From positions 480,001-544,000 of the forward strand of contig CAWGSK010000012.1 of assembly GCA_963825055.1 (NCBI GenBank): a stretch of 64,000 bases of DNA. Direction: 5' to 3'. The translations under genes were made by a program, and so were the position numbers. This DNA comes from an uncultured Gemmatimonadales bacterium. GTDB lineage: Bacteria > Gemmatimonadota > Gemmatimonadetes > Gemmatimonadales > GWC2-71-9. Below the pieces are notes generated by a model. It saw nothing but the letters and a program-made list of their open reading frames with translations. It was not told where the DNA came from and made no database searches. Below are positions 1 through 64,000 of the stretch, piece by piece (the stretch's first letter is position 1; the number at the start of each line of letters is the position of its first letter).

Positions 1-259
1 CCGTACTCAGGAAGCCCTCGCCGTAGCGCCGCGCGACGCCGTACACCAGGGCCGCCCCGCCGACGTTGAAGACCCAGGTCACCAGGAAGACGACCCAGGC
101 CGTGGTCAGGCCGCGGTGGGTGAGAAACGCCCCGAGCGCGACGACGACGTCGGCCGGGGCGGGCGGGAAGATGTTCTCGACGGTGGCAAACCCGGCGATG
201 ACGGCGTAGACCGCGAGGGCGGGCAGGCCGGCCAGCCAGCCCAGGATGCTCTCGATCAG
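1..259 (-). CDS. DedA/SNARE-associated family membrane protein (5' part; runs off window start; probable CTG start)
   Basis: Hand translation gives LIESILGWLAGLPALAVYAVIAGFATVENIFPPAPADVVVALGAFL..., with the DedA-type ENIFPPxPxDV motif; not in the ORF track. Confidence 0.8.
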   Translation of the reverse strand, partial: MIESILGWLAGLPALAVYAVIAGFATVENIFPPAPADVVVALGAFLTHRGLTTAWVVFLVTWVFNVGGAALVYGVARRYGEGFLST

Positions 260-729
260 GGCGCCTCGAGGGTCGCCACGGCCATCACCGCGACGCCCTC
301 CCCCCGTCCGATCCAGCCCATCCCTTCATTCGTCTTCGCCTTGATGCTCACCTGTTCCGGGCTGCCGCCGAGCGCGCCGGACAGTATCCGGGACATCTCC
401 GCCACGTGGGGGCCGAGCCGGGGGCGCTCGAGAATGACGGTGATGTCCGCCTGGTGGAAGCGGAAACCGCGGTCGCGGACACGCGTCCACGCTTCCCGCA
501 GCAGGACGATGGAATCGGCATCCTTCCACTGCGGATCGGTGTCGGGGAACAGCAGGCCGATGTTGCCGGCGTTGGCCGCGCCTAGGATGGCGTCGGTCAG
601 GGCGTGGGCGACGGCGTCGCCGTCGCTGTGGCCGGCCGGCCCCGTGGGCGAGGGAATGTCGCAGCCGCCCAGCCGCATGGGGCGGCCGGGCTCGAGCCGG
701 TGCGAGTCGTAGCCGATACCGACGTGCAT
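256..729 (-). CDS. ispF: 2-C-methyl-D-erythritol 2,4-cyclodiphosphate synthase
   Basis: GIGYDSH, GHSDGD..HA..DAILGA, GNIG..FPDTDP and KAKTNEGMG motifs. Confidence 0.96.
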   Translation of the reverse strand: MHVGIGYDSHRLEPGRPMRLGGCDIPSPTGPAGHSDGDAVAHALTDAILGAANAGNIGLLFPDTDPQWKDADSIVLLREAWTRVRDRGFRFHQADITVILERPRLGPHVAEMSRILSGALGGSPEQVSIKAKTNEGMGWIGRGEGVAVMAVATLEAP

Positions 730-748
730 GCCCTGGGGAGTGCCGCCC

Positions 749-1810
749 TCAGGCGGCGGCGCCGGCGGGTTCGGCGATGATGGAATAGTCCTGCCGGCGA
801 CGGCGCGGCTCGTAGCCAGCGTCCCGGATGGAGCGATCCATCTCCTCCAGCGTGGCGCGGTGGGTCGTGCCCGCGGCGGACACCACGTTCTCTTCCATCA
901 TCAGGCTGCCGAAATCATTCGCCCCGAACCGCAGGGCGACCTGTCCCACCTTGAGCCCCATTGTGACCCACGAGGACTGCAGGTTCGGCACATTGTCGCA
1001 GATGATCCGGCCCATGGCGAGTGTCCGGAGGTAGGTCACCGCGTCGGTCTTCGGCATGTGCGCCATGGCCGTGCCTTCCGGCTGCAGCGGCCAGCAGATG
1101 AACGCAGTGAACCCGCCGGTGCGCGCCTGGACGTCCCGGATCCTGAGCAGGTGCTCGATCCGGTCGGCGTTCGACTCACCGAGGCCATACATCATCGTGA
1201 CCGACGTCTTCATGCCCTGGCGATGGGCTTCCTCCTGCACGCCGAGCCATTCGTCGGTCTGGGCTTTCTTCTTCGCGACCTGCTCCCGGATCCGGTCGAC
1301 CAGGATCTCGCCGCCACCGCCGGGAATGCTGTCGAGGCCGGCCTCGCGCAGCTCGCGCACCACCTCGGGGACGGTCAGCCCGAACCGGTTGGCGAAGAAC
1401 ACCACCTCCGAGGGCGAGAAACCGTGGATATGGATCGGGTGATGCTCCTTGATGTATCGCATGAGGTCCAGGTACCACTCGAAGGGGATGTACGGGTTGT
1501 GCCCCCCCTGAAGCAGGATCTGGACCCCGCCAATGGCCTTGCATTCGTCAATCTTGCGGCCGATCTCCTCATAGCTCAGGACGTAGCCTTCGAGGTCCTT
1601 GGGCCGGCGGTAAAACGCGCAGAACTTGCAGTCGGCGACGCAGACGTTCGTGTAGTTGATATTCCGGTCGATGATGTACGTGACCGCGTTCTCCGGGTGC
1701 TGCCGCCAGCGCTCGGCGTCGGCGAGGCGCCCCAGTTCGAGCAGGTCGGCCCGCTCGTACAGTTCGAGCCAGTTCCGGAATTCGGCTGAGGTACGGTCAA
1801 TCTGGGTCAT
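749..1810 (-). CDS. mqnC: Cyclic dehypoxanthine futalosine synthase (radical SAM)
   Basis: RNINYTNVCVADCKFCAF, ILLQGG, SIPGGGGEIL, QSSWVTMG, GANDFGS; clustered with mqnA/mqnE. Confidence 0.9.
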   Translation of the reverse strand: MTQIDRTSAEFRNWLELYERADLLELGRLADAERWRQHPENAVTYIIDRNINYTNVCVADCKFCAFYRRPKDLEGYVLSYEEIGRKIDECKAIGGVQILLQGGHNPYIPFEWYLDLMRYIKEHHPIHIHGFSPSEVVFFANRFGLTVPEVVRELREAGLDSIPGGGGEILVDRIREQVAKKKAQTDEWLGVQEEAHRQGMKTSVTMMYGLGESNADRIEHLLRIRDVQARTGGFTAFICWPLQPEGTAMAHMPKTDAVTYLRTLAMGRIICDNVPNLQSSWVTMGLKVGQVALRFGANDFGSLMMEENVVSAAGTTHRATLEEMDRSIRDAGYEPRRRRQDYSIIAEPAGAAA

Positions 1811-1812
1811 GG

Positions 1813-2634
1813 TCAGGCCGCGGAGATGAATGACAGAGGTCCGTCGGGCACCAGGCCGTCCTGGTGCAGCCTGCGGAAGAACGCGGTGAGGCCGTCGAGG
1901 TGCCGCTCACCCAGGGCGTAGTCGAGGCCGGCGAGGTAGTCGCGGCAGACATCCGCACTGACCCCGGTCCGGTCCGCCGCTTCACGAGCCAGTAGGTCGA
2001 GCTGCCTGAGGCCCCAGGTGCGCGACTCGAGCAGGCGCGCGTGGATCCGGCGGACCGCCGCCGGTTCGGCGTCGCGGCGGGCGGCCCATACCGCGAACAC
2101 GAAGGGCAGGCCCGTCCAGGCTTTCCACTCGGCGCCGAGGTCGTACTGGTACGGATAGGTCTCCCTGGCGGCGAGAAGGAGCGCCGCATCGCCGATGACC
2201 AGGACGCCCTCGTGCGGCAGTCCCGCGAGCGAGTCGAGGTCGGTGGATTCCGCCCGGACCTGCGCGAAGCGCGGCTGGACGCCCCACCGGTGCGCGCAGA
2301 GCAGCTCGAGCAGCAGCACCGAAGTGCGCGAGGAGGCCGTGCGGAGGACGGCCTGCGCGTCCAGTTCCCCGACCGGGCGCCGGGCGAACAGCATGACGCT
2401 CTTGACCGGGCCGTCGCAGGTGATGGCGAGGTCCGGCAGCAGGTGGTAGCGTGCGGCGTTCCGCGCATACTCGACCGCGGAGACCACGCTGACCTGCAGT
2501 TCGCCGGCGGCCAGGAGGTCGTTCAGCTCGGCGGCGGTCCCGCTCACCAGGTCGGCCGGCATCGGGACCAGCCCGCGGTCCACCGCCCCGTACACCGGGT
2601 AGCAGTTGATCCAGGGGATCCGGCCGAGCCTCAT
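1813..2634 (-). CDS. mqnA: Chorismate dehydratase (futalosine pathway)
   Basis: RLGRIPWINCYP, SSRTSVLL, IGDAAL, DLGAEW..WTGLPFVFAVW motifs. Confidence 0.9.
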   Translation of the reverse strand: MRLGRIPWINCYPVYGAVDRGLVPMPADLVSGTAAELNDLLAAGELQVSVVSAVEYARNAARYHLLPDLAITCDGPVKSVMLFARRPVGELDAQAVLRTASSRTSVLLLELLCAHRWGVQPRFAQVRAESTDLDSLAGLPHEGVLVIGDAALLLAARETYPYQYDLGAEWKAWTGLPFVFAVWAARRDAEPAAVRRIHARLLESRTWGLRQLDLLAREAADRTGVSADVCRDYLAGLDYALGERHLDGLTAFFRRLHQDGLVPDGPLSFISAA

Positions 2635-3848
2635 GCCGCGTGCACCACCGGCAGCTCACGTGAGCGTTCGGAAGGGGGACCGGGAGGCGTCGGTGGCGGC
2701 AGGTCGTCGAAGTTCTCGCGTACCGCCTCGTACAGGCTGTTGCGCTCGACCGGCCGCCGACCCGTGCCCCGGATCAGTTCCACCAGACTGTAGTAGCTCA
2801 TGCCCAGGTCGGTCTTTGCGCCGGCATCGTGATAGATGCGCTCGAAGACCACCGTGCCCTCGACATCGTCGCAGCCGAAGTGCAGCGCGATCTGGCTCAG
2901 GAACGGCGTCACCATGGGCCAGTGGGTCTTCACATGGGGAATGTTGTCCAGGAACAGCCGCCCGATGGCGATGTTCTTGAGATCTTCATAACCCGTGGTG
3001 GCCGTGCCGATCCTGCCCAGCTCCTCGCCCAGCTCGTTGTGGTCCGGATGGTACGCGAGGGGGATGTAGGTGAGGAAGCCGCCGGTTTCGTCCTGCAGAT
3101 CCCGGAGCATGCTCAGGTGCTCGATGCGGTCGTCCGCCGTTTCCACGTGGCCATAGAGCATCGTGCAGTTGGTCGGGATACCCAGCTCGTGCGCCACCTT
3201 GTGCACCCGGAGCCACTCCTGCCCCGTCAGCTTGCGCTCCGCAATGGTCGCCCGGACGGCGGTACTGAACACCTCGGCGCCGCCGCCCGGCAGGCTCGTG
3301 AGCCCCGCATCCCGCAGGCGGACCAGGGCTTCCCGCTCGCTGATCTTCTCGATCCGGGCGAGGTTGGCGATTTCCACGGCCGTCAGTGCCTTGATGTGTA
3401 CGTCGGGGTGGCGTTCGCGCAGGCCTCGGATGATGTCCTCGTAGTACGCCAGGCTGAGCTTCGGATGAAGCCCTCCCACAATGTGGAATTCGCGGGTCGG
3501 GCTGCCGGTCGCCTTCTCCGCCTCGGCGAAGACCTCCTCCAGCGACATCGTATAGGCCCCCTCCTCCTTCGGCATCCGCGCGAAGGAGCAGAACGTGCAG
3601 GTGTTCCGGAGGATGCAGACGTTCGTGGGGTTGATGTGCTGGTTTGCGGAGAAGAAGACCCGGTCGCCGTTCCGCCGGCGATTGGCGAAGTCCGCCATCT
3701 CACCCAGAGACAGGAGATCAGCGGTGTCATAGAGGATGCGGGCATCGGCGCCGTCGAGGCGCCGTCCGGCCAGAACCTTCTCGGCAATGGGCACGAGCCT
3801 GGTGTCCTGCATCCGGGCGGGGGCCAGGGAGGGCGTATCTCGTTTCAT
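2631..3848 (-). CDS. mqnE: Aminofutalosine synthase (radical SAM)
   Basis: HINPTNVC...CTFCSF, EFHIVGGLHP, HIKALTAVEI, LPGGGAE, MLYGHVE. Confidence 0.88.
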   Translation of the reverse strand: MKRDTPSLAPARMQDTRLVPIAEKVLAGRRLDGADARILYDTADLLSLGEMADFANRRRNGDRVFFSANQHINPTNVCILRNTCTFCSFARMPKEEGAYTMSLEEVFAEAEKATGSPTREFHIVGGLHPKLSLAYYEDIIRGLRERHPDVHIKALTAVEIANLARIEKISEREALVRLRDAGLTSLPGGGAEVFSTAVRATIAERKLTGQEWLRVHKVAHELGIPTNCTMLYGHVETADDRIEHLSMLRDLQDETGGFLTYIPLAYHPDHNELGEELGRIGTATTGYEDLKNIAIGRLFLDNIPHVKTHWPMVTPFLSQIALHFGCDDVEGTVVFERIYHDAGAKTDLGMSYYSLVELIRGTGRRPVERNSLYEAVRENFDDLPPPTPPGPPSERSRELPVVHAA

Positions 3849-3862
3849 GCCTGTAATCTAAG

Positions 3863-3890
3863 GAAGTGAGAAGTGAGAAGTAAGAAGTAA
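3863..3890. repeat. Short tandem heptamer repeat (GAAGTRA x4)
   Basis: GAAGTGA GAAGTGA GAAGTAA GAAGTAA read directly in the intergenic region. Confidence 0.85.
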
Positions 3891-4002
3891 GAGGAAAGGA
3901 GGGCTGGCGGGCGTAGCGCAGGGGCCGGAGTGGAGACGGGCAGGTCACGGGCAGGGGACGCCGTGAGCCCAGACTGCGGGTGTCCACCAGACGGGAGTCA
4001 CC

Positions 4003-4374
4003 ACGCGCACGATCGCCCTTGCCCTGCTCCTCGGCGCAACCATTGCTGCCCCGCTGACCGCCCAGGCGGAATCTTATCATCGCATGATTCCGGGCCCGGG
4101 GCCGTCTCCGGCCTGGCTGGTTCCGGCCTCCCCGGCGGAAACGGCCCTGCTCGCCTACCCGCGTCCGAGCCATAACCACTGGGTCGAGGGTGCATGGATT
4201 GGCGGCATCATGAGTTCCCTCCTGCTGATCTTTCGCCACGACCCGTGCGGCGTGCTGGGCTCACCCGACCAGGCGTGCGATCTCGGGACCGCCATGGGCG
4301 GCCTCATCATCCTGGCCCTCCCTGGGGCCATCATCGGAGGCCTCGTCGGGGCCGCCATCCCCGTTACCGAATAG
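4003..4374 (+). CDS. Small secreted/membrane glycine-zipper protein (probable ACG start, or mutated ATG)
   Basis: ORF 4084..4374 extends in frame to ACG at 4003, giving signal peptide (M)RTIALALLLGATIAAPLTAQA behind GGGAG; C-terminal GAIIGGLVG zipper. Confidence 0.6.
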   Translation, partial: TRTIALALLLGATIAAPLTAQAESYHRMIPGPGPSPAWLVPASPAETALLAYPRPSHNHWVEGAWIGGIMSSLLLIFRHDPCGVLGSPDQACDLGTAMGGLIILALPGAIIGGLVGAAIPVTE

Positions 4375-4385
4375 GCAGGTTTCCG

Positions 4386-4742
4386 ATGCGTATCCCGATC
4401 ATTCTGCTGGCGCTGCTGCTCATTCCGACCGCAATGCCGGCCCAGGCGTCCGCCGGGTCTCAGTCCCGTATCACCGGGCCTCAACCATCCATCCTGTGGT
4501 CGGTTGAGACCCCCGCCGCCGTCGACACCATCAGAGTCCGGCGGGGCAGCCACTGGCAGACCGGAGCGATCGTGGGAGGCATCGCCGGAGCCCTGTTCGG
4601 CGTGGGTGTGATGCAGGCCGTCTGCGGCCTCAGCGAGAGTACCACAGACTGCACCGGCAACACCATCCTGGGTTCCCTGATGTTCGGGGGTGCCGGGGCC
4701 GGGGTCGGGGCCCTGATCGGAGGCTTGTTCCCCCGTCACTGA
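4386..4742 (+). CDS. Small secreted/membrane glycine-zipper protein, paralogue of upstream gene
   Basis: Signal peptide MRIPIILLALLLIPTAMPAQA; HWxxGAxxGG...C-x8-C...GAGVGALIGGLFP. Confidence 0.7.
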   Translation: MRIPIILLALLLIPTAMPAQASAGSQSRITGPQPSILWSVETPAAVDTIRVRRGSHWQTGAIVGGIAGALFGVGVMQAVCGLSESTTDCTGNTILGSLMFGGAGAGVGALIGGLFPRH

Positions 4743-4877
4743 CGATTGTCGCCTGACGGTTGCGCGCTGAAACATCCAGGGGGCGGTTCGCGTCTCATCT
4801 GGTGGACGACCGGAATGCAACGTTTTCTCCACTCCGGCCATCAGGTATTGACCCCTTCCCCTTTCGCAGGACCGATC

Positions 4878-6683
4878 ATGCGCCTGTTTACCCTCGCGGC
4901 CACCGCCCTCTCGGCCGGCGCGTCCGTTCTCACCGCCCAGGCCCCGGCCTCGGCTCCCCTCAGCAACATCACCTACGACCTCACCTTCAACCGCGAAACG
5001 GCGGCGAACCGGACGATCCACGTCGTCATGAACTTCCAGGTGGGCGGGCAGGGAGAGGCACTGCTGTCGCTTCCCGACTGGACCCCAGGAGCCTACGAGA
5101 TCACCAACTTCGCGCGCTGGGTGTCGGCTTTCGAGGCCACCTCCGCAGGCAAGCCCCTGGACTGGGACAAGCTGGACTATGATACGTGGCGGGTGAACCC
5201 GGCTGGTGCGAAGCAGGTCACCGTCGCGTTCGACGTGTTGGCCGACTCCCTGGACAACGCGATGGCCTGGGCCCGGGACGATTTCGCCTTCTTCAACGGG
5301 ACGAACCTCCTGCTCTACCCCGAGGGGCGCGGGATGGACTTTTCCGCGACTGTGCGGGTCAACACGGAATCTGACTGGCAGGTGGCGACCGGCATGCCGA
5401 CCGCCGGGGCCGGTCGGGCCTATCGCGAGGGCAACTACCACGACCTGGTCGACATGCCGTTTTTCGTGGGCCACATCGACTATGACAGCACGACGGTCAA
5501 CGGCCTGAACGTCCGGCTGGCGACCTGGCCCGCGGGCGTATTCACCGGGCAGGCCCGCGCGGATTTCTGGAGCGCGTATGGCAAGCTGTTTGCCCCGCAG
5601 GCCGCAGTGTTCGGTGAGACACCGTATCCCAACTACACCACACTCATCGTGTTCGATTCCACGTTCGGCGGCGGCTCCGCCCTGGAGCACCAGAGTTCAC
5701 ACCTGGGGATCTACACCACGCAGGGCATCGGCCAGGAATGGGTTGTCTCGGTGACCGCGCATGAGATGTTCCACGCCTTCAACGTGAAGCGGCTGCGCCC
5801 GGCCGAGATGGTGCCGTACCGGTATGACCGCCCGCAGCCGACCCCGTGGCTCTGGGTGAGCGAGGGCATTACCGACTACTACGCCGACCTGACGTTGCTC
5901 CGCGCCGGGATCGTGGATTCCGCGAGCTTCCTGAACACCACCGCCGGCAAGATCGCAAACGTCGCGAACACGGTGCCGGTAGCCCTGGAGGATGCGTCCC
6001 TCTCCACCTGGATTCACCCGACCGACGGTACGGGATACATCTACTACCCCAAGGGATCGCTCGCCGGGTTCATGCTCGATATCATCATCCGGGACGCGAG
6101 CGACAATCGCCAGTCCCTCGACGGCGTGATGCGTTCGGTGTACCAGAGCACGTACCAGGCCGGCAAGGGGTTCGGGGCCGCTGACTGGTGGGGAGCCGTG
6201 AGCCGTGCAGCGGGCGGGCGGAGCTTCACCGAATTCAATGAGCGTTATGTGGACGGCCGGGAGCCGTTCCCGTGGGACAGCCTTCTGCCGAAGGCCGGGC
6301 TCCGCCTGGTCACCGACACGGTGTACCTGCCGCGGATCGGCATCAACACGGCGCCGGACAGTTCCGGGGGAATTCGAGTCGTGGCCGTGGCGCCGGGCAC
6401 ATCCGGTGCCGATGCCGGCCTGCGGGCTGGGGACGTCCTGATGGGCATCAGCGCGATCGAGGTGAACAGCCCGGACGCGTTCCAGCAGTTCCGCGACCAG
6501 TACGGCTCTCGTGAAGGCGCGGACATCACGTACCGGATCGTCCGGGACGGGCAGCCGATGTCCCTGCCCGCGAAGGTCCGTCTGGCATCCAACATCACCC
6601 AGCGGATCGAGGTGGTCGCGGATGCCCCGGCCAAAGCCGTCCGGGTGCGGCACGGAATGTTCACCGGCACGACCGCCCGCTGA
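4878..6683 (+). CDS. M61 family (glycyl) metallo-aminopeptidase with C-terminal PDZ domain
   Basis: Signal peptide, WTPGAY, GGSALEH, HEMFH zinc motif, NVKRLRP, LWVSEGITDYY, YYPKG, AGLRAGDVL PDZ. Confidence 0.9.
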   Translation: MRLFTLAATALSAGASVLTAQAPASAPLSNITYDLTFNRETAANRTIHVVMNFQVGGQGEALLSLPDWTPGAYEITNFARWVSAFEATSAGKPLDWDKLDYDTWRVNPAGAKQVTVAFDVLADSLDNAMAWARDDFAFFNGTNLLLYPEGRGMDFSATVRVNTESDWQVATGMPTAGAGRAYREGNYHDLVDMPFFVGHIDYDSTTVNGLNVRLATWPAGVFTGQARADFWSAYGKLFAPQAAVFGETPYPNYTTLIVFDSTFGGGSALEHQSSHLGIYTTQGIGQEWVVSVTAHEMFHAFNVKRLRPAEMVPYRYDRPQPTPWLWVSEGITDYYADLTLLRAGIVDSASFLNTTAGKIANVANTVPVALEDASLSTWIHPTDGTGYIYYPKGSLAGFMLDIIIRDASDNRQSLDGVMRSVYQSTYQAGKGFGAADWWGAVSRAAGGRSFTEFNERYVDGREPFPWDSLLPKAGLRLVTDTVYLPRIGINTAPDSSGGIRVVAVAPGTSGADAGLRAGDVLMGISAIEVNSPDAFQQFRDQYGSREGADITYRIVRDGQPMSLPAKVRLASNITQRIEVVADAPAKAVRVRHGMFTGTTAR

Positions 6684-6704
6684 TCCTCCCAGCCCTGAAA
6701 CGCA

Positions 6705-6732
6705 GAACGGCGGCCCGCAGGGGCCGCCGTTC
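6705..6732. terminator. Hairpin between convergent genes, probable bidirectional terminator
   Basis: Perfect 12-bp stem GAACGGCGGCCC-GCAG-GGGCCGCCGTTC. Confidence 0.75.
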
Positions 6733-6754
6733 GTGTTCGCTGGAATATCGCAGG

Positions 6755-9700
6755 TCAGGAGCGCGGCTGTTCTCCGACGAGGGCCCCCAGCCGTTGCTTC
6801 ACCTCTCGCACCTGCGGCTGGAGCGCGGGGTCCGCGTCCTTCCAGAGATCGACGAACTTCGTGTAGTACTCCACGGCGGCACTGCGGTTCCCCTGACCCT
6901 CGTACAATTCTCCGAGGCGACGATACATCGCCGCGCGGGTGTCGAAGTCATTCTCGTGGCCGAAGAGATCCGGCGTGACCGCTTTGCGCAGGGCGGCGAT
7001 CGCCGAGTCGGGCTCGCCGATCTGCTCGAAGGCGGCTGAGAGGCGGAGTGCCCAGCCGCATCGACCACAGGATGAGTCTGCGGCGTATCGCAGGTGGGGG
7101 ACGGCCTCCCTCGCCTTTCCTTCGCGCAGCAGCAGGAGGCCCCGGATGCCCTCCTCCCACTCGGCCCGGCGCTGGCTCTCCGGCACGGCCCGATGATAGT
7201 CCTCTATCAACTCGCGTGCCCGTTCGGACGGCCCCGCCTCCGCATAGAGGGTGGCCAGCTGGAGGTACGGCCGGTCGGCCGGCGGTATGGAGTCGAGCGG
7301 GAAGCGCCGGAGGTCCGAATCCAGCAGCCGCGCGGCCCCCTCGGGATCGTTCTCGTACACGAGCTTCTTCCGCGACCGGTCGATCAGGTCGAAGATAGGA
7401 GTGGCTTTGATACCCCGTTCGCGGCCGACCTTCATCAGCGTCTGGCCATGACGGGCCGATTCATCGAGTTTCCCGTGCAGCCGGTCCAGCGAATACATCT
7501 CATAGTTCAGGAAGTCCTGCGCGGCCAGGTCGGGGTCACCGGCCAGCAGTCCCTCCCAGACGGCGTGGGCGCTGTCGGGGAGCCCGTTCAGGGCGAACAT
7601 GGCTCCCTTCCAGGGCAGGAACAGCTCGTGCGTGACCGGCGCGGCGAGGTAGCGGTCCAGGACGGTGTCGGCCTCGTCGACCTTGCCCTCGTTCACGAGC
7701 GTCTCGATCAGGTTCCCCCCGAAGGTTCGTGACGTTGTATCGAGCGTGGCCGCGCGACGGTAGAGCGATTCCGCCGCCGCGTACTGGCGGCGGCTGCCGT
7801 AGACGAGCGCCAGGTTGTTGAGGCTGACGAGGTCGTCCGGATTGCGCTCGAGCACGGCCTGGTACGCGCGGGCCGATTTCTCCTGGTCCGGCTCCACGAT
7901 GCGGTAGTAAAAGGCGATCGCGTGCAGGCGCTCGATCTCGGGCAACCGGTCGCGATACTGATAGGCCCGCGTCGCCGCGGCCACCGTGCGTTCGCGGCTG
8001 GCAAAGGTATTGGAGAGGATGACCGCCTGTTTCCGCCAGGCCATGGCGAAGGTACTGTCGAGCGTGGTCGCCTCCCCGAGCTTCTCGAGGGCCCGGTCGT
8101 ATGCGCCCTCCTTCTCCAGCTGCAATCCCTCGGTGTAGGCACGCAACGCGTCAATACTGCCCGTCGTCACCTGCGCCAGCGGCTGGTTTGCCCGGATTGT
8201 CCGGAGCGATTCGCCGATGCGCTCACGCAGATGCGAAGACAGGCGGTCGACCGCCCCGATCAAGGCATTGCCATCCGCTGCGGTTTCCCGGACCGCCACC
8301 AGGGTCGCGTTATCCGCAGGGGAGACGATCCTGGCCGAGAGGACGTACCCCGTCCCGATGGGGTCGATCTGTCCTACGATGATCGCCTTGAGGCCCTCGC
8401 GTTCGGCCATCTCGGATGCGACGGTGGGAGTCATCGGCGTATCGCGCGGACGGTTCATGCGGCCCAGCGCACCCGACACCGCGCGTTCGTCCAGCAGACG
8501 GACGACCGCCGACTGGGCCAGGTCGATCCGGAGCGCCTCGGTGACGGTCGAGCCCAGCGTGGAGTCGTTCGTGTGGTTTTCGAAGTCGGCCACGAGCAGC
8601 GGGTCCCGTTCGGAGAGCACACCGGAGGCCACCAGCGTTCCCACCGGACCGATGCCGAGGAGCCGCATGGCAGTGTACCCGGCCGCCACCAGGCCGAGAA
8701 CGGCAAAGGCCGCTACGCCTCCCATGACGGCCCGGCGCCAGGTGAACCATCCATGCCACCCACCAGCATCCGGCGCGGCGGCAGTGGTGCGCGCAAGGGC
8801 GCGGCGCCGTTCGACCAGCCCGGTGAGCAGCATGATCGGAAGACCGAGGGCGAGGAGGACAATGGCGCCTATCCAGACCCAGTCGGGCAGGCCGAGCTGC
8901 TGCACCAGCAGGTACACCACGGCGAGGACGAGTGCCCCCGCGCCGAGGAACATGGCCGCCACCCGGCCCGGGTGGCCCGCGCGGATGGCGGCGGCGGTTC
9001 CGGACGAGATCGTCCGGGCCCTGACCACCGGCTCGGTGGCGACCGGGGTGGACCCGGCCGGTGTGAGGCCGGCGCTGCTGAGGGCCAGGGCCTCGAGTTG
9101 CACCAGGACCTCATCCGCCGTCTGGGGGCGGTCGGATGGGTGCTTCTGGAGGCACGCCATGATCAGGGCTGCCAGCGCCGGCGGCACGGTCGGGCGGTGC
9201 GCGGTACAGGGTTCCGGGGTCTGGGTGACCTGTGCCGCGAGCACCGACTGCGGGGTTGGCCCGGTGAACGGCGGTCTCCCGCACAGCATCTCGTAGCCCA
9301 GCGCACCGAGGGCGTAGAGGTCGGCGCGGTGATCGATGTTCGGGTCTCCGGCAGCCTGCTCCGGGGCCATGTAGGCGGGCGTGCCGAGCGCCATGCCGAG
9401 GGACGTCAGCGACGTGGCCCCGCTGGAAGCCGACATGGCCTTGGCCACCCCGAAATCGGCCACCAGTGCGTGGCGCCCGGAGAGGAGTACGTTCTCAGGC
9501 TTGATGTCCCGGTGGACGATCCCCTGGGCATGCGCCGAGGCGAGCGCGTCTGCGATCTCGCGGAGGAGCGCAAGTGCCTCCGGCACCGGAAGCGCGCCGA
9601 CCCGTCCCATCCTGGTCCGGAGGGACTCGCCCTCGATATACGGCATGATGTAATACAGGAGGTCGTCCCGCGCGCCCGCGGTGAGCAGCGGGACGATGTG

Positions 9701-9916
9701 CGGGTGCTGGAGCTGGGCCGCGAGCTGGATCTCCCGGCGGAACCGGTCGACATTCACACCGGCCGCCATCTCGGGAGGAAGCACCTTGACCACGACGCGC
9801 CGCCCGAGTTCCGTGTCGGTCGCCAGAAATACTCGGCTCATCCCGCCACCGCCGAGCTCACGCTCGATGCGGCAGGTTTCGCCGAGGGCGGCCTGCAGGC
9901 GGTCAGTCAGCTCCAT
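6755..9916 (-). CDS. Membrane-anchored Ser/Thr protein kinase with TM segments and C-terminal TPR region
   Basis: GGGGMSRV, VVVK, HRDIKPEN, DFG, GTPAYMAPEQ, DLYALG; hydrophobic segments; TPR-like helical repeats. Confidence 0.93.
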   Translation of the reverse strand: MELTDRLQAALGETCRIERELGGGGMSRVFLATDTELGRRVVVKVLPPEMAAGVNVDRFRREIQLAAQLQHPHIVPLLTAGARDDLLYYIMPYIEGESLRTRMGRVGALPVPEALALLREIADALASAHAQGIVHRDIKPENVLLSGRHALVADFGVAKAMSASSGATSLTSLGMALGTPAYMAPEQAAGDPNIDHRADLYALGALGYEMLCGRPPFTGPTPQSVLAAQVTQTPEPCTAHRPTVPPALAALIMACLQKHPSDRPQTADEVLVQLEALALSSAGLTPAGSTPVATEPVVRARTISSGTAAAIRAGHPGRVAAMFLGAGALVLAVVYLLVQQLGLPDWVWIGAIVLLALGLPIMLLTGLVERRRALARTTAAAPDAGGWHGWFTWRRAVMGGVAAFAVLGLVAAGYTAMRLLGIGPVGTLVASGVLSERDPLLVADFENHTNDSTLGSTVTEALRIDLAQSAVVRLLDERAVSGALGRMNRPRDTPMTPTVASEMAEREGLKAIIVGQIDPIGTGYVLSARIVSPADNATLVAVRETAADGNALIGAVDRLSSHLRERIGESLRTIRANQPLAQVTTGSIDALRAYTEGLQLEKEGAYDRALEKLGEATTLDSTFAMAWRKQAVILSNTFASRERTVAAATRAYQYRDRLPEIERLHAIAFYYRIVEPDQEKSARAYQAVLERNPDDLVSLNNLALVYGSRRQYAAAESLYRRAATLDTTSRTFGGNLIETLVNEGKVDEADTVLDRYLAAPVTHELFLPWKGAMFALNGLPDSAHAVWEGLLAGDPDLAAQDFLNYEMYSLDRLHGKLDESARHGQTLMKVGRERGIKATPIFDLIDRSRKKLVYENDPEGAARLLDSDLRRFPLDSIPPADRPYLQLATLYAEAGPSERARELIEDYHRAVPESQRRAEWEEGIRGLLLLREGKAREAVPHLRYAADSSCGRCGWALRLSAAFEQIGEPDSAIAALRKAVTPDLFGHENDFDTRAAMYRRLGELYEGQGNRSAAVEYYTKFVDLWKDADPALQPQVREVKQRLGALVGEQPRS

Positions 9917-10038
9917 GCGGAGTCCCCGGGTAGCGTGCAGGTCTCAAAGGAAGGACCCCGTAAGATGGTCCGGTGGGGCCTCCCGGGCCAGTCCAGCCGG
10001 GGCTCAGCATCCGGAGGCTCCCGTGCGTACACAGAGAG

Positions 10039-10509
10039 TTGTCCGTCCCTGACCCGGAGTGCACCCTGACCCTGCGTCCCCTCCTCCTCGGCATTGTCCT
10101 GCTGGGCCTCCTCGGCACCGGCATCGAACTGCTCCTCCTGGGGCACACCGACGGGATCAGCCAGGTGGCCCCCGTGCTCCTGACCGGCGTCGCGATCCTG
10201 GCGGTCGTCTGGCAGTTCCTGGGGCCGGGCGCCGGATCGCTGCGGACGCTCCAGGCCGTCATGCTGCTGTGCGTCGTGGCAGGACTGGTGGGTATTGTGC
10301 TTCACTACCTGGGCAACCGGGAGTTCGAGCTGGAGACCTACCCTGAACTGGCGGGCTGGGCCCTGTTCCGTGAAACCATGACCGGTGCGACGCCCGCGCT
10401 GGCCCCCGCCGCGATGATGCACCTGGGGCTGCTTGGCCTGCTGTATACCTTTCGGCATCCGTTGCTTGCCCATGAGGGGCAGGCCTCCACTTCTCCCATG
10501 GAACCCTGA
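10039..10509 (+). CDS. Hypothetical integral membrane protein (about 4 TM; start uncertain, TTG assumed)
   Basis: Four hydrophobic stretches, GC3-rich codons, stop 1 nt before next ATG. Confidence 0.7.
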   Translation: MSVPDPECTLTLRPLLLGIVLLGLLGTGIELLLLGHTDGISQVAPVLLTGVAILAVVWQFLGPGAGSLRTLQAVMLLCVVAGLVGIVLHYLGNREFELETYPELAGWALFRETMTGATPALAPAAMMHLGLLGLLYTFRHPLLAHEGQASTSPMEP

Positions 10510-10510
10510 T

Positions 10511-11155
10511 ATGCGCCTCTCCCGCATCCTTCGCACGGCCCTTCTCTGCTCCGCCGCGCTTGTCCCGGCGGCCGCCGCCCAGGTTGGCAAGCCGGTCGAC
10601 ATCATCAACCCCAACCTGGCCGGGGAGCCGGAACTGCTCGCCGTGCCGAACCTGGACGCGGCGGTGGTGAAGGCAATCATTGACCAGCGGCCGTTCTCCG
10701 GCATCCTGCCGCTCAACGTCATGCTGTCAAAGCTGCGCACCCCCGAGCAGCTGACTGAGGCCTACCGCCGGCTCTTCATCCCGATCAACCTCAACACCGC
10801 AACCCGCGAGGAAATCCTCCTGATCCCGGGCGTCGGCAACCGGATGCTGCGGGAGTTCATGGAATACCGGCCGTATCGTTCGCTCGCCGTCTTCCACCGG
10901 GAGATCGGCAAGTACGTGGACGACACGGAACTGGCCCGGCTGGAGCAGTATGTCTTCGTGCCGATCGACCTGAACACGGCGAGCGACGAGGACATTACCA
11001 GTATCCCGGGTGTGGGCCGCCGGATGCTCCGGGAGTTCAAGGAGTACCGGCCGTACCGGAACATCGAGCAGTTCCGGCGCGAGATCGGCAAGTACGTCGA
11101 TGCGCCTGAAGTGGCCCGGCTGGAGCGCTATGTCACCCTGACTCCCGCGCCGTGA
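10511..11155 (+). CDS. Secreted helix-hairpin-helix repeat protein (ComEA/HHH_3-like, three repeats)
   Basis: Signal peptide; INPNLA, INLNTA...IPGVG, IDLNTA...IPGVG repeats. Confidence 0.8.
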   Translation: MRLSRILRTALLCSAALVPAAAAQVGKPVDIINPNLAGEPELLAVPNLDAAVVKAIIDQRPFSGILPLNVMLSKLRTPEQLTEAYRRLFIPINLNTATREEILLIPGVGNRMLREFMEYRPYRSLAVFHREIGKYVDDTELARLEQYVFVPIDLNTASDEDITSIPGVGRRMLREFKEYRPYRNIEQFRREIGKYVDAPEVARLERYVTLTPAP

Positions 11156-11189
11156 CGTCCAGCAGGGAACCTGCTATCTTGGCAGGGTC

Positions 11190-11534
11190 ATGACCACGGC
11201 ATTGATGCGGCGGATCCTCTCGCTGGGCCTGCTCCTGACCTTCTTCGGGGGCGGGCTCGGCATGCCTCTCGCGGACGCCGCCCTCGACCACCGGGCGGCG
11301 AACCACGAGGGCGGCCGGATCCATGTCGAGTCGAGCGGCAATCCGCTGTGCCACGCCGAGCGTTGTGTGCTCGGCCTCGCCGCGGCGAACACGGGCGTGG
11401 CCACGAGGACTGGTACCCCCGCCCTCGGCAGCGTCCTCCATGATGCCCCGCTCATCCTGTACTTCCAGCCCGCGGCTCCCCGGCCGGCCGGGCGCCCCTC
11501 CCATCACAGTCGCGCACCACCACCGCTTTCCTGA
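11190..11534 (+). CDS. DUF2946/CruR-like leader protein with C-terminal RAPP arrest motif
   Basis: N-terminal signal/TM, His-rich segment, CHAERC, Pro/Ala linker, ends HHSRAPPPLS; directly upstream of a metal-uptake operon. Confidence 0.75.
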   Translation: MTTALMRRILSLGLLLTFFGGGLGMPLADAALDHRAANHEGGRIHVESSGNPLCHAERCVLGLAAANTGVATRTGTPALGSVLHDAPLILYFQPAAPRPAGRPSHHSRAPPPLS

Positions 11535-11639
11535 GCGATAGCGCGGCCTGAGCCGGCTTCGAGCCGTATCGGGACCGCCTGACGTCGAGACGTGGTCACC
11601 CGGGGCCCGGGTACCGCGGCCATCCATCTCAGGAGAGTG
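11524..11639 (+). promoter_or_regulatory. Anti-SD/SD pairing element (translational attenuator) for the metal-uptake operon
   Basis: CGCTTTCCTGAG (11524-11535) can pair with CTCAGGAGAGTG (11628-11639), 12 bp including 2 G.U; the latter contains the AGGAG SD of ATG 11642. Confidence 0.65.
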
Positions 11640-11641
11640 CC

Positions 11642-13024
11642 ATGCATCCGACATGCCGCCGAATGGCGGTCCTGTTCATCCTGCTGACCGCTCCAGCGGC
11701 CAGCCTGGCCGGGCAGCAGCCCGTATCGGCCGACTCCATGCGCCAGGGGCTCCGGGCGCTGACCGCGCGCCTCGATTCGCTCGAGGCGGGACAGTGTCCG
11801 CCAGCGCCGCTACAGCTGCCGGTGGTGCCGGGAACCGGCAACGCGGCAACTGATTCCCTCAGCGCGGCCATGCAGACCCTGGCCCGGCGCATGAACGCCA
11901 TGGCCGGCGCGCGCTGCGAACAGGTCACCGTGGTGATGGCTGACTCCGCCCGTGATGACCTGGCATCACTCCGGGAGGCTGCCGCCGGGGCTGCCGGCGG
12001 CGTGCCGGAGACGGCGCCCGCCGATACCGGTGCCGGACCGCAGTTCGTGAGTCTCCAGCGGAACCTCAACAAGTACAATCCCGAAATCAGCGCGACGGGT
12101 GACATCCGCCTCGTTGCGCGTGACGAAAATCCCCAGCGTGACAACGGTATCGCACGGGAGTTCGAGCTGGCGTTCCAGAGCAACCTCGATCCCTACTCCG
12201 CGACCAAGATCTACCTGACCTTCGAGGACGAGGAGATCGGGGTGGAGGAGGGGTACATCTACTACTCCGGCCTGCCGGGCAAGCTGCGGGTGGATCTCGG
12301 GAAGTTCCGCCAGGAGCTGGGCGACCTGAACCGCTGGCATCTCCACGCCCTTCCGGAGACCGAGTATCCCCTGGTTTACCAGCGGTACCTGAGCCCCGAG
12401 GGCCTCTCAGGGGTGGGACTGTCGCTCTACACGGTATTGCCCTTCGGGCTCGCCGGCGGGACACACGAGCTCTGGCTGCAGGGGACCACCACGTCAGAGC
12501 TGGATCCCCTCCTCGCCGGCAGCCGGCAGCCGCTTGGTCTGGCCCGGATACAGAACTTCTGGCAGCTCACGCGGAGCACGTACGCCCAGGTCGGTTTCAC
12601 CGGGATGCTCGGCGAGAACACCGACAGCAGCCTCACCAGCAACCTCACCGGCGCGGACTTCCGGTTCACCTGGCGCCCGCCCAACGCGGGCACACGCCGT
12701 GACCTCACCCTGCGGCTCGAGGGCTACCGCCTGCACGCGAACCTCGCCGGCACCGTGACCAACCGGTACGGCATGTTCGCCGACGCGCAGTTCAAGATGA
12801 GCCGGCGGTGGACCATCGGCGGACGGTACGACTACGTCGAGGCCGCCCGTGGGCCGTATGCCGACGAGTGGCGTATCACGCCCGCGCTTACCTGGTGGCA
12901 GAGCGAGTTCGTGTACCTCCGCCTGCAGGGGCAGCATCGGCGGGATCTGGACGGCGCCACCCGCAACGACCTCACGCTCCAGGCCGTCTGGGCCATGGGA
13001 CCGCACAAGCACGAGACCTACTGA
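11642..13024 (+). CDS. Outer-membrane beta-barrel protein associated with metal ABC transporter
   Basis: Signal peptide, N-terminal helical region, alternating beta-strand pattern, NRWHLH and C-terminal GPHKHETY His motifs. Confidence 0.75.
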   Translation: MHPTCRRMAVLFILLTAPAASLAGQQPVSADSMRQGLRALTARLDSLEAGQCPPAPLQLPVVPGTGNAATDSLSAAMQTLARRMNAMAGARCEQVTVVMADSARDDLASLREAAAGAAGGVPETAPADTGAGPQFVSLQRNLNKYNPEISATGDIRLVARDENPQRDNGIAREFELAFQSNLDPYSATKIYLTFEDEEIGVEEGYIYYSGLPGKLRVDLGKFRQELGDLNRWHLHALPETEYPLVYQRYLSPEGLSGVGLSLYTVLPFGLAGGTHELWLQGTTTSELDPLLAGSRQPLGLARIQNFWQLTRSTYAQVGFTGMLGENTDSSLTSNLTGADFRFTWRPPNAGTRRDLTLRLEGYRLHANLAGTVTNRYGMFADAQFKMSRRWTIGGRYDYVEAARGPYADEWRITPALTWWQSEFVYLRLQGQHRRDLDGATRNDLTLQAVWAMGPHKHETY

Positions 13025-13058
13025 GCCGGTCCGGCCGGCCTGAACGAGGATATCAACC

Positions 13059-14087
13059 ATGTACCTTGCCGCACTCATGCTCCTGAGCGGGCTGGCTGGA
13101 CCGGGCACTCCCGCGCCGGCCACCGCCCCGATCAAGGTCGTCACCAGCCTCACGACCTACGGGGCGATCGCCCGCGAGATCGTCGGGGACCGGGGCACCG
13201 TCACATCCATCGCCCAGGGTGACGAGGACCCGCACTTCGTCCAGCCCAAGCCGAGCTTCGTCGCCATCCTGCGCGATGCCGACCTGTTCGTCACCACCGG
13301 ACTCGACCTGGAGCTCTGGGTTCCGCCCCTGCTCGACCGCGCCGGCAACCGGAAGGTGTCCGAGGGCGGCCCGGGATATGTCACGGCCTACACCGGCATC
13401 AAGCTCCTCGAGATTCCCTCATCCGTGGACCGGGCCCAGGGCGACCTTCACGCGGATGGCAACCCGCACATCCACACGGATCCGGTCAACGCGATCATCA
13501 TCGCCCGGAACATCCTGACCGGCCTGAAGCGCATCGCACCCTCGGACGCGGCTTACTACACCCAGCGGGAGCAGGGCTTCGAGCAGCGCGTGCTCGAGGC
13601 CACCGTGGGCCCCGAACTGGTCCGCCTCCTGACGCCGGCCACCACGTTCGAACTGCTGCGCAAGGACACGTTCCTCGACTTCATCCAGGGCAAGTCCTTC
13701 CAGGGCGCGCCGCTGTCCAGCCGCCTGGGCGGGTGGCTCAAGCAGGCCGAGCCGCTCCGCGGCAAGGACATGGCGTGTTACCACAAGGAGTGGGCCTACT
13801 TCACCAGCCGCTACCAGATCCGGTGTGTCGCGTACATCGAGGCGAAGCCGGGCATTCCGCCCACACCACGGCACGTCCAGGAAGTCATCACGCTGATGCG
13901 GGACAAGCACATCCCTGCCCTGTTTGCCTCGAATTACTTCAGCCACAGCCAGATCCAGCAGGTGGCGGAGAAGACCGGCGCGACCGCGGTGATCGTTCCC
14001 GAGAATACCGAGGGCGCTGATGGCATCCACACCTATTTCGACTTGATGAACACCTGGATCACCAGCCTGACCGCGGCCTACAGATGA
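13059..14087 (+). CDS. Metal (Zn/Mn) ABC transporter substrate-binding protein, ZnuA/TroA family
   Basis: EDPHFVQPKPS, GLDLELW, GNPHIHTDP, YHKEWAYF, EAKPGIPPT. Confidence 0.9.
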   Translation: MYLAALMLLSGLAGPGTPAPATAPIKVVTSLTTYGAIAREIVGDRGTVTSIAQGDEDPHFVQPKPSFVAILRDADLFVTTGLDLELWVPPLLDRAGNRKVSEGGPGYVTAYTGIKLLEIPSSVDRAQGDLHADGNPHIHTDPVNAIIIARNILTGLKRIAPSDAAYYTQREQGFEQRVLEATVGPELVRLLTPATTFELLRKDTFLDFIQGKSFQGAPLSSRLGGWLKQAEPLRGKDMACYHKEWAYFTSRYQIRCVAYIEAKPGIPPTPRHVQEVITLMRDKHIPALFASNYFSHSQIQQVAEKTGATAVIVPENTEGADGIHTYFDLMNTWITSLTAAYR

Positions 14088-14121
14088 GGGAGCCAGCCAT
14101 CATGACGCGAGGAGAGACCCG

Positions 14122-14946
14122 ATGCTCGAATTGATGCTGCCGCCGCTGGTCGCCTGCATGGTGATCGTGGCCATCCACTCCTACCTCGGCCTGCACATCA
14201 TCGCCCGGGAGGTCATCTTCGTCGACCTCTCCCTGGCACAGATGGCGGCGCTCGGCTCGGCGGTGGCAATCCTGGCCGGGGCCCAGCCGGACTCCACCTC
14301 CGCGTTCATTTATGCGCTCGGCTTCACGACGCTCGGTGCCTTCATTTTCTCCCTGACCCGGACGTCGGGCCGGGGACGGGTGCCGCAGGAGGCGATCATC
14401 GGTATCGTCTACGTGGTCGCGTCCGCCGCCGCGATCCTCGTGGCGGACCGCACGCCCCGCGGTGGCGAGGCCATCAAGGACATCCTGGTCGGCAGCCTGC
14501 TCTGGGTGACGTGGCCCGTGATCATCCGCCTGGCGCTGGTCTACGTGGCGCTCGGCGTGTTCCACTTCTTCCTGCGGAAACGCTTCCTGACCATCTCGTT
14601 CGACCCGGAGGCGGCGGAAGCGAAGGGCTGGCGGGTACGGTGGTGGGACTTCTGGTTCTATCTCTCGTTCGGCATCGTGATCACGTTCTCGGTCCCGGTG
14701 GCGGGTGTCCTGCTGGTGTTCTCGTTCCTGGTGGTTCCCGCCGCGGTGGCATTCCAGTTCAGCCGCCGACAGGGGGTACTGGCCGTGTTGTCCTGGCTCA
14801 CCGGCCTCGTCGCCAGCGCGGCGGGGCTGGCCATCTCCTTCCACTATGACCTGCCGACCGGCCCTGTGATCGTCTGCATGTTCGGGCTGCTGCTCCTGGT
14901 CGCCTACCTTGCCCGGAGGATGCTGCCCGGCTCCGTCGAGGCCTGA
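14122..14946 (+). CDS. Metal ABC transporter permease, ZnuB/MntB family
   Basis: Polytopic; FVDLSLAQMAALG, EAIIG, SFDPEAAEAKG, GVLLVFSFLVVPAA, DLPTGP. Confidence 0.88.
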   Translation: MLELMLPPLVACMVIVAIHSYLGLHIIAREVIFVDLSLAQMAALGSAVAILAGAQPDSTSAFIYALGFTTLGAFIFSLTRTSGRGRVPQEAIIGIVYVVASAAAILVADRTPRGGEAIKDILVGSLLWVTWPVIIRLALVYVALGVFHFFLRKRFLTISFDPEAAEAKGWRVRWWDFWFYLSFGIVITFSVPVAGVLLVFSFLVVPAAVAFQFSRRQGVLAVLSWLTGLVASAAGLAISFHYDLPTGPVIVCMFGLLLLVAYLARRMLPGSVEA

Positions 14947-14950
14947 GGGG

Positions 14951-16150
14951 TTACCTCGCGGTCGTAAGATCGAGGGCGGCCCGGACCAGCGCGCTCCAGC
15001 GCGCGAGGGCCGGGTCGTACTCGGCGTCATTGATGGTGTTCACTACGCCGATCACGGCGGTGGCCGTGCGCCGGTCGAAGAAGAGAAACGCGCGGAACCC
15101 CCCTTGTTCCCCCGTGTGTCCCACCAGGGTATCCGGCCCTGCCCGCATCAGGAAGAAGGACAGCCCCATGTCACCGGGGGCAATAGCGCTGTCGCTCACT
15201 GCGACGACCGGGCGCCACATCTCCTCGAGCGAGGCCCGGGAGAGGACCGTCGGGTAGCGCGCGGTGACGGCGCTGTCCGGTGCCGGCGTGTCCATCAGGA
15301 ATCGGGCCCAGGTGACGAGGTCATCGAGGGGCGCGTTCCAGCCTCCGTTCGGAATGGTGATCCCGGGGTCGAAGTCCCGGCCGTGCTCCACGACCCGCGC
15401 ACCCGCACTGTCCTGCTCCAGCGTGTAGCGGTTGGAGCGCGAAGCCGCGAGCCAGTAAGGCGTGGCCCCGAAATAACTCCGCGCCATGCCAAGGGGCGTC
15501 CAGATGTTCTTCTGGATATAGGACTCGTACGGCGTTCCGGTGAGTTGTTCCAGTATCCGGGCGAGATAGATGAACGCGGGGTTGCTGTAGCCGTACCTTG
15601 AGCCAGGGGCGAATCGGAGTTCCATGTATGGCATCATGGAAGCCAGCTGCTCCCATCGCGTCGGTTCGAAGGGCTGCCACGGTTCGGTCCCGCCCCAGGG
15701 CCAGGTGGGATTCTGGAAGCCCGAGCTGTGGGAGAGGAGCATCCGGATCGTCACGTCGTCCATTGATCCCCAGGGGTCGTGAACCTGGCGGAGCTCCGGC
15801 AGGTAGTCGGTGACGCGATCGTCGAGCGTCAGGAGCCCGCGGTCGCGAAGCTGCATGATGGCGACGGCGGTCAACGTCTTGGTGATGGAGCCGTAGTGGT
15901 ATATGGTGCCGGGGCCCGCCCGTTCGCCGCGGTCGCGATCCTGCCACCCCGCATCATGCCGTGCGATCACCCGGCCTTCCCGAAGCAGCACGACACTCCC
16001 GCCGACGATGCTGTCGCCTGCCAGGTGGCGGTCGAATGCCGCCGTGAAGGCATCCCACGCCTTCGGCACGCCGGCCTGTGCGCCGAGTTCGGGAGCACCC
16101 GCGAGGACGGCGAGGACGAGTGGGACAAGCCGGCGGATGGGATATGGCAT
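14951..16150 (-). CDS. Serine hydrolase, beta-lactamase/AmpC-like family
   Basis: Signal peptide; SITK (SxxK), LLSHSSG, YSN, GHTG. Confidence 0.9.
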   Translation of the reverse strand: MPYPIRRLVPLVLAVLAGAPELGAQAGVPKAWDAFTAAFDRHLAGDSIVGGSVVLLREGRVIARHDAGWQDRDRGERAGPGTIYHYGSITKTLTAVAIMQLRDRGLLTLDDRVTDYLPELRQVHDPWGSMDDVTIRMLLSHSSGFQNPTWPWGGTEPWQPFEPTRWEQLASMMPYMELRFAPGSRYGYSNPAFIYLARILEQLTGTPYESYIQKNIWTPLGMARSYFGATPYWLAASRSNRYTLEQDSAGARVVEHGRDFDPGITIPNGGWNAPLDDLVTWARFLMDTPAPDSAVTARYPTVLSRASLEEMWRPVVAVSDSAIAPGDMGLSFFLMRAGPDTLVGHTGEQGGFRAFLFFDRRTATAVIGVVNTINDAEYDPALARWSALVRAALDLTTAR

Positions 16151-16206
16151 TGGCGGATCCCGTGCGGGGGAATGCGGGAGGATAACGCGGGAGGTGTTCC
16201 GGATGC

Positions 16207-16238
16207 ACGCGGGCCCCGGGAAACCCCGGGGCCCGCGT
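16207..16238 (-). terminator. Hairpin immediately downstream of tRNA-Ser
   Basis: Perfect 14-bp stem ACGCGGGCCCCGGG-AAAC-CCCGGGGCCCGCGT; no strong U-tract. Confidence 0.65.
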
Positions 16239-16240
16239 CA

Positions 16241-16327
16241 CGGACAGGGTGGGATTCGAACCCACGAAACCCTTGCGGGTTTACCGGTTTTCGAGACCGG
16301 CTCCTTCAACCACTCGGACACCTGTCC
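16241..16327 (-). tRNA. tRNA-Ser(CGA), CCA not encoded
   Basis: GGACAGG/CCTGTCC acceptor stem, anticodon arm CCGGT-CTCGAAA-ACCGG, long variable arm, GGTTCGAATCC T-arm, G discriminator. Confidence 0.97.
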
Positions 16328-16468
16328 TCTGGAGGTTGCGGGGTCAAGAGGGCTCGGGGTCGAGGGGTTATTCGACTTTGGGCCCCGCGGACTCCGCGGC
16401 GAGTAAACTACCGGGACCCCGCCCCTTCTGCAACACGTTCTCAGTGGCGCAAGGCCAGGCTATAGCAT

Positions 16469-16909
16469 TCATTGTCTTGCCCAGTTCATGACGTGCTCCA
16501 CGACGGCGGGGACCGCAGTGCCACCAGACATTGCGGGCCGGTAGACGCTCGAGCTGAGCTGCCGTCGAGCGTATGGCAGGAATACAGAGTCCGACACGGC
16601 CACCCAGCCGATAGTGCACGGATCCGCGTGCCCCGTGGAGTCCACGACGAAGGCCGCTACCACCCTGCCCCGGCGCGGCCCGGTCATCGGGGAGCGCACG
16701 GCTCCTGCGCGGATCAGGGCCGGCGGGGTGTCAATCGGCGAGACCTTCCGTGTTTCCTCGACTACGGTCCGGACGCTGTCTCCATTGATGCCATCACACC
16801 GCCCAGCCAGCTCTGCGGGCTTCACGGGACCCGTCTGGACTGACCCCGCTCTGCCGCCGCACGCGGCGAGCGCGATCAGCAGGACCCCGTGTGATCCCCA
16901 GCCCCGCAT
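16469..16909 (-). CDS. Lipoprotein with TonB C-terminal-like domain
   Basis: Lipobox LAAC; GRVVAAFVVDSTG...YRPA..GG.AV pattern. Confidence 0.65.
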   Translation of the reverse strand: MRGWGSHGVLLIALAACGGRAGSVQTGPVKPAELAGRCDGINGDSVRTVVEETRKVSPIDTPPALIRAGAVRSPMTGPRRGRVVAAFVVDSTGHADPCTIGWVAVSDSVFLPYARRQLSSSVYRPAMSGGTAVPAVVEHVMNWARQ

Positions 16910-17011
16910 AGAAGTCCTCCAGTAGAAGGTGAGCACGAGTATGTCCCCGCCTGGCAGGCGCGCAAGGGGAAGCCCCGCGCAGGACCGGGGGCGACGGTGG
17001 TATCGTTGGAC

Positions 17012-17914
17012 ATGCCCCATTCCCTCCGGGCCGGCGTCTGGCGCCTGGCCGACCCCAAGATCTCCCTCGCCAGCTTCGCCGGCCTCTTTCTGACTGCCTG
17101 TCTTGCCGCTCTCGATGGTGGGCTGGACCCGCTGTGGTTTGCCCTCATAGTCGTCGCGGTTTTCCTGTGGGAAGTAGCCAAGAACGCCTCGGGCGAACTG
17201 GTCGATTACGACTCGGGCACCGACCTGGCGATCCGTCCCGAGGACCGGAGCCCGTTCAGCGGCGGGAAGCGGGTGCTGGTCGACGGACTGCTCACCCGGC
17301 GGGAGACCGCCGCCGTGGCCCTCGCGACCTATACGTCGGGGATCGTCCTCGGCCTGGTGATCGTCGTGATCCGTGAGCCCCGGGCACTCTGGTTCGGCGT
17401 GCCCGGGCTGGCGCTGGCGTGGTTCTACCACGCCTCCCCGCTCCGGTTGTCCTATCGCGGGCTTGGCGAGTCCGCCGTGTCGATCGCCTATGGTCCGCTG
17501 CTGGTGGGGGGCGCTTACCTGGTCCTGCGAGGCCACCTGTCCGTCGCCCCGCTGCTTGCTTCCATCCCGCTGGGCCTGCTGATCGGCGGATTCCTGCTGG
17601 TCAACGAGTTTCCCGACGCGGCCGCTGACGCCGGTGCCGGCAAGCGTACGCTGGTGGTGCGCCTTGGCAAGTCGCGCGCGGCGGGGCTCTTCCTGGCGTG
17701 GGAGGCACTGGCCATCGTCATCGCTGCCGTGCTGCCACTCGCGGGCCTGCCGCAGGGGACATGGCTGGGGCTGGCCGCCGCCGTTCCCGCCTTCATGGCG
17801 GTGGCGGGCGTACGCCACCACGGCACAACCACGGAACTCGTCCCCGCGCAGGGTCAGGCACTGCTGGCCTTCGTGCTATACAGTGTTGGCACCGGGGTGG
17901 GACTGCTGCTCTGA
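17012..17914 (+). CDS. UbiA-family prenyltransferase, MenA-like
   Basis: NASGELVDYDSGTD, PFSGG, P.RLSYRGLGE, NEFPD...D..AGKRTLVVRLG; polytopic. Confidence 0.85.
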   Translation: MPHSLRAGVWRLADPKISLASFAGLFLTACLAALDGGLDPLWFALIVVAVFLWEVAKNASGELVDYDSGTDLAIRPEDRSPFSGGKRVLVDGLLTRRETAAVALATYTSGIVLGLVIVVIREPRALWFGVPGLALAWFYHASPLRLSYRGLGESAVSIAYGPLLVGGAYLVLRGHLSVAPLLASIPLGLLIGGFLLVNEFPDAAADAGAGKRTLVVRLGKSRAAGLFLAWEALAIVIAAVLPLAGLPQGTWLGLAAAVPAFMAVAGVRHHGTTTELVPAQGQALLAFVLYSVGTGVGLLL

Positions 17915-17915
17915 C

Positions 17916-19913
17916 TCAGGCCCGAACCAGGTCCCGCAGGACATGGGCGAGCACCGCGGGCAGCCGTTCGGGATGGGAGAGGACGGCGAAATCCCTGCCG
18001 AAGATGCGCGACGCATAGCGAGGAGCCTGTCGATCCACGGTAAGGCAGAAGCAGTGCAGCCCCTGGAGCCGGGCTTCCGTCACGGCCACGCGAGTGTCTT
18101 CGATGCCGTATCGGCCCTCGTACAGGTCCAGGTCGTTCGGCCTGCCGTCGGACACCAGCAGCAGGAGGCGATGCCGGGCCGCGTAGGCGGTCAGTCCGAC
18201 TGTCGCGTGCCTGAGCGCCGCTCCGGTCCTCGTATAGCCTCCCGGCTCGAGTCCCGCGATGCGGCGGTTCACCTCCCCGATGCCGGCCCGTTCCCGAAAT
18301 CCCTTTACCACCTGGATGTCCACCCGCGCTGGTCCCTCCCCTGAGAAAGCGAGAATCTCATGCGGATCCCCCAGCGCGGCGAGGGCCTCGACCACGACGA
18401 GCAGCGCTTCCTTTTCCACGTCAATGATGCGGCGCTTCCCTGACATCCATCCGTCGGTTGACGCGCTCACGTCGACCAGGAGGGCGATTGCGATATCCCG
18501 TCGAAGGGGACGGGTGTCCAGGTACAGACGGTCGTCGGAGAGCCCCCCGCCCCGCAAGTCCGCAAAGGCGTCCACCACGGCGTCGATGTCGAGGTCCGCA
18601 CCCTCAGGCTGTCGGGTGAGCACGGTGCGGCGCGGCCGCAGGCGCTCGAAGTCACGCCGGACGTTGCGGAGGACTGACGCGTGCTCCCGCAGGACCCCCT
18701 CGACCCAGTCCCCGGCGGCCGGGGGAGCCACCTGTTCCCTGACGACGACGCCTCGCGGATGATAGGCAGAGATCCGGTAGTCCCACTCGGGATAGGCGAT
18801 ACCGCATCCGGTGGGGAAGACTCCCCGGGCAGGACTGCGGGGAACCGGGTCCTGCCCTTCAAGCACTTCCCGGACAGGACCTGGTGAACGAACGAGGCGC
18901 GCCTCGGGCAGTTCGGAGACCGCCTCTGCCAGTTCTCCCGGATCCGCCTGATCATCCCGGTCGGCCGGTCGCTGAAGTCCGGCCGGGTCTTCCGCCTTTT
19001 CCTGCAGGTCATCGGTCCGGACAATCCACATCCCAGGCTCGGGATCGTCCTCGTCCTCCCCCGCGTCCCGCACGGCGGGCCGGCGGGACAGCCGGTGCGA
19101 CCGGCCCGGCGGCGCCGTGGGAGCGCCGTCTGGCGCCTCGGCCCCGGGCCCCTGACCTGTCTCGGGGTCATGGATCTCACCCCACAGGGGGACTGGCGCT
19201 GTGCCGCGATACGGGCCCGTCAGCCGCCGCACGGCCTGCGCCCGCGCGGCGGCCCACTGCGCCGACGCAGTTGGGTCAGGGGTCCGCGTGAACGGCGGTG
19301 GCGGGGATGCGGGGTCGGCGTCGAGCAGGTCGAGCAGCAGGCGCTCCACTGCCTGTTCCCGTGGGGAAGGCCGCGAGACCGCAGGGCGGGCGGCGCGCCC
19401 TTCGCGGCGGGCCCGTCGGATTTCGGCATCGAATGACGGCACAAGGCCAACGAGCATCGCATCGATCTCGGCGGATTCCGCGAGCAGGTAGAGGTCAGAA
19501 TGGAGTTTCTCCTGCGGACGGTTGCCGGCAGTCCCGCGCGTCGCGCGGGCGGCCTGTTCCAGTGCCAGTAACTGATATCGGGTGAGCACCGCGGTCCCCG
19601 GCATGCCGTCGATGCGACCAGGGAGCCGGAGCCGAAGGCCGTCGGTGGAGGCAATCGCGGACTCGGGCTGGAGGTGGGCGTATCGACGCCTTGCAAACCG
19701 GGCGAGAAGGCTCGGCGGTGCGGGGGCCTCGGCGATACCGATGTCGGGCGCATCGGGAAAGAAGGCCGCGACGAACAGTTCCAGGCGGCGCCTGAGGTCG
19801 TCGAGCCGCGGGGGGACCGGATGGGCGGCGGCCCGGTGACGGGCCCACAGGTCCCGGGCCAGCCGGGTTGCGGCGAGCGCCCCTTCGGCAATGACGTCTT
19901 CGGGTTCCGCCAT
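17916..19913 (-). CDS. norD: Nitric oxide reductase activation protein (VWA domain)
   Basis: YPEWDY, DVSAST MIDAS, YTRTGAALRHA, SDGRPND...YEGRYGIEDTR; follows norQ. Confidence 0.9.
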   Translation of the reverse strand: MAEPEDVIAEGALAATRLARDLWARHRAAAHPVPPRLDDLRRRLELFVAAFFPDAPDIGIAEAPAPPSLLARFARRRYAHLQPESAIASTDGLRLRLPGRIDGMPGTAVLTRYQLLALEQAARATRGTAGNRPQEKLHSDLYLLAESAEIDAMLVGLVPSFDAEIRRARREGRAARPAVSRPSPREQAVERLLLDLLDADPASPPPPFTRTPDPTASAQWAAARAQAVRRLTGPYRGTAPVPLWGEIHDPETGQGPGAEAPDGAPTAPPGRSHRLSRRPAVRDAGEDEDDPEPGMWIVRTDDLQEKAEDPAGLQRPADRDDQADPGELAEAVSELPEARLVRSPGPVREVLEGQDPVPRSPARGVFPTGCGIAYPEWDYRISAYHPRGVVVREQVAPPAAGDWVEGVLREHASVLRNVRRDFERLRPRRTVLTRQPEGADLDIDAVVDAFADLRGGGLSDDRLYLDTRPLRRDIAIALLVDVSASTDGWMSGKRRIIDVEKEALLVVVEALAALGDPHEILAFSGEGPARVDIQVVKGFRERAGIGEVNRRIAGLEPGGYTRTGAALRHATVGLTAYAARHRLLLLVSDGRPNDLDLYEGRYGIEDTRVAVTEARLQGLHCFCLTVDRQAPRYASRIFGRDFAVLSHPERLPAVLAHVLRDLVRA

Positions 19914-19916
19914 GGA

Positions 19917-20741
19917 CTACAGCGTGGCTGCGATCAGGTCGCCAATGGCGGCGAGGAGGTCGGGATCGTCCGTCAGGGGAGCCATGAGGCCGACGCGGCA
20001 GGCTTGCACCGGCTCGATGCCGCCCGCAATGAGCCGGGCCGTGGCGATCAGGAGGCGGCTGCTGGGCACCTCGGCGAGGCCGCGGTCCCGCAGCCGCCGG
20101 ACACGGTGCGCCAGTTCCACCAGGCCGGCGGCCATCGCGTCGTCCACTCCTCCCTCATGTACCACGATTTGCCGCTCGAGGGCCGCTGGGGGGAAATCGA
20201 ACTCCAGCGAGACGAAGCGCTGCCTCGTGCTTGGCTTGAGGTCCTTGAGAACGTGCTGGTAGCCCGGGTTGTAAGAGACGACCAGCTGAAAGCCCGGGGC
20301 CGCCTCAATGAGTTCGCCGGTCTTCTCGATGGGAAGGATGCGACGATCGTCGGTCAGGGGATGAATAACGACCACCACGTCCTGCCGGGCCTCCACCACC
20401 TCATCCAGGTAGCAGAGCGCGCCGAGGCGCGCGGCGCGTGCCAGCGGACCATCCTGCCAGACCGTCTCGCCGCCGCGGATCAGCCAGCGCCCGGTGAGGT
20501 CGCTGGCGGAGAGGTCGTCATGGCAGGCCACCGTCACCAGCGGCCGACCGAGGCGCCACGCCATGTGCTCCACGAACCGGGTCTTGCCGCAGCCAGTCGG
20601 CCCCTTGAGCATGACGGCGAGCCCGCGCGCGTGGCATTCAGAGAACACCGACACTTCGTCGCCAGCCGGGAGGTAGAATGGCTCCTCCTCCCCGGCGCGC
20701 CGGAGCCCATCGGGCAGGCCGTGCGCGAGCTGGACCACCAT
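19917..20741 (-). CDS. norQ: CbbQ/NirQ/NorQ AAA+ ATPase
   Basis: GPTGCGKTRFVEHMA, CHDDLSASDLTGR, YLDEVVEAR, SYNPGYQ, KPSTRQRF. Confidence 0.95.
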   Translation of the reverse strand: MVVQLAHGLPDGLRRAGEEEPFYLPAGDEVSVFSECHARGLAVMLKGPTGCGKTRFVEHMAWRLGRPLVTVACHDDLSASDLTGRWLIRGGETVWQDGPLARAARLGALCYLDEVVEARQDVVVVIHPLTDDRRILPIEKTGELIEAAPGFQLVVSYNPGYQHVLKDLKPSTRQRFVSLEFDFPPAALERQIVVHEGGVDDAMAAGLVELAHRVRRLRDRGLAEVPSSRLLIATARLIAGGIEPVQACRVGLMAPLTDDPDLLAAIGDLIAATL

Positions 20742-20744
20742 GGA

Positions 20745-22109
20745 TCAGCGCTCCGCGTCCGGGCCCGCCGGCCACGCGGCGGGGGCGGCGCGTCGCCGGG
20801 GGGCCAGGAAGAAAAAGTCCCACAGGTAGAGCGCGACCCCGATCACGAACAGGAGGCCGGTACCCAGGACCATCAGGAAATGCACCTGGATCTTGTGCTG
20901 GGTATCCAGGTAGCCGAGGCCCAGGATGCGTTCGAGGTAGGTCTGGGTGATACCGGCCGCGGCGAATGCCATGGTCATGCCGAACATGCCGCCGATCTGG
21001 AGCCAGAAGGCCCACACGCCGACGGAGGATTCCCCCGCCTCCTGTTCGTGACCGAAGAGCGCCGGCGCAGCGTAGGTGATCATGGCCAGGACGATCATGA
21101 CGTAGGCGCCGAAGAACGCCATGTGCCCGTGCATGGCCGTGATCATGGTGCCATGAGTCCATTTGTTCACGGCCGGCCAGGTATGGGCGAGGCCGAGGAT
21201 GCCCGCGCCCACCGCCGAGAAAATGGCGCTGCCGATGGTCCAGTGCAGTGCGAGGCGGTTCGGGTGGCCAAACCCGGCGCGGCGCATCGCCATATAGGCG
21301 TAGATCGCCATCCCGAGGAAAGCGAGCGGCTCGAGGGCGCTGAAGATGCCTCCGATGGGCAGCCAGTAATGGGGCACACCGATCCAGAAATAGTGATGGG
21401 CCGTACCGAGAATGCCTGCGATGAACGTCAGCCCCACGATCACGTAGAGCCACTTCTCCATGACCTCGCGATCCGCGCCCGACAACCGGATCAGCAGGTA
21501 GGCGAGCAGGCCACCCTGGACCATCTCCCACACGCCTTCCACCCACAGGTGCACCGTCCACCAGCGGTAGTAGATGCTCAGGGTGTAGTTGTCCCAGGTG
21601 ACCAGCGCGGGCAGGTACAGCAGCGCGGTGAGCACGAGTCCCGCAAACAGGACGCCTTCGGTGGTTGTGAGGCGCTTCGCCTTCCAGATGGTCATGCCGA
21701 GGTTGTAGAGGAACATCAGCATCACGACGACGATGGCGAGCTTCACCGGCAGTGGCTGCTCCAGCAGCTTGTTGCCTTCCGTCCAGCCGAAAAGATACCC
21801 GACGACTGCGGTGACCCCCGTGACGGTCCAGAGCCCGAGCTGCCAGTAGGCGAGGCGGGGGGAATGGAGCTCGGTCCGGGATTCCTCCGGCACCAGCCAG
21901 TACGCTGCCCCCATGAAGCCGGTCAGCACCCACACGATCAGGACGTTGGTGTGGATTTCCTTGGTCACGTCGAACGGGATGATGCCCATGAGGGGGTCGG
22001 GCCCCAGGTACTTCACGATGGACAGCAGCCCGAAGACCATCTGAAGGCCGTACAGCAGGAGGGCGACAACGAAGTAGGGGTAAGCGACAGCCTGCGTCCG
22101 ATAGCGCAT
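20745..22109 (-). CDS. norB: Nitric oxide reductase large subunit (cNOR)
   Basis: HTN, WWTVHLWVEGVWE, GTAHHYFWIG, LEPL, HGHMAFFGAY; 454 aa, i.e. cNOR not qNOR size. Confidence 0.93.
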   Translation of the reverse strand: MRYRTQAVAYPYFVVALLLYGLQMVFGLLSIVKYLGPDPLMGIIPFDVTKEIHTNVLIVWVLTGFMGAAYWLVPEESRTELHSPRLAYWQLGLWTVTGVTAVVGYLFGWTEGNKLLEQPLPVKLAIVVVMLMFLYNLGMTIWKAKRLTTTEGVLFAGLVLTALLYLPALVTWDNYTLSIYYRWWTVHLWVEGVWEMVQGGLLAYLLIRLSGADREVMEKWLYVIVGLTFIAGILGTAHHYFWIGVPHYWLPIGGIFSALEPLAFLGMAIYAYMAMRRAGFGHPNRLALHWTIGSAIFSAVGAGILGLAHTWPAVNKWTHGTMITAMHGHMAFFGAYVMIVLAMITYAAPALFGHEQEAGESSVGVWAFWLQIGGMFGMTMAFAAAGITQTYLERILGLGYLDTQHKIQVHFLMVLGTGLLFVIGVALYLWDFFFLAPRRRAAPAAWPAGPDAER

Positions 22110-22121
22110 GTTCGCTCCTGA

Positions 22122-22937
22122 CTACTTCAGGGTCATGAGGTAGGCCACCAGCGCCTCGACCTGTGCCGGTTCCAGCGACTGGGCGAAGGTGGCGGGCATC
22201 ATCGATACTCCGCCGCTGGAGTAGTTCGCTCCGGCGACAATGTCGGCACTTGGGGCAAGAATCGACTCGCGGAGGTATCCCTCGGCGTCCGTGGCGCCGC
22301 CCGTGTATTCCGGCGCCTGCACCCGCGCCGCCGCCGTGGCCGCGATCCCGGCGAGCGAGGGTCCGACCAGGTTCACGCCGGGCGCCGCGGAGTGGCAGGC
22401 GAAGCATCCGGGCGGCGACTGGCGGAACAGCGCCTGGCCCATCGCCACCGGATCATCCGACGCCGCCGCAGGCTCGGGGCCGCCGATGTTGCTGCCGGGC
22501 ACGGTTGCCCCGGAGACCATGATCGGACGCGGTGGCCATCCATTCGTGTTGATCTTCCCGACCCATGTCAGGAAGGCGATCAGGTCATCGATCTCCTCCG
22601 CGCTCAGGTCCTGGTTCGGCATGAGCCGGCGGTCCCGCTCTTCGCTGTAGAACCTTGAGGGATCCTGGAGGAACGAGCGCAGGTACGCGTCGCCGCGCTG
22701 GGCGGCGATGCCGGTCAGGTCCGGCGCGTAGTAGGCTCCCTCGCCCAGCAGCGTGTGGCAGTTGATGCAGTTCTTCCGATGCCAGACGTGCTTCCCCGCG
22801 ATGACCGCGGGCGTGAGCTGGTCCTCATTCGTCAGGCGGGGAACCTGTCGGTGGGTGTCGACCGTCAACCCGAGGAAGATGAGGGCGAACACGATCGTCG
22901 AACCGAGGAAGAACGCGCGGGTCTGTCGCTTGGTCAT
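22122..22937 (-). CDS. norC: NorC with an additional C-terminal cytochrome c domain (di-haem)
   Basis: N-terminal TM, CINCHTLLGEGAYYAPDL..LMP; second CFACH..GPSL..MMP. Confidence 0.88.
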   Translation of the reverse strand: MTKRQTRAFFLGSTIVFALIFLGLTVDTHRQVPRLTNEDQLTPAVIAGKHVWHRKNCINCHTLLGEGAYYAPDLTGIAAQRGDAYLRSFLQDPSRFYSEERDRRLMPNQDLSAEEIDDLIAFLTWVGKINTNGWPPRPIMVSGATVPGSNIGGPEPAAASDDPVAMGQALFRQSPPGCFACHSAAPGVNLVGPSLAGIAATAAARVQAPEYTGGATDAEGYLRESILAPSADIVAGANYSSGGVSMMPATFAQSLEPAQVEALVAYLMTLK

Positions 22938-22952
22938 CGGTGATCCCCCGGG

Positions 22953-23093
22953 TCAGACGCCGATCTGGCGGAAATAGCGCAGGGCGATGTACCCGCCATA
23001 GACGGCGGCACCGGCCATGAGGAACAGGATGAGCAGGCAGAGCGCCCGGGTGAGGGCGGTGGTGGTCGGCGGTGCGGCTGGAGCGTTGTCCAT
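22953..23093 (-). CDS. 46-aa single-TM protein, first gene of nor operon
   Basis: MDNAPAAPPTTTALTRALCLLILFLMAGAAVYGGYIALRYFRQIGV; GGAGG SD 7 nt before ATG; stop 15 nt before norC. Confidence 0.7.
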   Translation of the reverse strand: MDNAPAAPPTTTALTRALCLLILFLMAGAAVYGGYIALRYFRQIGV

Positions 23094-23209
23094 CGCCAGG
23101 CCTCCGGAACGGGAAGGAAGGCGCAAGAACATCGGGGTGGCACGTAGAGATACCGTCAGGCATGCCGGTGCGCAACCCGTGCAACGGCCGCCGGCCCGGG
23201 CGTGATGGA

Positions 23210-23632
23210 TCAGGGGGTCTGTTCCGGATGCCCCGGTGCACCGGGGGGCCGGCCACTTTGCGCGGCGTCAAGCCATCGTTCCCACGCTGGCATCGGATCG
23301 CGCGAACGACGGACCGCTTCTGACGCGAACGCGACTGCCCGCGCCGACTGCAGGCCGGCTTCCGCCGGGTTGCCCTCGGCCCGGAGGATGGCGGACTTGA
23401 GGGCGAGCAGTTGCGCATAAGCGAAGAGGCGGTCGGGATCGTGCAGGATATCGGCGGCGGCGGCCGGGTCGAGGCGCGGCACCACCAGGGCCAGACCCGC
23501 CAGGAGGCGGTCCAGCGCCGCTTCGACCTCCTCCCGGGCTGCAGAGAGGTCGCCCGGGTCACCCGTACCAAGCAGCCGCGCGATAAGCCGGCCGAGCTGC
23601 TCGATCCAGCGCATGACGACGTCGCGCTGCAC
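23210..23632 (-). CDS. Hypothetical helical protein
   Basis: VQRDVVMRWIEQLGRLIARLL...; GTG 4 nt after tadA stop. Confidence 0.6.
   Translation of the reverse strand: MQRDVVMRWIEQLGRLIARLLGTGDPGDLSAAREEVEAALDRLLAGLALVVPRLDPAAAADILHDPDRLFAYAQLLALKSAILRAEGNPAEAGLQSARAVAFASEAVRRSRDPMPAWERWLDAAQSGRPPGAPGHPEQTP
23258..23271. promoter_or_regulatory. Candidate FNR/DNR/NnrR-type box upstream of nor operon
   Basis: TTGCGCGGCGTCAA = TTG-N8-CAA about 165 nt upstream of the first nor gene. Confidence 0.45.
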
Positions 23633-23636
23633 GGCG

Positions 23637-26723
<3,087 letters not shown>

Positions 26724-26922
26724 TGCATCCTCATCCAGTTTCGGGGTACCGGCCCTCAAATATCATGTATATAATCACTTACGGAGTTGCCAACACACGC
26801 CATATATCCACCATCAAAGGGGCAATTCGCGTACCCGGCAACCCGGCCTTTTTGGCAGACCGACCGGGGCAGGAATGGGCCCGTCGTGCCGATTCGGCAA
26901 TGAAAACCGGCGGCCGGGAAGC

Positions 26923-27378
26923 TCATGCTCCCCCACCGCCGGTCGGCCGGTCGGCCCGCACATCCTTGCGAACGATCATCTTCCTGGTGCTCACGCGCTC
27001 ACCATCGACGATCAACTGGTAGTAGTACACCCCGGGGGTCACTTCCCGTCCGTCGAGGTAATTGCCGTCCCACCAGGCTTCGTGCTCCCCGCATGACAGC
27101 GGCAGGTTCTCGATCCTCTCGCCCGCCCCGCCCTGGAGCACGGGAATGGCGACGACCTGGACCAGGACGTTGTAAATCCTCAAGCTGACGACCGGTTTGC
27201 GATTGCTGCTGCAGGCCTCCGAGTTGATGACGAACGGTATCGTCGTCGCCGGGAAGAACGGGTTGGGCATGTTGTCCCGCAGGACACCCTTCGGTGGATC
27301 CGGCTGTTGAGCCCCTGCGGGCGCCGTGATCCCCAGAAGGAGGCCAACCCACACTACCGGCAGTACGCGCCGGAACAT
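26923..27378 (-). CDS. Small secreted protein consisting of a FlgD-Ig/T9SS-CTD-like domain
   Basis: Signal peptide; NMPNPF..TTIPF, LRIYNVL, WDG, GVYYYQL, TRKMIV. Confidence 0.7.
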   Translation of the reverse strand: MFRRVLPVVWVGLLLGITAPAGAQQPDPPKGVLRDNMPNPFFPATTIPFVINSEACSSNRKPVVSLRIYNVLVQVVAIPVLQGGAGERIENLPLSCGEHEAWWDGNYLDGREVTPGVYYYQLIVDGERVSTRKMIVRKDVRADRPTGGGGA

Positions 27379-27450
27379 GGGTACTCCTTACTTACAGGAA
27401 ATCACGAGCCGATATGGCACCTCCAGCGGGAAATCGGGTACGACTGAAAC

Positions 27451-29298
27451 CTATATCTCCGCGGGGCCCCGGGAAAGCGGCGACACCAGCACGCGGCGCT
27501 CACCGATCCGGCGGGTGATGCCGGTCCGGTCAGACCATTCCAGCAGTGGAATGAGGAACTTCCGGGACAGCCCCAGCCGTTCCCGGAGCGCGGCCGGGGT
27601 GATCTCCCCCTCGTCCCCCACCTCGGTCAGGGCGCGGGTCCAGCCCTCCAGGGCCTCCCTCCCATAGAAGTGGTCCCGGTCCACCCGGCTCACGAGACCA
27701 CGGCCCTCCGCGATCCGGAGGGCCGCCTCCACACCCTCCCTCTCGCCCCCAAGGTCTCCCAGTGACGGCGGAGTGAGGCCACCTGACCGGATCACGTCCA
27801 TGAGGTGATCGAGTCGAGCTTCCCCGCCCGGTACCCGGGCTGCATGGCCGGGCCGGCGGACCACGGACCCGTCCAGGGTCACGCGCCCCTCCCTTCCCGC
27901 AGCATCGATGGCGGCTTCCACGATGCCTGGCGGGGCCCGGAGGGAGCTTCTGAGGGTCTCGAGAGGGATCCCCGGGAGGGCTGGATGGTCGCGATGGAAC
28001 TCCTCCACCAGCCTCGAGGCCTCCCCCGCCAGCCTCCTGAGCCGGTCCGAGGGAACGATGCGGTCCCCGGCAATGGTCGAACGGCCGTCCGCGCTCGCCG
28101 TCCAGTTCGCCGGGACGCCGAGGAGAATGGGAAGGTCGGCGAGCAACACCCCGTTTCGGCGCCGCCCTGCCAGGGCGTCGAGCCGTGCGGCAGGATCGAC
28201 GTCGTCCAGGCCGGCGGGCCAGGCCCGGATGTCCCGCGAGGCCAGCGGATCCAGGATGCGGCCGCCGCCGACGGTGCCAACGGGGCTGTAGCTGCGGAGC
28301 ACGAAGCGGTCGCCCCCGCGACAGGCGAGAGGGGATTCCAGGTGAAGGCGCGCCATTCCCTCCTCGCCTGGCGCTATCGCCTTTCGGGGGCTCACCCGCG
28401 CCATGACCTCGGCCGTACCGAGGTGAAGCCGCACTCGCGTTCCCATTCGCAGGGTCTTCGTCGCACCGGGAACCAGCCTGACATGCGCATCGATCACGCT
28501 CGTGAGCGCCCACGGATCCCCCTCGCGCACGAGCATCTCGCCGCGGCCCAGGCCATCGCGCGACACTCCGGACAGACCCACCGCGATGCGCTGTCCCGCC
28601 ACCCCGCGCTCCACCTCCACTCCGTGGCGCTGTACGGTGCGCACACGCCCGGACCGGCCAGAGGTGAGGAATCGCACCGTGTCGCCGGCGGCCACGCTTC
28701 CGGTCCACAGCGTTCCGGTGACGACCGTACCGGTTCCGGCCACGCTGAAGACACGGTCCACCGGAAGGCGCAGGAGGTCTGACGCATCACGGCGATTGTC
28801 CACGCGCGCGATGTCCGCGAGCGCCAAGCGGAGCGATGCGATCCCGGCGCCATCCCGGGCGGAAACCCGATGCACCGGCCCGAACCTCACAGTGGACGCG
28901 GCGAGCCGCTCGCGAAGCTCTTCCTCGACCAGACCAATCCACTCCGGCGTGGCGAGATCGCACTTGGTGATGACGGGAATACCGAAGGGAACGTCGAGCT
29001 GTTCCACGACGTCCAGATGTTCGCGGGTCTGGGGCATGATCCCCTCGTCGGCCGCAACGACCAGTAGCACCACGTCCATGCCGGCGGCCCCGGCCACCAT
29101 CGTCCGGACGAAGTCTTCATGGCCGGGCACATCCACCACGCCGGCCACGGTGCCTTCCAGCTCGAGGGGCGCGAAGTTCAGGTCAATGGTGATCCCGCGC
29201 GCGCGCTCCTCGCGCAGGCGATCCACGCCCCGGCCGGTCAGGGCCTCCACGAGGGCGGACTTCCCGTGGTCGATGTGGCCGGCGGTGCCGATGATCAC
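27451..29298 (-). CDS. selB: Selenocysteine-specific elongation factor
   Basis: MIIGTAGHIDHGKS, RGITIDLNF, DVPGHEDFVRTMVAG, C-terminal GLSRKFLIPLLE winged helix. Confidence 0.95.
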   Translation of the reverse strand: MIIGTAGHIDHGKSALVEALTGRGVDRLREERARGITIDLNFAPLELEGTVAGVVDVPGHEDFVRTMVAGAAGMDVVLLVVAADEGIMPQTREHLDVVEQLDVPFGIPVITKCDLATPEWIGLVEEELRERLAASTVRFGPVHRVSARDGAGIASLRLALADIARVDNRRDASDLLRLPVDRVFSVAGTGTVVTGTLWTGSVAAGDTVRFLTSGRSGRVRTVQRHGVEVERGVAGQRIAVGLSGVSRDGLGRGEMLVREGDPWALTSVIDAHVRLVPGATKTLRMGTRVRLHLGTAEVMARVSPRKAIAPGEEGMARLHLESPLACRGGDRFVLRSYSPVGTVGGGRILDPLASRDIRAWPAGLDDVDPAARLDALAGRRRNGVLLADLPILLGVPANWTASADGRSTIAGDRIVPSDRLRRLAGEASRLVEEFHRDHPALPGIPLETLRSSLRAPPGIVEAAIDAAGREGRVTLDGSVVRRPGHAARVPGGEARLDHLMDVIRSGGLTPPSLGDLGGEREGVEAALRIAEGRGLVSRVDRDHFYGREALEGWTRALTEVGDEGEITPAALRERLGLSRKFLIPLLEWSDRTGITRRIGERRVLVSPLSRGPAEI

Positions 29299-30053
29299 GC
29301 CGCGTGCCAGGCCTGTCGCAGCCAGAACTCGAGCGCGGGCAGCCGGGCTCCCTCGCCAAGGTGCTGGTGGACGTAGCGGTGCAGGAGACGGCGGTGGGCC
29401 ATGGCATGGGGCGCATCCAGGGAGGGGAGCGCCGACGAGGGCTCCAGCAGCGCGGCAAGATCGGCGCGATCTCCGGCGGCGAGCACCGCGGTCGACGTGC
29501 TGCGCGCGCAGGCTGCGCAGACGGCTCCCCCTTCAGTGGAGCTGAAGTGGAGGGCCCCGGGCGGGATCGGCAGTCCGTCCCGTACACACGCGTCCAGCAC
29601 CGGTGTGAATCCCAGCTCCGACACCAGCCCCCAGATGCGGCGGAGGCCGGTCGCGTCGACTTCCGACTCGGCGACCACTTCCAGCGCGTCGAGGCTCTCC
29701 CGCAGGAGGTCGAACAACTCCGGGTGCCAGTCTGCCGGGGCAAAGCGCACCATCAGCTCGGCCAGGACCATGGCCCCCGCATACCGTCCCATCCCCGACG
29801 TGAGCGCCAGGCGGACGCGAGTAACATCAAAGGCGACGAGGGGATGCATGTCCCGGTTGTCGCGGAGCATGAACTGCGCCTCGCCTTCGCTCAGGACCTG
29901 CAGCGCGGCCCCGAACCGGCTCTTCGGACGGAGCGCCCCACGGGCGATCGCGCTCTGCACCCCATGCTCACGGGTGGCGAGCCGCAGCACCTTGCTGGTC
30001 TCGCGATAGCGCCACGTGGCGAGAACGATGGCAGGCGTGGTGACGAGGGCCAT
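29295..30053 (-). CDS. recO: DNA repair protein RecO
   Basis: TPAIVL...YRETSK, IARGALRPKSRFGAAL, GFTPVLDAC...GGAVCAAC. Confidence 0.9.
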   Translation of the reverse strand: MALVTTPAIVLATWRYRETSKVLRLATREHGVQSAIARGALRPKSRFGAALQVLSEGEAQFMLRDNRDMHPLVAFDVTRVRLALTSGMGRYAGAMVLAELMVRFAPADWHPELFDLLRESLDALEVVAESEVDATGLRRIWGLVSELGFTPVLDACVRDGLPIPPGALHFSSTEGGAVCAACARSTSTAVLAAGDRADLAALLEPSSALPSLDAPHAMAHRRLLHRYVHQHLGEGARLPALEFWLRQAWHAA

Positions 30054-30085
30054 GCCGGAATGTACGGTGGCCCGGGCCCGATTCT

Positions 30086-31135
30086 CTACTGGACCGGGGG
30101 GATACTCGTGACGGTGCTCCCGAACGCGCACTCCCCGAGCGTGATGGTCCCGCTCTCGGTCAGGTCGTCACGGAGGACGTGGGCCTCGCCGGGCTGGCCG
30201 GCCTGGCAGGGGCCCGTGGAAATGGCGTAAATCCGCCCCTGGCTGTCCACGGAAACGTCGGCGTTCCCGGGGATGTCCACCCCGTTCCCCGCCCCGCGGA
30301 CCACCGTGCGCGTCCGGGTGTCGAACTCCATCAGCCCCTCCGTGAATGAGCTGATGAAGAGGCGGTCGTCAGCTCCGACGGCGATGGCCCCCGGCCCGGT
30401 GCCGAAGCCGCCGAAGCTCGCCACCTCCGTGCGGGCCACGGGATCCACGATCGACAGCCGGCCCACCCCGGTGAAGTAGTCGCCGCTGCTCACCACGTAC
30501 AGAAGCCCGTCCGTCCCTTCCGCGGCAAAGCCGGCATTGCCCGGCCCGGGAAGCGGGATGGAATCGATCCCGGTGGCGTGCTGGTTGGTGACCGGATCGA
30601 TCACCGTCACCCAGCTCGGCCCGGCGGGAGCGAAGTTCACCAGGTTGCCGTTCAGCACGAACACGCGTCCGCGGGTGGCGATAATGGCCTGCGGATAGAC
30701 GCCCACGGCCACGCTGGCGGTGTCACCCGACTGGAGGTTGATGCGGGTCACCGTGTTGAGCAGGGGATTGGCGACATAGGCCAGGGTGTCGTTCACAATG
30801 GCGGATCCGGTCGCGCCACCGCCGGCGGGGAGCGGAATGATGCGTACACCAAGGGAGGCCAGGCTGATCACGGCAACGGCATTGTCGGCACCCAGAGGCA
30901 CCAGGGCCGTGCCTCCCCGGGCGGACACCCCGACCGGCGTGGGCGCCGTCCCCCCCAGTGGGAGGGTGACCGCCGCGGCAGGGGCGGCAACCGGCACGAC
31001 GCGAAGCGTCGCCTCGGTGCTGTTGACGACAAGGAGCACCTCCTCCGCTGGCGGGAGTGGGGCCGTCGTCTCGGCGCAGGCCCCGAGGATGGACACGAGG
31101 GCGATGAGGCACGCAGGGCGGAGGAAGGGCGTCAT
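30086..31135 (-). CDS. YncE-like beta-propeller lipoprotein (BtuG-like)
   Basis: Lipobox LGAC; repeats VVNS, YVANP, VGVYP, VTVIDP, LSIVDP; coupled to TonB receptor. Confidence 0.75.
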   Translation of the reverse strand: MTPFLRPACLIALVSILGACAETTAPLPPAEEVLLVVNSTEATLRVVPVAAPAAAVTLPLGGTAPTPVGVSARGGTALVPLGADNAVAVISLASLGVRIIPLPAGGGATGSAIVNDTLAYVANPLLNTVTRINLQSGDTASVAVGVYPQAIIATRGRVFVLNGNLVNFAPAGPSWVTVIDPVTNQHATGIDSIPLPGPGNAGFAAEGTDGLLYVVSSGDYFTGVGRLSIVDPVARTEVASFGGFGTGPGAIAVGADDRLFISSFTEGLMEFDTRTRTVVRGAGNGVDIPGNADVSVDSQGRIYAISTGPCQAGQPGEAHVLRDDLTESGTITLGECAFGSTVTSIPPVQ

Positions 31136-33162
31136 GGCAGGTTCACGGTAAGGGTAAGCGCGGCGGAACGGCCCGGCGTGGGATATCCCGCAATGTAGGT
31201 GGCTCGTTCGTCGAGGAGGTCCTGAACATCGACGCGGAGGGCGGCGTACGACGTTACGCGTCGCTCGAGCCCCCCGTCGAGAAGGTTGATCGGTGGCAAC
31301 GGGTTCTGGCCGGCGCCGTTGGGATACCGGCGCCCGATCCGGTGCCAGCGCAGGTCTATCCGCCAGGATCCGGGCGTCCAGGAGAGGTCCGAGGACACGG
31401 TCGAGCGAGGACGGTACTGCACCTGGGTACCCGAGGGGATATAGGTCACGGGCGTCCAGGTCGCCGTAGCGCCGGCGCTGAGATTCGGACGCGGCTTCGC
31501 ACGGAGTACGATTCCGGCGCCGCCCCGACGGACATCGAAGTTCCTCGGGCTCCACACGAACCTGAAGTCGGGACTCCAGAGGATCATGTCGTCCACCCGG
31601 CCGTACTGCAGGCGGATTGAGCCTTCGACCGGCATGCCGAGCGCGAGGCCGTGCCGGGTGATGCCGGCCTGCACCTCCCACCGCACCCGTTCCGGCCGCA
31701 AGTCAGGATTGAGGGCAACGCCGACCCCTTCCCGGAAGAACAGGTCGGAAAGCGCCGGCGCGGTCACGGCGCTCCCCAGCCCGGCCGACAGGGTCGTCGC
31801 ACTCTTCGTCCACGCAACATCGACCCGACCGCTCGCCACCGGGGAGCCATCGGTCCACCAGTCGAGCCGGAGTGCGGGCGCAACGCTCCACCACGCGTCG
31901 CCGCCCCGGGTGACCGTCGCACTCCAGCCCACAGCGCCGCGATCGAACGACGCCCCCCGGCGGACACCGTCGCCCCGATAGGCATCGTGGCGGGCCTCGA
32001 GAGAAAGCCGCGCGCTGCCGCTCCACCTTCCGAGCGCAACGCGATGTGGAAGGATGATTGCGCCCCGGAGACCAAGACCCTCCGTGGCAGCATCGTACGC
32101 CGGACCGGACGGTGGCATGGGATCGCGCGCCCGCGTCCTGAGCCACTCCAGTGATCCCTCTCCTTCCAGATGCCTGCCGCCGCGCCCGCCGACAAACAGG
32201 GACCGGTCACTGGCCCTCGCGCGGGGGGTCGGATTGGTCACGATACCGGGGATGCCCCGGTCTGAAGCGGTGGCCCGCACCGTGGCGGTGAACCCGCCGC
32301 GCCATCCTCCGTGGAGGGACCAGCGGCTTCCATCGCTGTTGATCCGATCGGCTTCGCCACTGCCGCGCACGGCCGGCACGTCGTACCCGAAACCGTCAGC
32401 GAAGGTCTCCCGGCGGAGCACGAGGGTCCCGCGGCCCATCGTAGCCGCGAGGCGGGCTGCCCCTGCCCCATGCGGTCCCACCGTGACCGCCGCTTCCGGC
32501 GCGATATCCTGGCGGGTTTCGACGCGGAGTACGCCCGCGATGGCGCGGGAGCCTTCACGGGCCCCCTGCGCGCCGGGCTCGAGGGTCACCCGGGCTACGT
32601 CGCCGGTCGAGAGGGAGCCCAGGTCGGCGCGCCCGGTGAGGGGATCGTTGGCCGGAAAGCCGTCGATGAGCACCAGCAGTTCATCAGGGGAACCGCCACC
32701 GAGTTGCGGCGTTGCGGGGCCCCCCGAACCCGATCGCCTGACCACCAGCCCAGCCCACCCGTCCAGCGCCCGTCCAAGATCCCCTCCCCGGCCCCGGAGC
32801 TGGTCGCCCGAGATCGCGAGAGCTGGCGCCTCGGGCTGCACAGTCACGGAATCGAGCAGCCATGTTGTGGGCATGAGGGCAATTGCCACCCGGGAATCCA
32901 TCCCGGGCACCAGGTCGAGCCAGCGGCGGTCCGGCGCGTATCCGGGAGCGCGGACCACGATCTCCACCCGACCGGCGGGCAAGCCGCCAAACCGGAAACT
33001 GCCGTCCACATCGCTCGTCGCGGTCCGTTCACCGAGCCGGATCTCCGCATCAGTGATCGCGGCGCCGGTCTCGCCGTTGCGCACGACACCGCTCACCATG
33101 ACCGGCGACTGGGCCGCGGCCACACCGGCCCAGACCATCGCGAACAGGGGGAACCACCTCAC
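31132..33162 (-). CDS. btuB: TonB-dependent receptor, probable cobalamin transporter
   Basis: Signal peptide, carboxypeptidase-regulatory-like N-domain, LVLIDG plug, NPDLRPE, YPTPGRS; in riboswitch operon. Confidence 0.8.
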   Translation of the reverse strand: MRWFPLFAMVWAGVAAAQSPVMVSGVVRNGETGAAITDAEIRLGERTATSDVDGSFRFGGLPAGRVEIVVRAPGYAPDRRWLDLVPGMDSRVAIALMPTTWLLDSVTVQPEAPALAISGDQLRGRGGDLGRALDGWAGLVVRRSGSGGPATPQLGGGSPDELLVLIDGFPANDPLTGRADLGSLSTGDVARVTLEPGAQGAREGSRAIAGVLRVETRQDIAPEAAVTVGPHGAGAARLAATMGRGTLVLRRETFADGFGYDVPAVRGSGEADRINSDGSRWSLHGGWRGGFTATVRATASDRGIPGIVTNPTPRARASDRSLFVGGRGGRHLEGEGSLEWLRTRARDPMPPSGPAYDAATEGLGLRGAIILPHRVALGRWSGSARLSLEARHDAYRGDGVRRGASFDRGAVGWSATVTRGGDAWWSVAPALRLDWWTDGSPVASGRVDVAWTKSATTLSAGLGSAVTAPALSDLFFREGVGVALNPDLRPERVRWEVQAGITRHGLALGMPVEGSIRLQYGRVDDMILWSPDFRFVWSPRNFDVRRGGAGIVLRAKPRPNLSAGATATWTPVTYIPSGTQVQYRPRSTVSSDLSWTPGSWRIDLRWHRIGRRYPNGAGQNPLPPINLLDGGLERRVTSYAALRVDVQDLLDERATYIAGYPTPGRSAALTLTVNLP

Positions 33163-33950
33163 CTGCCGTCCTCGCCGGGCCGCAGCGGAGTCACCTGGGG
33201 GCTGCCGTCAGTCCAGGACTCGACCTTCACCGGCCAGCCGAAGACCCGCTCCATGGTAGCCTTCTGGAGCACCTCGACCGGCGGTCCCGCCGCCGCGAGT
33301 CTGCCTTCCGCGAGAAGCAGCATCCGATCCGCATAGCGGGCGGCCAGGTTCAGGTGGTGCGTCACCAGCAGCGCGCCCAGGCCTTCATCGGCGAGGCCAC
33401 GGACGAGTTCCAGCACCTCCATTTCATGCCGGACATCCAGCGCGGTCGTCGGCTCGTCAAGGAAGAGCACCTTGGGCGTCTGGGCCAGGGCGCGCGCCAC
33501 GCGCACCCGCTGCCATTCGCCGCCGGAGAGGGTGTCGATGGCCCGGTCGCGAAGCTCCCAGACATCGCATCGCCGCAGGGCATGTTCCACGGTCTCGCGA
33601 TCAGTCCGGCCAAGCGGCGCCACCGGCCCGGCATGAGCGTAGCGGCCAAGCATGACCGCCTCGCGCACGAGGAGCGGATAGAACACGGTCTCACGCTGGG
33701 CCACCACGCCCACCGTCCGCGCCAGGTCCCGGCGGGGCCAGGCACCGACCGGCCGGCCGAGGATGCGCGCTTCCCCCGACTCGAGCGACTGGGTGCCGAG
33801 GAGGGCCCGGAGCAGTGTGGTCTTTCCGCAGCCGTTGGGGCCTACCACAGCGAGCAGCTCACCCGCGGAGAGCGTGCACGACACGCCCACCAGCGCCGGA
33901 CTGGCCGCGCGTGGATACCGCACCGTGAGTTCCCGCGCCGCGACGATCAC
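33159..33950 (-). CDS. btuD: Cobalamin/Fe-chelate ABC transporter ATP-binding protein
   Basis: GPNGCGKTT, LSGGEWQRV, LDEPT, THHLNLA. Confidence 0.85.
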   Translation of the reverse strand: MIVAARELTVRYPRAASPALVGVSCTLSAGELLAVVGPNGCGKTTLLRALLGTQSLESGEARILGRPVGAWPRRDLARTVGVVAQRETVFYPLLVREAVMLGRYAHAGPVAPLGRTDRETVEHALRRCDVWELRDRAIDTLSGGEWQRVRVARALAQTPKVLFLDEPTTALDVRHEMEVLELVRGLADEGLGALLVTHHLNLAARYADRMLLLAEGRLAAAGPPVEVLQKATMERVFGWPVKVESWTDGSPQVTPLRPGEDGR

Positions 33951-34924
33951 GTAACCGTGCGGCGCAGGAGTACGGCAAAGAGGGGCACGCCGACCAGCGC
34001 CGTGACCACGCCGACTGGCAGCTCCACCGGACGCACAACGGTCCGGGCGACGGCATCAGCGAGCACGAGGAAGGCGCCTCCTGCCACGAAACTGAGCGGG
34101 AGCAGCGAGCGGTGGAGCGGGCCGGAGATCCGGCGCACGGCGTGCGGGACTACGAGCCCGATGAACCCGATGATCCCGCAGGCCGCCACGCCCGCCGCCG
34201 TGAGCAGCGCGGTGGCTGTGTAAATGATGCGCTTGGTCCGCTCCACCTCGGTGCCGAGGTGCTGGGCCGTTTCCTCGCCGAGGACGAGCAGGTCAAGCGG
34301 CCGGGCGTGATAGAGGATGAGCCCGGCGGGAATGATCGCATAGAGGAGGAAGATGCCGGTCGCGGGCCATGACGCCGCGCCCAGTCCGCCGAGGAGCCAG
34401 AGGAAGGCGTTCCGGAGTTTGTCCGCGTCCGACAGCACGATGATCGCGCTCATCAGCGCGCCGGCGAACGCGCCGGTGACCACGCCGGCCAGGAGCAGGA
34501 TACGGGGGTCGAGGCGTCCGCCCGGTACGACGCCCAGGCGGTATACGAGGGCAATCGCCAGCAGGGCGCCGGCAAACGCCGCGATCGGAATGGCCCACGG
34601 GCCGCCGAGCCCGAGCGCGATGGCCACCACGGACCCGAGGCCGGCCCCGCCGGAGAGCCCGAGGAGGAACGGGTCGGCCAGCGGGTTTCGGATCAGGGCC
34701 TGGAGGGCGGCGCCGCAGAGGCCGAGGCTCCCCCCAACCAGGAACCCGAGGAGAACGCGCGGCGCGCGGATTCGGCGGACGATAACGGCCGCGGGCGCGG
34801 ACGGGTCGGTCAGTCCGGCGATCACCTCTCCCACGCTGAGCGGGACCGATCCCACCAGGACGGCCCCGATCATGATGACGACCGTTCCTGCGCCGAGGAC
34901 GAACGACAGCCGGACGCTCTTCAC
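33947..34924 (-). CDS. btuC: Cobalamin/FecCD ABC transporter permease
   Basis: IRAPRV, RNPLADPFLLGLSGGA, LGEETAQHLG, IGFIGLVVPH, ELPVGVVT. Confidence 0.87.
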   Translation of the reverse strand: MKSVRLSFVLGAGTVVIMIGAVLVGSVPLSVGEVIAGLTDPSAPAAVIVRRIRAPRVLLGFLVGGSLGLCGAALQALIRNPLADPFLLGLSGGAGLGSVVAIALGLGGPWAIPIAAFAGALLAIALVYRLGVVPGGRLDPRILLLAGVVTGAFAGALMSAIIVLSDADKLRNAFLWLLGGLGAASWPATGIFLLYAIIPAGLILYHARPLDLLVLGEETAQHLGTEVERTKRIIYTATALLTAAGVAACGIIGFIGLVVPHAVRRISGPLHRSLLPLSFVAGGAFLVLADAVARTVVRPVELPVGVVTALVGVPLFAVLLRRTVT

Positions 34925-35805
34925 TCGCGGCTCCCGATTTGCTGCCGCAGCTCGCGGATCGCTTCCGGTGCGCGCGGGCTGGGCCGGCTGAAGGCGGAAC
35001 TGGTTACGTGCACGAAACGCCGTTCCCGGACGGCGGGCACGGCCTGCCACACCGGGCGCGAGGCGAACGCGGGCAGTCCCTCGGCGGACGTAAGAATGAG
35101 GTCGGGATTGCGGTCTACCACCGATTCCACGCTGACCTGCGCGGACGAGGCAGGCAGGTCGCCGAAAATGTTGCGTCCTCCGGCGCGTTCCACCAGCTCG
35201 CTCAGGAAACTGCCGGCCCCCACGGTCATGGGAGGCTCATCCCAAACGAGAATGAGGATGCCCGGTCCCTCCCCGTCGCGCGCCACCGATGCCGCTGCAA
35301 GCGCGCTGTCGAATACGGCGACGAGCGAGTCGGCGGCCGCCTCGCGGCCGGTCAGGACACCCAGGACGCGGGCCATTCTCGGCACGTCGGCCAGACGGTC
35401 GGTGGAAAGCTGCACGACGGGAATGCCAAGGTCGGAGAGGCGGCGGGCGGCCTGTGCGTTGGCAGTCGAGTGGTAGAGGACGACGAGATCGGGGTGGAGC
35501 CCGAGCACCGCCTCCAGGTTGGGCTGGATCCCGTCGCCGGCACTGGGAACATCCAGGGCGGCGGCGGGATAGTCATCCCACGCGCTCCGCCCGGCGACCA
35601 GGCTGTCCGCCCCGATGGCGAACAGCATCTCGGTCGTGGCGGGGATGAGTGAGACGATGCGGGTGGCGGGAGCGGCCAGCCGGAGGGTATCGCCGGCGTC
35701 GTCCACGACGACGCGGGCGCCCTGCCCCTGGTCCGAGGGTGCGCAGGACGCGACCAGGGCCAGGAGACATCCGCACAGGAGACGAGCCGGTGTCCGCATA
35801 CGCAT
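34921..35805 (-). CDS. btuF: Cobalamin-binding lipoprotein (start may be 35799 or 35814)
   Basis: Lipobox VASC; RIVSLIPATTEMLFAIG, PNLEAVL, AGGRNIF, SRPSPR. Confidence 0.85.
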   Translation of the reverse strand: MRMRTPARLLCGCLLALVASCAPSDQGQGARVVVDDAGDTLRLAAPATRIVSLIPATTEMLFAIGADSLVAGRSAWDDYPAAALDVPSAGDGIQPNLEAVLGLHPDLVVLYHSTANAQAARRLSDLGIPVVQLSTDRLADVPRMARVLGVLTGREAAADSLVAVFDSALAAASVARDGEGPGILILVWDEPPMTVGAGSFLSELVERAGGRNIFGDLPASSAQVSVESVVDRNPDLILTSAEGLPAFASRPVWQAVPAVRERRFVHVTSSAFSRPSPRAPEAIRELRQQIGSRE

Positions 35806-35806
35806 A

Positions 35807-35839
35807 CCGCCCATCCCCGGGCTGGACGGAGATGGGCGG
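35807..35839 (-). promoter_or_regulatory. RBS-sequestering hairpin (riboswitch expression platform)
   Basis: CCGCCCATCTCCG-N7-CGGGGATGGGCGG, 13 bp, buries GGGGA just before btuF start. Confidence 0.6.
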
Positions 35840-35898
35840 AGAAGGCCGGAAACGGCGAGCTCACGCCACCTTCCCTCCCCCGAGGGGTTACCGGTGGC

Positions 35899-36038
35899 GC
35901 GAACGTGGAGGTCTCCTGGCTCCGGGCTCTCTCCGCTCGCCTTCCCGGTTTCCCAGTGGCATCGTGAGCGGGGTCAACACCCGTTACAGTGGCGGGGCCG
36001 CGCCGGACTTGCACCGGCTTCCGAGCATCCGCGTTCGC
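35899..36038 (-). ncRNA. Cobalamin riboswitch
   Basis: GGAAGCCGGTGCAAGTCCGGCGCGGCCCCGCCACTGTAA...GCCACTGGGAAACCGGGAAGGC...GAGCCAGGAGACC (B12 box); P1 GCGAACG/CGTTCGC. Confidence 0.93.
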
Positions 36039-36099
36039 TTGCTTGACTGCGGGAGGAGTTTACGCCGCGGGACGGCCCGGCGCAAGCCGGGCCGTGCCC

Positions 36100-37155
36100 T
36101 CAAGCGGGAGCGGGAGGATTTCCTGGTCGGCCGCGCAGGAGCCAGAGCATGGCGCCGAGGAGAACCGCGCCCAGCGCCGCGACGAGGGCGGGGAGCACCC
36201 ATGAAGGGGCCGGGCCGGCCCCGCCCCCCGCAGGGAACGTCACTTCCAGTGTGGTCCCCGGCCCGGGCGCGCCGGTCCACCGGGTGAACGACGTGCCGGC
36301 TATGACCTGGCTGTCGGCCGGCGCCAGGCCCCTGACCCTGACCCCGGCTTCCTCGGCCAGGAGCGTCACCGCGTTGATACTGTCCGCAATGGGGATCCGG
36401 AAGGGGGACAAATCCGGAGGAACCATGTACTGGATGACGACCTGTTTTTCGCCGGGGGCGATCGGGGCGAACACGAGTGCGCTGTCGTCCCGGATGCTGA
36501 TGGCATCTGGCGAGAAATCGGCGTCCCCCACGGTCGCGCCCAGAACGCCGGGCGGGAGCGCCATGCCCCACGCCGCCGTGACCGTGTCGCGGCCGACCCG
36601 GGTCATCGTGCCGGAGTTGCGGAGTACGACGATATCCAGCGCCTCGCGGGCTCCGTCCACGTCGGGAGCGCGGAGCACGACATGGCGTGTGCTCGCGGAC
36701 ACCGGCTCCGTGCTGCTCGTGTCGCTGACGATCAGTGCGAGCGTCGGTGCGGTCGATTCGATGTCGATGGGATCGGAGAAGTAGGCGATCCCGTCGAAGC
36801 GGGCGCTGACGAGGTATACGGCGAGCGTATCCGGCCTGAACCGGAAGCGGAAACGACCGGCGGCATCGGTGCGGGTGGAATCGCGGGGCCCCTGCTTTTC
36901 CACGCCCACCTCGTGCAGGACTACCTCAATTCCGGGCACGCCGATGGAATCGGTGGGAGTGGCCCGGAGCACCTGCCCGGTGGCCGTGAGGGGCGACTGG
37001 GCGGCGAGCGCGGCCGGCAGCAGCGCCGCGCAAAGGGCGAGCGGGAGGCTACGGATTGAAACGGCCGAAGTCCTGCGGGTCCATCCGCTGCAGGTAGTCC
37101 TTGAGCCGCTGCGCTTCCTGGTCCGGGTCGTCACCGCCCTCGGGCTCCTCGACAC
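36100..37155 (-). CDS. Hypothetical secreted protein with C-terminal TM anchor (start uncertain)
   Basis: Signal-like LPLALCAALLPAALAA, TDAAGRFRF beta-sandwich, C-terminal hydrophobic helix. Confidence 0.65.
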   Translation of the reverse strand: MSRSPRAVTTRTRKRSGSRTTCSGWTRRTSAVSIRSLPLALCAALLPAALAAQSPLTATGQVLRATPTDSIGVPGIEVVLHEVGVEKQGPRDSTRTDAAGRFRFRFRPDTLAVYLVSARFDGIAYFSDPIDIESTAPTLALIVSDTSSTEPVSASTRHVVLRAPDVDGAREALDIVVLRNSGTMTRVGRDTVTAAWGMALPPGVLGATVGDADFSPDAISIRDDSALVFAPIAPGEKQVVIQYMVPPDLSPFRIPIADSINAVTLLAEEAGVRVRGLAPADSQVIAGTSFTRWTGAPGPGTTLEVTFPAGGGAGPAPSWVLPALVAALGAVLLGAMLWLLRGRPGNPPAPA

Positions 37156-37540
37156 TGCGCTCGTCGAGCAGGTCGTCGCTGGTATAGATGGGAGCGTGCA
37201 GGCGGAGCGCGAGCGCGATGCTGTCCGACGGCCGGGCGTCGAGCTGGAACAATTCCTCGTCCCGGCTCACGAGCAGCTCGGCAAAATAGGTGTTGTCCTT
37301 GACCTGGCTGATCACGACCCGGCGCAGCTGCGCCCCGAGCCCGACGACGAGCTGCTTGAGCAGGTCATGCGTCATCGGCCGGGGCGCCTTCACTCCCTGA
37401 ATGACCATCGCGATCGCGCTTGCCTCGGCCGGACCGATCCAGATGGGGAGGACGCGACTGCCATCCTTCTCCCGGAGAATCACGACCGGCGTATTGGTGG
37501 ACCGGTCGAGGCCGAGGTGCGCGACCGTAACCTCGATCAT
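37049..37540 (-). CDS. Bifunctional nuclease family protein (DUF151)
   Basis: LPIWIGPAEA, PRPMTHDLL, DARPSDSIALA. Confidence 0.92.
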   Translation of the reverse strand: MIEVTVAHLGLDRSTNTPVVILREKDGSRVLPIWIGPAEASAIAMVIQGVKAPRPMTHDLLKQLVVGLGAQLRRVVISQVKDNTYFAELLVSRDEELFQLDARPSDSIALALRLHAPIYTSDDLLDERSVEEPEGGDDPDQEAQRLKDYLQRMDPQDFGRFNP

Positions 37541-37543
37541 GGC

Positions 37544-40128
<2,585 letters not shown>

Positions 40129-40175
40129 GCGTGGCAGGTCCCCGGGGAAAGTCGCGTTGGGGACGCGCCCCGGTG

Positions 40176-42002
40176 TCAGCCCGGGGGCGTCGGGTCGTGA
40201 GGCAAGGTAGCCGGGGCCGACGGCGGCGGCAACATCGTAAACGGTGTCAGGAAGCGAGGATCGACGTGTTCGCGCACCACCGCGAAGACGGCCTCCCGGA
40301 CCCCTGGCGCCGAGGTCGCGCGGAGGGCCACGTCCGCGGCCTCGCGCGAGGCCGCGAGGGGCACGTTGCGGACGACCCAGTTGACCACGGGGAGGTCCTG
40401 GGGCGCGACGCTGAGGGACGTGTACCCCAGTCCCATGAGCAGCACGGCAGATAGGGGATCCGAGGCCATTTCCCCGCAGACGCTGGCCGGGATCTCCCGC
40501 GAACGGGCGACCTCGATCACCGTCCGGAGCTGCCGGACGACGGCGGGGTGGTGTACCTCGAACAGGGCCGAGAGACGGGCGTTCCCGCGGTCCACGGCGA
40601 GGGTGTACTGGGTCAGGTCGTTCGTCCCGACGCTGAAGAAGTCGCTGACGGACGCCAGCTGGTCGGCCAGGATGACCGCCGCGGGCGTCTCCACCATCAC
40701 GCCGACGGGGATGCTGTCCGCGGCGCGAATCCCCTCGCGCCGGAGCGCCGCCGCTTCCTCCCGCATGAGGGCGCGGCTTTCCTCCACCTCGCTCACCGAC
40801 GTCACCAGCGGCAGCATGAGCCAGAGGTCCCGATCCACCGCGGCGCGCAGCACCGCGCGCAGTTGCGGGCGGAAGATCTCAGGGCGGTCGAGGCACACCC
40901 GGATCGAGCGCCAGCCGAGGAACGGGTTGGCTTCAGCCGGGGCCTGGAAGGCCGTCGGGAACTTGTCTCCACCCAGGTCGAAGGAGCGGATGATCACCGG
41001 CCATTCCTGGAAGGCCACCGCCAGCCGGCGGAAATAGACATACTGTTCCTCCTCGCTCGGCAGGGTTGTGCGGCCCGTCACCAGGAATTCGGTGCGGACG
41101 AGCCCGACCCCCTGCGCGCCGTGCTGCTGCGCCGCGGAGATCTCCTCGGGAAGATCGACGTTGCCCATGAGGGCGATGTGATGGCCGTCCGGTGTGACCG
41201 ATGGCTGGTTGGCGTGCGCCTCGAGCTCGAACCCGAAGCGGTGCCGGCGGATCACCATCGCCTGGGCATCCTCGCGCTCCGACGCGGTCGGGTCCAGCAG
41301 GACCTCCCCGGTGCGCCCGTCGAGAAGGACCATGGTGCCGGTCTGGATCCGGTCGAGTGCGCCAACGGCTCCCATGACCGCGGGGATACCGAGTGAGTGC
41401 GCCAGAATGGCGGCGTGGCTTGTTCGGGTACCCTCCTCGCTCACCAGGCCGACGATCCGGTCCCGGTCAAGCTGCACGGTGAGTCCCGGCGCGATCTCAT
41501 GTGCCACGACGATGGCCTGGTGCTCCGAGGACAGCGCCCAGAGGTCCTCGTCGGCGCGCCCGAGGAGGTGGTTCAACATCCGGTACTGAATCGCCTTCAG
41601 GTCGGTCAGGCGCTCGCGCAACTGCTCGCTTGGTGAGTTTCCCCAGAGGTTCCGGCTCTCCAGCGCCTTGAACTCGAACGCGCTTTCCGCACTCAGCTGG
41701 TTCTTGCGGATCAGCAGTTCCACCTCCCGGATGAAGTCGGGATCCTGCGCCAGCAGGATCTGCGCGTCAAAGATCCCGGACTCCTCGTCACCGGCCCGCT
41801 GCCGCACCCGCTCGCGCAATTGGGCCAGGCCATCGGTCACCGCCTGGACCGCTGCGTGCAGGCGGGCGATCTCGTGGTCCACCTCCCCCGGCGTGACCGT
41901 GCGGTCCGGCACGTTGGGAATATCCCAGCGCACCACGATCGCCCGGGCGTACGCCACGCCCGGCGAGACGCCCACGCCGCGCAGGAACCGGTCGTCGTTC
42001 AT
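40176..42002 (-). CDS. ptsI: PEP-protein phosphotransferase (Enzyme I)
   Basis: TSHAAILA phospho-His, [37 protein letters not shown]. Confidence 0.94.
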
Positions 42003-42274
42003 GACTCGCCGAACCCGTCCGCCACCAGGCCCGCGAGCGCGTCGACGGCCGCCCCGGCGTCCTCGCCGGTCGCCCGGATGATGATGGTGCTGCCGCACTC
42101 CGCGGCCAGCATCATCACGCCCATGATGCTCTTGCCGTTGACCATGAGCTGGGCGTTCCCGATCTCGACGTGCGAGTCGAACTCGCTCGCCCGTCGTACG
42201 AGTTGCGCCGCCGGCCGGGCATGGAGCCCGAGCGGGTTCACGACGCGGACTTCGCGGCTTACCGAATCGCCCAT
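41999..42274 (-). CDS. ptsH: Phosphocarrier protein HPr
   Basis: NPLGLHARPAA (His15), NGKSIMGVMML (Ser46). Confidence 0.94.
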   Translation of the reverse strand: MGDSVSREVRVVNPLGLHARPAAQLVRRASEFDSHVEIGNAQLMVNGKSIMGVMMLAAECGSTIIIRATGEDAGAAVDALAGLVADGFGES

Positions 42275-42993
42275 TGCCAGGCCAGGATCAGGAATAGGAG
42301 AAGGAGCCCATAGCGCGCCGGGGACAGCCGGGAGCGCGGGATGAAGGAAACCGCCACGCCGATGCAGGCCAACGCGAGCAGGATCAGGGGGGCCTGGAGG
42401 CGGCCCGCCCCGAGCAGCCAGTGGATCGTCACGGGGATCGCCACCCCCACCATGAACGCCGCGGCGCGACCGGCCCGCCGGGCAGCGATAGGAAGCCAGG
42501 AGCCGGTAATGACCGCCCCCACCCGGGTACCGGTGGCGAGTCCGGTGCGCAACGCCCACCACGCCGTGATGATGCGGGTCACGTTGTACACCACCAGGAA
42601 GGCTGCCACGGCCCAGATGCCGGCCCCGAACGCCACGGCGACCAGCATTGCCGCCGAGAGTGCCGGGAGCACGCCCGCCCAGAAGAGCTGGTCGCCGAGG
42701 GCCCCCAGCGGACTGCAGAGTGCCGTGCGCAGCCGTTCGATCTGTGTGCCGGGCACATGATCGTACTCTGCCCGCACGGAGGCACCGAGGGCGAGTCCGG
42801 CCAGGTACGGGTGGCAGTTGAAGAACGCGGCGCTCCGGGCAACCGCCTCGCGGTAGCGCTCCGGATCTTCACGCTCGAGATCAGCGAGCAATGGCTCCGC
42901 CGAATACCCCATCCCGAGGCCGAGCATCCGCTCGTAGTTCCAGGCGCCCTGCACCGAGAACAGTCGCCAGTAGGCGCTCAGTGTCCCCTTCAC
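42259..42993 (-). CDS. PTS mannose-family IID component
   Basis: QGAWNYERMLGLG, FFNCHPY, PLGALGDQLFW. Confidence 0.9.
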   Translation of the reverse strand: MKGTLSAYWRLFSVQGAWNYERMLGLGMGYSAEPLLADLEREDPERYREAVARSAAFFNCHPYLAGLALGASVRAEYDHVPGTQIERLRTALCSPLGALGDQLFWAGVLPALSAAMLVAVAFGAGIWAVAAFLVVYNVTRIITAWWALRTGLATGTRVGAVITGSWLPIAARRAGRAAAFMVGVAIPVTIHWLLGAGRLQAPLILLALACIGVAVSFIPRSRLSPARYGLLLLFLILAWQWAIR

Positions 42994-43703
42994 AGCAGCA
43001 CCGCCAGCACCGTTCCGCCCGCCAGCCCGGCGGTGAACCATATGGCACGCCGCGTGCGACCGGCACTGCGGAGCGCCCCGCCCAGGGCAGCCGCAACCCC
43101 ACCTGCCACCGCCCCTCCGGTAAGCCAGTGGTACACCTCGCTCCCGCCCAGGGGGACGATCCAGACCAGGGACGCCATGGCGAGCCCGGCCGCGGTCACT
43201 CCCGCGCTGCGGGCCACGTCGCGCCACATCCCGCCCCAGTGGAGCCGGTCGATCACCCGGGGGTCGCCGGTTTCGATCGCCGCTTCCTGGCGCTGCATCG
43301 CGCGCACGTTGGCCCGGCGGAGCCGCCGCATCGCCCAGCCTCCCAGGAGTGCCGTAAGCAGCCCGATCCCCACGGCAACCCCACCCCCGAACCACGCCTC
43401 GAGGTCCCACGCGGCGTACACGGCAGCCACCGTGGCCGGCCCGTAATCGGGGTACTTCGTCGCTCCCACGGGCAGCACATCGAGCGCGTACAACTCAAGG
43501 ACGGCCCCGATGAACAGGCTGGTTCCGAGCACGGCACCCGTCGCGCCGGGGGCCTCGATCCATGCGGCGAGCAGTCCCGTGACCGCGGCCGCCACGATGG
43601 GGCGGGAGGCCATGCTCTGCGGCACCGACACGATGTCCACGCCGACCATCGTCCCCCAGACGAGGCACGCGAGGGGCAGCAGCAGGCCGGAGGCCTCGGT
43701 CAT
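42990..43703 (-). CDS. PTS mannose-family IIC component
   Basis: SRPIVAA, GAVLELY...PVGA..PD; polytopic; between IIB and IID. Confidence 0.85.
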   Translation of the reverse strand: MTEASGLLLPLACLVWGTMVGVDIVSVPQSMASRPIVAAAVTGLLAAWIEAPGATGAVLGTSLFIGAVLELYALDVLPVGATKYPDYGPATVAAVYAAWDLEAWFGGGVAVGIGLLTALLGGWAMRRLRRANVRAMQRQEAAIETGDPRVIDRLHWGGMWRDVARSAGVTAAGLAMASLVWIVPLGGSEVYHWLTGGAVAGGVAAALGGALRSAGRTRRAIWFTAGLAGGTVLAVLL

Positions 43704-44173
43704 CCGAGCGCCTTCAGCGAGACCGGCGCGGCGGTCGGCACATCCTGGGCGCTCACTTTCACGCCCTCGTCGGCCAGGTCATGGAGCGCGGCATATTCCT
43801 CGTCGGTCAGGTAGACATACGGCCGTCGTTCGGTACGGCCGGGCCGGAAGTGAATCCCGCCGAGGTTGACCCGCGGGATGAGGCGGGTGGCCTGCACCAG
43901 GGCCGACATGGTCGGGATGTCAGCCGTAAGGACGATGCCCCGGCGGCCGTCAGAGAGCCAGCCCGGGAGCTTCTCCACCGCCTCGGCGACGCTGCTGAAG
44001 ACGACGTCGACATCTGGCGGGACCGCCATGCGGTAGAGTTCCTGTTCCCATTCGCTCCCCCGCACCGCGTCGTCCACGAGTACGATGAAGTCGGCCCCCA
44101 GGGTGCGGCCCCATCCCAGGACGACCTGCCCGTGAATGAGGCGATCATCGATCCGGTACAGCACAATGGGCAT
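43700..44173 (-). CDS. PTS mannose-family IIB component
   Basis: RIDDRLIHGQV, VNLGG. Confidence 0.92.
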   Translation of the reverse strand: MPIVLYRIDDRLIHGQVVLGWGRTLGADFIVLVDDAVRGSEWEQELYRMAVPPDVDVVFSSVAEAVEKLPGWLSDGRRGIVLTADIPTMSALVQATRLIPRVNLGGIHFRPGRTERRPYVYLTDEEYAALHDLADEGVKVSAQDVPTAAPVSLKALG

Positions 44174-44547
44174 CAGGTCAGCCGGATGGCCCGGGTTCCG
44201 GTGTCCGCGGCGCGCGCGGCGGCCTCGTCCAGCGGCAGCGTGCGGTGAAAGACGAAGTCGAGCAGCATGGCGAGGTTTACTCCCGTGACGACGCGCAGGT
44301 TCTCCGTCTGGCGGGCGCGCGTCAGGGCCGCCACCAGGCAGGACCCGCTCGACATGTCGGTGAACAGCACCCCGGGATGCCCGTCCACCGCCGCGCCGAT
44401 GCGCTCCTCCAGCAGCGCGCGGTCGCAGTCGGTATTGGAGACCGGCACGAGCACGCCCTCCACCCCGGTGATCCGCGTGACCGCGTCGACCAGCGCCTGT
44501 GCCATGTCGCCATGACAGACCACGATGCCGTGCAGTTCACTACTCAT
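44173..44547 (-). CDS. PTS mannose-family IIA component
   Basis: IVVCHG, FTDM..GS, VTGVNLAMLL. Confidence 0.88.
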   Translation of the reverse strand: MSSELHGIVVCHGDMAQALVDAVTRITGVEGVLVPVSNTDCDRALLEERIGAAVDGHPGVLFTDMSSGSCLVAALTRARQTENLRVVTGVNLAMLLDFVFHRTLPLDEAAARAADTGTRAIRLT

Positions 44548-45505
44548 AGTCTTCCTGCAGATACTGCTGCAGCCCCTGCTGCTCCTTCATCCGACGGATG
44601 AGGCGTTCATTGAAGGCCGCAGCCATGTCCACGCCGGAATACCGGAGCAGGTGGGCCATGGCCACCACCTCGGAGACCACGGTGATGTTCTTCCCCGGGT
44701 TGAGCGGGACGATCACCTTCGGCAGGTGGACCTCGAGAATCTCGGTGGTATCGTGGCCCAGGCCCGTGCGATCCGCATCCTTGGCGGTCTCCCAGTCCTC
44801 GAGCTGGACGACCACCTCGATCCGTTTCTGCTGCCGCACCGCCCGGACGCCAAAGAGGCGCGGGATATCGATGAGGCCGATGCCGCGGATTTCCATGTGG
44901 TGCCCGGCGAGCTCGTGCCCCTGCCCGATCAGCACGTCCTGGCCGCGCCGCGACACCTGCACGACGTCATCCGCCACCAGGCGGTGTCCTCGCTCTACCA
45001 GGTCAAGTACGCATTCACTCTTCCCGATACCGCTGCGCCCGATGAACAGGAGGCCCACGCCGTACACGTCCGCGAGCGACCCGTGGAGCGTGGTGCGCGG
45101 GGCGAAGTTGCTCTCGAGGATCGGCTTGACCCGCCGGTAGAATTCCGCCGTCTTGAGCCGGGTCCGGAGCACGGCAACGCCACGCTCGCGGGCATACACC
45201 AGCATCTCGGGCGGCACGTCCTGCCCCTTCGTGACGCAAACACACGGAAGGTCGAAATCGAAGAAGGCACGCAGTCGCGAATGCCGCTCGTCCTCCGGAA
45301 GAGAGAAGAGATAGGTGACTTCCGTCTCGCCGAGGACGTGCATGCGGTGCGGCGTGAACCGGGCGGTGTAACCCGCCAGGGCCAGGCCCGGGCTCGCCAC
45401 CTCGTTGTCCGGGATCGAGCGGTCAAGCCCGATCTCGCCGGTCAGGGTCTCGAGCTGGAGCGGGTCACCGCTGCGCTCCAGCAGATCGCGCGCGCGCAGG
45501 GTCAT
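44540..45505 (-). CDS. hprK: HPr kinase/phosphorylase
   Basis: GRSGIGKSE, GHRLVADD, MEIRGIGLID. Confidence 0.95.
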   Translation of the reverse strand: MTLRARDLLERSGDPLQLETLTGEIGLDRSIPDNEVASPGLALAGYTARFTPHRMHVLGETEVTYLFSLPEDERHSRLRAFFDFDLPCVCVTKGQDVPPEMLVYARERGVAVLRTRLKTAEFYRRVKPILESNFAPRTTLHGSLADVYGVGLLFIGRSGIGKSECVLDLVERGHRLVADDVVQVSRRGQDVLIGQGHELAGHHMEIRGIGLIDIPRLFGVRAVRQQKRIEVVVQLEDWETAKDADRTGLGHDTTEILEVHLPKVIVPLNPGKNITVVSEVVAMAHLLRYSGVDMAAAFNERLIRRMKEQQGLQQYLQEDYE

Positions 45506-45810
45506 GCGGGCGTCACCCGGCTCCGCTTCTTGCGTTGCGGGTCCGGCTTGTCGAGCTGACGGCGGAGCTTCTGTTCGGCCTGGTCCAGCGCCGTGCGGTG
45601 GTCCGTGCCCTCCGCGCTGGCCACGTAGATCTGGCCACTGGCGCTGTGGAGGCGGACCTCCACCGTCGGCGACTGGTGAATCGTGTCGAACACCACTGTG
45701 CACTCCTGTGGCCGATGCGCGAACTGGCCAAGCCGTTCGACAATTGCCGCCGCGCGCTCCTTGAGGGTGTCCGGAATGTCGCCATGTCGCGTGGTGATGG
45801 TGGTCCGCAT
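45502..45810 (-). CDS. hpf: Ribosome hibernation promoting factor (short HPF/RaiA)
   Basis: ITTRH.DI, ALDQAEQKLRRQL; next to hprK. Confidence 0.75.
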   Translation of the reverse strand: MRTTITTRHGDIPDTLKERAAAIVERLGQFAHRPQECTVVFDTIHQSPTVEVRLHSASGQIYVASAEGTDHRTALDQAEQKLRRQLDKPDPQRKKRSRVTPA

Positions 45811-45827
45811 GAAACACACCTCCAAGT

Positions 45828-46949
45828 TCAGGCGGGCAGCCTGCCCGCGATGGTTTCCATCATGTGCGCCTCGGTCTGCCGGGCGGTGTCCGCCCAGGTC
45901 AGGCCGAGGGCGAAGGTCCGGCCCGCCGCTCCCATCCGCTCGACCAGGCCGGGGTCGCCGGCGAGGGCGAGCATCCGGTCGGCCAGGGCATCCACGTCGC
46001 CATGGGGAACGAGGAACCCGGTCACGCCGGGCTGGATCGAATCGCGGAGGCCGGGGCTGTCCGAGGCCAGGACGGGGGTGGCGCAGGCCGCCGCCTCCAC
46101 GTTGGTGATTCCCCAGCCTTCCTTGGGCGAGGGAAAAACGTTGGCCCAGGCCCGCCGGAGCAGGTCGCGCTTGGCCTCCTCGGTGACGAAGCCGTGAAAC
46201 CGTACCCGCTCACCCAGCCCCAACTCGGCCGCCAGGCGTTCCAGCCGGGGGCGGTCATCGCCAGTGCCTGCTATGTCCAAGATAAGATCGGGACGCCTGT
46301 CGTGCGCCCGGGCCAGCGCGCGCAGTGCCAGATCCACGCCCTTGTACCGCTTGAGGCGACCCAGATAAAGGAAGGTCGGGGGCAACGAGCGGCTGACGGC
46401 GGGGTCGGGACGGAACCACTCGGGATCGACTCCCGGATGAATGACGCGGATCCGCCCGGCGGGCACACCGCGGTCAACGAGGTCGTCCCGGGTGCTTTCG
46501 CTGATCGCATGGAATGCCGCCCGCCGGTACACCGCCGGCACGGGACGCTCGGCCAGCCAGACCAGCGCGGCGACCGGGAGAGACGCCTCCTGGAACACGG
46601 TCGCGCCAAACAGGTGGGGGATGATGACGTAGAATGGGAGGTCGGTCAGGTTGGCCAGGTACAGCGGCAGCTTGTTGATGTCCTCCACGACGATATCGGC
46701 AGGCTCGGCCGCGAGGGCCGCCCGAACCGCGCCCCGGCCCCGCAGCGTGAAGCTGTGACGGTCGCCGACGCGGGTGATATCGACGCCATCCACCGTCGCA
46801 CGCGTGGGAGCGCCAGGCCAGCCACCACACACCAGTCGCACGCGGTGTCCTCCAGCTGCCAGGCGCGTGAGGATCTCGAAGAGGTGAATCTCGGCGCCCC
46901 CGGCCGCCGGGTTTTCCCGGTCCTGCCAGTTCACGACGAGGATGTTCAC
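45828..46949 (-). CDS. Glycosyltransferase family 4
   Basis: GGAE, LGRLKRYKG, EGWGITNVEA, PGLRDS. Confidence 0.9.
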   Translation of the reverse strand: MNILVVNWQDRENPAAGGAEIHLFEILTRLAAGGHRVRLVCGGWPGAPTRATVDGVDITRVGDRHSFTLRGRGAVRAALAAEPADIVVEDINKLPLYLANLTDLPFYVIIPHLFGATVFQEASLPVAALVWLAERPVPAVYRRAAFHAISESTRDDLVDRGVPAGRIRVIHPGVDPEWFRPDPAVSRSLPPTFLYLGRLKRYKGVDLALRALARAHDRRPDLILDIAGTGDDRPRLERLAAELGLGERVRFHGFVTEEAKRDLLRRAWANVFPSPKEGWGITNVEAAACATPVLASDSPGLRDSIQPGVTGFLVPHGDVDALADRMLALAGDPGLVERMGAAGRTFALGLTWADTARQTEAHMMETIAGRLPA

Positions 46950-47359
46950 AGACGGCCGAGCTGGCGCGCGATGCGGTCGAGCACGCCGTTGACGAACGCA
47001 GGAGAGCGGGAACCGCCAAACCAGTGCGCCAGCTGTACCGCTTCCGTGATCGCTACCCGGGGGGGCACCGAGGTATCCTCGAGCTCCAGCACACCGAGGC
47101 GGAGAATGTTCCGCTCGACCGTGCCGATCCGCTCGATACGCCAGTTCTCCGCCGCACCGGCTGCCGCGCGGTCCAGATCCTGCACCCGGGCGGCAACGGC
47201 CTCCGCGCGGCGCTCCGCGTCCTCCAGGACGGCGGGAGCCCGGCCGCAGAGGCGAACCATACCCGTGGCGACCCCGGATACCGGTGGCGCGCCCTGCAGT
47301 TCCCAGGCGTACAGCATCTGGAGCGCGCGCGCCCGGCCCTTGGTTTCAGCCCGTCGCAT
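46946..47359 (-). CDS. nusB: Transcription antitermination factor NusB
   Basis: RARALQMLY, NWRIERI..VERNILR, FVNGVLD. Confidence 0.92.
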   Translation of the reverse strand: MRRAETKGRARALQMLYAWELQGAPPVSGVATGMVRLCGRAPAVLEDAERRAEAVAARVQDLDRAAAGAAENWRIERIGTVERNILRLGVLELEDTSVPPRVAITEAVQLAHWFGGSRSPAFVNGVLDRIARQLGRL

Positions 47360-47831
47360 CGGGATGCCCCTTCCGCACCCGGGCAATGACGTCAGCCAGT
47401 TCCAGCGCCGCCTCGGCCGCCTCGTGCCCCTTGTTACCGGCGGCGCCCCCGGCGCGCGCCAGCGCCTGGTCCATGCTGTCCACGGTGAGCACACCGAAGG
47501 CGACGGGGAGTCCGTGCCGGACCGCAACCGCGTTCAGGCCCCGCGCCGCCTCGCCGGCGACGAAGTCGAAATGCGGCGTATCGCCCCGGATCACCGCACC
47601 GAGGGCGACGAGACACGCGTAGCGCCCGGTTTCCGCCGCCGCGCTCGCGGCCGCCGGCAGCTCGAAGGCGCCCGGGACCCAGATGACGTCCACATCCTCC
47701 CCGGGCAGGCCGGCCTCACGGCAGCGCGTGAGAGCGCCCTCGAGGAGACGCCGGGTGACGAGCTCGTTGTAGCGGCTGACCAGCAGCGCGACCCGGCCTC
47801 CGGGCCGGGCGCGCCCCGTGTATTCGGCCAT
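47346..47831 (-). CDS. ribH: 6,7-dimethyl-8-ribityllumazine synthase
   Basis: VPGAFELP, GAVIRGDTPHFDFV, GNKG.EAA. Confidence 0.95.
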   Translation of the reverse strand: MAEYTGRARPGGRVALLVSRYNELVTRRLLEGALTRCREAGLPGEDVDVIWVPGAFELPAAASAAAETGRYACLVALGAVIRGDTPHFDFVAGEAARGLNAVAVRHGLPVAFGVLTVDSMDQALARAGGAAGNKGHEAAEAALELADVIARVRKGHPDATG

Positions 47832-47832
47832 G

Positions 47833-49038
47833 TCAGGTCGGGAGGAGGTGGCCGAGCTTGTCGCGCTTCGTATCGAGGTAACCCCGGTTCTCGTGATGGG
47901 GGCGTGTCTGGAGCGGAAGCCGCTCGACGATCTCGAGGCCATAGCCGTCGAGGCCGACGAGCTTGCGGGGATTGTTGGTCATGATCCGGATGGATGACAG
48001 GCCGAGGTCGCGCAGGATCTGCGCGCCGATGCCGTAGTTGCGGAGGTCCGCGCCAAACCCGAGGCGGCGGTTCGCCTCGACGGTGTCGTCCCCGGTATCC
48101 TGGAGCGAGTAGGCGCGGAGCTTGTTCAGCAGGCCGATGCCCCGCCCTTCCTGGTCGAGGTAGACGATCACGCCCCGTCCCTCCTGCCCGATCCGCTCCA
48201 TTGCGGCGTGCAGCTGCGGACCGCAGTCGCACCGGCGCGAGGCAAACACATCGCCCGTGAGGCACTTGGAGTGCATCCGCACCAGGATGTCCTTCTGGCC
48301 CTCGACATCGCCCAGCACCAGGGCCACGTGCTCGGCGCGATCCACGTCGTTGCGATAGCCGACGATCCGGAACTCCCCGTACTCGGTCGGGAGCCGCGCC
48401 TCGGCCACCCGCTGCACAAGGTTCTCCTCCCGGAGCCGGTACGCGACGAGTTGGGCGACGGTGATGAACGTGAGGCCATGCTGGGCGGCGAACCGGTCCA
48501 GTTCCGGGCGGCGCGCCATGGTACCATCGGCGTTGAGGATCTCGCATATCACGCCGGCCGGGTACAGGCCCGAGAGACGGGCGAGATCCACGCTCGCCTC
48601 GGTCTGACCGACCCGCTGCAGCACGCCGCCGGGCCGCGAGCGGAGGGGGAAGACGTGGCCCGGCCGGCGAAGGTCGCCGGGCCGGCTGGCGGGATTGATG
48701 GCGACATGGATGGTTGCCGCGCGATCCGCGGCCGAGATGCCGGTGCTGACGCCAAAACGCCGTTCGCCGTCCACGCTCACCGTGAAGGCCGTCGCGAGGG
48801 CTTCCGTATTCCGGCTGGCCATCTGCGGCAGGCCGAGTTCATCGCAGCGGTCACCGGTGAGGGCAAGACAGATCAGGCCCCGGCCGTGGGTCGCCATGAA
48901 GTTGACCATCTCGGGGGTAACGAGCTCCGCGGCGCAGACGAGGTCACCCTCGTTCTCCCGGTCTTCGTCGTCCGCCACAATTATGATCTTGCCGTTGCGC
49001 AGGTCTTCGATCGCCTGCTCAATCGTGCCGAATGCCAT
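47833..49038 (-). CDS. ribBA: Bifunctional DHBP synthase/GTP cyclohydrolase II
   Basis: [47 protein letters not shown]. Confidence 0.96.
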
Positions 49039-49684
49039 GACTCCCGTCCTGCTGCTGTTCGCGCGCCGCCGCCGGCGGCGCGTCGGGGTTCGCGCCGGAA
49101 CGGGCGCGCACCATGGACTGAACATACTTCCCCAGCAGGTCGCCTTCCAGATGGACCGTGTCGCCCACGCGCCGGTCCCCGAGCGTCGTCTCCTGCAGCG
49201 TGTGCGGAATAAGCGAGACCTGAACGATGCCGCGCGCGGGACGGGCGTTCACCGTAAGGCTCACGCCGTCCACGGTGATAGACCCCAGAAGAATCGAGAC
49301 CTCATCCACCGCCGGGGGGACGGTGAGGTCCAGCAGGCGCCCCCCGTCCACTTCCGCCACCCGGATGACCTGCCCCAGACCATCCACATGGCCCTGCACC
49401 AGGTGACCTCCCAGGCGGTCTCCTGCCCTCAGGGCACGCTCCAGGTTCAGGCGCCGCCCCTCCCCGTCACTCCCGAACCGGGTCCGGGCGAGGGAGGTTC
49501 CCACCACTCGCACCGTGAAGCCCCCGGCTGGGAGTCCGGTGACCGTGAGGCACGCCCCGTCCACCGCGATGCTCTCTCCTGGGACCAGGTCGGTCCAGGG
49601 GCAGGCGATCTCCAGTTCGAGGCCCTCTCCCGTCTCGCGCCGGGACCGCACCGTCCCGACAGCGGTTACGAGTCCGGTGAACAC
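49019..49684 (-). CDS. ribE: Riboflavin synthase
   Basis: [34 protein letters not shown]. Confidence 0.95.
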
Positions 49685-50685
49685 GCGTGGCGCTCCAGAA
49701 CCAGCATGGTATCCTGCCCCAACGCCTGGCGTGCCGACACCTGCCAGCGCGTGGCGCGCCCCAGGTCGGGGACCTTCATGCCACGGAAGGCGGGCACGCC
49801 TCCCTCCCCCAGCCAGAGGGGGGCCTGGACCCAGTAGAACCGGTCCACCAGGTCCGCGGCGAGCAGGCGTCCCGCCAGGCGCCCGCCACCCTCCACCAGG
49901 AGGCTCATGACGCCGTCCTGCCGGAGTGAACGGAGACTACCCGCCAGGTCGTAGTCATCGACCACGAGCGCGCGGGGCTCCTCGAACACCTGGAGGTCAC
50001 GCGGCAGGCCTCTCTGGCGTGCGAATACCACCCGTCGGGGTCGAACCCGTGGTTCGATCCGTCCCCGGACGGTCAGCGCCGGGTCATCGGCGATGGCGGT
50101 TCCGGCACCGACCGCAATGGCATCGAATCCCGCGCGCAACCAGTGGACGAAGTCACGCGCCTCGAGCCCGGAGATCCAGCGGGAGCGCCCGCCGGCGTCC
50201 GCGATCCGCCCATCAATGCTGGTCGCCAGCTTCAGCGCCACGAAGGGCCGGTCATCGGTGCGGTGGGTGTGGAGGAAGATGGCGTTCTGCCGTTCCGCTT
50301 CCTCCCTCCGTGTCCCGCTCTCCACTTCGAGGCCGGCTTCAGCCAGAGTCGCAGCACCGCCGGATGCGACCGGGTCAGGGTCGGGGACGGCATACACGAC
50401 GCGCGCGATCCCCGCGTCCAGGATCGCACGGGTGCAGGGAGGTTGCTTGCCGGTGTGCGCGCACGGCTCGAGGGTTACGACCAGGGTGGCATCCCGGGCG
50501 CCATCCCCCGCTGCCCGGATGGCCTCCACCTCCGCGTGCAGGCCTCCCCACTCCGTGTGGCAGCCTTCCCCGACCTTCTGCCCCTCCTGGAGGACAACAG
50601 CCCCCACCAGCGGGTTCGGGTGTACCTGGCCCCACCCCCGCCAGGCCAGGTCCAGCGCCCGCCGCATCGCCTCATCTTCCGTCAT
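49666..50685 (-). CDS. ribD: Riboflavin biosynthesis deaminase/reductase
   Basis: [37 protein letters not shown]. Confidence 0.94.
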
Positions 50686-50713
50686 GCGGGGAAGATAAGC
50701 GAGCCACGGGGCT

Positions 50714-51682
50714 TCAGAAGCCGAACTGCAGCCCCAGCCCCCCGAACATCCGGCCGCCCGCATCGTTCACCCCCTCGAACGTGGTCGGGAGCTTCTGGTC
50801 CTTCCCCGCCTGGTACCCGAGTTCACCCGCGATCCGGATGACGGACAGAGACAGCGCCGCGTTCAGGAATGCCATCGTCCGGGTGTTATCGAGTCCGATC
50901 GCAATCGGCGGCTGCGGCACGCTCGTGAGCGGGTCCCGGAAGGCAATCACCGCATCGCCCGTATACTTGTCCCATCCGAGGCCGGCTCCCACGGTCAGGA
51001 GCGCCAGCCGCTCACTCGCCACCACGCGAACGTTGGTCGCACGCAGGTCCACGGAATACTGGTAGTCCTGGGTGGCGTCCGTGAGGTCGCCGTAGGTCAT
51101 GCGGGGAATGTCCCGTCGCATCACGCTCACCGACACGGCAGGGATCGGGAATGCGCCCCGCAGGACGCCGATGCGCGCGCCGTAGCCGAGCCCGAGCCCG
51201 ATGGATCCGATGGTGCGGGCGTCGCTGTCGAGCCGGAGGTTGTCGAACTGGTCGGTCGGCAGGAGCTGCGCCGAGCCGAGGGCATCGATGCTGAGCAGGC
51301 CGCCCGGCAGCCCGCCCCAGAGCCCGAGCGCTCCCTCCACGAGCGGGGCCGGCGCGACGATCTCGTCATCCAGCGGCACGGACGAGCTGCTGCCATCGTA
51401 GCTGAGGTCGGGCAGCTGCACCTGCGTGGCATTCACCCGTGCGGTGAGCGACAGGTGCGGGAAGCCGCCCAGCGGCCTCGCGCTGCCGAGGACCGGGTTG
51501 CCACCGCTGATGAGCAGGCCGAGCACCGGATGGAACAGCCGGGTGCCGTCGACCGCCGCGTTGCAGACGTTATAGGTGGTGTTGGTCGTGCTGTAGGGGC
51601 TGCACTCGGCATTCTGGCCAGCGAGCGGGTTCGCCAGCAGGCACAGCGGCAGCAGGGCGGCCGCAGCAGGAATTACGCGCAT
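50714..51682 (-). CDS. Hypothetical outer-membrane beta-barrel-like protein
   Basis: Signal peptide, beta-strand pattern, C-terminal GLGLQFGF. Confidence 0.7.
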   Translation of the reverse strand: MRVIPAAAALLPLCLLANPLAGQNAECSPYSTTNTTYNVCNAAVDGTRLFHPVLGLLISGGNPVLGSARPLGGFPHLSLTARVNATQVQLPDLSYDGSSSSVPLDDEIVAPAPLVEGALGLWGGLPGGLLSIDALGSAQLLPTDQFDNLRLDSDARTIGSIGLGLGYGARIGVLRGAFPIPAVSVSVMRRDIPRMTYGDLTDATQDYQYSVDLRATNVRVVASERLALLTVGAGLGWDKYTGDAVIAFRDPLTSVPQPPIAIGLDNTRTMAFLNAALSLSVIRIAGELGYQAGKDQKLPTTFEGVNDAGGRMFGGLGLQFGF

Positions 51683-51697
51683 GGTCCATCTCCTTGA

Positions 51698-52729
51698 CTA
51701 CCCGGCGAACCCCACCGAGGGATCACCCCCGACGATCTCGCCCATGACCCAAGATTCAACCCCCTGGGCGCTGGCAGCCTCACGGACCCCATCCACCCCG
51801 GCGGGCGGAAGCACGGCGATCATCCCGACACCGAGATTGAACACCTCGCGCATCTCGTCGGGTGGGACGTTCCCGGCCTCCTGCAGGAATTGAAAGAACG
51901 GAGGCAACGCCCAGCTCGAGGGATCCACCACCGCCCGTCTTCCCGGGGGCAATATCCGGACCAGATTTCCGGCAATGCCGCCACCCGTGATATGCGCCAG
52001 CCCGTGGATACGACTCAATACAGGCTGTAACGCGGCGGCATAGCTCCGGTGCACCGCCAGAAGCTCATCTCCGACGGTCCGTCCCGTAGCCTCAATGGTA
52101 TCATCAAGTTGGAGCCTGCACCTGTCAAAGACGATGCGACGTGCAAGGCTGTATCCATTGGTGTGTAACCCGCTGGAGGCGAGTCCGAGCAGCACGTCCC
52201 CCGGCACGATCCGGTCGCCGTGCAGGGCTTCGTCCTCGTCCACGACGCCGATGATCGTCCCGGCGAGATCATAGTGTCCCGGCTGGTATAATCCCGGCAT
52301 CTGTGCCGTTTCGCCACCGGCCAGGGTCATGTGGTGCGCCCGACACCCGCGGGCAATACCCTCCACCAGCGCGGCAATCTGTGACACGGTGAGATCGCTG
52401 CCGGCGATGTAGTCCATGAACGCGATGGGACTCGCGGCATGGACCAGGATGTCGTTGACGCCGTGGTTGACCAGGTCCTCGCCGACGGTGTCGTACACGC
52501 CCGCCATGGCCGCCACCAGCACCTTGGTTCCCACGCCGTCGGTGCTCATCACGAGGGTCGGCTTCCGCATGCCGGACGGCACCCGCACCATGCCCCCGAA
52601 GGCGCCGAGCACGCCGGCCGACAGTGCCGTCCGCGTGCCGGCGACCGCCTGCTGAATCCGCTGCTTCGCTTCCTCTGCCTCGTCCAGGTTGACGCCGGCG
52701 TCGCGATAGCGCTCCCCCGCTCCGCTCAC
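51698..52729 (-). CDS. purM: Phosphoribosylformylglycinamidine cyclo-ligase
   Basis: YRDAGV, TDGVGTK, GGETAQMPG, SSGLHTNGYSL, AHITGGG, FNLGVG. Confidence 0.96.
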   Translation of the reverse strand: MSGAGERYRDAGVNLDEAEEAKQRIQQAVAGTRTALSAGVLGAFGGMVRVPSGMRKPTLVMSTDGVGTKVLVAAMAGVYDTVGEDLVNHGVNDILVHAASPIAFMDYIAGSDLTVSQIAALVEGIARGCRAHHMTLAGGETAQMPGLYQPGHYDLAGTIIGVVDEDEALHGDRIVPGDVLLGLASSGLHTNGYSLARRIVFDRCRLQLDDTIEATGRTVGDELLAVHRSYAAALQPVLSRIHGLAHITGGGIAGNLVRILPPGRRAVVDPSSWALPPFFQFLQEAGNVPPDEMREVFNLGVGMIAVLPPAGVDGVREAASAQGVESWVMGEIVGGDPSVGFAG

Positions 52730-53646
52730 GCCAGCGGCTCCGCGGCGACAACGTGGGTCAGGTCGCGGAATCGCCGCACCCTGTCCTCGACCTCGTTCAG
52801 CGTCACGCCGTCAAAACCGCGGATGCCGAACCGGGCCACGGCGTAGGATCCCATGGTAGCGCCGTACACCATCGCGCGACGCAGGTTGTCGCTGCCCGTG
52901 TCGTCGGTGCGCGCGAGGTATCCCATGAAGCCACCGGCGAAGGCGTCGCCGGCCCCGGTCGGGTCGAATACTTCCTCCAGCGGGAACGCCGGCACGTAGA
53001 ATGTCCGGTCGTGCTCGATCAGCATGGCGCCGTATTCACCCTGCTTGATCACCACGCGGTCGGGGCCGTGGTCCAGGATCCAGCGACCGGCACGGTGGAT
53101 GTTCCAGTCCCCCGAGAGTTCACGCGCTTCGCTGTCATTCACCATCAGGACGTCGACCTTCTCCAGCAGCACGAGGAGTTCATCACGACGACCCTGGATC
53201 CAGTAATTCATCGTGTCGCACACGACCAGTTTTGGCCGGCGGATCTGGGAGAGGACGTCGATCTGCAGTTCCGGGTCAATGTTCCCGAGGAAAATGTAGG
53301 GCACGGACTGGAAGCCCTCCGGCAACTTCGGCTTGAAATCCGCGAAGACGCCGAGCCGGGTTTCCAGGGTCTCGCGGCTCTGGAGGTCGTAGGAGTACTT
53401 CCCCTTCCAGCGGAAGCTCTCTCCCTCCGCGAGTTCCACCCCGGACCAGTCGATCCCCCGCGGGGCCAGCCGCTCGAGTTCGCCCATGGGATAGTCCCGG
53501 CCCACTACCCCGACCACCTTCACGCTGCTCAGCAGCGAGCCGGCCACGCTGAAGTACACGGCCGAGCCCCCGAGCGCATCGGCAGTCTCGCCGAAAGGGG
53601 TATAGACGGAATCGAGAGCGACGCTTCCGACAACGAGCAGGGTCAT
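52726..53646 (-). CDS. PfkB family carbohydrate/nucleoside kinase
   Basis: GSVALD, GGSA.YFS, NDSEA, DPTGAGDAFAGG. Confidence 0.9.
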   Translation of the reverse strand: MTLLVVGSVALDSVYTPFGETADALGGSAVYFSVAGSLLSSVKVVGVVGRDYPMGELERLAPRGIDWSGVELAEGESFRWKGKYSYDLQSRETLETRLGVFADFKPKLPEGFQSVPYIFLGNIDPELQIDVLSQIRRPKLVVCDTMNYWIQGRRDELLVLLEKVDVLMVNDSEARELSGDWNIHRAGRWILDHGPDRVVIKQGEYGAMLIEHDRTFYVPAFPLEEVFDPTGAGDAFAGGFMGYLARTDDTGSDNLRRAMVYGATMGSYAVARFGIRGFDGVTLNEVEDRVRRFRDLTHVVAAEPLA

Positions 53647-53650
53647 GACA

Positions 53651-55288
53651 TCACATCCGGTCGGGGGCAGAAAGGCCAAGGAGGGCCAGGCCGTTGGCGA
53701 GCACGATGCGGGTGGCCCGTGCCAGCGCCAGCCGCGCCCGTTCCGTGGCCGGCGGTTCGCCCAGCACGCGGCAGCGGTGATACCAGCCGTGCGCCTGCCG
53801 CGCGAGGTCCTCGAGGTAGCCGGTGATGCGGTGCGGCTCGCGCTCACGCGCGGCGCCGTGGACCGTCTCGGGGAACAGCGTCAGGGTCTTGAGCAGCTCG
53901 ATATCCTCGGGGGCCGTGAGCCCCGCGAGGTCGATCTCGGGCGACACGACTTCCGGTTCCACTTCGGCAACCCGGAAGATGCCGCTCATCCTGGCATGCG
54001 CCATCTGGACGTAGAACACCGGGTTCTCGTCCGTCTGGCTCTTGGCGAGATCCACGTCGAAGACAAGCTGGGAGTCGCCCCGGCGCATCAGGAAGAAGTA
54101 GCGGGCGGCGTCCACGCCCACTTCCTCGAACAGGTCGCGCAGGGTCACGAACTCACCCGAACGTTTCGACATCCGCACTTCCTCACCGCCGCGGACGACC
54201 TTGACCAGCTGGACCAGGGCCACCTCGAAGAAGGTCTCCCCGAAGCCGAGGGCCGTGAGCACTGCCCGCATCCGGGGGATGTAGCCGTGGTGATCGGCGC
54301 CCCAGACATCGATCAGCCGGTCGAAGCCCCGATCGTGCTTGTCGATGTGGTACGCGATATCGGGCGCGAGATAGGTGCAGGTTCCGTCCTGCTTGCGCAG
54401 CACGCGGTCCTTGTCATCCCCAAACTGTTCCGTCCGGAGCCACAGGGCGCCGTCGGCCTCATAGGTAAGGTCACGTCCGGCCAGCTGCGCCAGCGCCTGC
54501 TCCACCTCGCCCTTCCGGTACAGGTCCTGCTCGGAGAACAGGACGTCCATGTGGACGCCGAAGACGCGCAGGTCCTCGTCCTGCTCCTCGCGCATGGCGG
54601 CCAGGCCGAGCGCGCGGCAGCGTGCCAGGCCATCCGGTTCCGGGAGATCCGCGAACGCCGAGCCCTCGTTGGCCAGGATTCGCGCGGCGGTTTCCTCGAG
54701 GTACGCCCCGTGGTAGCCGCCCTCCGGGATGGCGGCATCACGCCCGGCGGCCTGCTGGATCCGGGCCCACAGGCTCTGGGCCAGCCGGTCGATCTGTACC
54801 CCGGCGTCGTTGACGTAGAACTCCCGGGTGACGGCGTGTCCGGTCCACTCGAGCAGGGCGGCAATGGCATCGCCCAGCGCGGCACCCCGGCCGTGCCCGA
54901 CGTGAAGGGGACCAGTCGGGTTCGCACTCACGAACTCGACGTTCACCTTCCGGTCCCGACCGAAGTCGCCTCGCCCGTACCCCGGCCCCGCGGCCACGAT
55001 CTCCCGCAGGTCGGCCAGGAGCTGCTCGGGCGCCAGGCGGAAATTGATGAATCCAGGACCGGCGATCTCGATCCGGTCGATGACGGTATCCGGGAGGTCC
55101 AGGGCCTCGACCACGCGCCCCGCGATTTCCCTGGGCTTCGCCCGGAGCGGGCGGGCGAGGGCCATGGCGAGATTGGTCGACAGGTCACCGTGACCACGGT
55201 CGCGCGGGCGCTCCACCACGAAGTCGACATCGGGCGCGCCGAGGACAGCCGCCACCCGGGCCAGCTCATGCCGGAGGAAATCGCTCAC
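53651..55288 (-). CDS. argS: Arginine-tRNA ligase
   Basis: EFVSANPTGPLHVGHGR, WGADHHGY, MSKRSG, YVQMAHAR. Confidence 0.97.
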   Translation of the reverse strand: MSDFLRHELARVAAVLGAPDVDFVVERPRDRGHGDLSTNLAMALARPLRAKPREIAGRVVEALDLPDTVIDRIEIAGPGFINFRLAPEQLLADLREIVAAGPGYGRGDFGRDRKVNVEFVSANPTGPLHVGHGRGAALGDAIAALLEWTGHAVTREFYVNDAGVQIDRLAQSLWARIQQAAGRDAAIPEGGYHGAYLEETAARILANEGSAFADLPEPDGLARCRALGLAAMREEQDEDLRVFGVHMDVLFSEQDLYRKGEVEQALAQLAGRDLTYEADGALWLRTEQFGDDKDRVLRKQDGTCTYLAPDIAYHIDKHDRGFDRLIDVWGADHHGYIPRMRAVLTALGFGETFFEVALVQLVKVVRGGEEVRMSKRSGEFVTLRDLFEEVGVDAARYFFLMRRGDSQLVFDVDLAKSQTDENPVFYVQMAHARMSGIFRVAEVEPEVVSPEIDLAGLTAPEDIELLKTLTLFPETVHGAAREREPHRITGYLEDLARQAHGWYHRCRVLGEPPATERARLALARATRIVLANGLALLGLSAPDRM

Positions 55289-55599
55289 TCGGGGGCTTTC
55301 TTCGAGGGTTTGCTCGACTCGGCTTTCGTCTCGGCTTTCTTCTCGGGCTTGTCGGACTTGGCGCCCGCATCGGTGCCGCCGGACTTCTCGGACTTGTCCG
55401 CCTTCCGGGGGCCCTTGCCGTCCTTGCCGTAATCCGTGATGTAGAAGCCGCTCCCCTTGAAGACCAGCCCGGCGCCGCCGGAAATCTGGCGCGTCGCCTG
55501 CTTCCCGCACTCGGGGCAGCGGGCCTTCGGGGGGTCGGTCATCTTCTGGAACTTCTCGAAGGTATGACCGGCAGGGCACAGGTATTCGTACGTGGGCAT
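55285..55599 (-). CDS. FmdB family zinc-ribbon protein
   Basis: MPTYEYLC..GH.FE, CPECG, FKGSGFYITDY, K/S/E-rich tail. Confidence 0.9.
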   Translation of the reverse strand: MPTYEYLCPAGHTFEKFQKMTDPPKARCPECGKQATRQISGGAGLVFKGSGFYITDYGKDGKGPRKADKSEKSGGTDAGAKSDKPEKKAETKAESSKPSKKAPE

Positions 55600-55707
55600 G
55601 CCATCCTCAGTCAGGGGCCAGACACAGCCTTTAAGTATAGCGGCCCCGGGGCCGGCTCGGGAGCGTGCCAGCACAGCGCCTTGAGGGGGGGACGGGATCT
55701 CGAAACG

Positions 55708-55737
55708 ACTTGAGGTCCGCGGAAGCGGACCTCAAGT
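55708..55737. terminator. Hairpin downstream of mutase gene, probable terminator
   Basis: Perfect 13-bp stem ACTTGAGGTCCGC-GGAA-GCGGACCTCAAGT. Confidence 0.7.
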
Positions 55738-55765
55738 ATTTTCCCGGCGGCCATCTCGAATCCCA

Positions 55766-57331
55766 TTACTGATAAATGCCCCATTGGGTCCGCAGCGTGT
55801 CACTGATTTCCCCCAGCGTTGCCCGCGCCCGGACGGCCTCTACGATCAGTGGCATGAGGGGGAGGGCCTCCTCGCCGGCAGCGGACGCGATCGCCTCCAG
55901 GGTTCCGCGGACCCTGGATTCATCCCGCGCCTCGCGGGCCGCCCGGACGCGTTCCACCTGCCGGGCCCCGAGCGCGGAGAAATCCGGGAGCTCGATTCTC
56001 CCGGCTGTGGAATCGTCCGTGAACCGGTTGACGCCCACCACGGCCACCTCCCCCGCCTCCTGCGCCTGCTGGAGCGCCCAGGCACTCCGGGCGATCCGCT
56101 CCTGGAAGAAGCCCTGCTCGATGGCCCGCGCCGCGCCGCCGAGGGCGTCCACCTCCGCAATGAGCTCCCGCGCTGCGCGTTCGATGTCGTCGGTGAGCCG
56201 CTCGACGTACCAGCTGCCCGCCAGCGGGTCTACCGTGCGGTCCATGCCGCTTTCGTGGGCCAGGATCTGCTGGGTCCTCAATGCGAGTGTGGCGGACTCT
56301 TCGGTGGGCAGGGCAAGCGCCTCGTCGTAGCCGTTGGTATGGAGCGACTGGGTGCCGCCGAGCACCGCGGCCAGGGCCTGGACAGTTACCCGGACCACGT
56401 TGTTGAGCGGCTGCTGGGCCTGGAGGGTCACCCCGCCCGTCTGGGTGTGGAACCGGAGCCTCGCCGTGCGATCGTCTCCACCGAAGCGCTCCCGGACGAT
56501 CCTGGCCCACAGCCGCCGCGCGGCCCGGAACTTCGCCGCTTCCTCGAAGAGGTCGTTGTGGGCGGCGAAGAAGAACGAGAGTTGCGGCCCGAAACTGTCC
56601 ACCGGGAGTCCGGCGGCAGTGGCCCGGGTCACGTACTCGATGGCGTTGGAGAGGGTGAACGCCACTTCCTGGACCGCGGTTGCACCCGCCTCGCGCATGT
56701 GGTAACCGCTGATGGAAATGGGATTGAACTTCATCCCTTCATCGGCGATGAAGCGGAAGATGTCCGTAACCAGCCTGAGCGAAGGCTCGGCGGGATAGAT
56801 GTACGTCCCGCGCGCGATGTACTCCTTGAGCACGTCGTTCTGCACGGTTCCCGTCAGTTTGTCCCGCGCAATCCCGCGCTCCTCCCCCACGACGATGTAC
56901 ATCGCCAGCAGGATGGCTGCCGTGGCGTTGATGGTCATGGAGGTGGAGACCTGGTCGAGCGGAATGTCCCGGAAGAGAACGGCCAGGTCGTCCACCGTGT
57001 CGATCGCCACGCCCACCCGGCCCACCTCGCCCCGGGCCATCGGGTGGTCCGAGTCGTACCCCATCTGGGTCGGCAGGTCGAACGCGGTGGAGAGGCCCGA
57101 CTGGCCGGCTTCCAGCAGGTGGCGGAACCGGTCGTTGGTCTCCTGGGCGGTGCCGAAGCCGGCATACTGGCGCATGGTCCAGAGCCGGTCGGTGTACATC
57201 GAGGGGTAGATCCCGCGCGTGTAGGGCCATGCGCCGGGCTCGCCCAGGTCGCGGGCGGGATCGCCGTTCCAGTCGGCCGGGCCGTATACGCGCTGCACCG
57301 GCAGCACCGCGGGGGAAGGCGCGCGGCTCAC
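55766..57331 (-). CDS. Methylmalonyl-CoA mutase, substrate-binding (large) subunit without B12-binding domain
   Basis: [10 protein letters not shown] (Tyr, MCM-type), [36 protein letters not shown]; no DxHxxG domain. Confidence 0.9.
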
Positions 57332-58347
57332 GCGGTGGTCTCCTCCAGCGTGCGACGCACATAGGCCACGTCGTCGCGGCAGCCAATGACGAGCGGTGTG
57401 CGCTGGTGCAACCCCTCCGGCCGGATATCCAGGATGCGCCGCCGCCCGTCGGTCGCGGCCCCGCCGGCCTGCTCGGCCAGGAACGCCAGCGGCGCGGCCT
57501 CGTACAGGAGACGGAGCTTGCCATTCGTGTTGCGGGTATCCGCGGGGTACATGAAGATCCCGCCAGCAACCATGTTGCGGTGAAAATCGGCGACCAGCGC
57601 GCCGATGTAGCGGCTGTTCTTCCCCTTGATCACGTCGGGCCGGTCGCCGTGGAAGCCCCGGACCGCCTGCTGCACGCCACGATCCCAGCGGGCAAAATTG
57701 CTCTCGTTGACGCTGTAGTACCTGCCGCAGGCGGGCATGCTGATCCGGGGATGCGAGAGCAGGAACTCGCCAATGGACGGGTCGAGCGTGAAGCCATGCA
57801 CCCCCTGCCCCGTGGTATACACCATCATGGTGCTCGAGCCGTACATCACGTACCCCGCCGCCACCTGCGCACTCCCCGGCTGGAGCAGGTCCTCCAGGCT
57901 TCCCCTGCCTTCGAGCGACACGCGACGGTAGATGCTGAAGATGGTACCGACAGAGGAGTTCACGTCGATGTTGGACGAGCCGTCAAGCGGATCGAACAGG
58001 ACCGTGTACTTGCCCACCGGGAACTCCGGGGGGATCCGGATCGGCTCCTCGTCCTCCTCGGACGCCATGACGCAGACCCGCCCCGTGTGGGTCAGCGAGT
58101 CCTTGATGGTCTCGTTGGCAAAGATATCCAGCTTCTGCTGTTCCTCCCCCTGCACGTTCTCGGTGCCGGCACTGCCCAGAATGTTGACCAGGCCGGCCCG
58201 GCGGATCGCCGCCGCGATCACCTTGGACGCGAATGCGAAGTCATAGAGCAACTCGGACAGCTCGCCGGTCGCCTCGGGATACTGGCGCTCCTGGTTGACG
58301 ATGAAGCGCTCGATGGTCATGCGGTGGTTGATGAGTTCGGACGACAC
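57328..58347 (-). CDS. fbp: Fructose-1,6-bisphosphatase class 1
   Basis: [33 protein letters not shown]. Confidence 0.96.
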
Positions 58348-58359
58348 GCCTCGCTCCGT

Positions 58360-60600
58360 TCAGAAGTGGGTCTGCCGCCCTCCCCGGCCGGAGGCGGCCG
58401 GAAAGGACATAGTGCCGCTGTCTCCCTCGATGGTGACCATGCTGCCGTCGGTCCGCACCACCACGGGCGCCCGCCGGGTGGTCCACGTCCGCACCTCATG
58501 CCGCGCCAGCCGGGCGACGGTGGCGGCCGCGGGGTGGCCGTACCGGTTCCGGCCGAAGCTCAGGATCGCCGCCGTGGGTCGTAACTCATCCAGCCAGGCG
58601 TCCCCCGTACTGCCGGCCGAACCGTGATGGCCGGCCTTCAGGATATCCACGTGGCCGATCCGGCCGGCCAGGGTCGATTCGGCAGGGAATCCCGCGTCGC
58701 CCGCCAGCAACGCTTCAAAGTTCCGCCAGGTCAGGCGGAGGACGAGGGAATCCTCGTTCAGGTCCTCGCCCCACTCCGCCCACAGGGTATCCGGATGAAG
58801 CACCTCGAACGACACGCCGTCCACGGCAAAGGCAAGACCGGCTCTGGCCACGCGCCACGGAACCCCGGCGCGGTCCACGAAATCAAGCAGGCTCCGATAG
58901 GCGCTGTCCGGAGTCTGGTCACCCGGATCGAGCATGAGGCCCACCGGAACGCCCGACAGGACCGCCGGCAGTCCCCCGAAATGGTCGGCGTGCGCGTGGG
59001 ACAGTATGACGGCCGAGAGCCGACGCACGCCCAGTCGCCGGAGAACCGGGACCAGCGGCGGGCCGGCGGGAGGTGGCGGGCCGGCATCGACCAGCACCCA
59101 GTGGTGTCCCGGCGTACGGATGAGGGTCGCGTCCCCTTGCCCGACCCGGAGAAAATGTAACGCCAGCGGCGCCGCATCGTGAGCGTGCCGCACGGCGCCG
59201 ATCACGCCGAGCCAGGCCAGGGCGCTGAGGCCAGCCGCGACACGACGGAGGGCGAGGCCGGGGGGATGTTTGCGCCCGGTGGCCCAGACGGCGGTCAGGA
59301 GCAGTCCGGCCCAGGGGAGAGCCGGCAGGAGGCCCGGTTCGACGCGCAGGTGCCCGGCGGGGATCCGTGCGCCCAGGGCAGCCACGGCGTCCAGTGCTTC
59401 CAGCACGAGCCCCGCCGCGGTCGCCAGCCCGTCCGCCAGCGGTGGAAGCGCCAGGGACAGCACGAGGCTTCCGAAGAGCGCGGGGACGGCGAGAGCTGCC
59501 AGCGGGATCGCCACGAGGTTGACGAAGACACCGACCGGCGCCACGGCCCCGAGGGCCCAGGCCGTAATCGGCGCCGTGGCCAGGGTCGCCCCGGCCGACG
59601 CCGCCAGGGTCCGCCCAGCGGTCCGGGCCCCGCAGGCGTGCCCGGCCCAGCGCGAGAATCGGACTGTGCCCCAGACAGCGCCGATGGACAGCATCGCGCC
59701 GAGCGTCGTGGCTGAACGCGGGGCGATGGTGAAAAGGATGAGCCAGGCTACGGAGAGCATCGCCGCCGGCTCGACCCGGCGCTGCCGGTAGCGGCACCAG
59801 GCGAGGAGCCCCAGGAGTGCGGCTGCGCGCGTGGCGGGGGCCGGCCATCCGATGAAGGCGACGTATCCCACGGCGCCCATCACGGCCCCGATGGTGGCGC
59901 GCCCGGGATCCAGCCGGCAGAGGCGCAGTAGCAGGAAGCACCAGCCCGCGATGATACCCACGTGGAACCCGGAGATGCAGAGGAGGTGCACGATACCCGC
60001 AGCCGCCCAGCGGTCGCGGGTATCGCGGTCCAGGTCGGCGCGGCGGTTCAGGACGATCGCATCCACCAGCCCCGCGCGGCTGCCGTAGAGCTCCTTCGTC
60101 GCGCGGGCCAGCCGGGTCCGGAGGCGCGAAACGATCCCTGGAGCCCCGGGCCGGCGTTCTGCCCGGCCGGCGAGCAGCACGCCGTCTCGACTGGACGCGG
60201 ACGGAGGCACCCACCGGCCGGTCACGCGCCACACGGTACCGGCCGCCGCGTCATCCTTCACCCATCGCGCGGTGATGGCACCGTGACAACCGGACGAGCG
60301 GGGACGGAATGCCACGCTGCCACCGCCGTCCGCCGGGCCTTCGAGTTTCCCTGCGAGCGTGACCTCTCCTGCCGGGAGCACGTTCCGGCAGTGGGTCGCG
60401 TCGCGGGCCGATACGAAACCGGCGGCAACCCGCCCGGCGAGGGCCGCGGCGGGCACCAGCATGGCAGGGCGGCCCCGGAGGAGTGCCGTCGCGGCAACAA
60501 GCAGGAACGGGACCATCCGTGCGTCGCCGACATGCGAAAGGCCGGTCGCGAGACCGGCCCAGTATGCCATCAGCGTGGGAATCACGGGCCGGGGGCGCAT
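58360..60600 (-). CDS. comEC: ComEC/Rec2 DNA-uptake competence protein
   Basis: GIVHLLCISGFHV, TM region, VGQGD, SHAHADHFGG, GHHGS, NRYGHP. Confidence 0.92.
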   Translation of the reverse strand: MRPRPVIPTLMAYWAGLATGLSHVGDARMVPFLLVAATALLRGRPAMLVPAAALAGRVAAGFVSARDATHCRNVLPAGEVTLAGKLEGPADGGGSVAFRPRSSGCHGAITARWVKDDAAAGTVWRVTGRWVPPSASSRDGVLLAGRAERRPGAPGIVSRLRTRLARATKELYGSRAGLVDAIVLNRRADLDRDTRDRWAAAGIVHLLCISGFHVGIIAGWCFLLLRLCRLDPGRATIGAVMGAVGYVAFIGWPAPATRAAALLGLLAWCRYRQRRVEPAAMLSVAWLILFTIAPRSATTLGAMLSIGAVWGTVRFSRWAGHACGARTAGRTLAASAGATLATAPITAWALGAVAPVGVFVNLVAIPLAALAVPALFGSLVLSLALPPLADGLATAAGLVLEALDAVAALGARIPAGHLRVEPGLLPALPWAGLLLTAVWATGRKHPPGLALRRVAAGLSALAWLGVIGAVRHAHDAAPLALHFLRVGQGDATLIRTPGHHWVLVDAGPPPPAGPPLVPVLRRLGVRRLSAVILSHAHADHFGGLPAVLSGVPVGLMLDPGDQTPDSAYRSLLDFVDRAGVPWRVARAGLAFAVDGVSFEVLHPDTLWAEWGEDLNEDSLVLRLTWRNFEALLAGDAGFPAESTLAGRIGHVDILKAGHHGSAGSTGDAWLDELRPTAAILSFGRNRYGHPAAATVARLARHEVRTWTTRRAPVVVRTDGSMVTIEGDSGTMSFPAASGRGGRQTHF

Positions 60601-60625
60601 CAGGGCGCCACCGGCCGAGGCAGGA

Positions 60626-60909
60626 TCAGGCGGGCGCCCCCCTGCCCTGCCGGCCGCAGCGGGGAGAGAGGGAGACCTTCCGCATCGCCTCCATCACGGT
60701 AACCTCGATGTTGGTGCGTGACTGGTCGCCATCGAGGTTGAGCTCGGTCAGCACCTGGCCCTCGCGGCTCGCGACGTAGCGCGCGGGCACCCGGTTGAGC
60801 GCATAGACCAGCACGTCCGCCCGGCAGATCTCGCACCCGCAGAATTCCGGAAAGTGCGATTGCATCTGGTTGTAGGCCGCAATGATGTGCTCTTCCACCA
60901 GGTTCCGGA

Positions 60910-60913
<4 letters not shown>
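60626..60913 (-). CDS. ComFB family protein
   Basis: RNLVEE, CGCEICRADV..YALNRVPARY, C-terminal PR. Confidence 0.85.
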
Positions 60914-62220
<1,307 letters not shown>

Positions 62221-62244
62221 GGGAGGAAGATAAGGCGGCGGTGA

Positions 62245-63399
62245 CTACTGGGACAGCGACGGCCGCAGCGTGACGCCCAGGACAAGCAGCCAGGCGGACT
62301 CGGTGTGGCCACCGTCCGCGCGGCGCCAGGCCCGCTCCAGGGCGAGGTCCATGCCCCCGCGCTCGGCGGCGAAACGGAACCCGGTCCCGATGCTGGCACT
62401 GACCTCGTGCGGCTGGTTGCCGGGCGTCAGGGGAAACGGCAGCTGGGCATACCGGATGCCGACCCGGACCGGCCGCCGGGTCGGGCGGCGGGGATCGGGG
62501 AGGTACTCGGCGCCGGCCGACAGCTCCAGCGTGTTCTTCGAGCCGAGGCCGCCCGCCACGATCAGGTCGCTGTTGGCCCCGGACCACGTGCGGTAGGTCC
62601 CCTGCCCGGCCAGCGTGAGCGACGGGGACATCCGGTAGTACAGGCCGGCCGCCAGGGTGTATGGCAGGTCAACGGAATAGGCCCGGGTGGAGTCCCGGTC
62701 GACGTTGGCCTTCACGTCGCTCCGGGCGAGCAGGGCCACGCTCAGGTTGTTGCGCACGAAGCCCTGCACGCCCACGGAAACCCCATACCCCGCGTAGCTC
62801 AGCTCGGCGCGCTCGGAACTCGTGGCAAACGCGGAGTCCTCGAACGCGCGGCGGACGTGGAGCCGGTTGCTGCCGGTGATGACGTGGATGCCGGCGCCGA
62901 TAGTCCAGCGCGGGCTCAGGGTGTAGCTGCCCGCGGCGCGGATCTCGTTGAGTCCGCCAAGCGAGAAGAAGCTGTCGGAGACCGCGGTCGGTACCCCGCG
63001 GATGTCGATGGTGTCCTGCGAGACCAGGGTGTAGTCCCGGTCGGCGTAACTGCCGAAGCTGAGCCCGAGGTTCACCCGACCGCCGGGAATCGGCCCGCCC
63101 ACCAGGAGGAGCGGGAACTGCGTGTCGCGGAGCCCGTCATGGCCGGCCGGGGTGGTGACGCTCCGCCATTCCGGGACCACCACGAAGTTGGCCGTCAGGG
63201 TGCGAAGGTTGCCCAGTGAAGCCGGGTTCTGGCTGGATTCACCGTCGAACAGCCCGGTGGCGCCGGACAGGCCCCACGCGTGGGCCGAGATGTTCCGGCC
63301 GGGGAACCCGAGCCCGCGGACGCCGAAGACGCTGGCCTGGGCGGCGAGGGCGGCAGGCAGCAGGACAAGGAGGAGCAGGGCGAGGGATGCGCGTCGCAC
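62245..63399 (-). CDS. Outer-membrane beta-barrel protein (FadL/porin-like)
   Basis: Signal peptide, S.FG..GLG N-terminus, NPASL, beta-strand pattern. Confidence 0.7.
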   Translation of the reverse strand: MRRASLALLLLVLLPAALAAQASVFGVRGLGFPGRNISAHAWGLSGATGLFDGESSQNPASLGNLRTLTANFVVVPEWRSVTTPAGHDGLRDTQFPLLLVGGPIPGGRVNLGLSFGSYADRDYTLVSQDTIDIRGVPTAVSDSFFSLGGLNEIRAAGSYTLSPRWTIGAGIHVITGSNRLHVRRAFEDSAFATSSERAELSYAGYGVSVGVQGFVRNNLSVALLARSDVKANVDRDSTRAYSVDLPYTLAAGLYYRMSPSLTLAGQGTYRTWSGANSDLIVAGGLGSKNTLELSAGAEYLPDPRRPTRRPVRVGIRYAQLPFPLTPGNQPHEVSASIGTGFRFAAERGGMDLALERAWRRADGGHTESAWLLVLGVTLRPSLSQ

Positions 63400-64000
63400 C
63401 TAGGGCCTCTCGAACGGGAAGTCGACCAGGTAACTGATCCGCAGCCGGGGGGCGGGTCCACCGGAGCGGGTGGATTCGAACACGGGTCGCATGAAGCTGG
63501 AGGCGACCGGGGTCACCTGCAGCATGAGCGCCTGCGGCAGGCTGTCGCCCGACTGCCAGAGTTGCACCACCGGCAGGATCTCCACCTTGACGGTATCCAT
63601 GCTGCCCTGTTCCAGGATCGTGCGACCGAGGCGTCCCGTGCTGATCAGGAGGGGTGACTTGGCCCCCAGATCGAGCAGGACGTTCCGGACTTCCAGCGCG
63701 GTCGAGTCCCCGGGCAGGCCCAGGAGCGGCGAGGCCGGGACGAGTTCGAGCGTGGCCCGCAACAGCGACGCGGAGTCCCGCAGAAACGGGGGTAGCGTGA
63801 AGCGGATGATCGAACGGGCGGTGGGCGCCCCCCCGACCGCCAGGAGGTCCGGGTCGAGCGCCGGCGGATTCCGGCTGACGAAACTGGTGAACTGCGGCCC
63901 GCGCACGATCAGCTGCTTCTGGAGACCCGTGTCGGCAATGGCAGCGTCCACGTAGCTGATGACAACGGGCGAGGTCCCGCTGGCGATGCTCCCGATGCGG
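63400..64000 (-). CDS. Hypothetical protein, 3' part (frame open to window end)
   Basis: Frame of ORF 63400..63951 stays open to 64000; ends PRLRISY; abuts next gene. Confidence 0.65.
   Translation of the reverse strand, partial: RIGSIASGTSPVVISYVDAAIADTGLQKQLIVRGPQFTSFVSRNPPALDPDLLAVGGAPTARSIIRFTLPPFLRDSASLLRATLELVPASPLLGLPGDSTALEVRNVLLDLGAKSPLLISTGRLGRTILEQGSMDTVKVEILPVVQLWQSGDSLPQALMLQVTPVASSFMRPVFESTRSGGPAPRLRISYLVDFPFERP

Follow-up and report, generated by a model that had tools for sequence, protein, structure and literature searches.

The window analysed here, a stretch of 64,000 nucleotides from an uncultured Gemmatimonadales bacterium, contains a short leader ORF directly upstream of genes for an outer-membrane porin-like protein, a ZnuA-family binding protein and a ZnuB-family permease. 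The features of the locus are the following (SD, Shine-Dalgarno).

11152..11180, + strand: putative sigma-70-type promoter, with a -35-like GTGACG (11152-11157), 17 nt and a TG-extended -10 TATCTT (11175-11180)
11190..11534, + strand: leader ORF of 114 aa ending in HHSRAPPPLS*, read as a candidate DUF2946-like RAPP arrest peptide
11214..11270, + strand: hydrophobic N-terminus, about residues 9-27, putative signal peptide or signal anchor
11274..11366, + strand: candidate metal site D29, H34, H45, E47, (C54), H55 and C59, from conservation in 55 aligned leaders
11449..11459, + strand: second SD-complementary stretch, in the leader coding region, competing in naked-RNA folds (11400-11700)
11511..11522, + strand: RAPP codons, with the predicted P-site Pro at 11517-11519 and A-site Pro at 11520-11522
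11524..11535, + strand: anti-SD strand, which overlaps the stop codon of the leader and lies at +8 to +19 relative to the P-site codon
11536..11627, + strand: intergenic region with two GC-rich hairpins that juxtapose anti-SD and SD, without a U-tract
11628..11644, + strand: SD strand and porin start codon (SD AGGAG 11631-11635, ATG 11642)
11642..13024, + strand: outer-membrane porin-like protein, 460 aa, about 16 strands and a helical N-terminus (AlphaFold model; Vibrio Omr-like homologue)
13059..14087, + strand: cluster A-I (ZnuA-family) solute-binding protein (SBP; PF01297, E 5e-49)
14122..14946, + strand: ABC-3 (ZnuB-family) permease (PF00950, E 7e-36); no ATPase gene follows

The first-pass annotation had described the target of the leader as a ZnuA/ZnuB-type operon; ZnuA and ZnuB are indeed its second and third genes, but the gene directly downstream of the leader is the porin-like one, for which no Pfam or NCBIfam match was found. 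The AlphaFold model built from a 46-sequence alignment reached a pLDDT of 76.7 (36 from the single porin sequence) and is closest to general porins and OprO/P; the barrel model and the structure matches ruled out a TonB-dependent receptor. Binding protein and permease are present, and a co-oriented downstream ATPase is absent, at all 69 loci with at least 3 kb of downstream sequence, so that the cluster A-I ABC importer set consists of SBP and permease with no cognate ATPase in the operon. The window's own genome, 87% complete, holds no other ABC-3 gene that could be found and no ATPase over the ZnuC cut-off. A dedicated ATPase was not found in other genomes either, the best MntA-model matches adjoining an FecCD permease in 11 of 12 genomes. 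One second MntA-model match (L247) adjoins a ZnuB-like gene. Alignment of the binding protein to Lmb and YfeA placed its predicted ligands at three His (conserved in 73, 73 and 68 of 73 sequences) and a probable Glu (57 of 73). A His3-Glu ligand set favours zinc over manganese.

The leader ORF, its HHSRAPPPLS end and the position of the RAPP codons were reproduced exactly on re-reading. Kyte-Doolittle means over 15 residues lie between 1.0 and 1.7 across residues 1-30, and a hydrophobic N-terminal segment is seen throughout the family alignment. The putative -10 element ends 9 nt 5' of the leader ATG, and the leader mRNA is probably leaderless or nearly so; the promoter scores below the threshold of a consensus promoter scanner. 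Across the family, a TAnnnT box is located 4-9 nt 5' of the candidate leader start at 69 of 93 loci, compared with 8 of 983 internal ATG/GTG codons and 0 of 93 target starts, which argues that the leader ORF has a promoter of its own. The stall register used here follows that of RAPP (PMC10951233) and the CruR toeprint (accessible part of PMC12992588). A scan of 10000-16500 against Rfam returned nothing but a tRNA at gathering score. Counted genome-wide and in any frame, 67 ORFs of at least 60 aa end in R[AG]PP (68% GC genome); such ends are not rare, and the case for the leader therefore rests on conservation.

Conservation of the leader and its candidate metal site

Porin loci were taken as the best 80 of 213 from Gemmatimonadota genomes, and 10 without upstream sequence were set aside, leaving 70 evaluable relatives. 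A RAPP-ending leader precedes the porin-ZnuA-ZnuB operon in 66 of them, one of which (L066) looks frameshifted, and four are without it. A further set of 49 loci, nine of them duplicates of earlier ones, gave a RAPP leader in 43 of the 46 with enough sequence, although at least one (L130) is probably spurious. Loss of the ORF in homologues, named in the first-pass annotation as evidence against its proposal, is thus not what these loci exhibit; RAPP is kept upstream of the homologous operons, in the aligned window-type leaders together with His34 and Cys59, both invariant there. Across 93 loci, all six Arg codons occur at the R of RAPP.

Two sensor types share the position before the porin gene, that of the window, seen at 36 loci, and a PVHDExxCxxC type, seen at 29. 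One CxxC leader groups with window-type loci in the porin tree, and a single sensor of the window type is joined to the RNA tail of the other type (L008, L015), which suggests that sensor and RNA-tail modules may have been swapped between loci. Mean identity among 55 aligned window-type leaders is 35%, with H34, C59, R108, P110 and P111 invariant. An independent profile search returned 481 leader clusters; among the best 150 of these, R[AGS]PP is located no more than 10 residues from the C-terminus in 145, HxxxC occurs in 143 and CxxC in none, and the distance from Cys to Arg is 48-50 residues in 145. Cys stands 47-49 residues before Arg in 84 of 88 leaders. The proposal of an arrest-type leader is supported by this comparative evidence. 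No second leader copy and no leader-bearing ZnuD-like receptor were found in the window's own 87%-complete genome.

The sensor motif proposed at first, Cx4C, did not survive the alignment, C54 being Cys in only 9 of 55 relatives, and it is ruled out as a family motif. The candidate set is instead D29 (Asp in 53, Glu in 2), H34 (55), H45 (40) with E47 (39), H55 (54) and C59 (55), and the conserved sensor pattern, as read from the aligned sequences, is D..H / HxE / HxxxC with a single Cys 49 residues before Arg. A disulfide sensor is likewise ruled out for the leader family, since most members have one conserved Cys. C59 is separated from the P-site Pro by 51 residues and every other candidate ligand is N-terminal of C59; given that about 50 extended residues span the path from the peptidyl transferase centre to the periplasm (bioRxiv 2021.02.06.430026), the candidate site appears well placed for periplasmic metal. 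CruR has equal spacing and its signal peptide is dispensable, which weakens this periplasmic-ruler step and leaves it not secure.

The same alignment bears on a leader that monitors secretion or the envelope in the manner of SecM, or tethers the mRNA of an outer-membrane protein at the translocon, and senses no metal at all. Outer-membrane proteins are encoded by 67 of 70 leader-first targets and the earliest descriptions of RAPP peptides concern sec/yidC genes (PMC10951233), but such a monitor would not explain why His and Cys never vary and keep a constant distance to Arg, why the identified targets are metal transport genes, or why His and Cys exchange at an extra ligand position, an extra Cys or His being present in 35 of 55 leaders. 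A role of this kind is judged distinctly improbable.

Pairing between the leader tail and the porin Shine-Dalgarno sequence

The pairing of 11524-11535 with 11628-11639, comprising 10 Watson-Crick and 2 G.U pairs, was also confirmed exactly. The helix is present in both the MFE and the centroid structure of 11500-11660 (-69.9 kcal/mol, z -2.5, with 5 of 200 shuffles as good). The anti-SD/SD duplex has an energy of -19.4 kcal/mol, matched by 0.08% of 5000 tail shuffles, while 5 of 432 synonymous recodings of P-L-S-stop gave an equal duplex, and no other 18-nt segment within 11190-11617 paired as well with the SD region as the leader tail. The anti-SD/SD helix at this locus is more than chance.

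The edge of the ribosome footprint lies near +15. Masking to this position lowers the opening energy of the ribosome-binding site (RBS) at the window locus from 13.6 to 7.7 kcal/mol, a result that depends on the edge (12.2 at +11, 10.4 at +13), and a drop of at least 2 kcal/mol was obtained in 50 of 65 loci (L066 and L076 dropped). With porin-to-SBP junctions at equal spacing as the null, an SD partner was found in the masked footprint at 50 of 59 leader loci compared with 4 of 58 control junctions, and a drop of at least 2 kcal/mol in 45 of 60 compared with 6 of 60. The SD partner is most often located past the Pro codons, with a peak between +10 and +13 and a collapse after +14. The earlier placing of the anti-SD within the footprint of a stalled ribosome thus gained comparative support, although only 34 of 60 SD partners fall within the footprint in the leader-first set described below.

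Covariation, which the first-pass annotation had suggested as a check, was borne out by a swap test and less clearly by pair counts. Among 44 independent sister pairs (88 loci; five dropped for uncertain starts or duplication), the own tail/SD combination pairs better in 27, worse in 8 and equally in 9 (p 0.0009), compared with 20 and 16 for an upstream control window. In the CxxC clade (28 anchor-trimmed sequences, not the window's own subclade), 89.7% of cells pair and 21 cells are changed on both sides compared with 10.8 in shuffled data, but the number of pairs with two-sided change is not significant (5 compared with 3.5, reached in 55 of 500 shuffles). RNAalifold recovered the anti-SD helix when sequences were trimmed to the RAPP and SD anchors; a one-column shift of the SD in the unanchored alignment had reduced the result to 0 pairs.

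Folding with the RAPP region blocked, likewise proposed at first, gave the expected switch locally, in the opening energies above, but not when whole naked mRNA was folded. When the complete leader mRNA is folded, the SD finds its partner in 11449-11459 rather than 11524-11535, and the gain from a single ribosome is small (11.4 to 10.8 kcal/mol; under a 130-nt span limit, 10.8 to 10.1). Only with the coding region held free of pairing (13.1 to 7.5) or with three queued ribosomes does the switch emerge. Furthermore, a terminating ribosome opens the RBS about equally on average (7.98 compared with 7.95), so that only dwell time separates the two states. Taken with the comparative data, access to the SD gated by arrest is nevertheless considered very probable.

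Chance alone, that is, a GC-rich shadow ORF with an accidental helix, might draw on the frequency of RAPP-like ends noted above, on Pro codons that are SD-complementary by nature and on the other pairings given by long folds. The comparative data contradict it: the leader is conserved as a protein while its codons vary synonymously, a promoter motif stands at the leader start, and the null junctions rarely give such a helix. Chance is hardly credible.

A second output has to be weighed here, in which the stall, as in CruR, would act chiefly by preventing Rho-dependent termination, with the anti-SD helix in a minor role. CruR works in this way (PMC9426467, accessible part), a Rho-like motif was found in the genome, no intrinsic terminator was found in 11536-11627, and the 3' halves of the leaders are C-rich (skew 0.27). 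The C skew, however, sits at codon position 2 (0.49 compared with 0.05) and not at position 3 (0.20 compared with 0.16), and hence follows Pro/Ala content. The anti-SD is, moreover, positioned and co-varying, and separate leaders recur within one operon before individual genes. A primarily Rho-dependent output is therefore regarded as improbable, and SD masking is retained as the preferred reading.

A probable zinc link and the wider leader family

A porin search of 72,556 plasmids matched one record, a Vibrio campbellii replicon, on which three genes stand in equal order with 24, 28 and 31% identity and a porin profile score of 43 bits. No leader ORF was scored at this porin-SBP-permease locus. 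Two TGTTAT-N3-ATAACA palindromes, presumably Zur boxes, are located 5' of the start. Gene order and annotation suggest that the locus is orthologous to omr-znuAII-znuBII of V. parahaemolyticus, a member of the Zur regulon induced 283-1034-fold by zinc deficiency, which has the same three-gene order without an ATPase as the window operon (PMC9817125, accessible part). The Vibrio operon is under transcriptional Zur control and has no leader ORF that could be found (V. campbellii), whereas the window operon has a leader.

In 18 relatives a second window-type leader is located directly 3' of the permease gene, each with its Cys at -49 or -50; 15 of these precede ZnuD-like receptors and three an unnamed receptor, and the SD partner is in the footprint in 15 of 17. 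ZnuD is the best PDB match of one leader-preceded receptor (E 1.5e-22). For nine ZnuD-like proteins NCBIfam ranked ZnuD first in four and heme-receptor models first in five, all below cut-off. Zur-box-like palindromes at the leaderless Vibrio module and leaders before ZnuD-like receptors together point to zinc.

A leader-first search gave matches in 77 of 251 phylum genomes, and targets were assigned for 70 leaders, a subset of the 102 matches. ZnuD-like receptors follow 30 of these leaders, the porin of the window type 14, the unnamed receptor 13, TolC-MFP-RND efflux operons 10 and other targets 3. The motifs of the leaders of efflux operons are indistinguishable from the rest, and the direction of control is thus unreadable from leader sequence alone.

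It is this breadth that gives weight to an arrest and anti-SD switch that responds to another metal (Ni, Co, Cu or Mn), to several metals, or by a CutF-like stall strengthened by metal. The family heads CzcCBA-like efflux operons and the unnamed receptor, and in some cases the two share an operon and have near-duplicate leaders; stalling opens the SD at efflux locus L138 (22.5 to 8.6); CxxC-type leaders, copper-like by motif, occupy an equal position in 29 loci; and CutF is Cu-induced, with His-only CutF-like clusters found before Ni/Co genes in the accessible literature. Against this, ZnuD-like receptors and the porin operon make up 44 of the 70 leader-first targets, the Vibrio homologue has Zur-box-like sites, and an importer that is switched on by its metal would be hard to justify physiologically. 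At the efflux loci the stall effect is mostly weak, only 3 of 10 reaching a drop of 2 kcal/mol and several starts being uncertain. A different metal or polarity is accordingly seen as unlikely.

The window's genome contains a ZIP gene, an MntR-family gene adjoining MntH, and a single member of the Fur family, which resembles Fur more closely than Zur. The MntR-MntH pair handles Mn uptake and was counted toward zinc as the signal. Among 15 Fur-family proteins, including 14 of 34 matches, none was best on the Zur model, a model that may miss divergent Zur proteins, and 87 leader promoters gave no conserved operator dyad (top count 7 compared with 3-6 in shuffles). The first-pass annotation had left the choice between Zn and Mn open; comparative evidence supplies the zinc link, and zinc is much the likelier of the two. 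Zinc is held to be the probable signal of the switch.

Proposed mechanism and comparison with known arrest leaders

The sequence-based evidence gives good support to a conserved translational switch in which ribosome arrest controls an uptake operon of the zinc type. As to how it would operate, the reading given moderate preference is a cis-acting translational switch for zinc uptake in which the stall of the RAPP leader frees the porin SD and zinc releases the stall. Synthesis of the leader would start on an mRNA that is probably leaderless, and the nascent chain would enter SecYEG. The stalled ribosome, in agreement with the in silico and conservation data, would cover the anti-SD and leave the porin SD free, so that porin, ZnuA and ZnuB are made. 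Published distances suggest that the spacer, fixed at 49 residues, would place the Asp/His/Cys cluster in the periplasm, immediately beyond the exit of the translocon. Available zinc might then bind or fold the cluster, the resulting pull releasing the stall, and after termination the helix would re-form and translation be switched off, as the role of the target suggests. We infer that the leader is exported and stalls its ribosome, that it binds zinc, and that a pulling force ends the arrest. For an importer whose SD is opened by stalling, metal would be expected to relieve the arrest, and this polarity is considered likely. The leader would do for the Gemmatimonadota operon what Zur does in Vibrio.

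More tentatively, and with less than even confidence, the family might represent a zinc-starvation response of Gemmatimonadales that operates without Zur. Every gene for an outer-membrane transporter, including those in the middle of an operon, would have its own nascent-chain sensor upstream, and these sensors would form a dispersed regulon. A one-Cys, His-rich site and a 49-residue ruler at the SecYEG exit would read periplasmic zinc, and HxxxC and CxxC sensor modules would be interchangeable on a common RAPP/anti-SD output.

The leader that most resembles that of the window on the input side is CruR (Bp2923, DUF2946/PF11162), upstream of bfrG in Bordetella pertussis and, like the window leader, the first gene of a metal-import operon (PMC9426467, accessible part). 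Its ribosome arrest has been demonstrated (PMC12992588, accessible part). Both have a C-terminal RAPP, the hydrophobic N-terminus of the window leader may be an export signal like that of CruR, and the 49 residues from Cys to Arg equal those from C90 to R139 of CruR; a CruR-like metal-off logic is predicted for the window leader. CruR has CxxC, whereas the window family has one invariant Cys in HxxxC with an upstream D/H/HxE. The output of CruR is Rho termination, whereas that of the window leader appears to be SD masking. CruR belongs to a copper-related setting, while the targets of the window family are porin-ZnuA-ZnuB, ZnuD-like receptors, an unnamed receptor and RND efflux. The host phylum, Gemmatimonadota, differs as well.

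CutF, upstream of cutO in Rhodobacter capsulatus, is an exported leader, as the window leader is predicted to be, and shares with it a proline-rich C-terminus and an anti-SD stem-loop that shields the SD of the next gene (accessible parts of bioRxiv 2022.11.11.516240 = PMC9973294 and bioRxiv 2025.02.05.636593). With 114 aa, PP at 110-111 and a 107-nt gap, the window leader passes rule-based CutF-like filters, and its CutF-like anti-SD stem-loop is supported in silico and by conservation, though context-dependent in whole-mRNA folds. In the accessible literature CutF has CxxxC, PPP and EF-P dependence, whereas the window leader has RAPP, HxxxC and no CxxxC; Cu stalls CutF and switches detoxification on, and for the window importer the opposite polarity is predicted. 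The window leader thus combines a CruR-like input (RAPP, spacer, importer, metal-off) with a CutF-like anti-SD output.

Kinship with the DUF2946 leaders CruR and CutF, as first claimed, has comparative support, but the leader is below the DUF2946 cut-off and without CxxC. Pfam DUF2946 scores 15.8 bits on it (E 0.024), under the 23.7-bit gathering cut-off, matches weakly in 6 of 55 window-type leaders (best E 0.017), and passes the cut-off in 1 of 26 CxxC-type or distant leaders. SecM, ApdA and ApdP (PMC10951233) have a RAP/P-type stall in which the stalled ribosome melts an SD-masking helix, like the model for the window leader; they monitor protein export without a metal site, whereas the window leader has a candidate one.

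The two metal-sensing arrest leaders characterised in the accessible literature, CruR and CutF, both respond to copper, and the window leader would be a zinc-linked variant of such switches. Sensing beyond copper by such leaders is already in print for Ni/Co in the accessible CutF-like literature, and a search found no paper on zinc-sensing arrest leaders, most subscription journals lying outside it. How metal releases or strengthens the stall is given as an open question in the discussion of PMC12992588 (accessible part). With about 480 clusters, a strict spacer and natural sensor swaps, the leader family is a compact test case for a second metal, and it offers natural leader-decay alleles and a target module that is under Zur in another lineage; the reading of periplasmic zinc by a ribosome, the encoding of specificity, and whether polarity resides in peptide or RNA become testable questions. 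The accessible part of PMC12992588 discusses copper and metal homeostasis, with neither zinc nor anti-SD analysis seen there, and 'Gemmatimonad' is absent from that text and from the supplement rows listed. Its published source list of RAPP uORFs contains, in the accessible part, at least 9 rows before zinc-annotated receptors and at least 137 before DUF2796 genes.

Sensor types, intermediates and apparently degraded leaders

In loci L008 and L015, the two sensor types of the leaders upstream of the porin genes, HxxxC (the type found in the window) and CxxC (PVHDExxCxxC), appear to have been exchanged on the porin tree, through swaps of the sensor module between the two kinds of leader. More distant relatives (L113-L133) carry the intermediate motif E-x6-C-x3-H-x4-C, with CxxC in some of them, downstream of an AxA-type cleavage site; these motifs connect the window-type leaders to those resembling DUF2946. 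Four porin loci (L038, L040, L044 and L068) have no leader ORF and retain an S-R-A-S-P-like remnant about 150 nt upstream of the porin gene, together with two short complementary strands, the pairing of which covers a weak Shine-Dalgarno sequence. These look like decayed leader alleles, and three of the four have a divergent upstream regulator gene that we take to be of the BlaI type.

RAPP codons and surroundings of the leader

Among 93 loci, the window and its relatives, 47 use CGA, AGA or AGG for the arginine of RAPP (11511-11522 in the window), which is unexpected when set against the GC-richness of the genomes alone. The -10 box is overlapped by the short inverted repeats AGCAGG/CCTGCT and CCTGC/GCAGG (11161-11186), for which the relatives show no conserved dyad. 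In none of the 80 relatives was the helix-hairpin-helix gene seen next to the leader.

10433-11155, helix-hairpin-helix repeat protein, immediately upstream of the leader
16241-16327, - strand, tRNA-Ser(CGA)

Several genes of the window's genome are present in two copies on separate contigs (e.g. C12/C25, C12/C26, C9/C31 and C2/C29), which agrees with an estimated contamination of 6%.

The transporter module and its possible ATPase

11642-14946, + strand, porin, ZnuA-family binding protein and permease; compared with L001-L080 (best 80 of 213 porin loci, Gemmatimonadota) and L248:3216-6072
31132-35814, - strand, BtuF-like binding protein, FecCD permease, ATPase and TonB-type receptor

An ATPase gene is absent from the porin module at 69 of 69 loci that have at least 3 kb of downstream sequence, and likewise from the homologous Vibrio campbellii operon, and no ZnuC-type ATPase scored above the cut-off in the window's 87%-complete genome. 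The module may borrow the BtuD/heme-type ATPase (33159-33950) or operate independently of ATP. The 31132-35814 cluster probably serves B12 or heme uptake.

Leaders upstream of other genes

These leaders often stand in front of outer-membrane receptors of about one kind, an unnamed family of 790 aa that combines CarboxypepD_reg with OMP_b-brl_3.

L185:681-3062, receptor family member
L174:620-2992, receptor family member
11 further members

In L166 and L172 a single cluster has the order leader-TolC-MFP-RND-leader-receptor, the two leaders of L166 being near-duplicates. The efflux pump and the unnamed outer-membrane receptor are apparently under common regulation, possibly as a metallophore export/import pair. 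At L200:698-1117, a MerC-domain gene lies downstream of a weakly matching leader.
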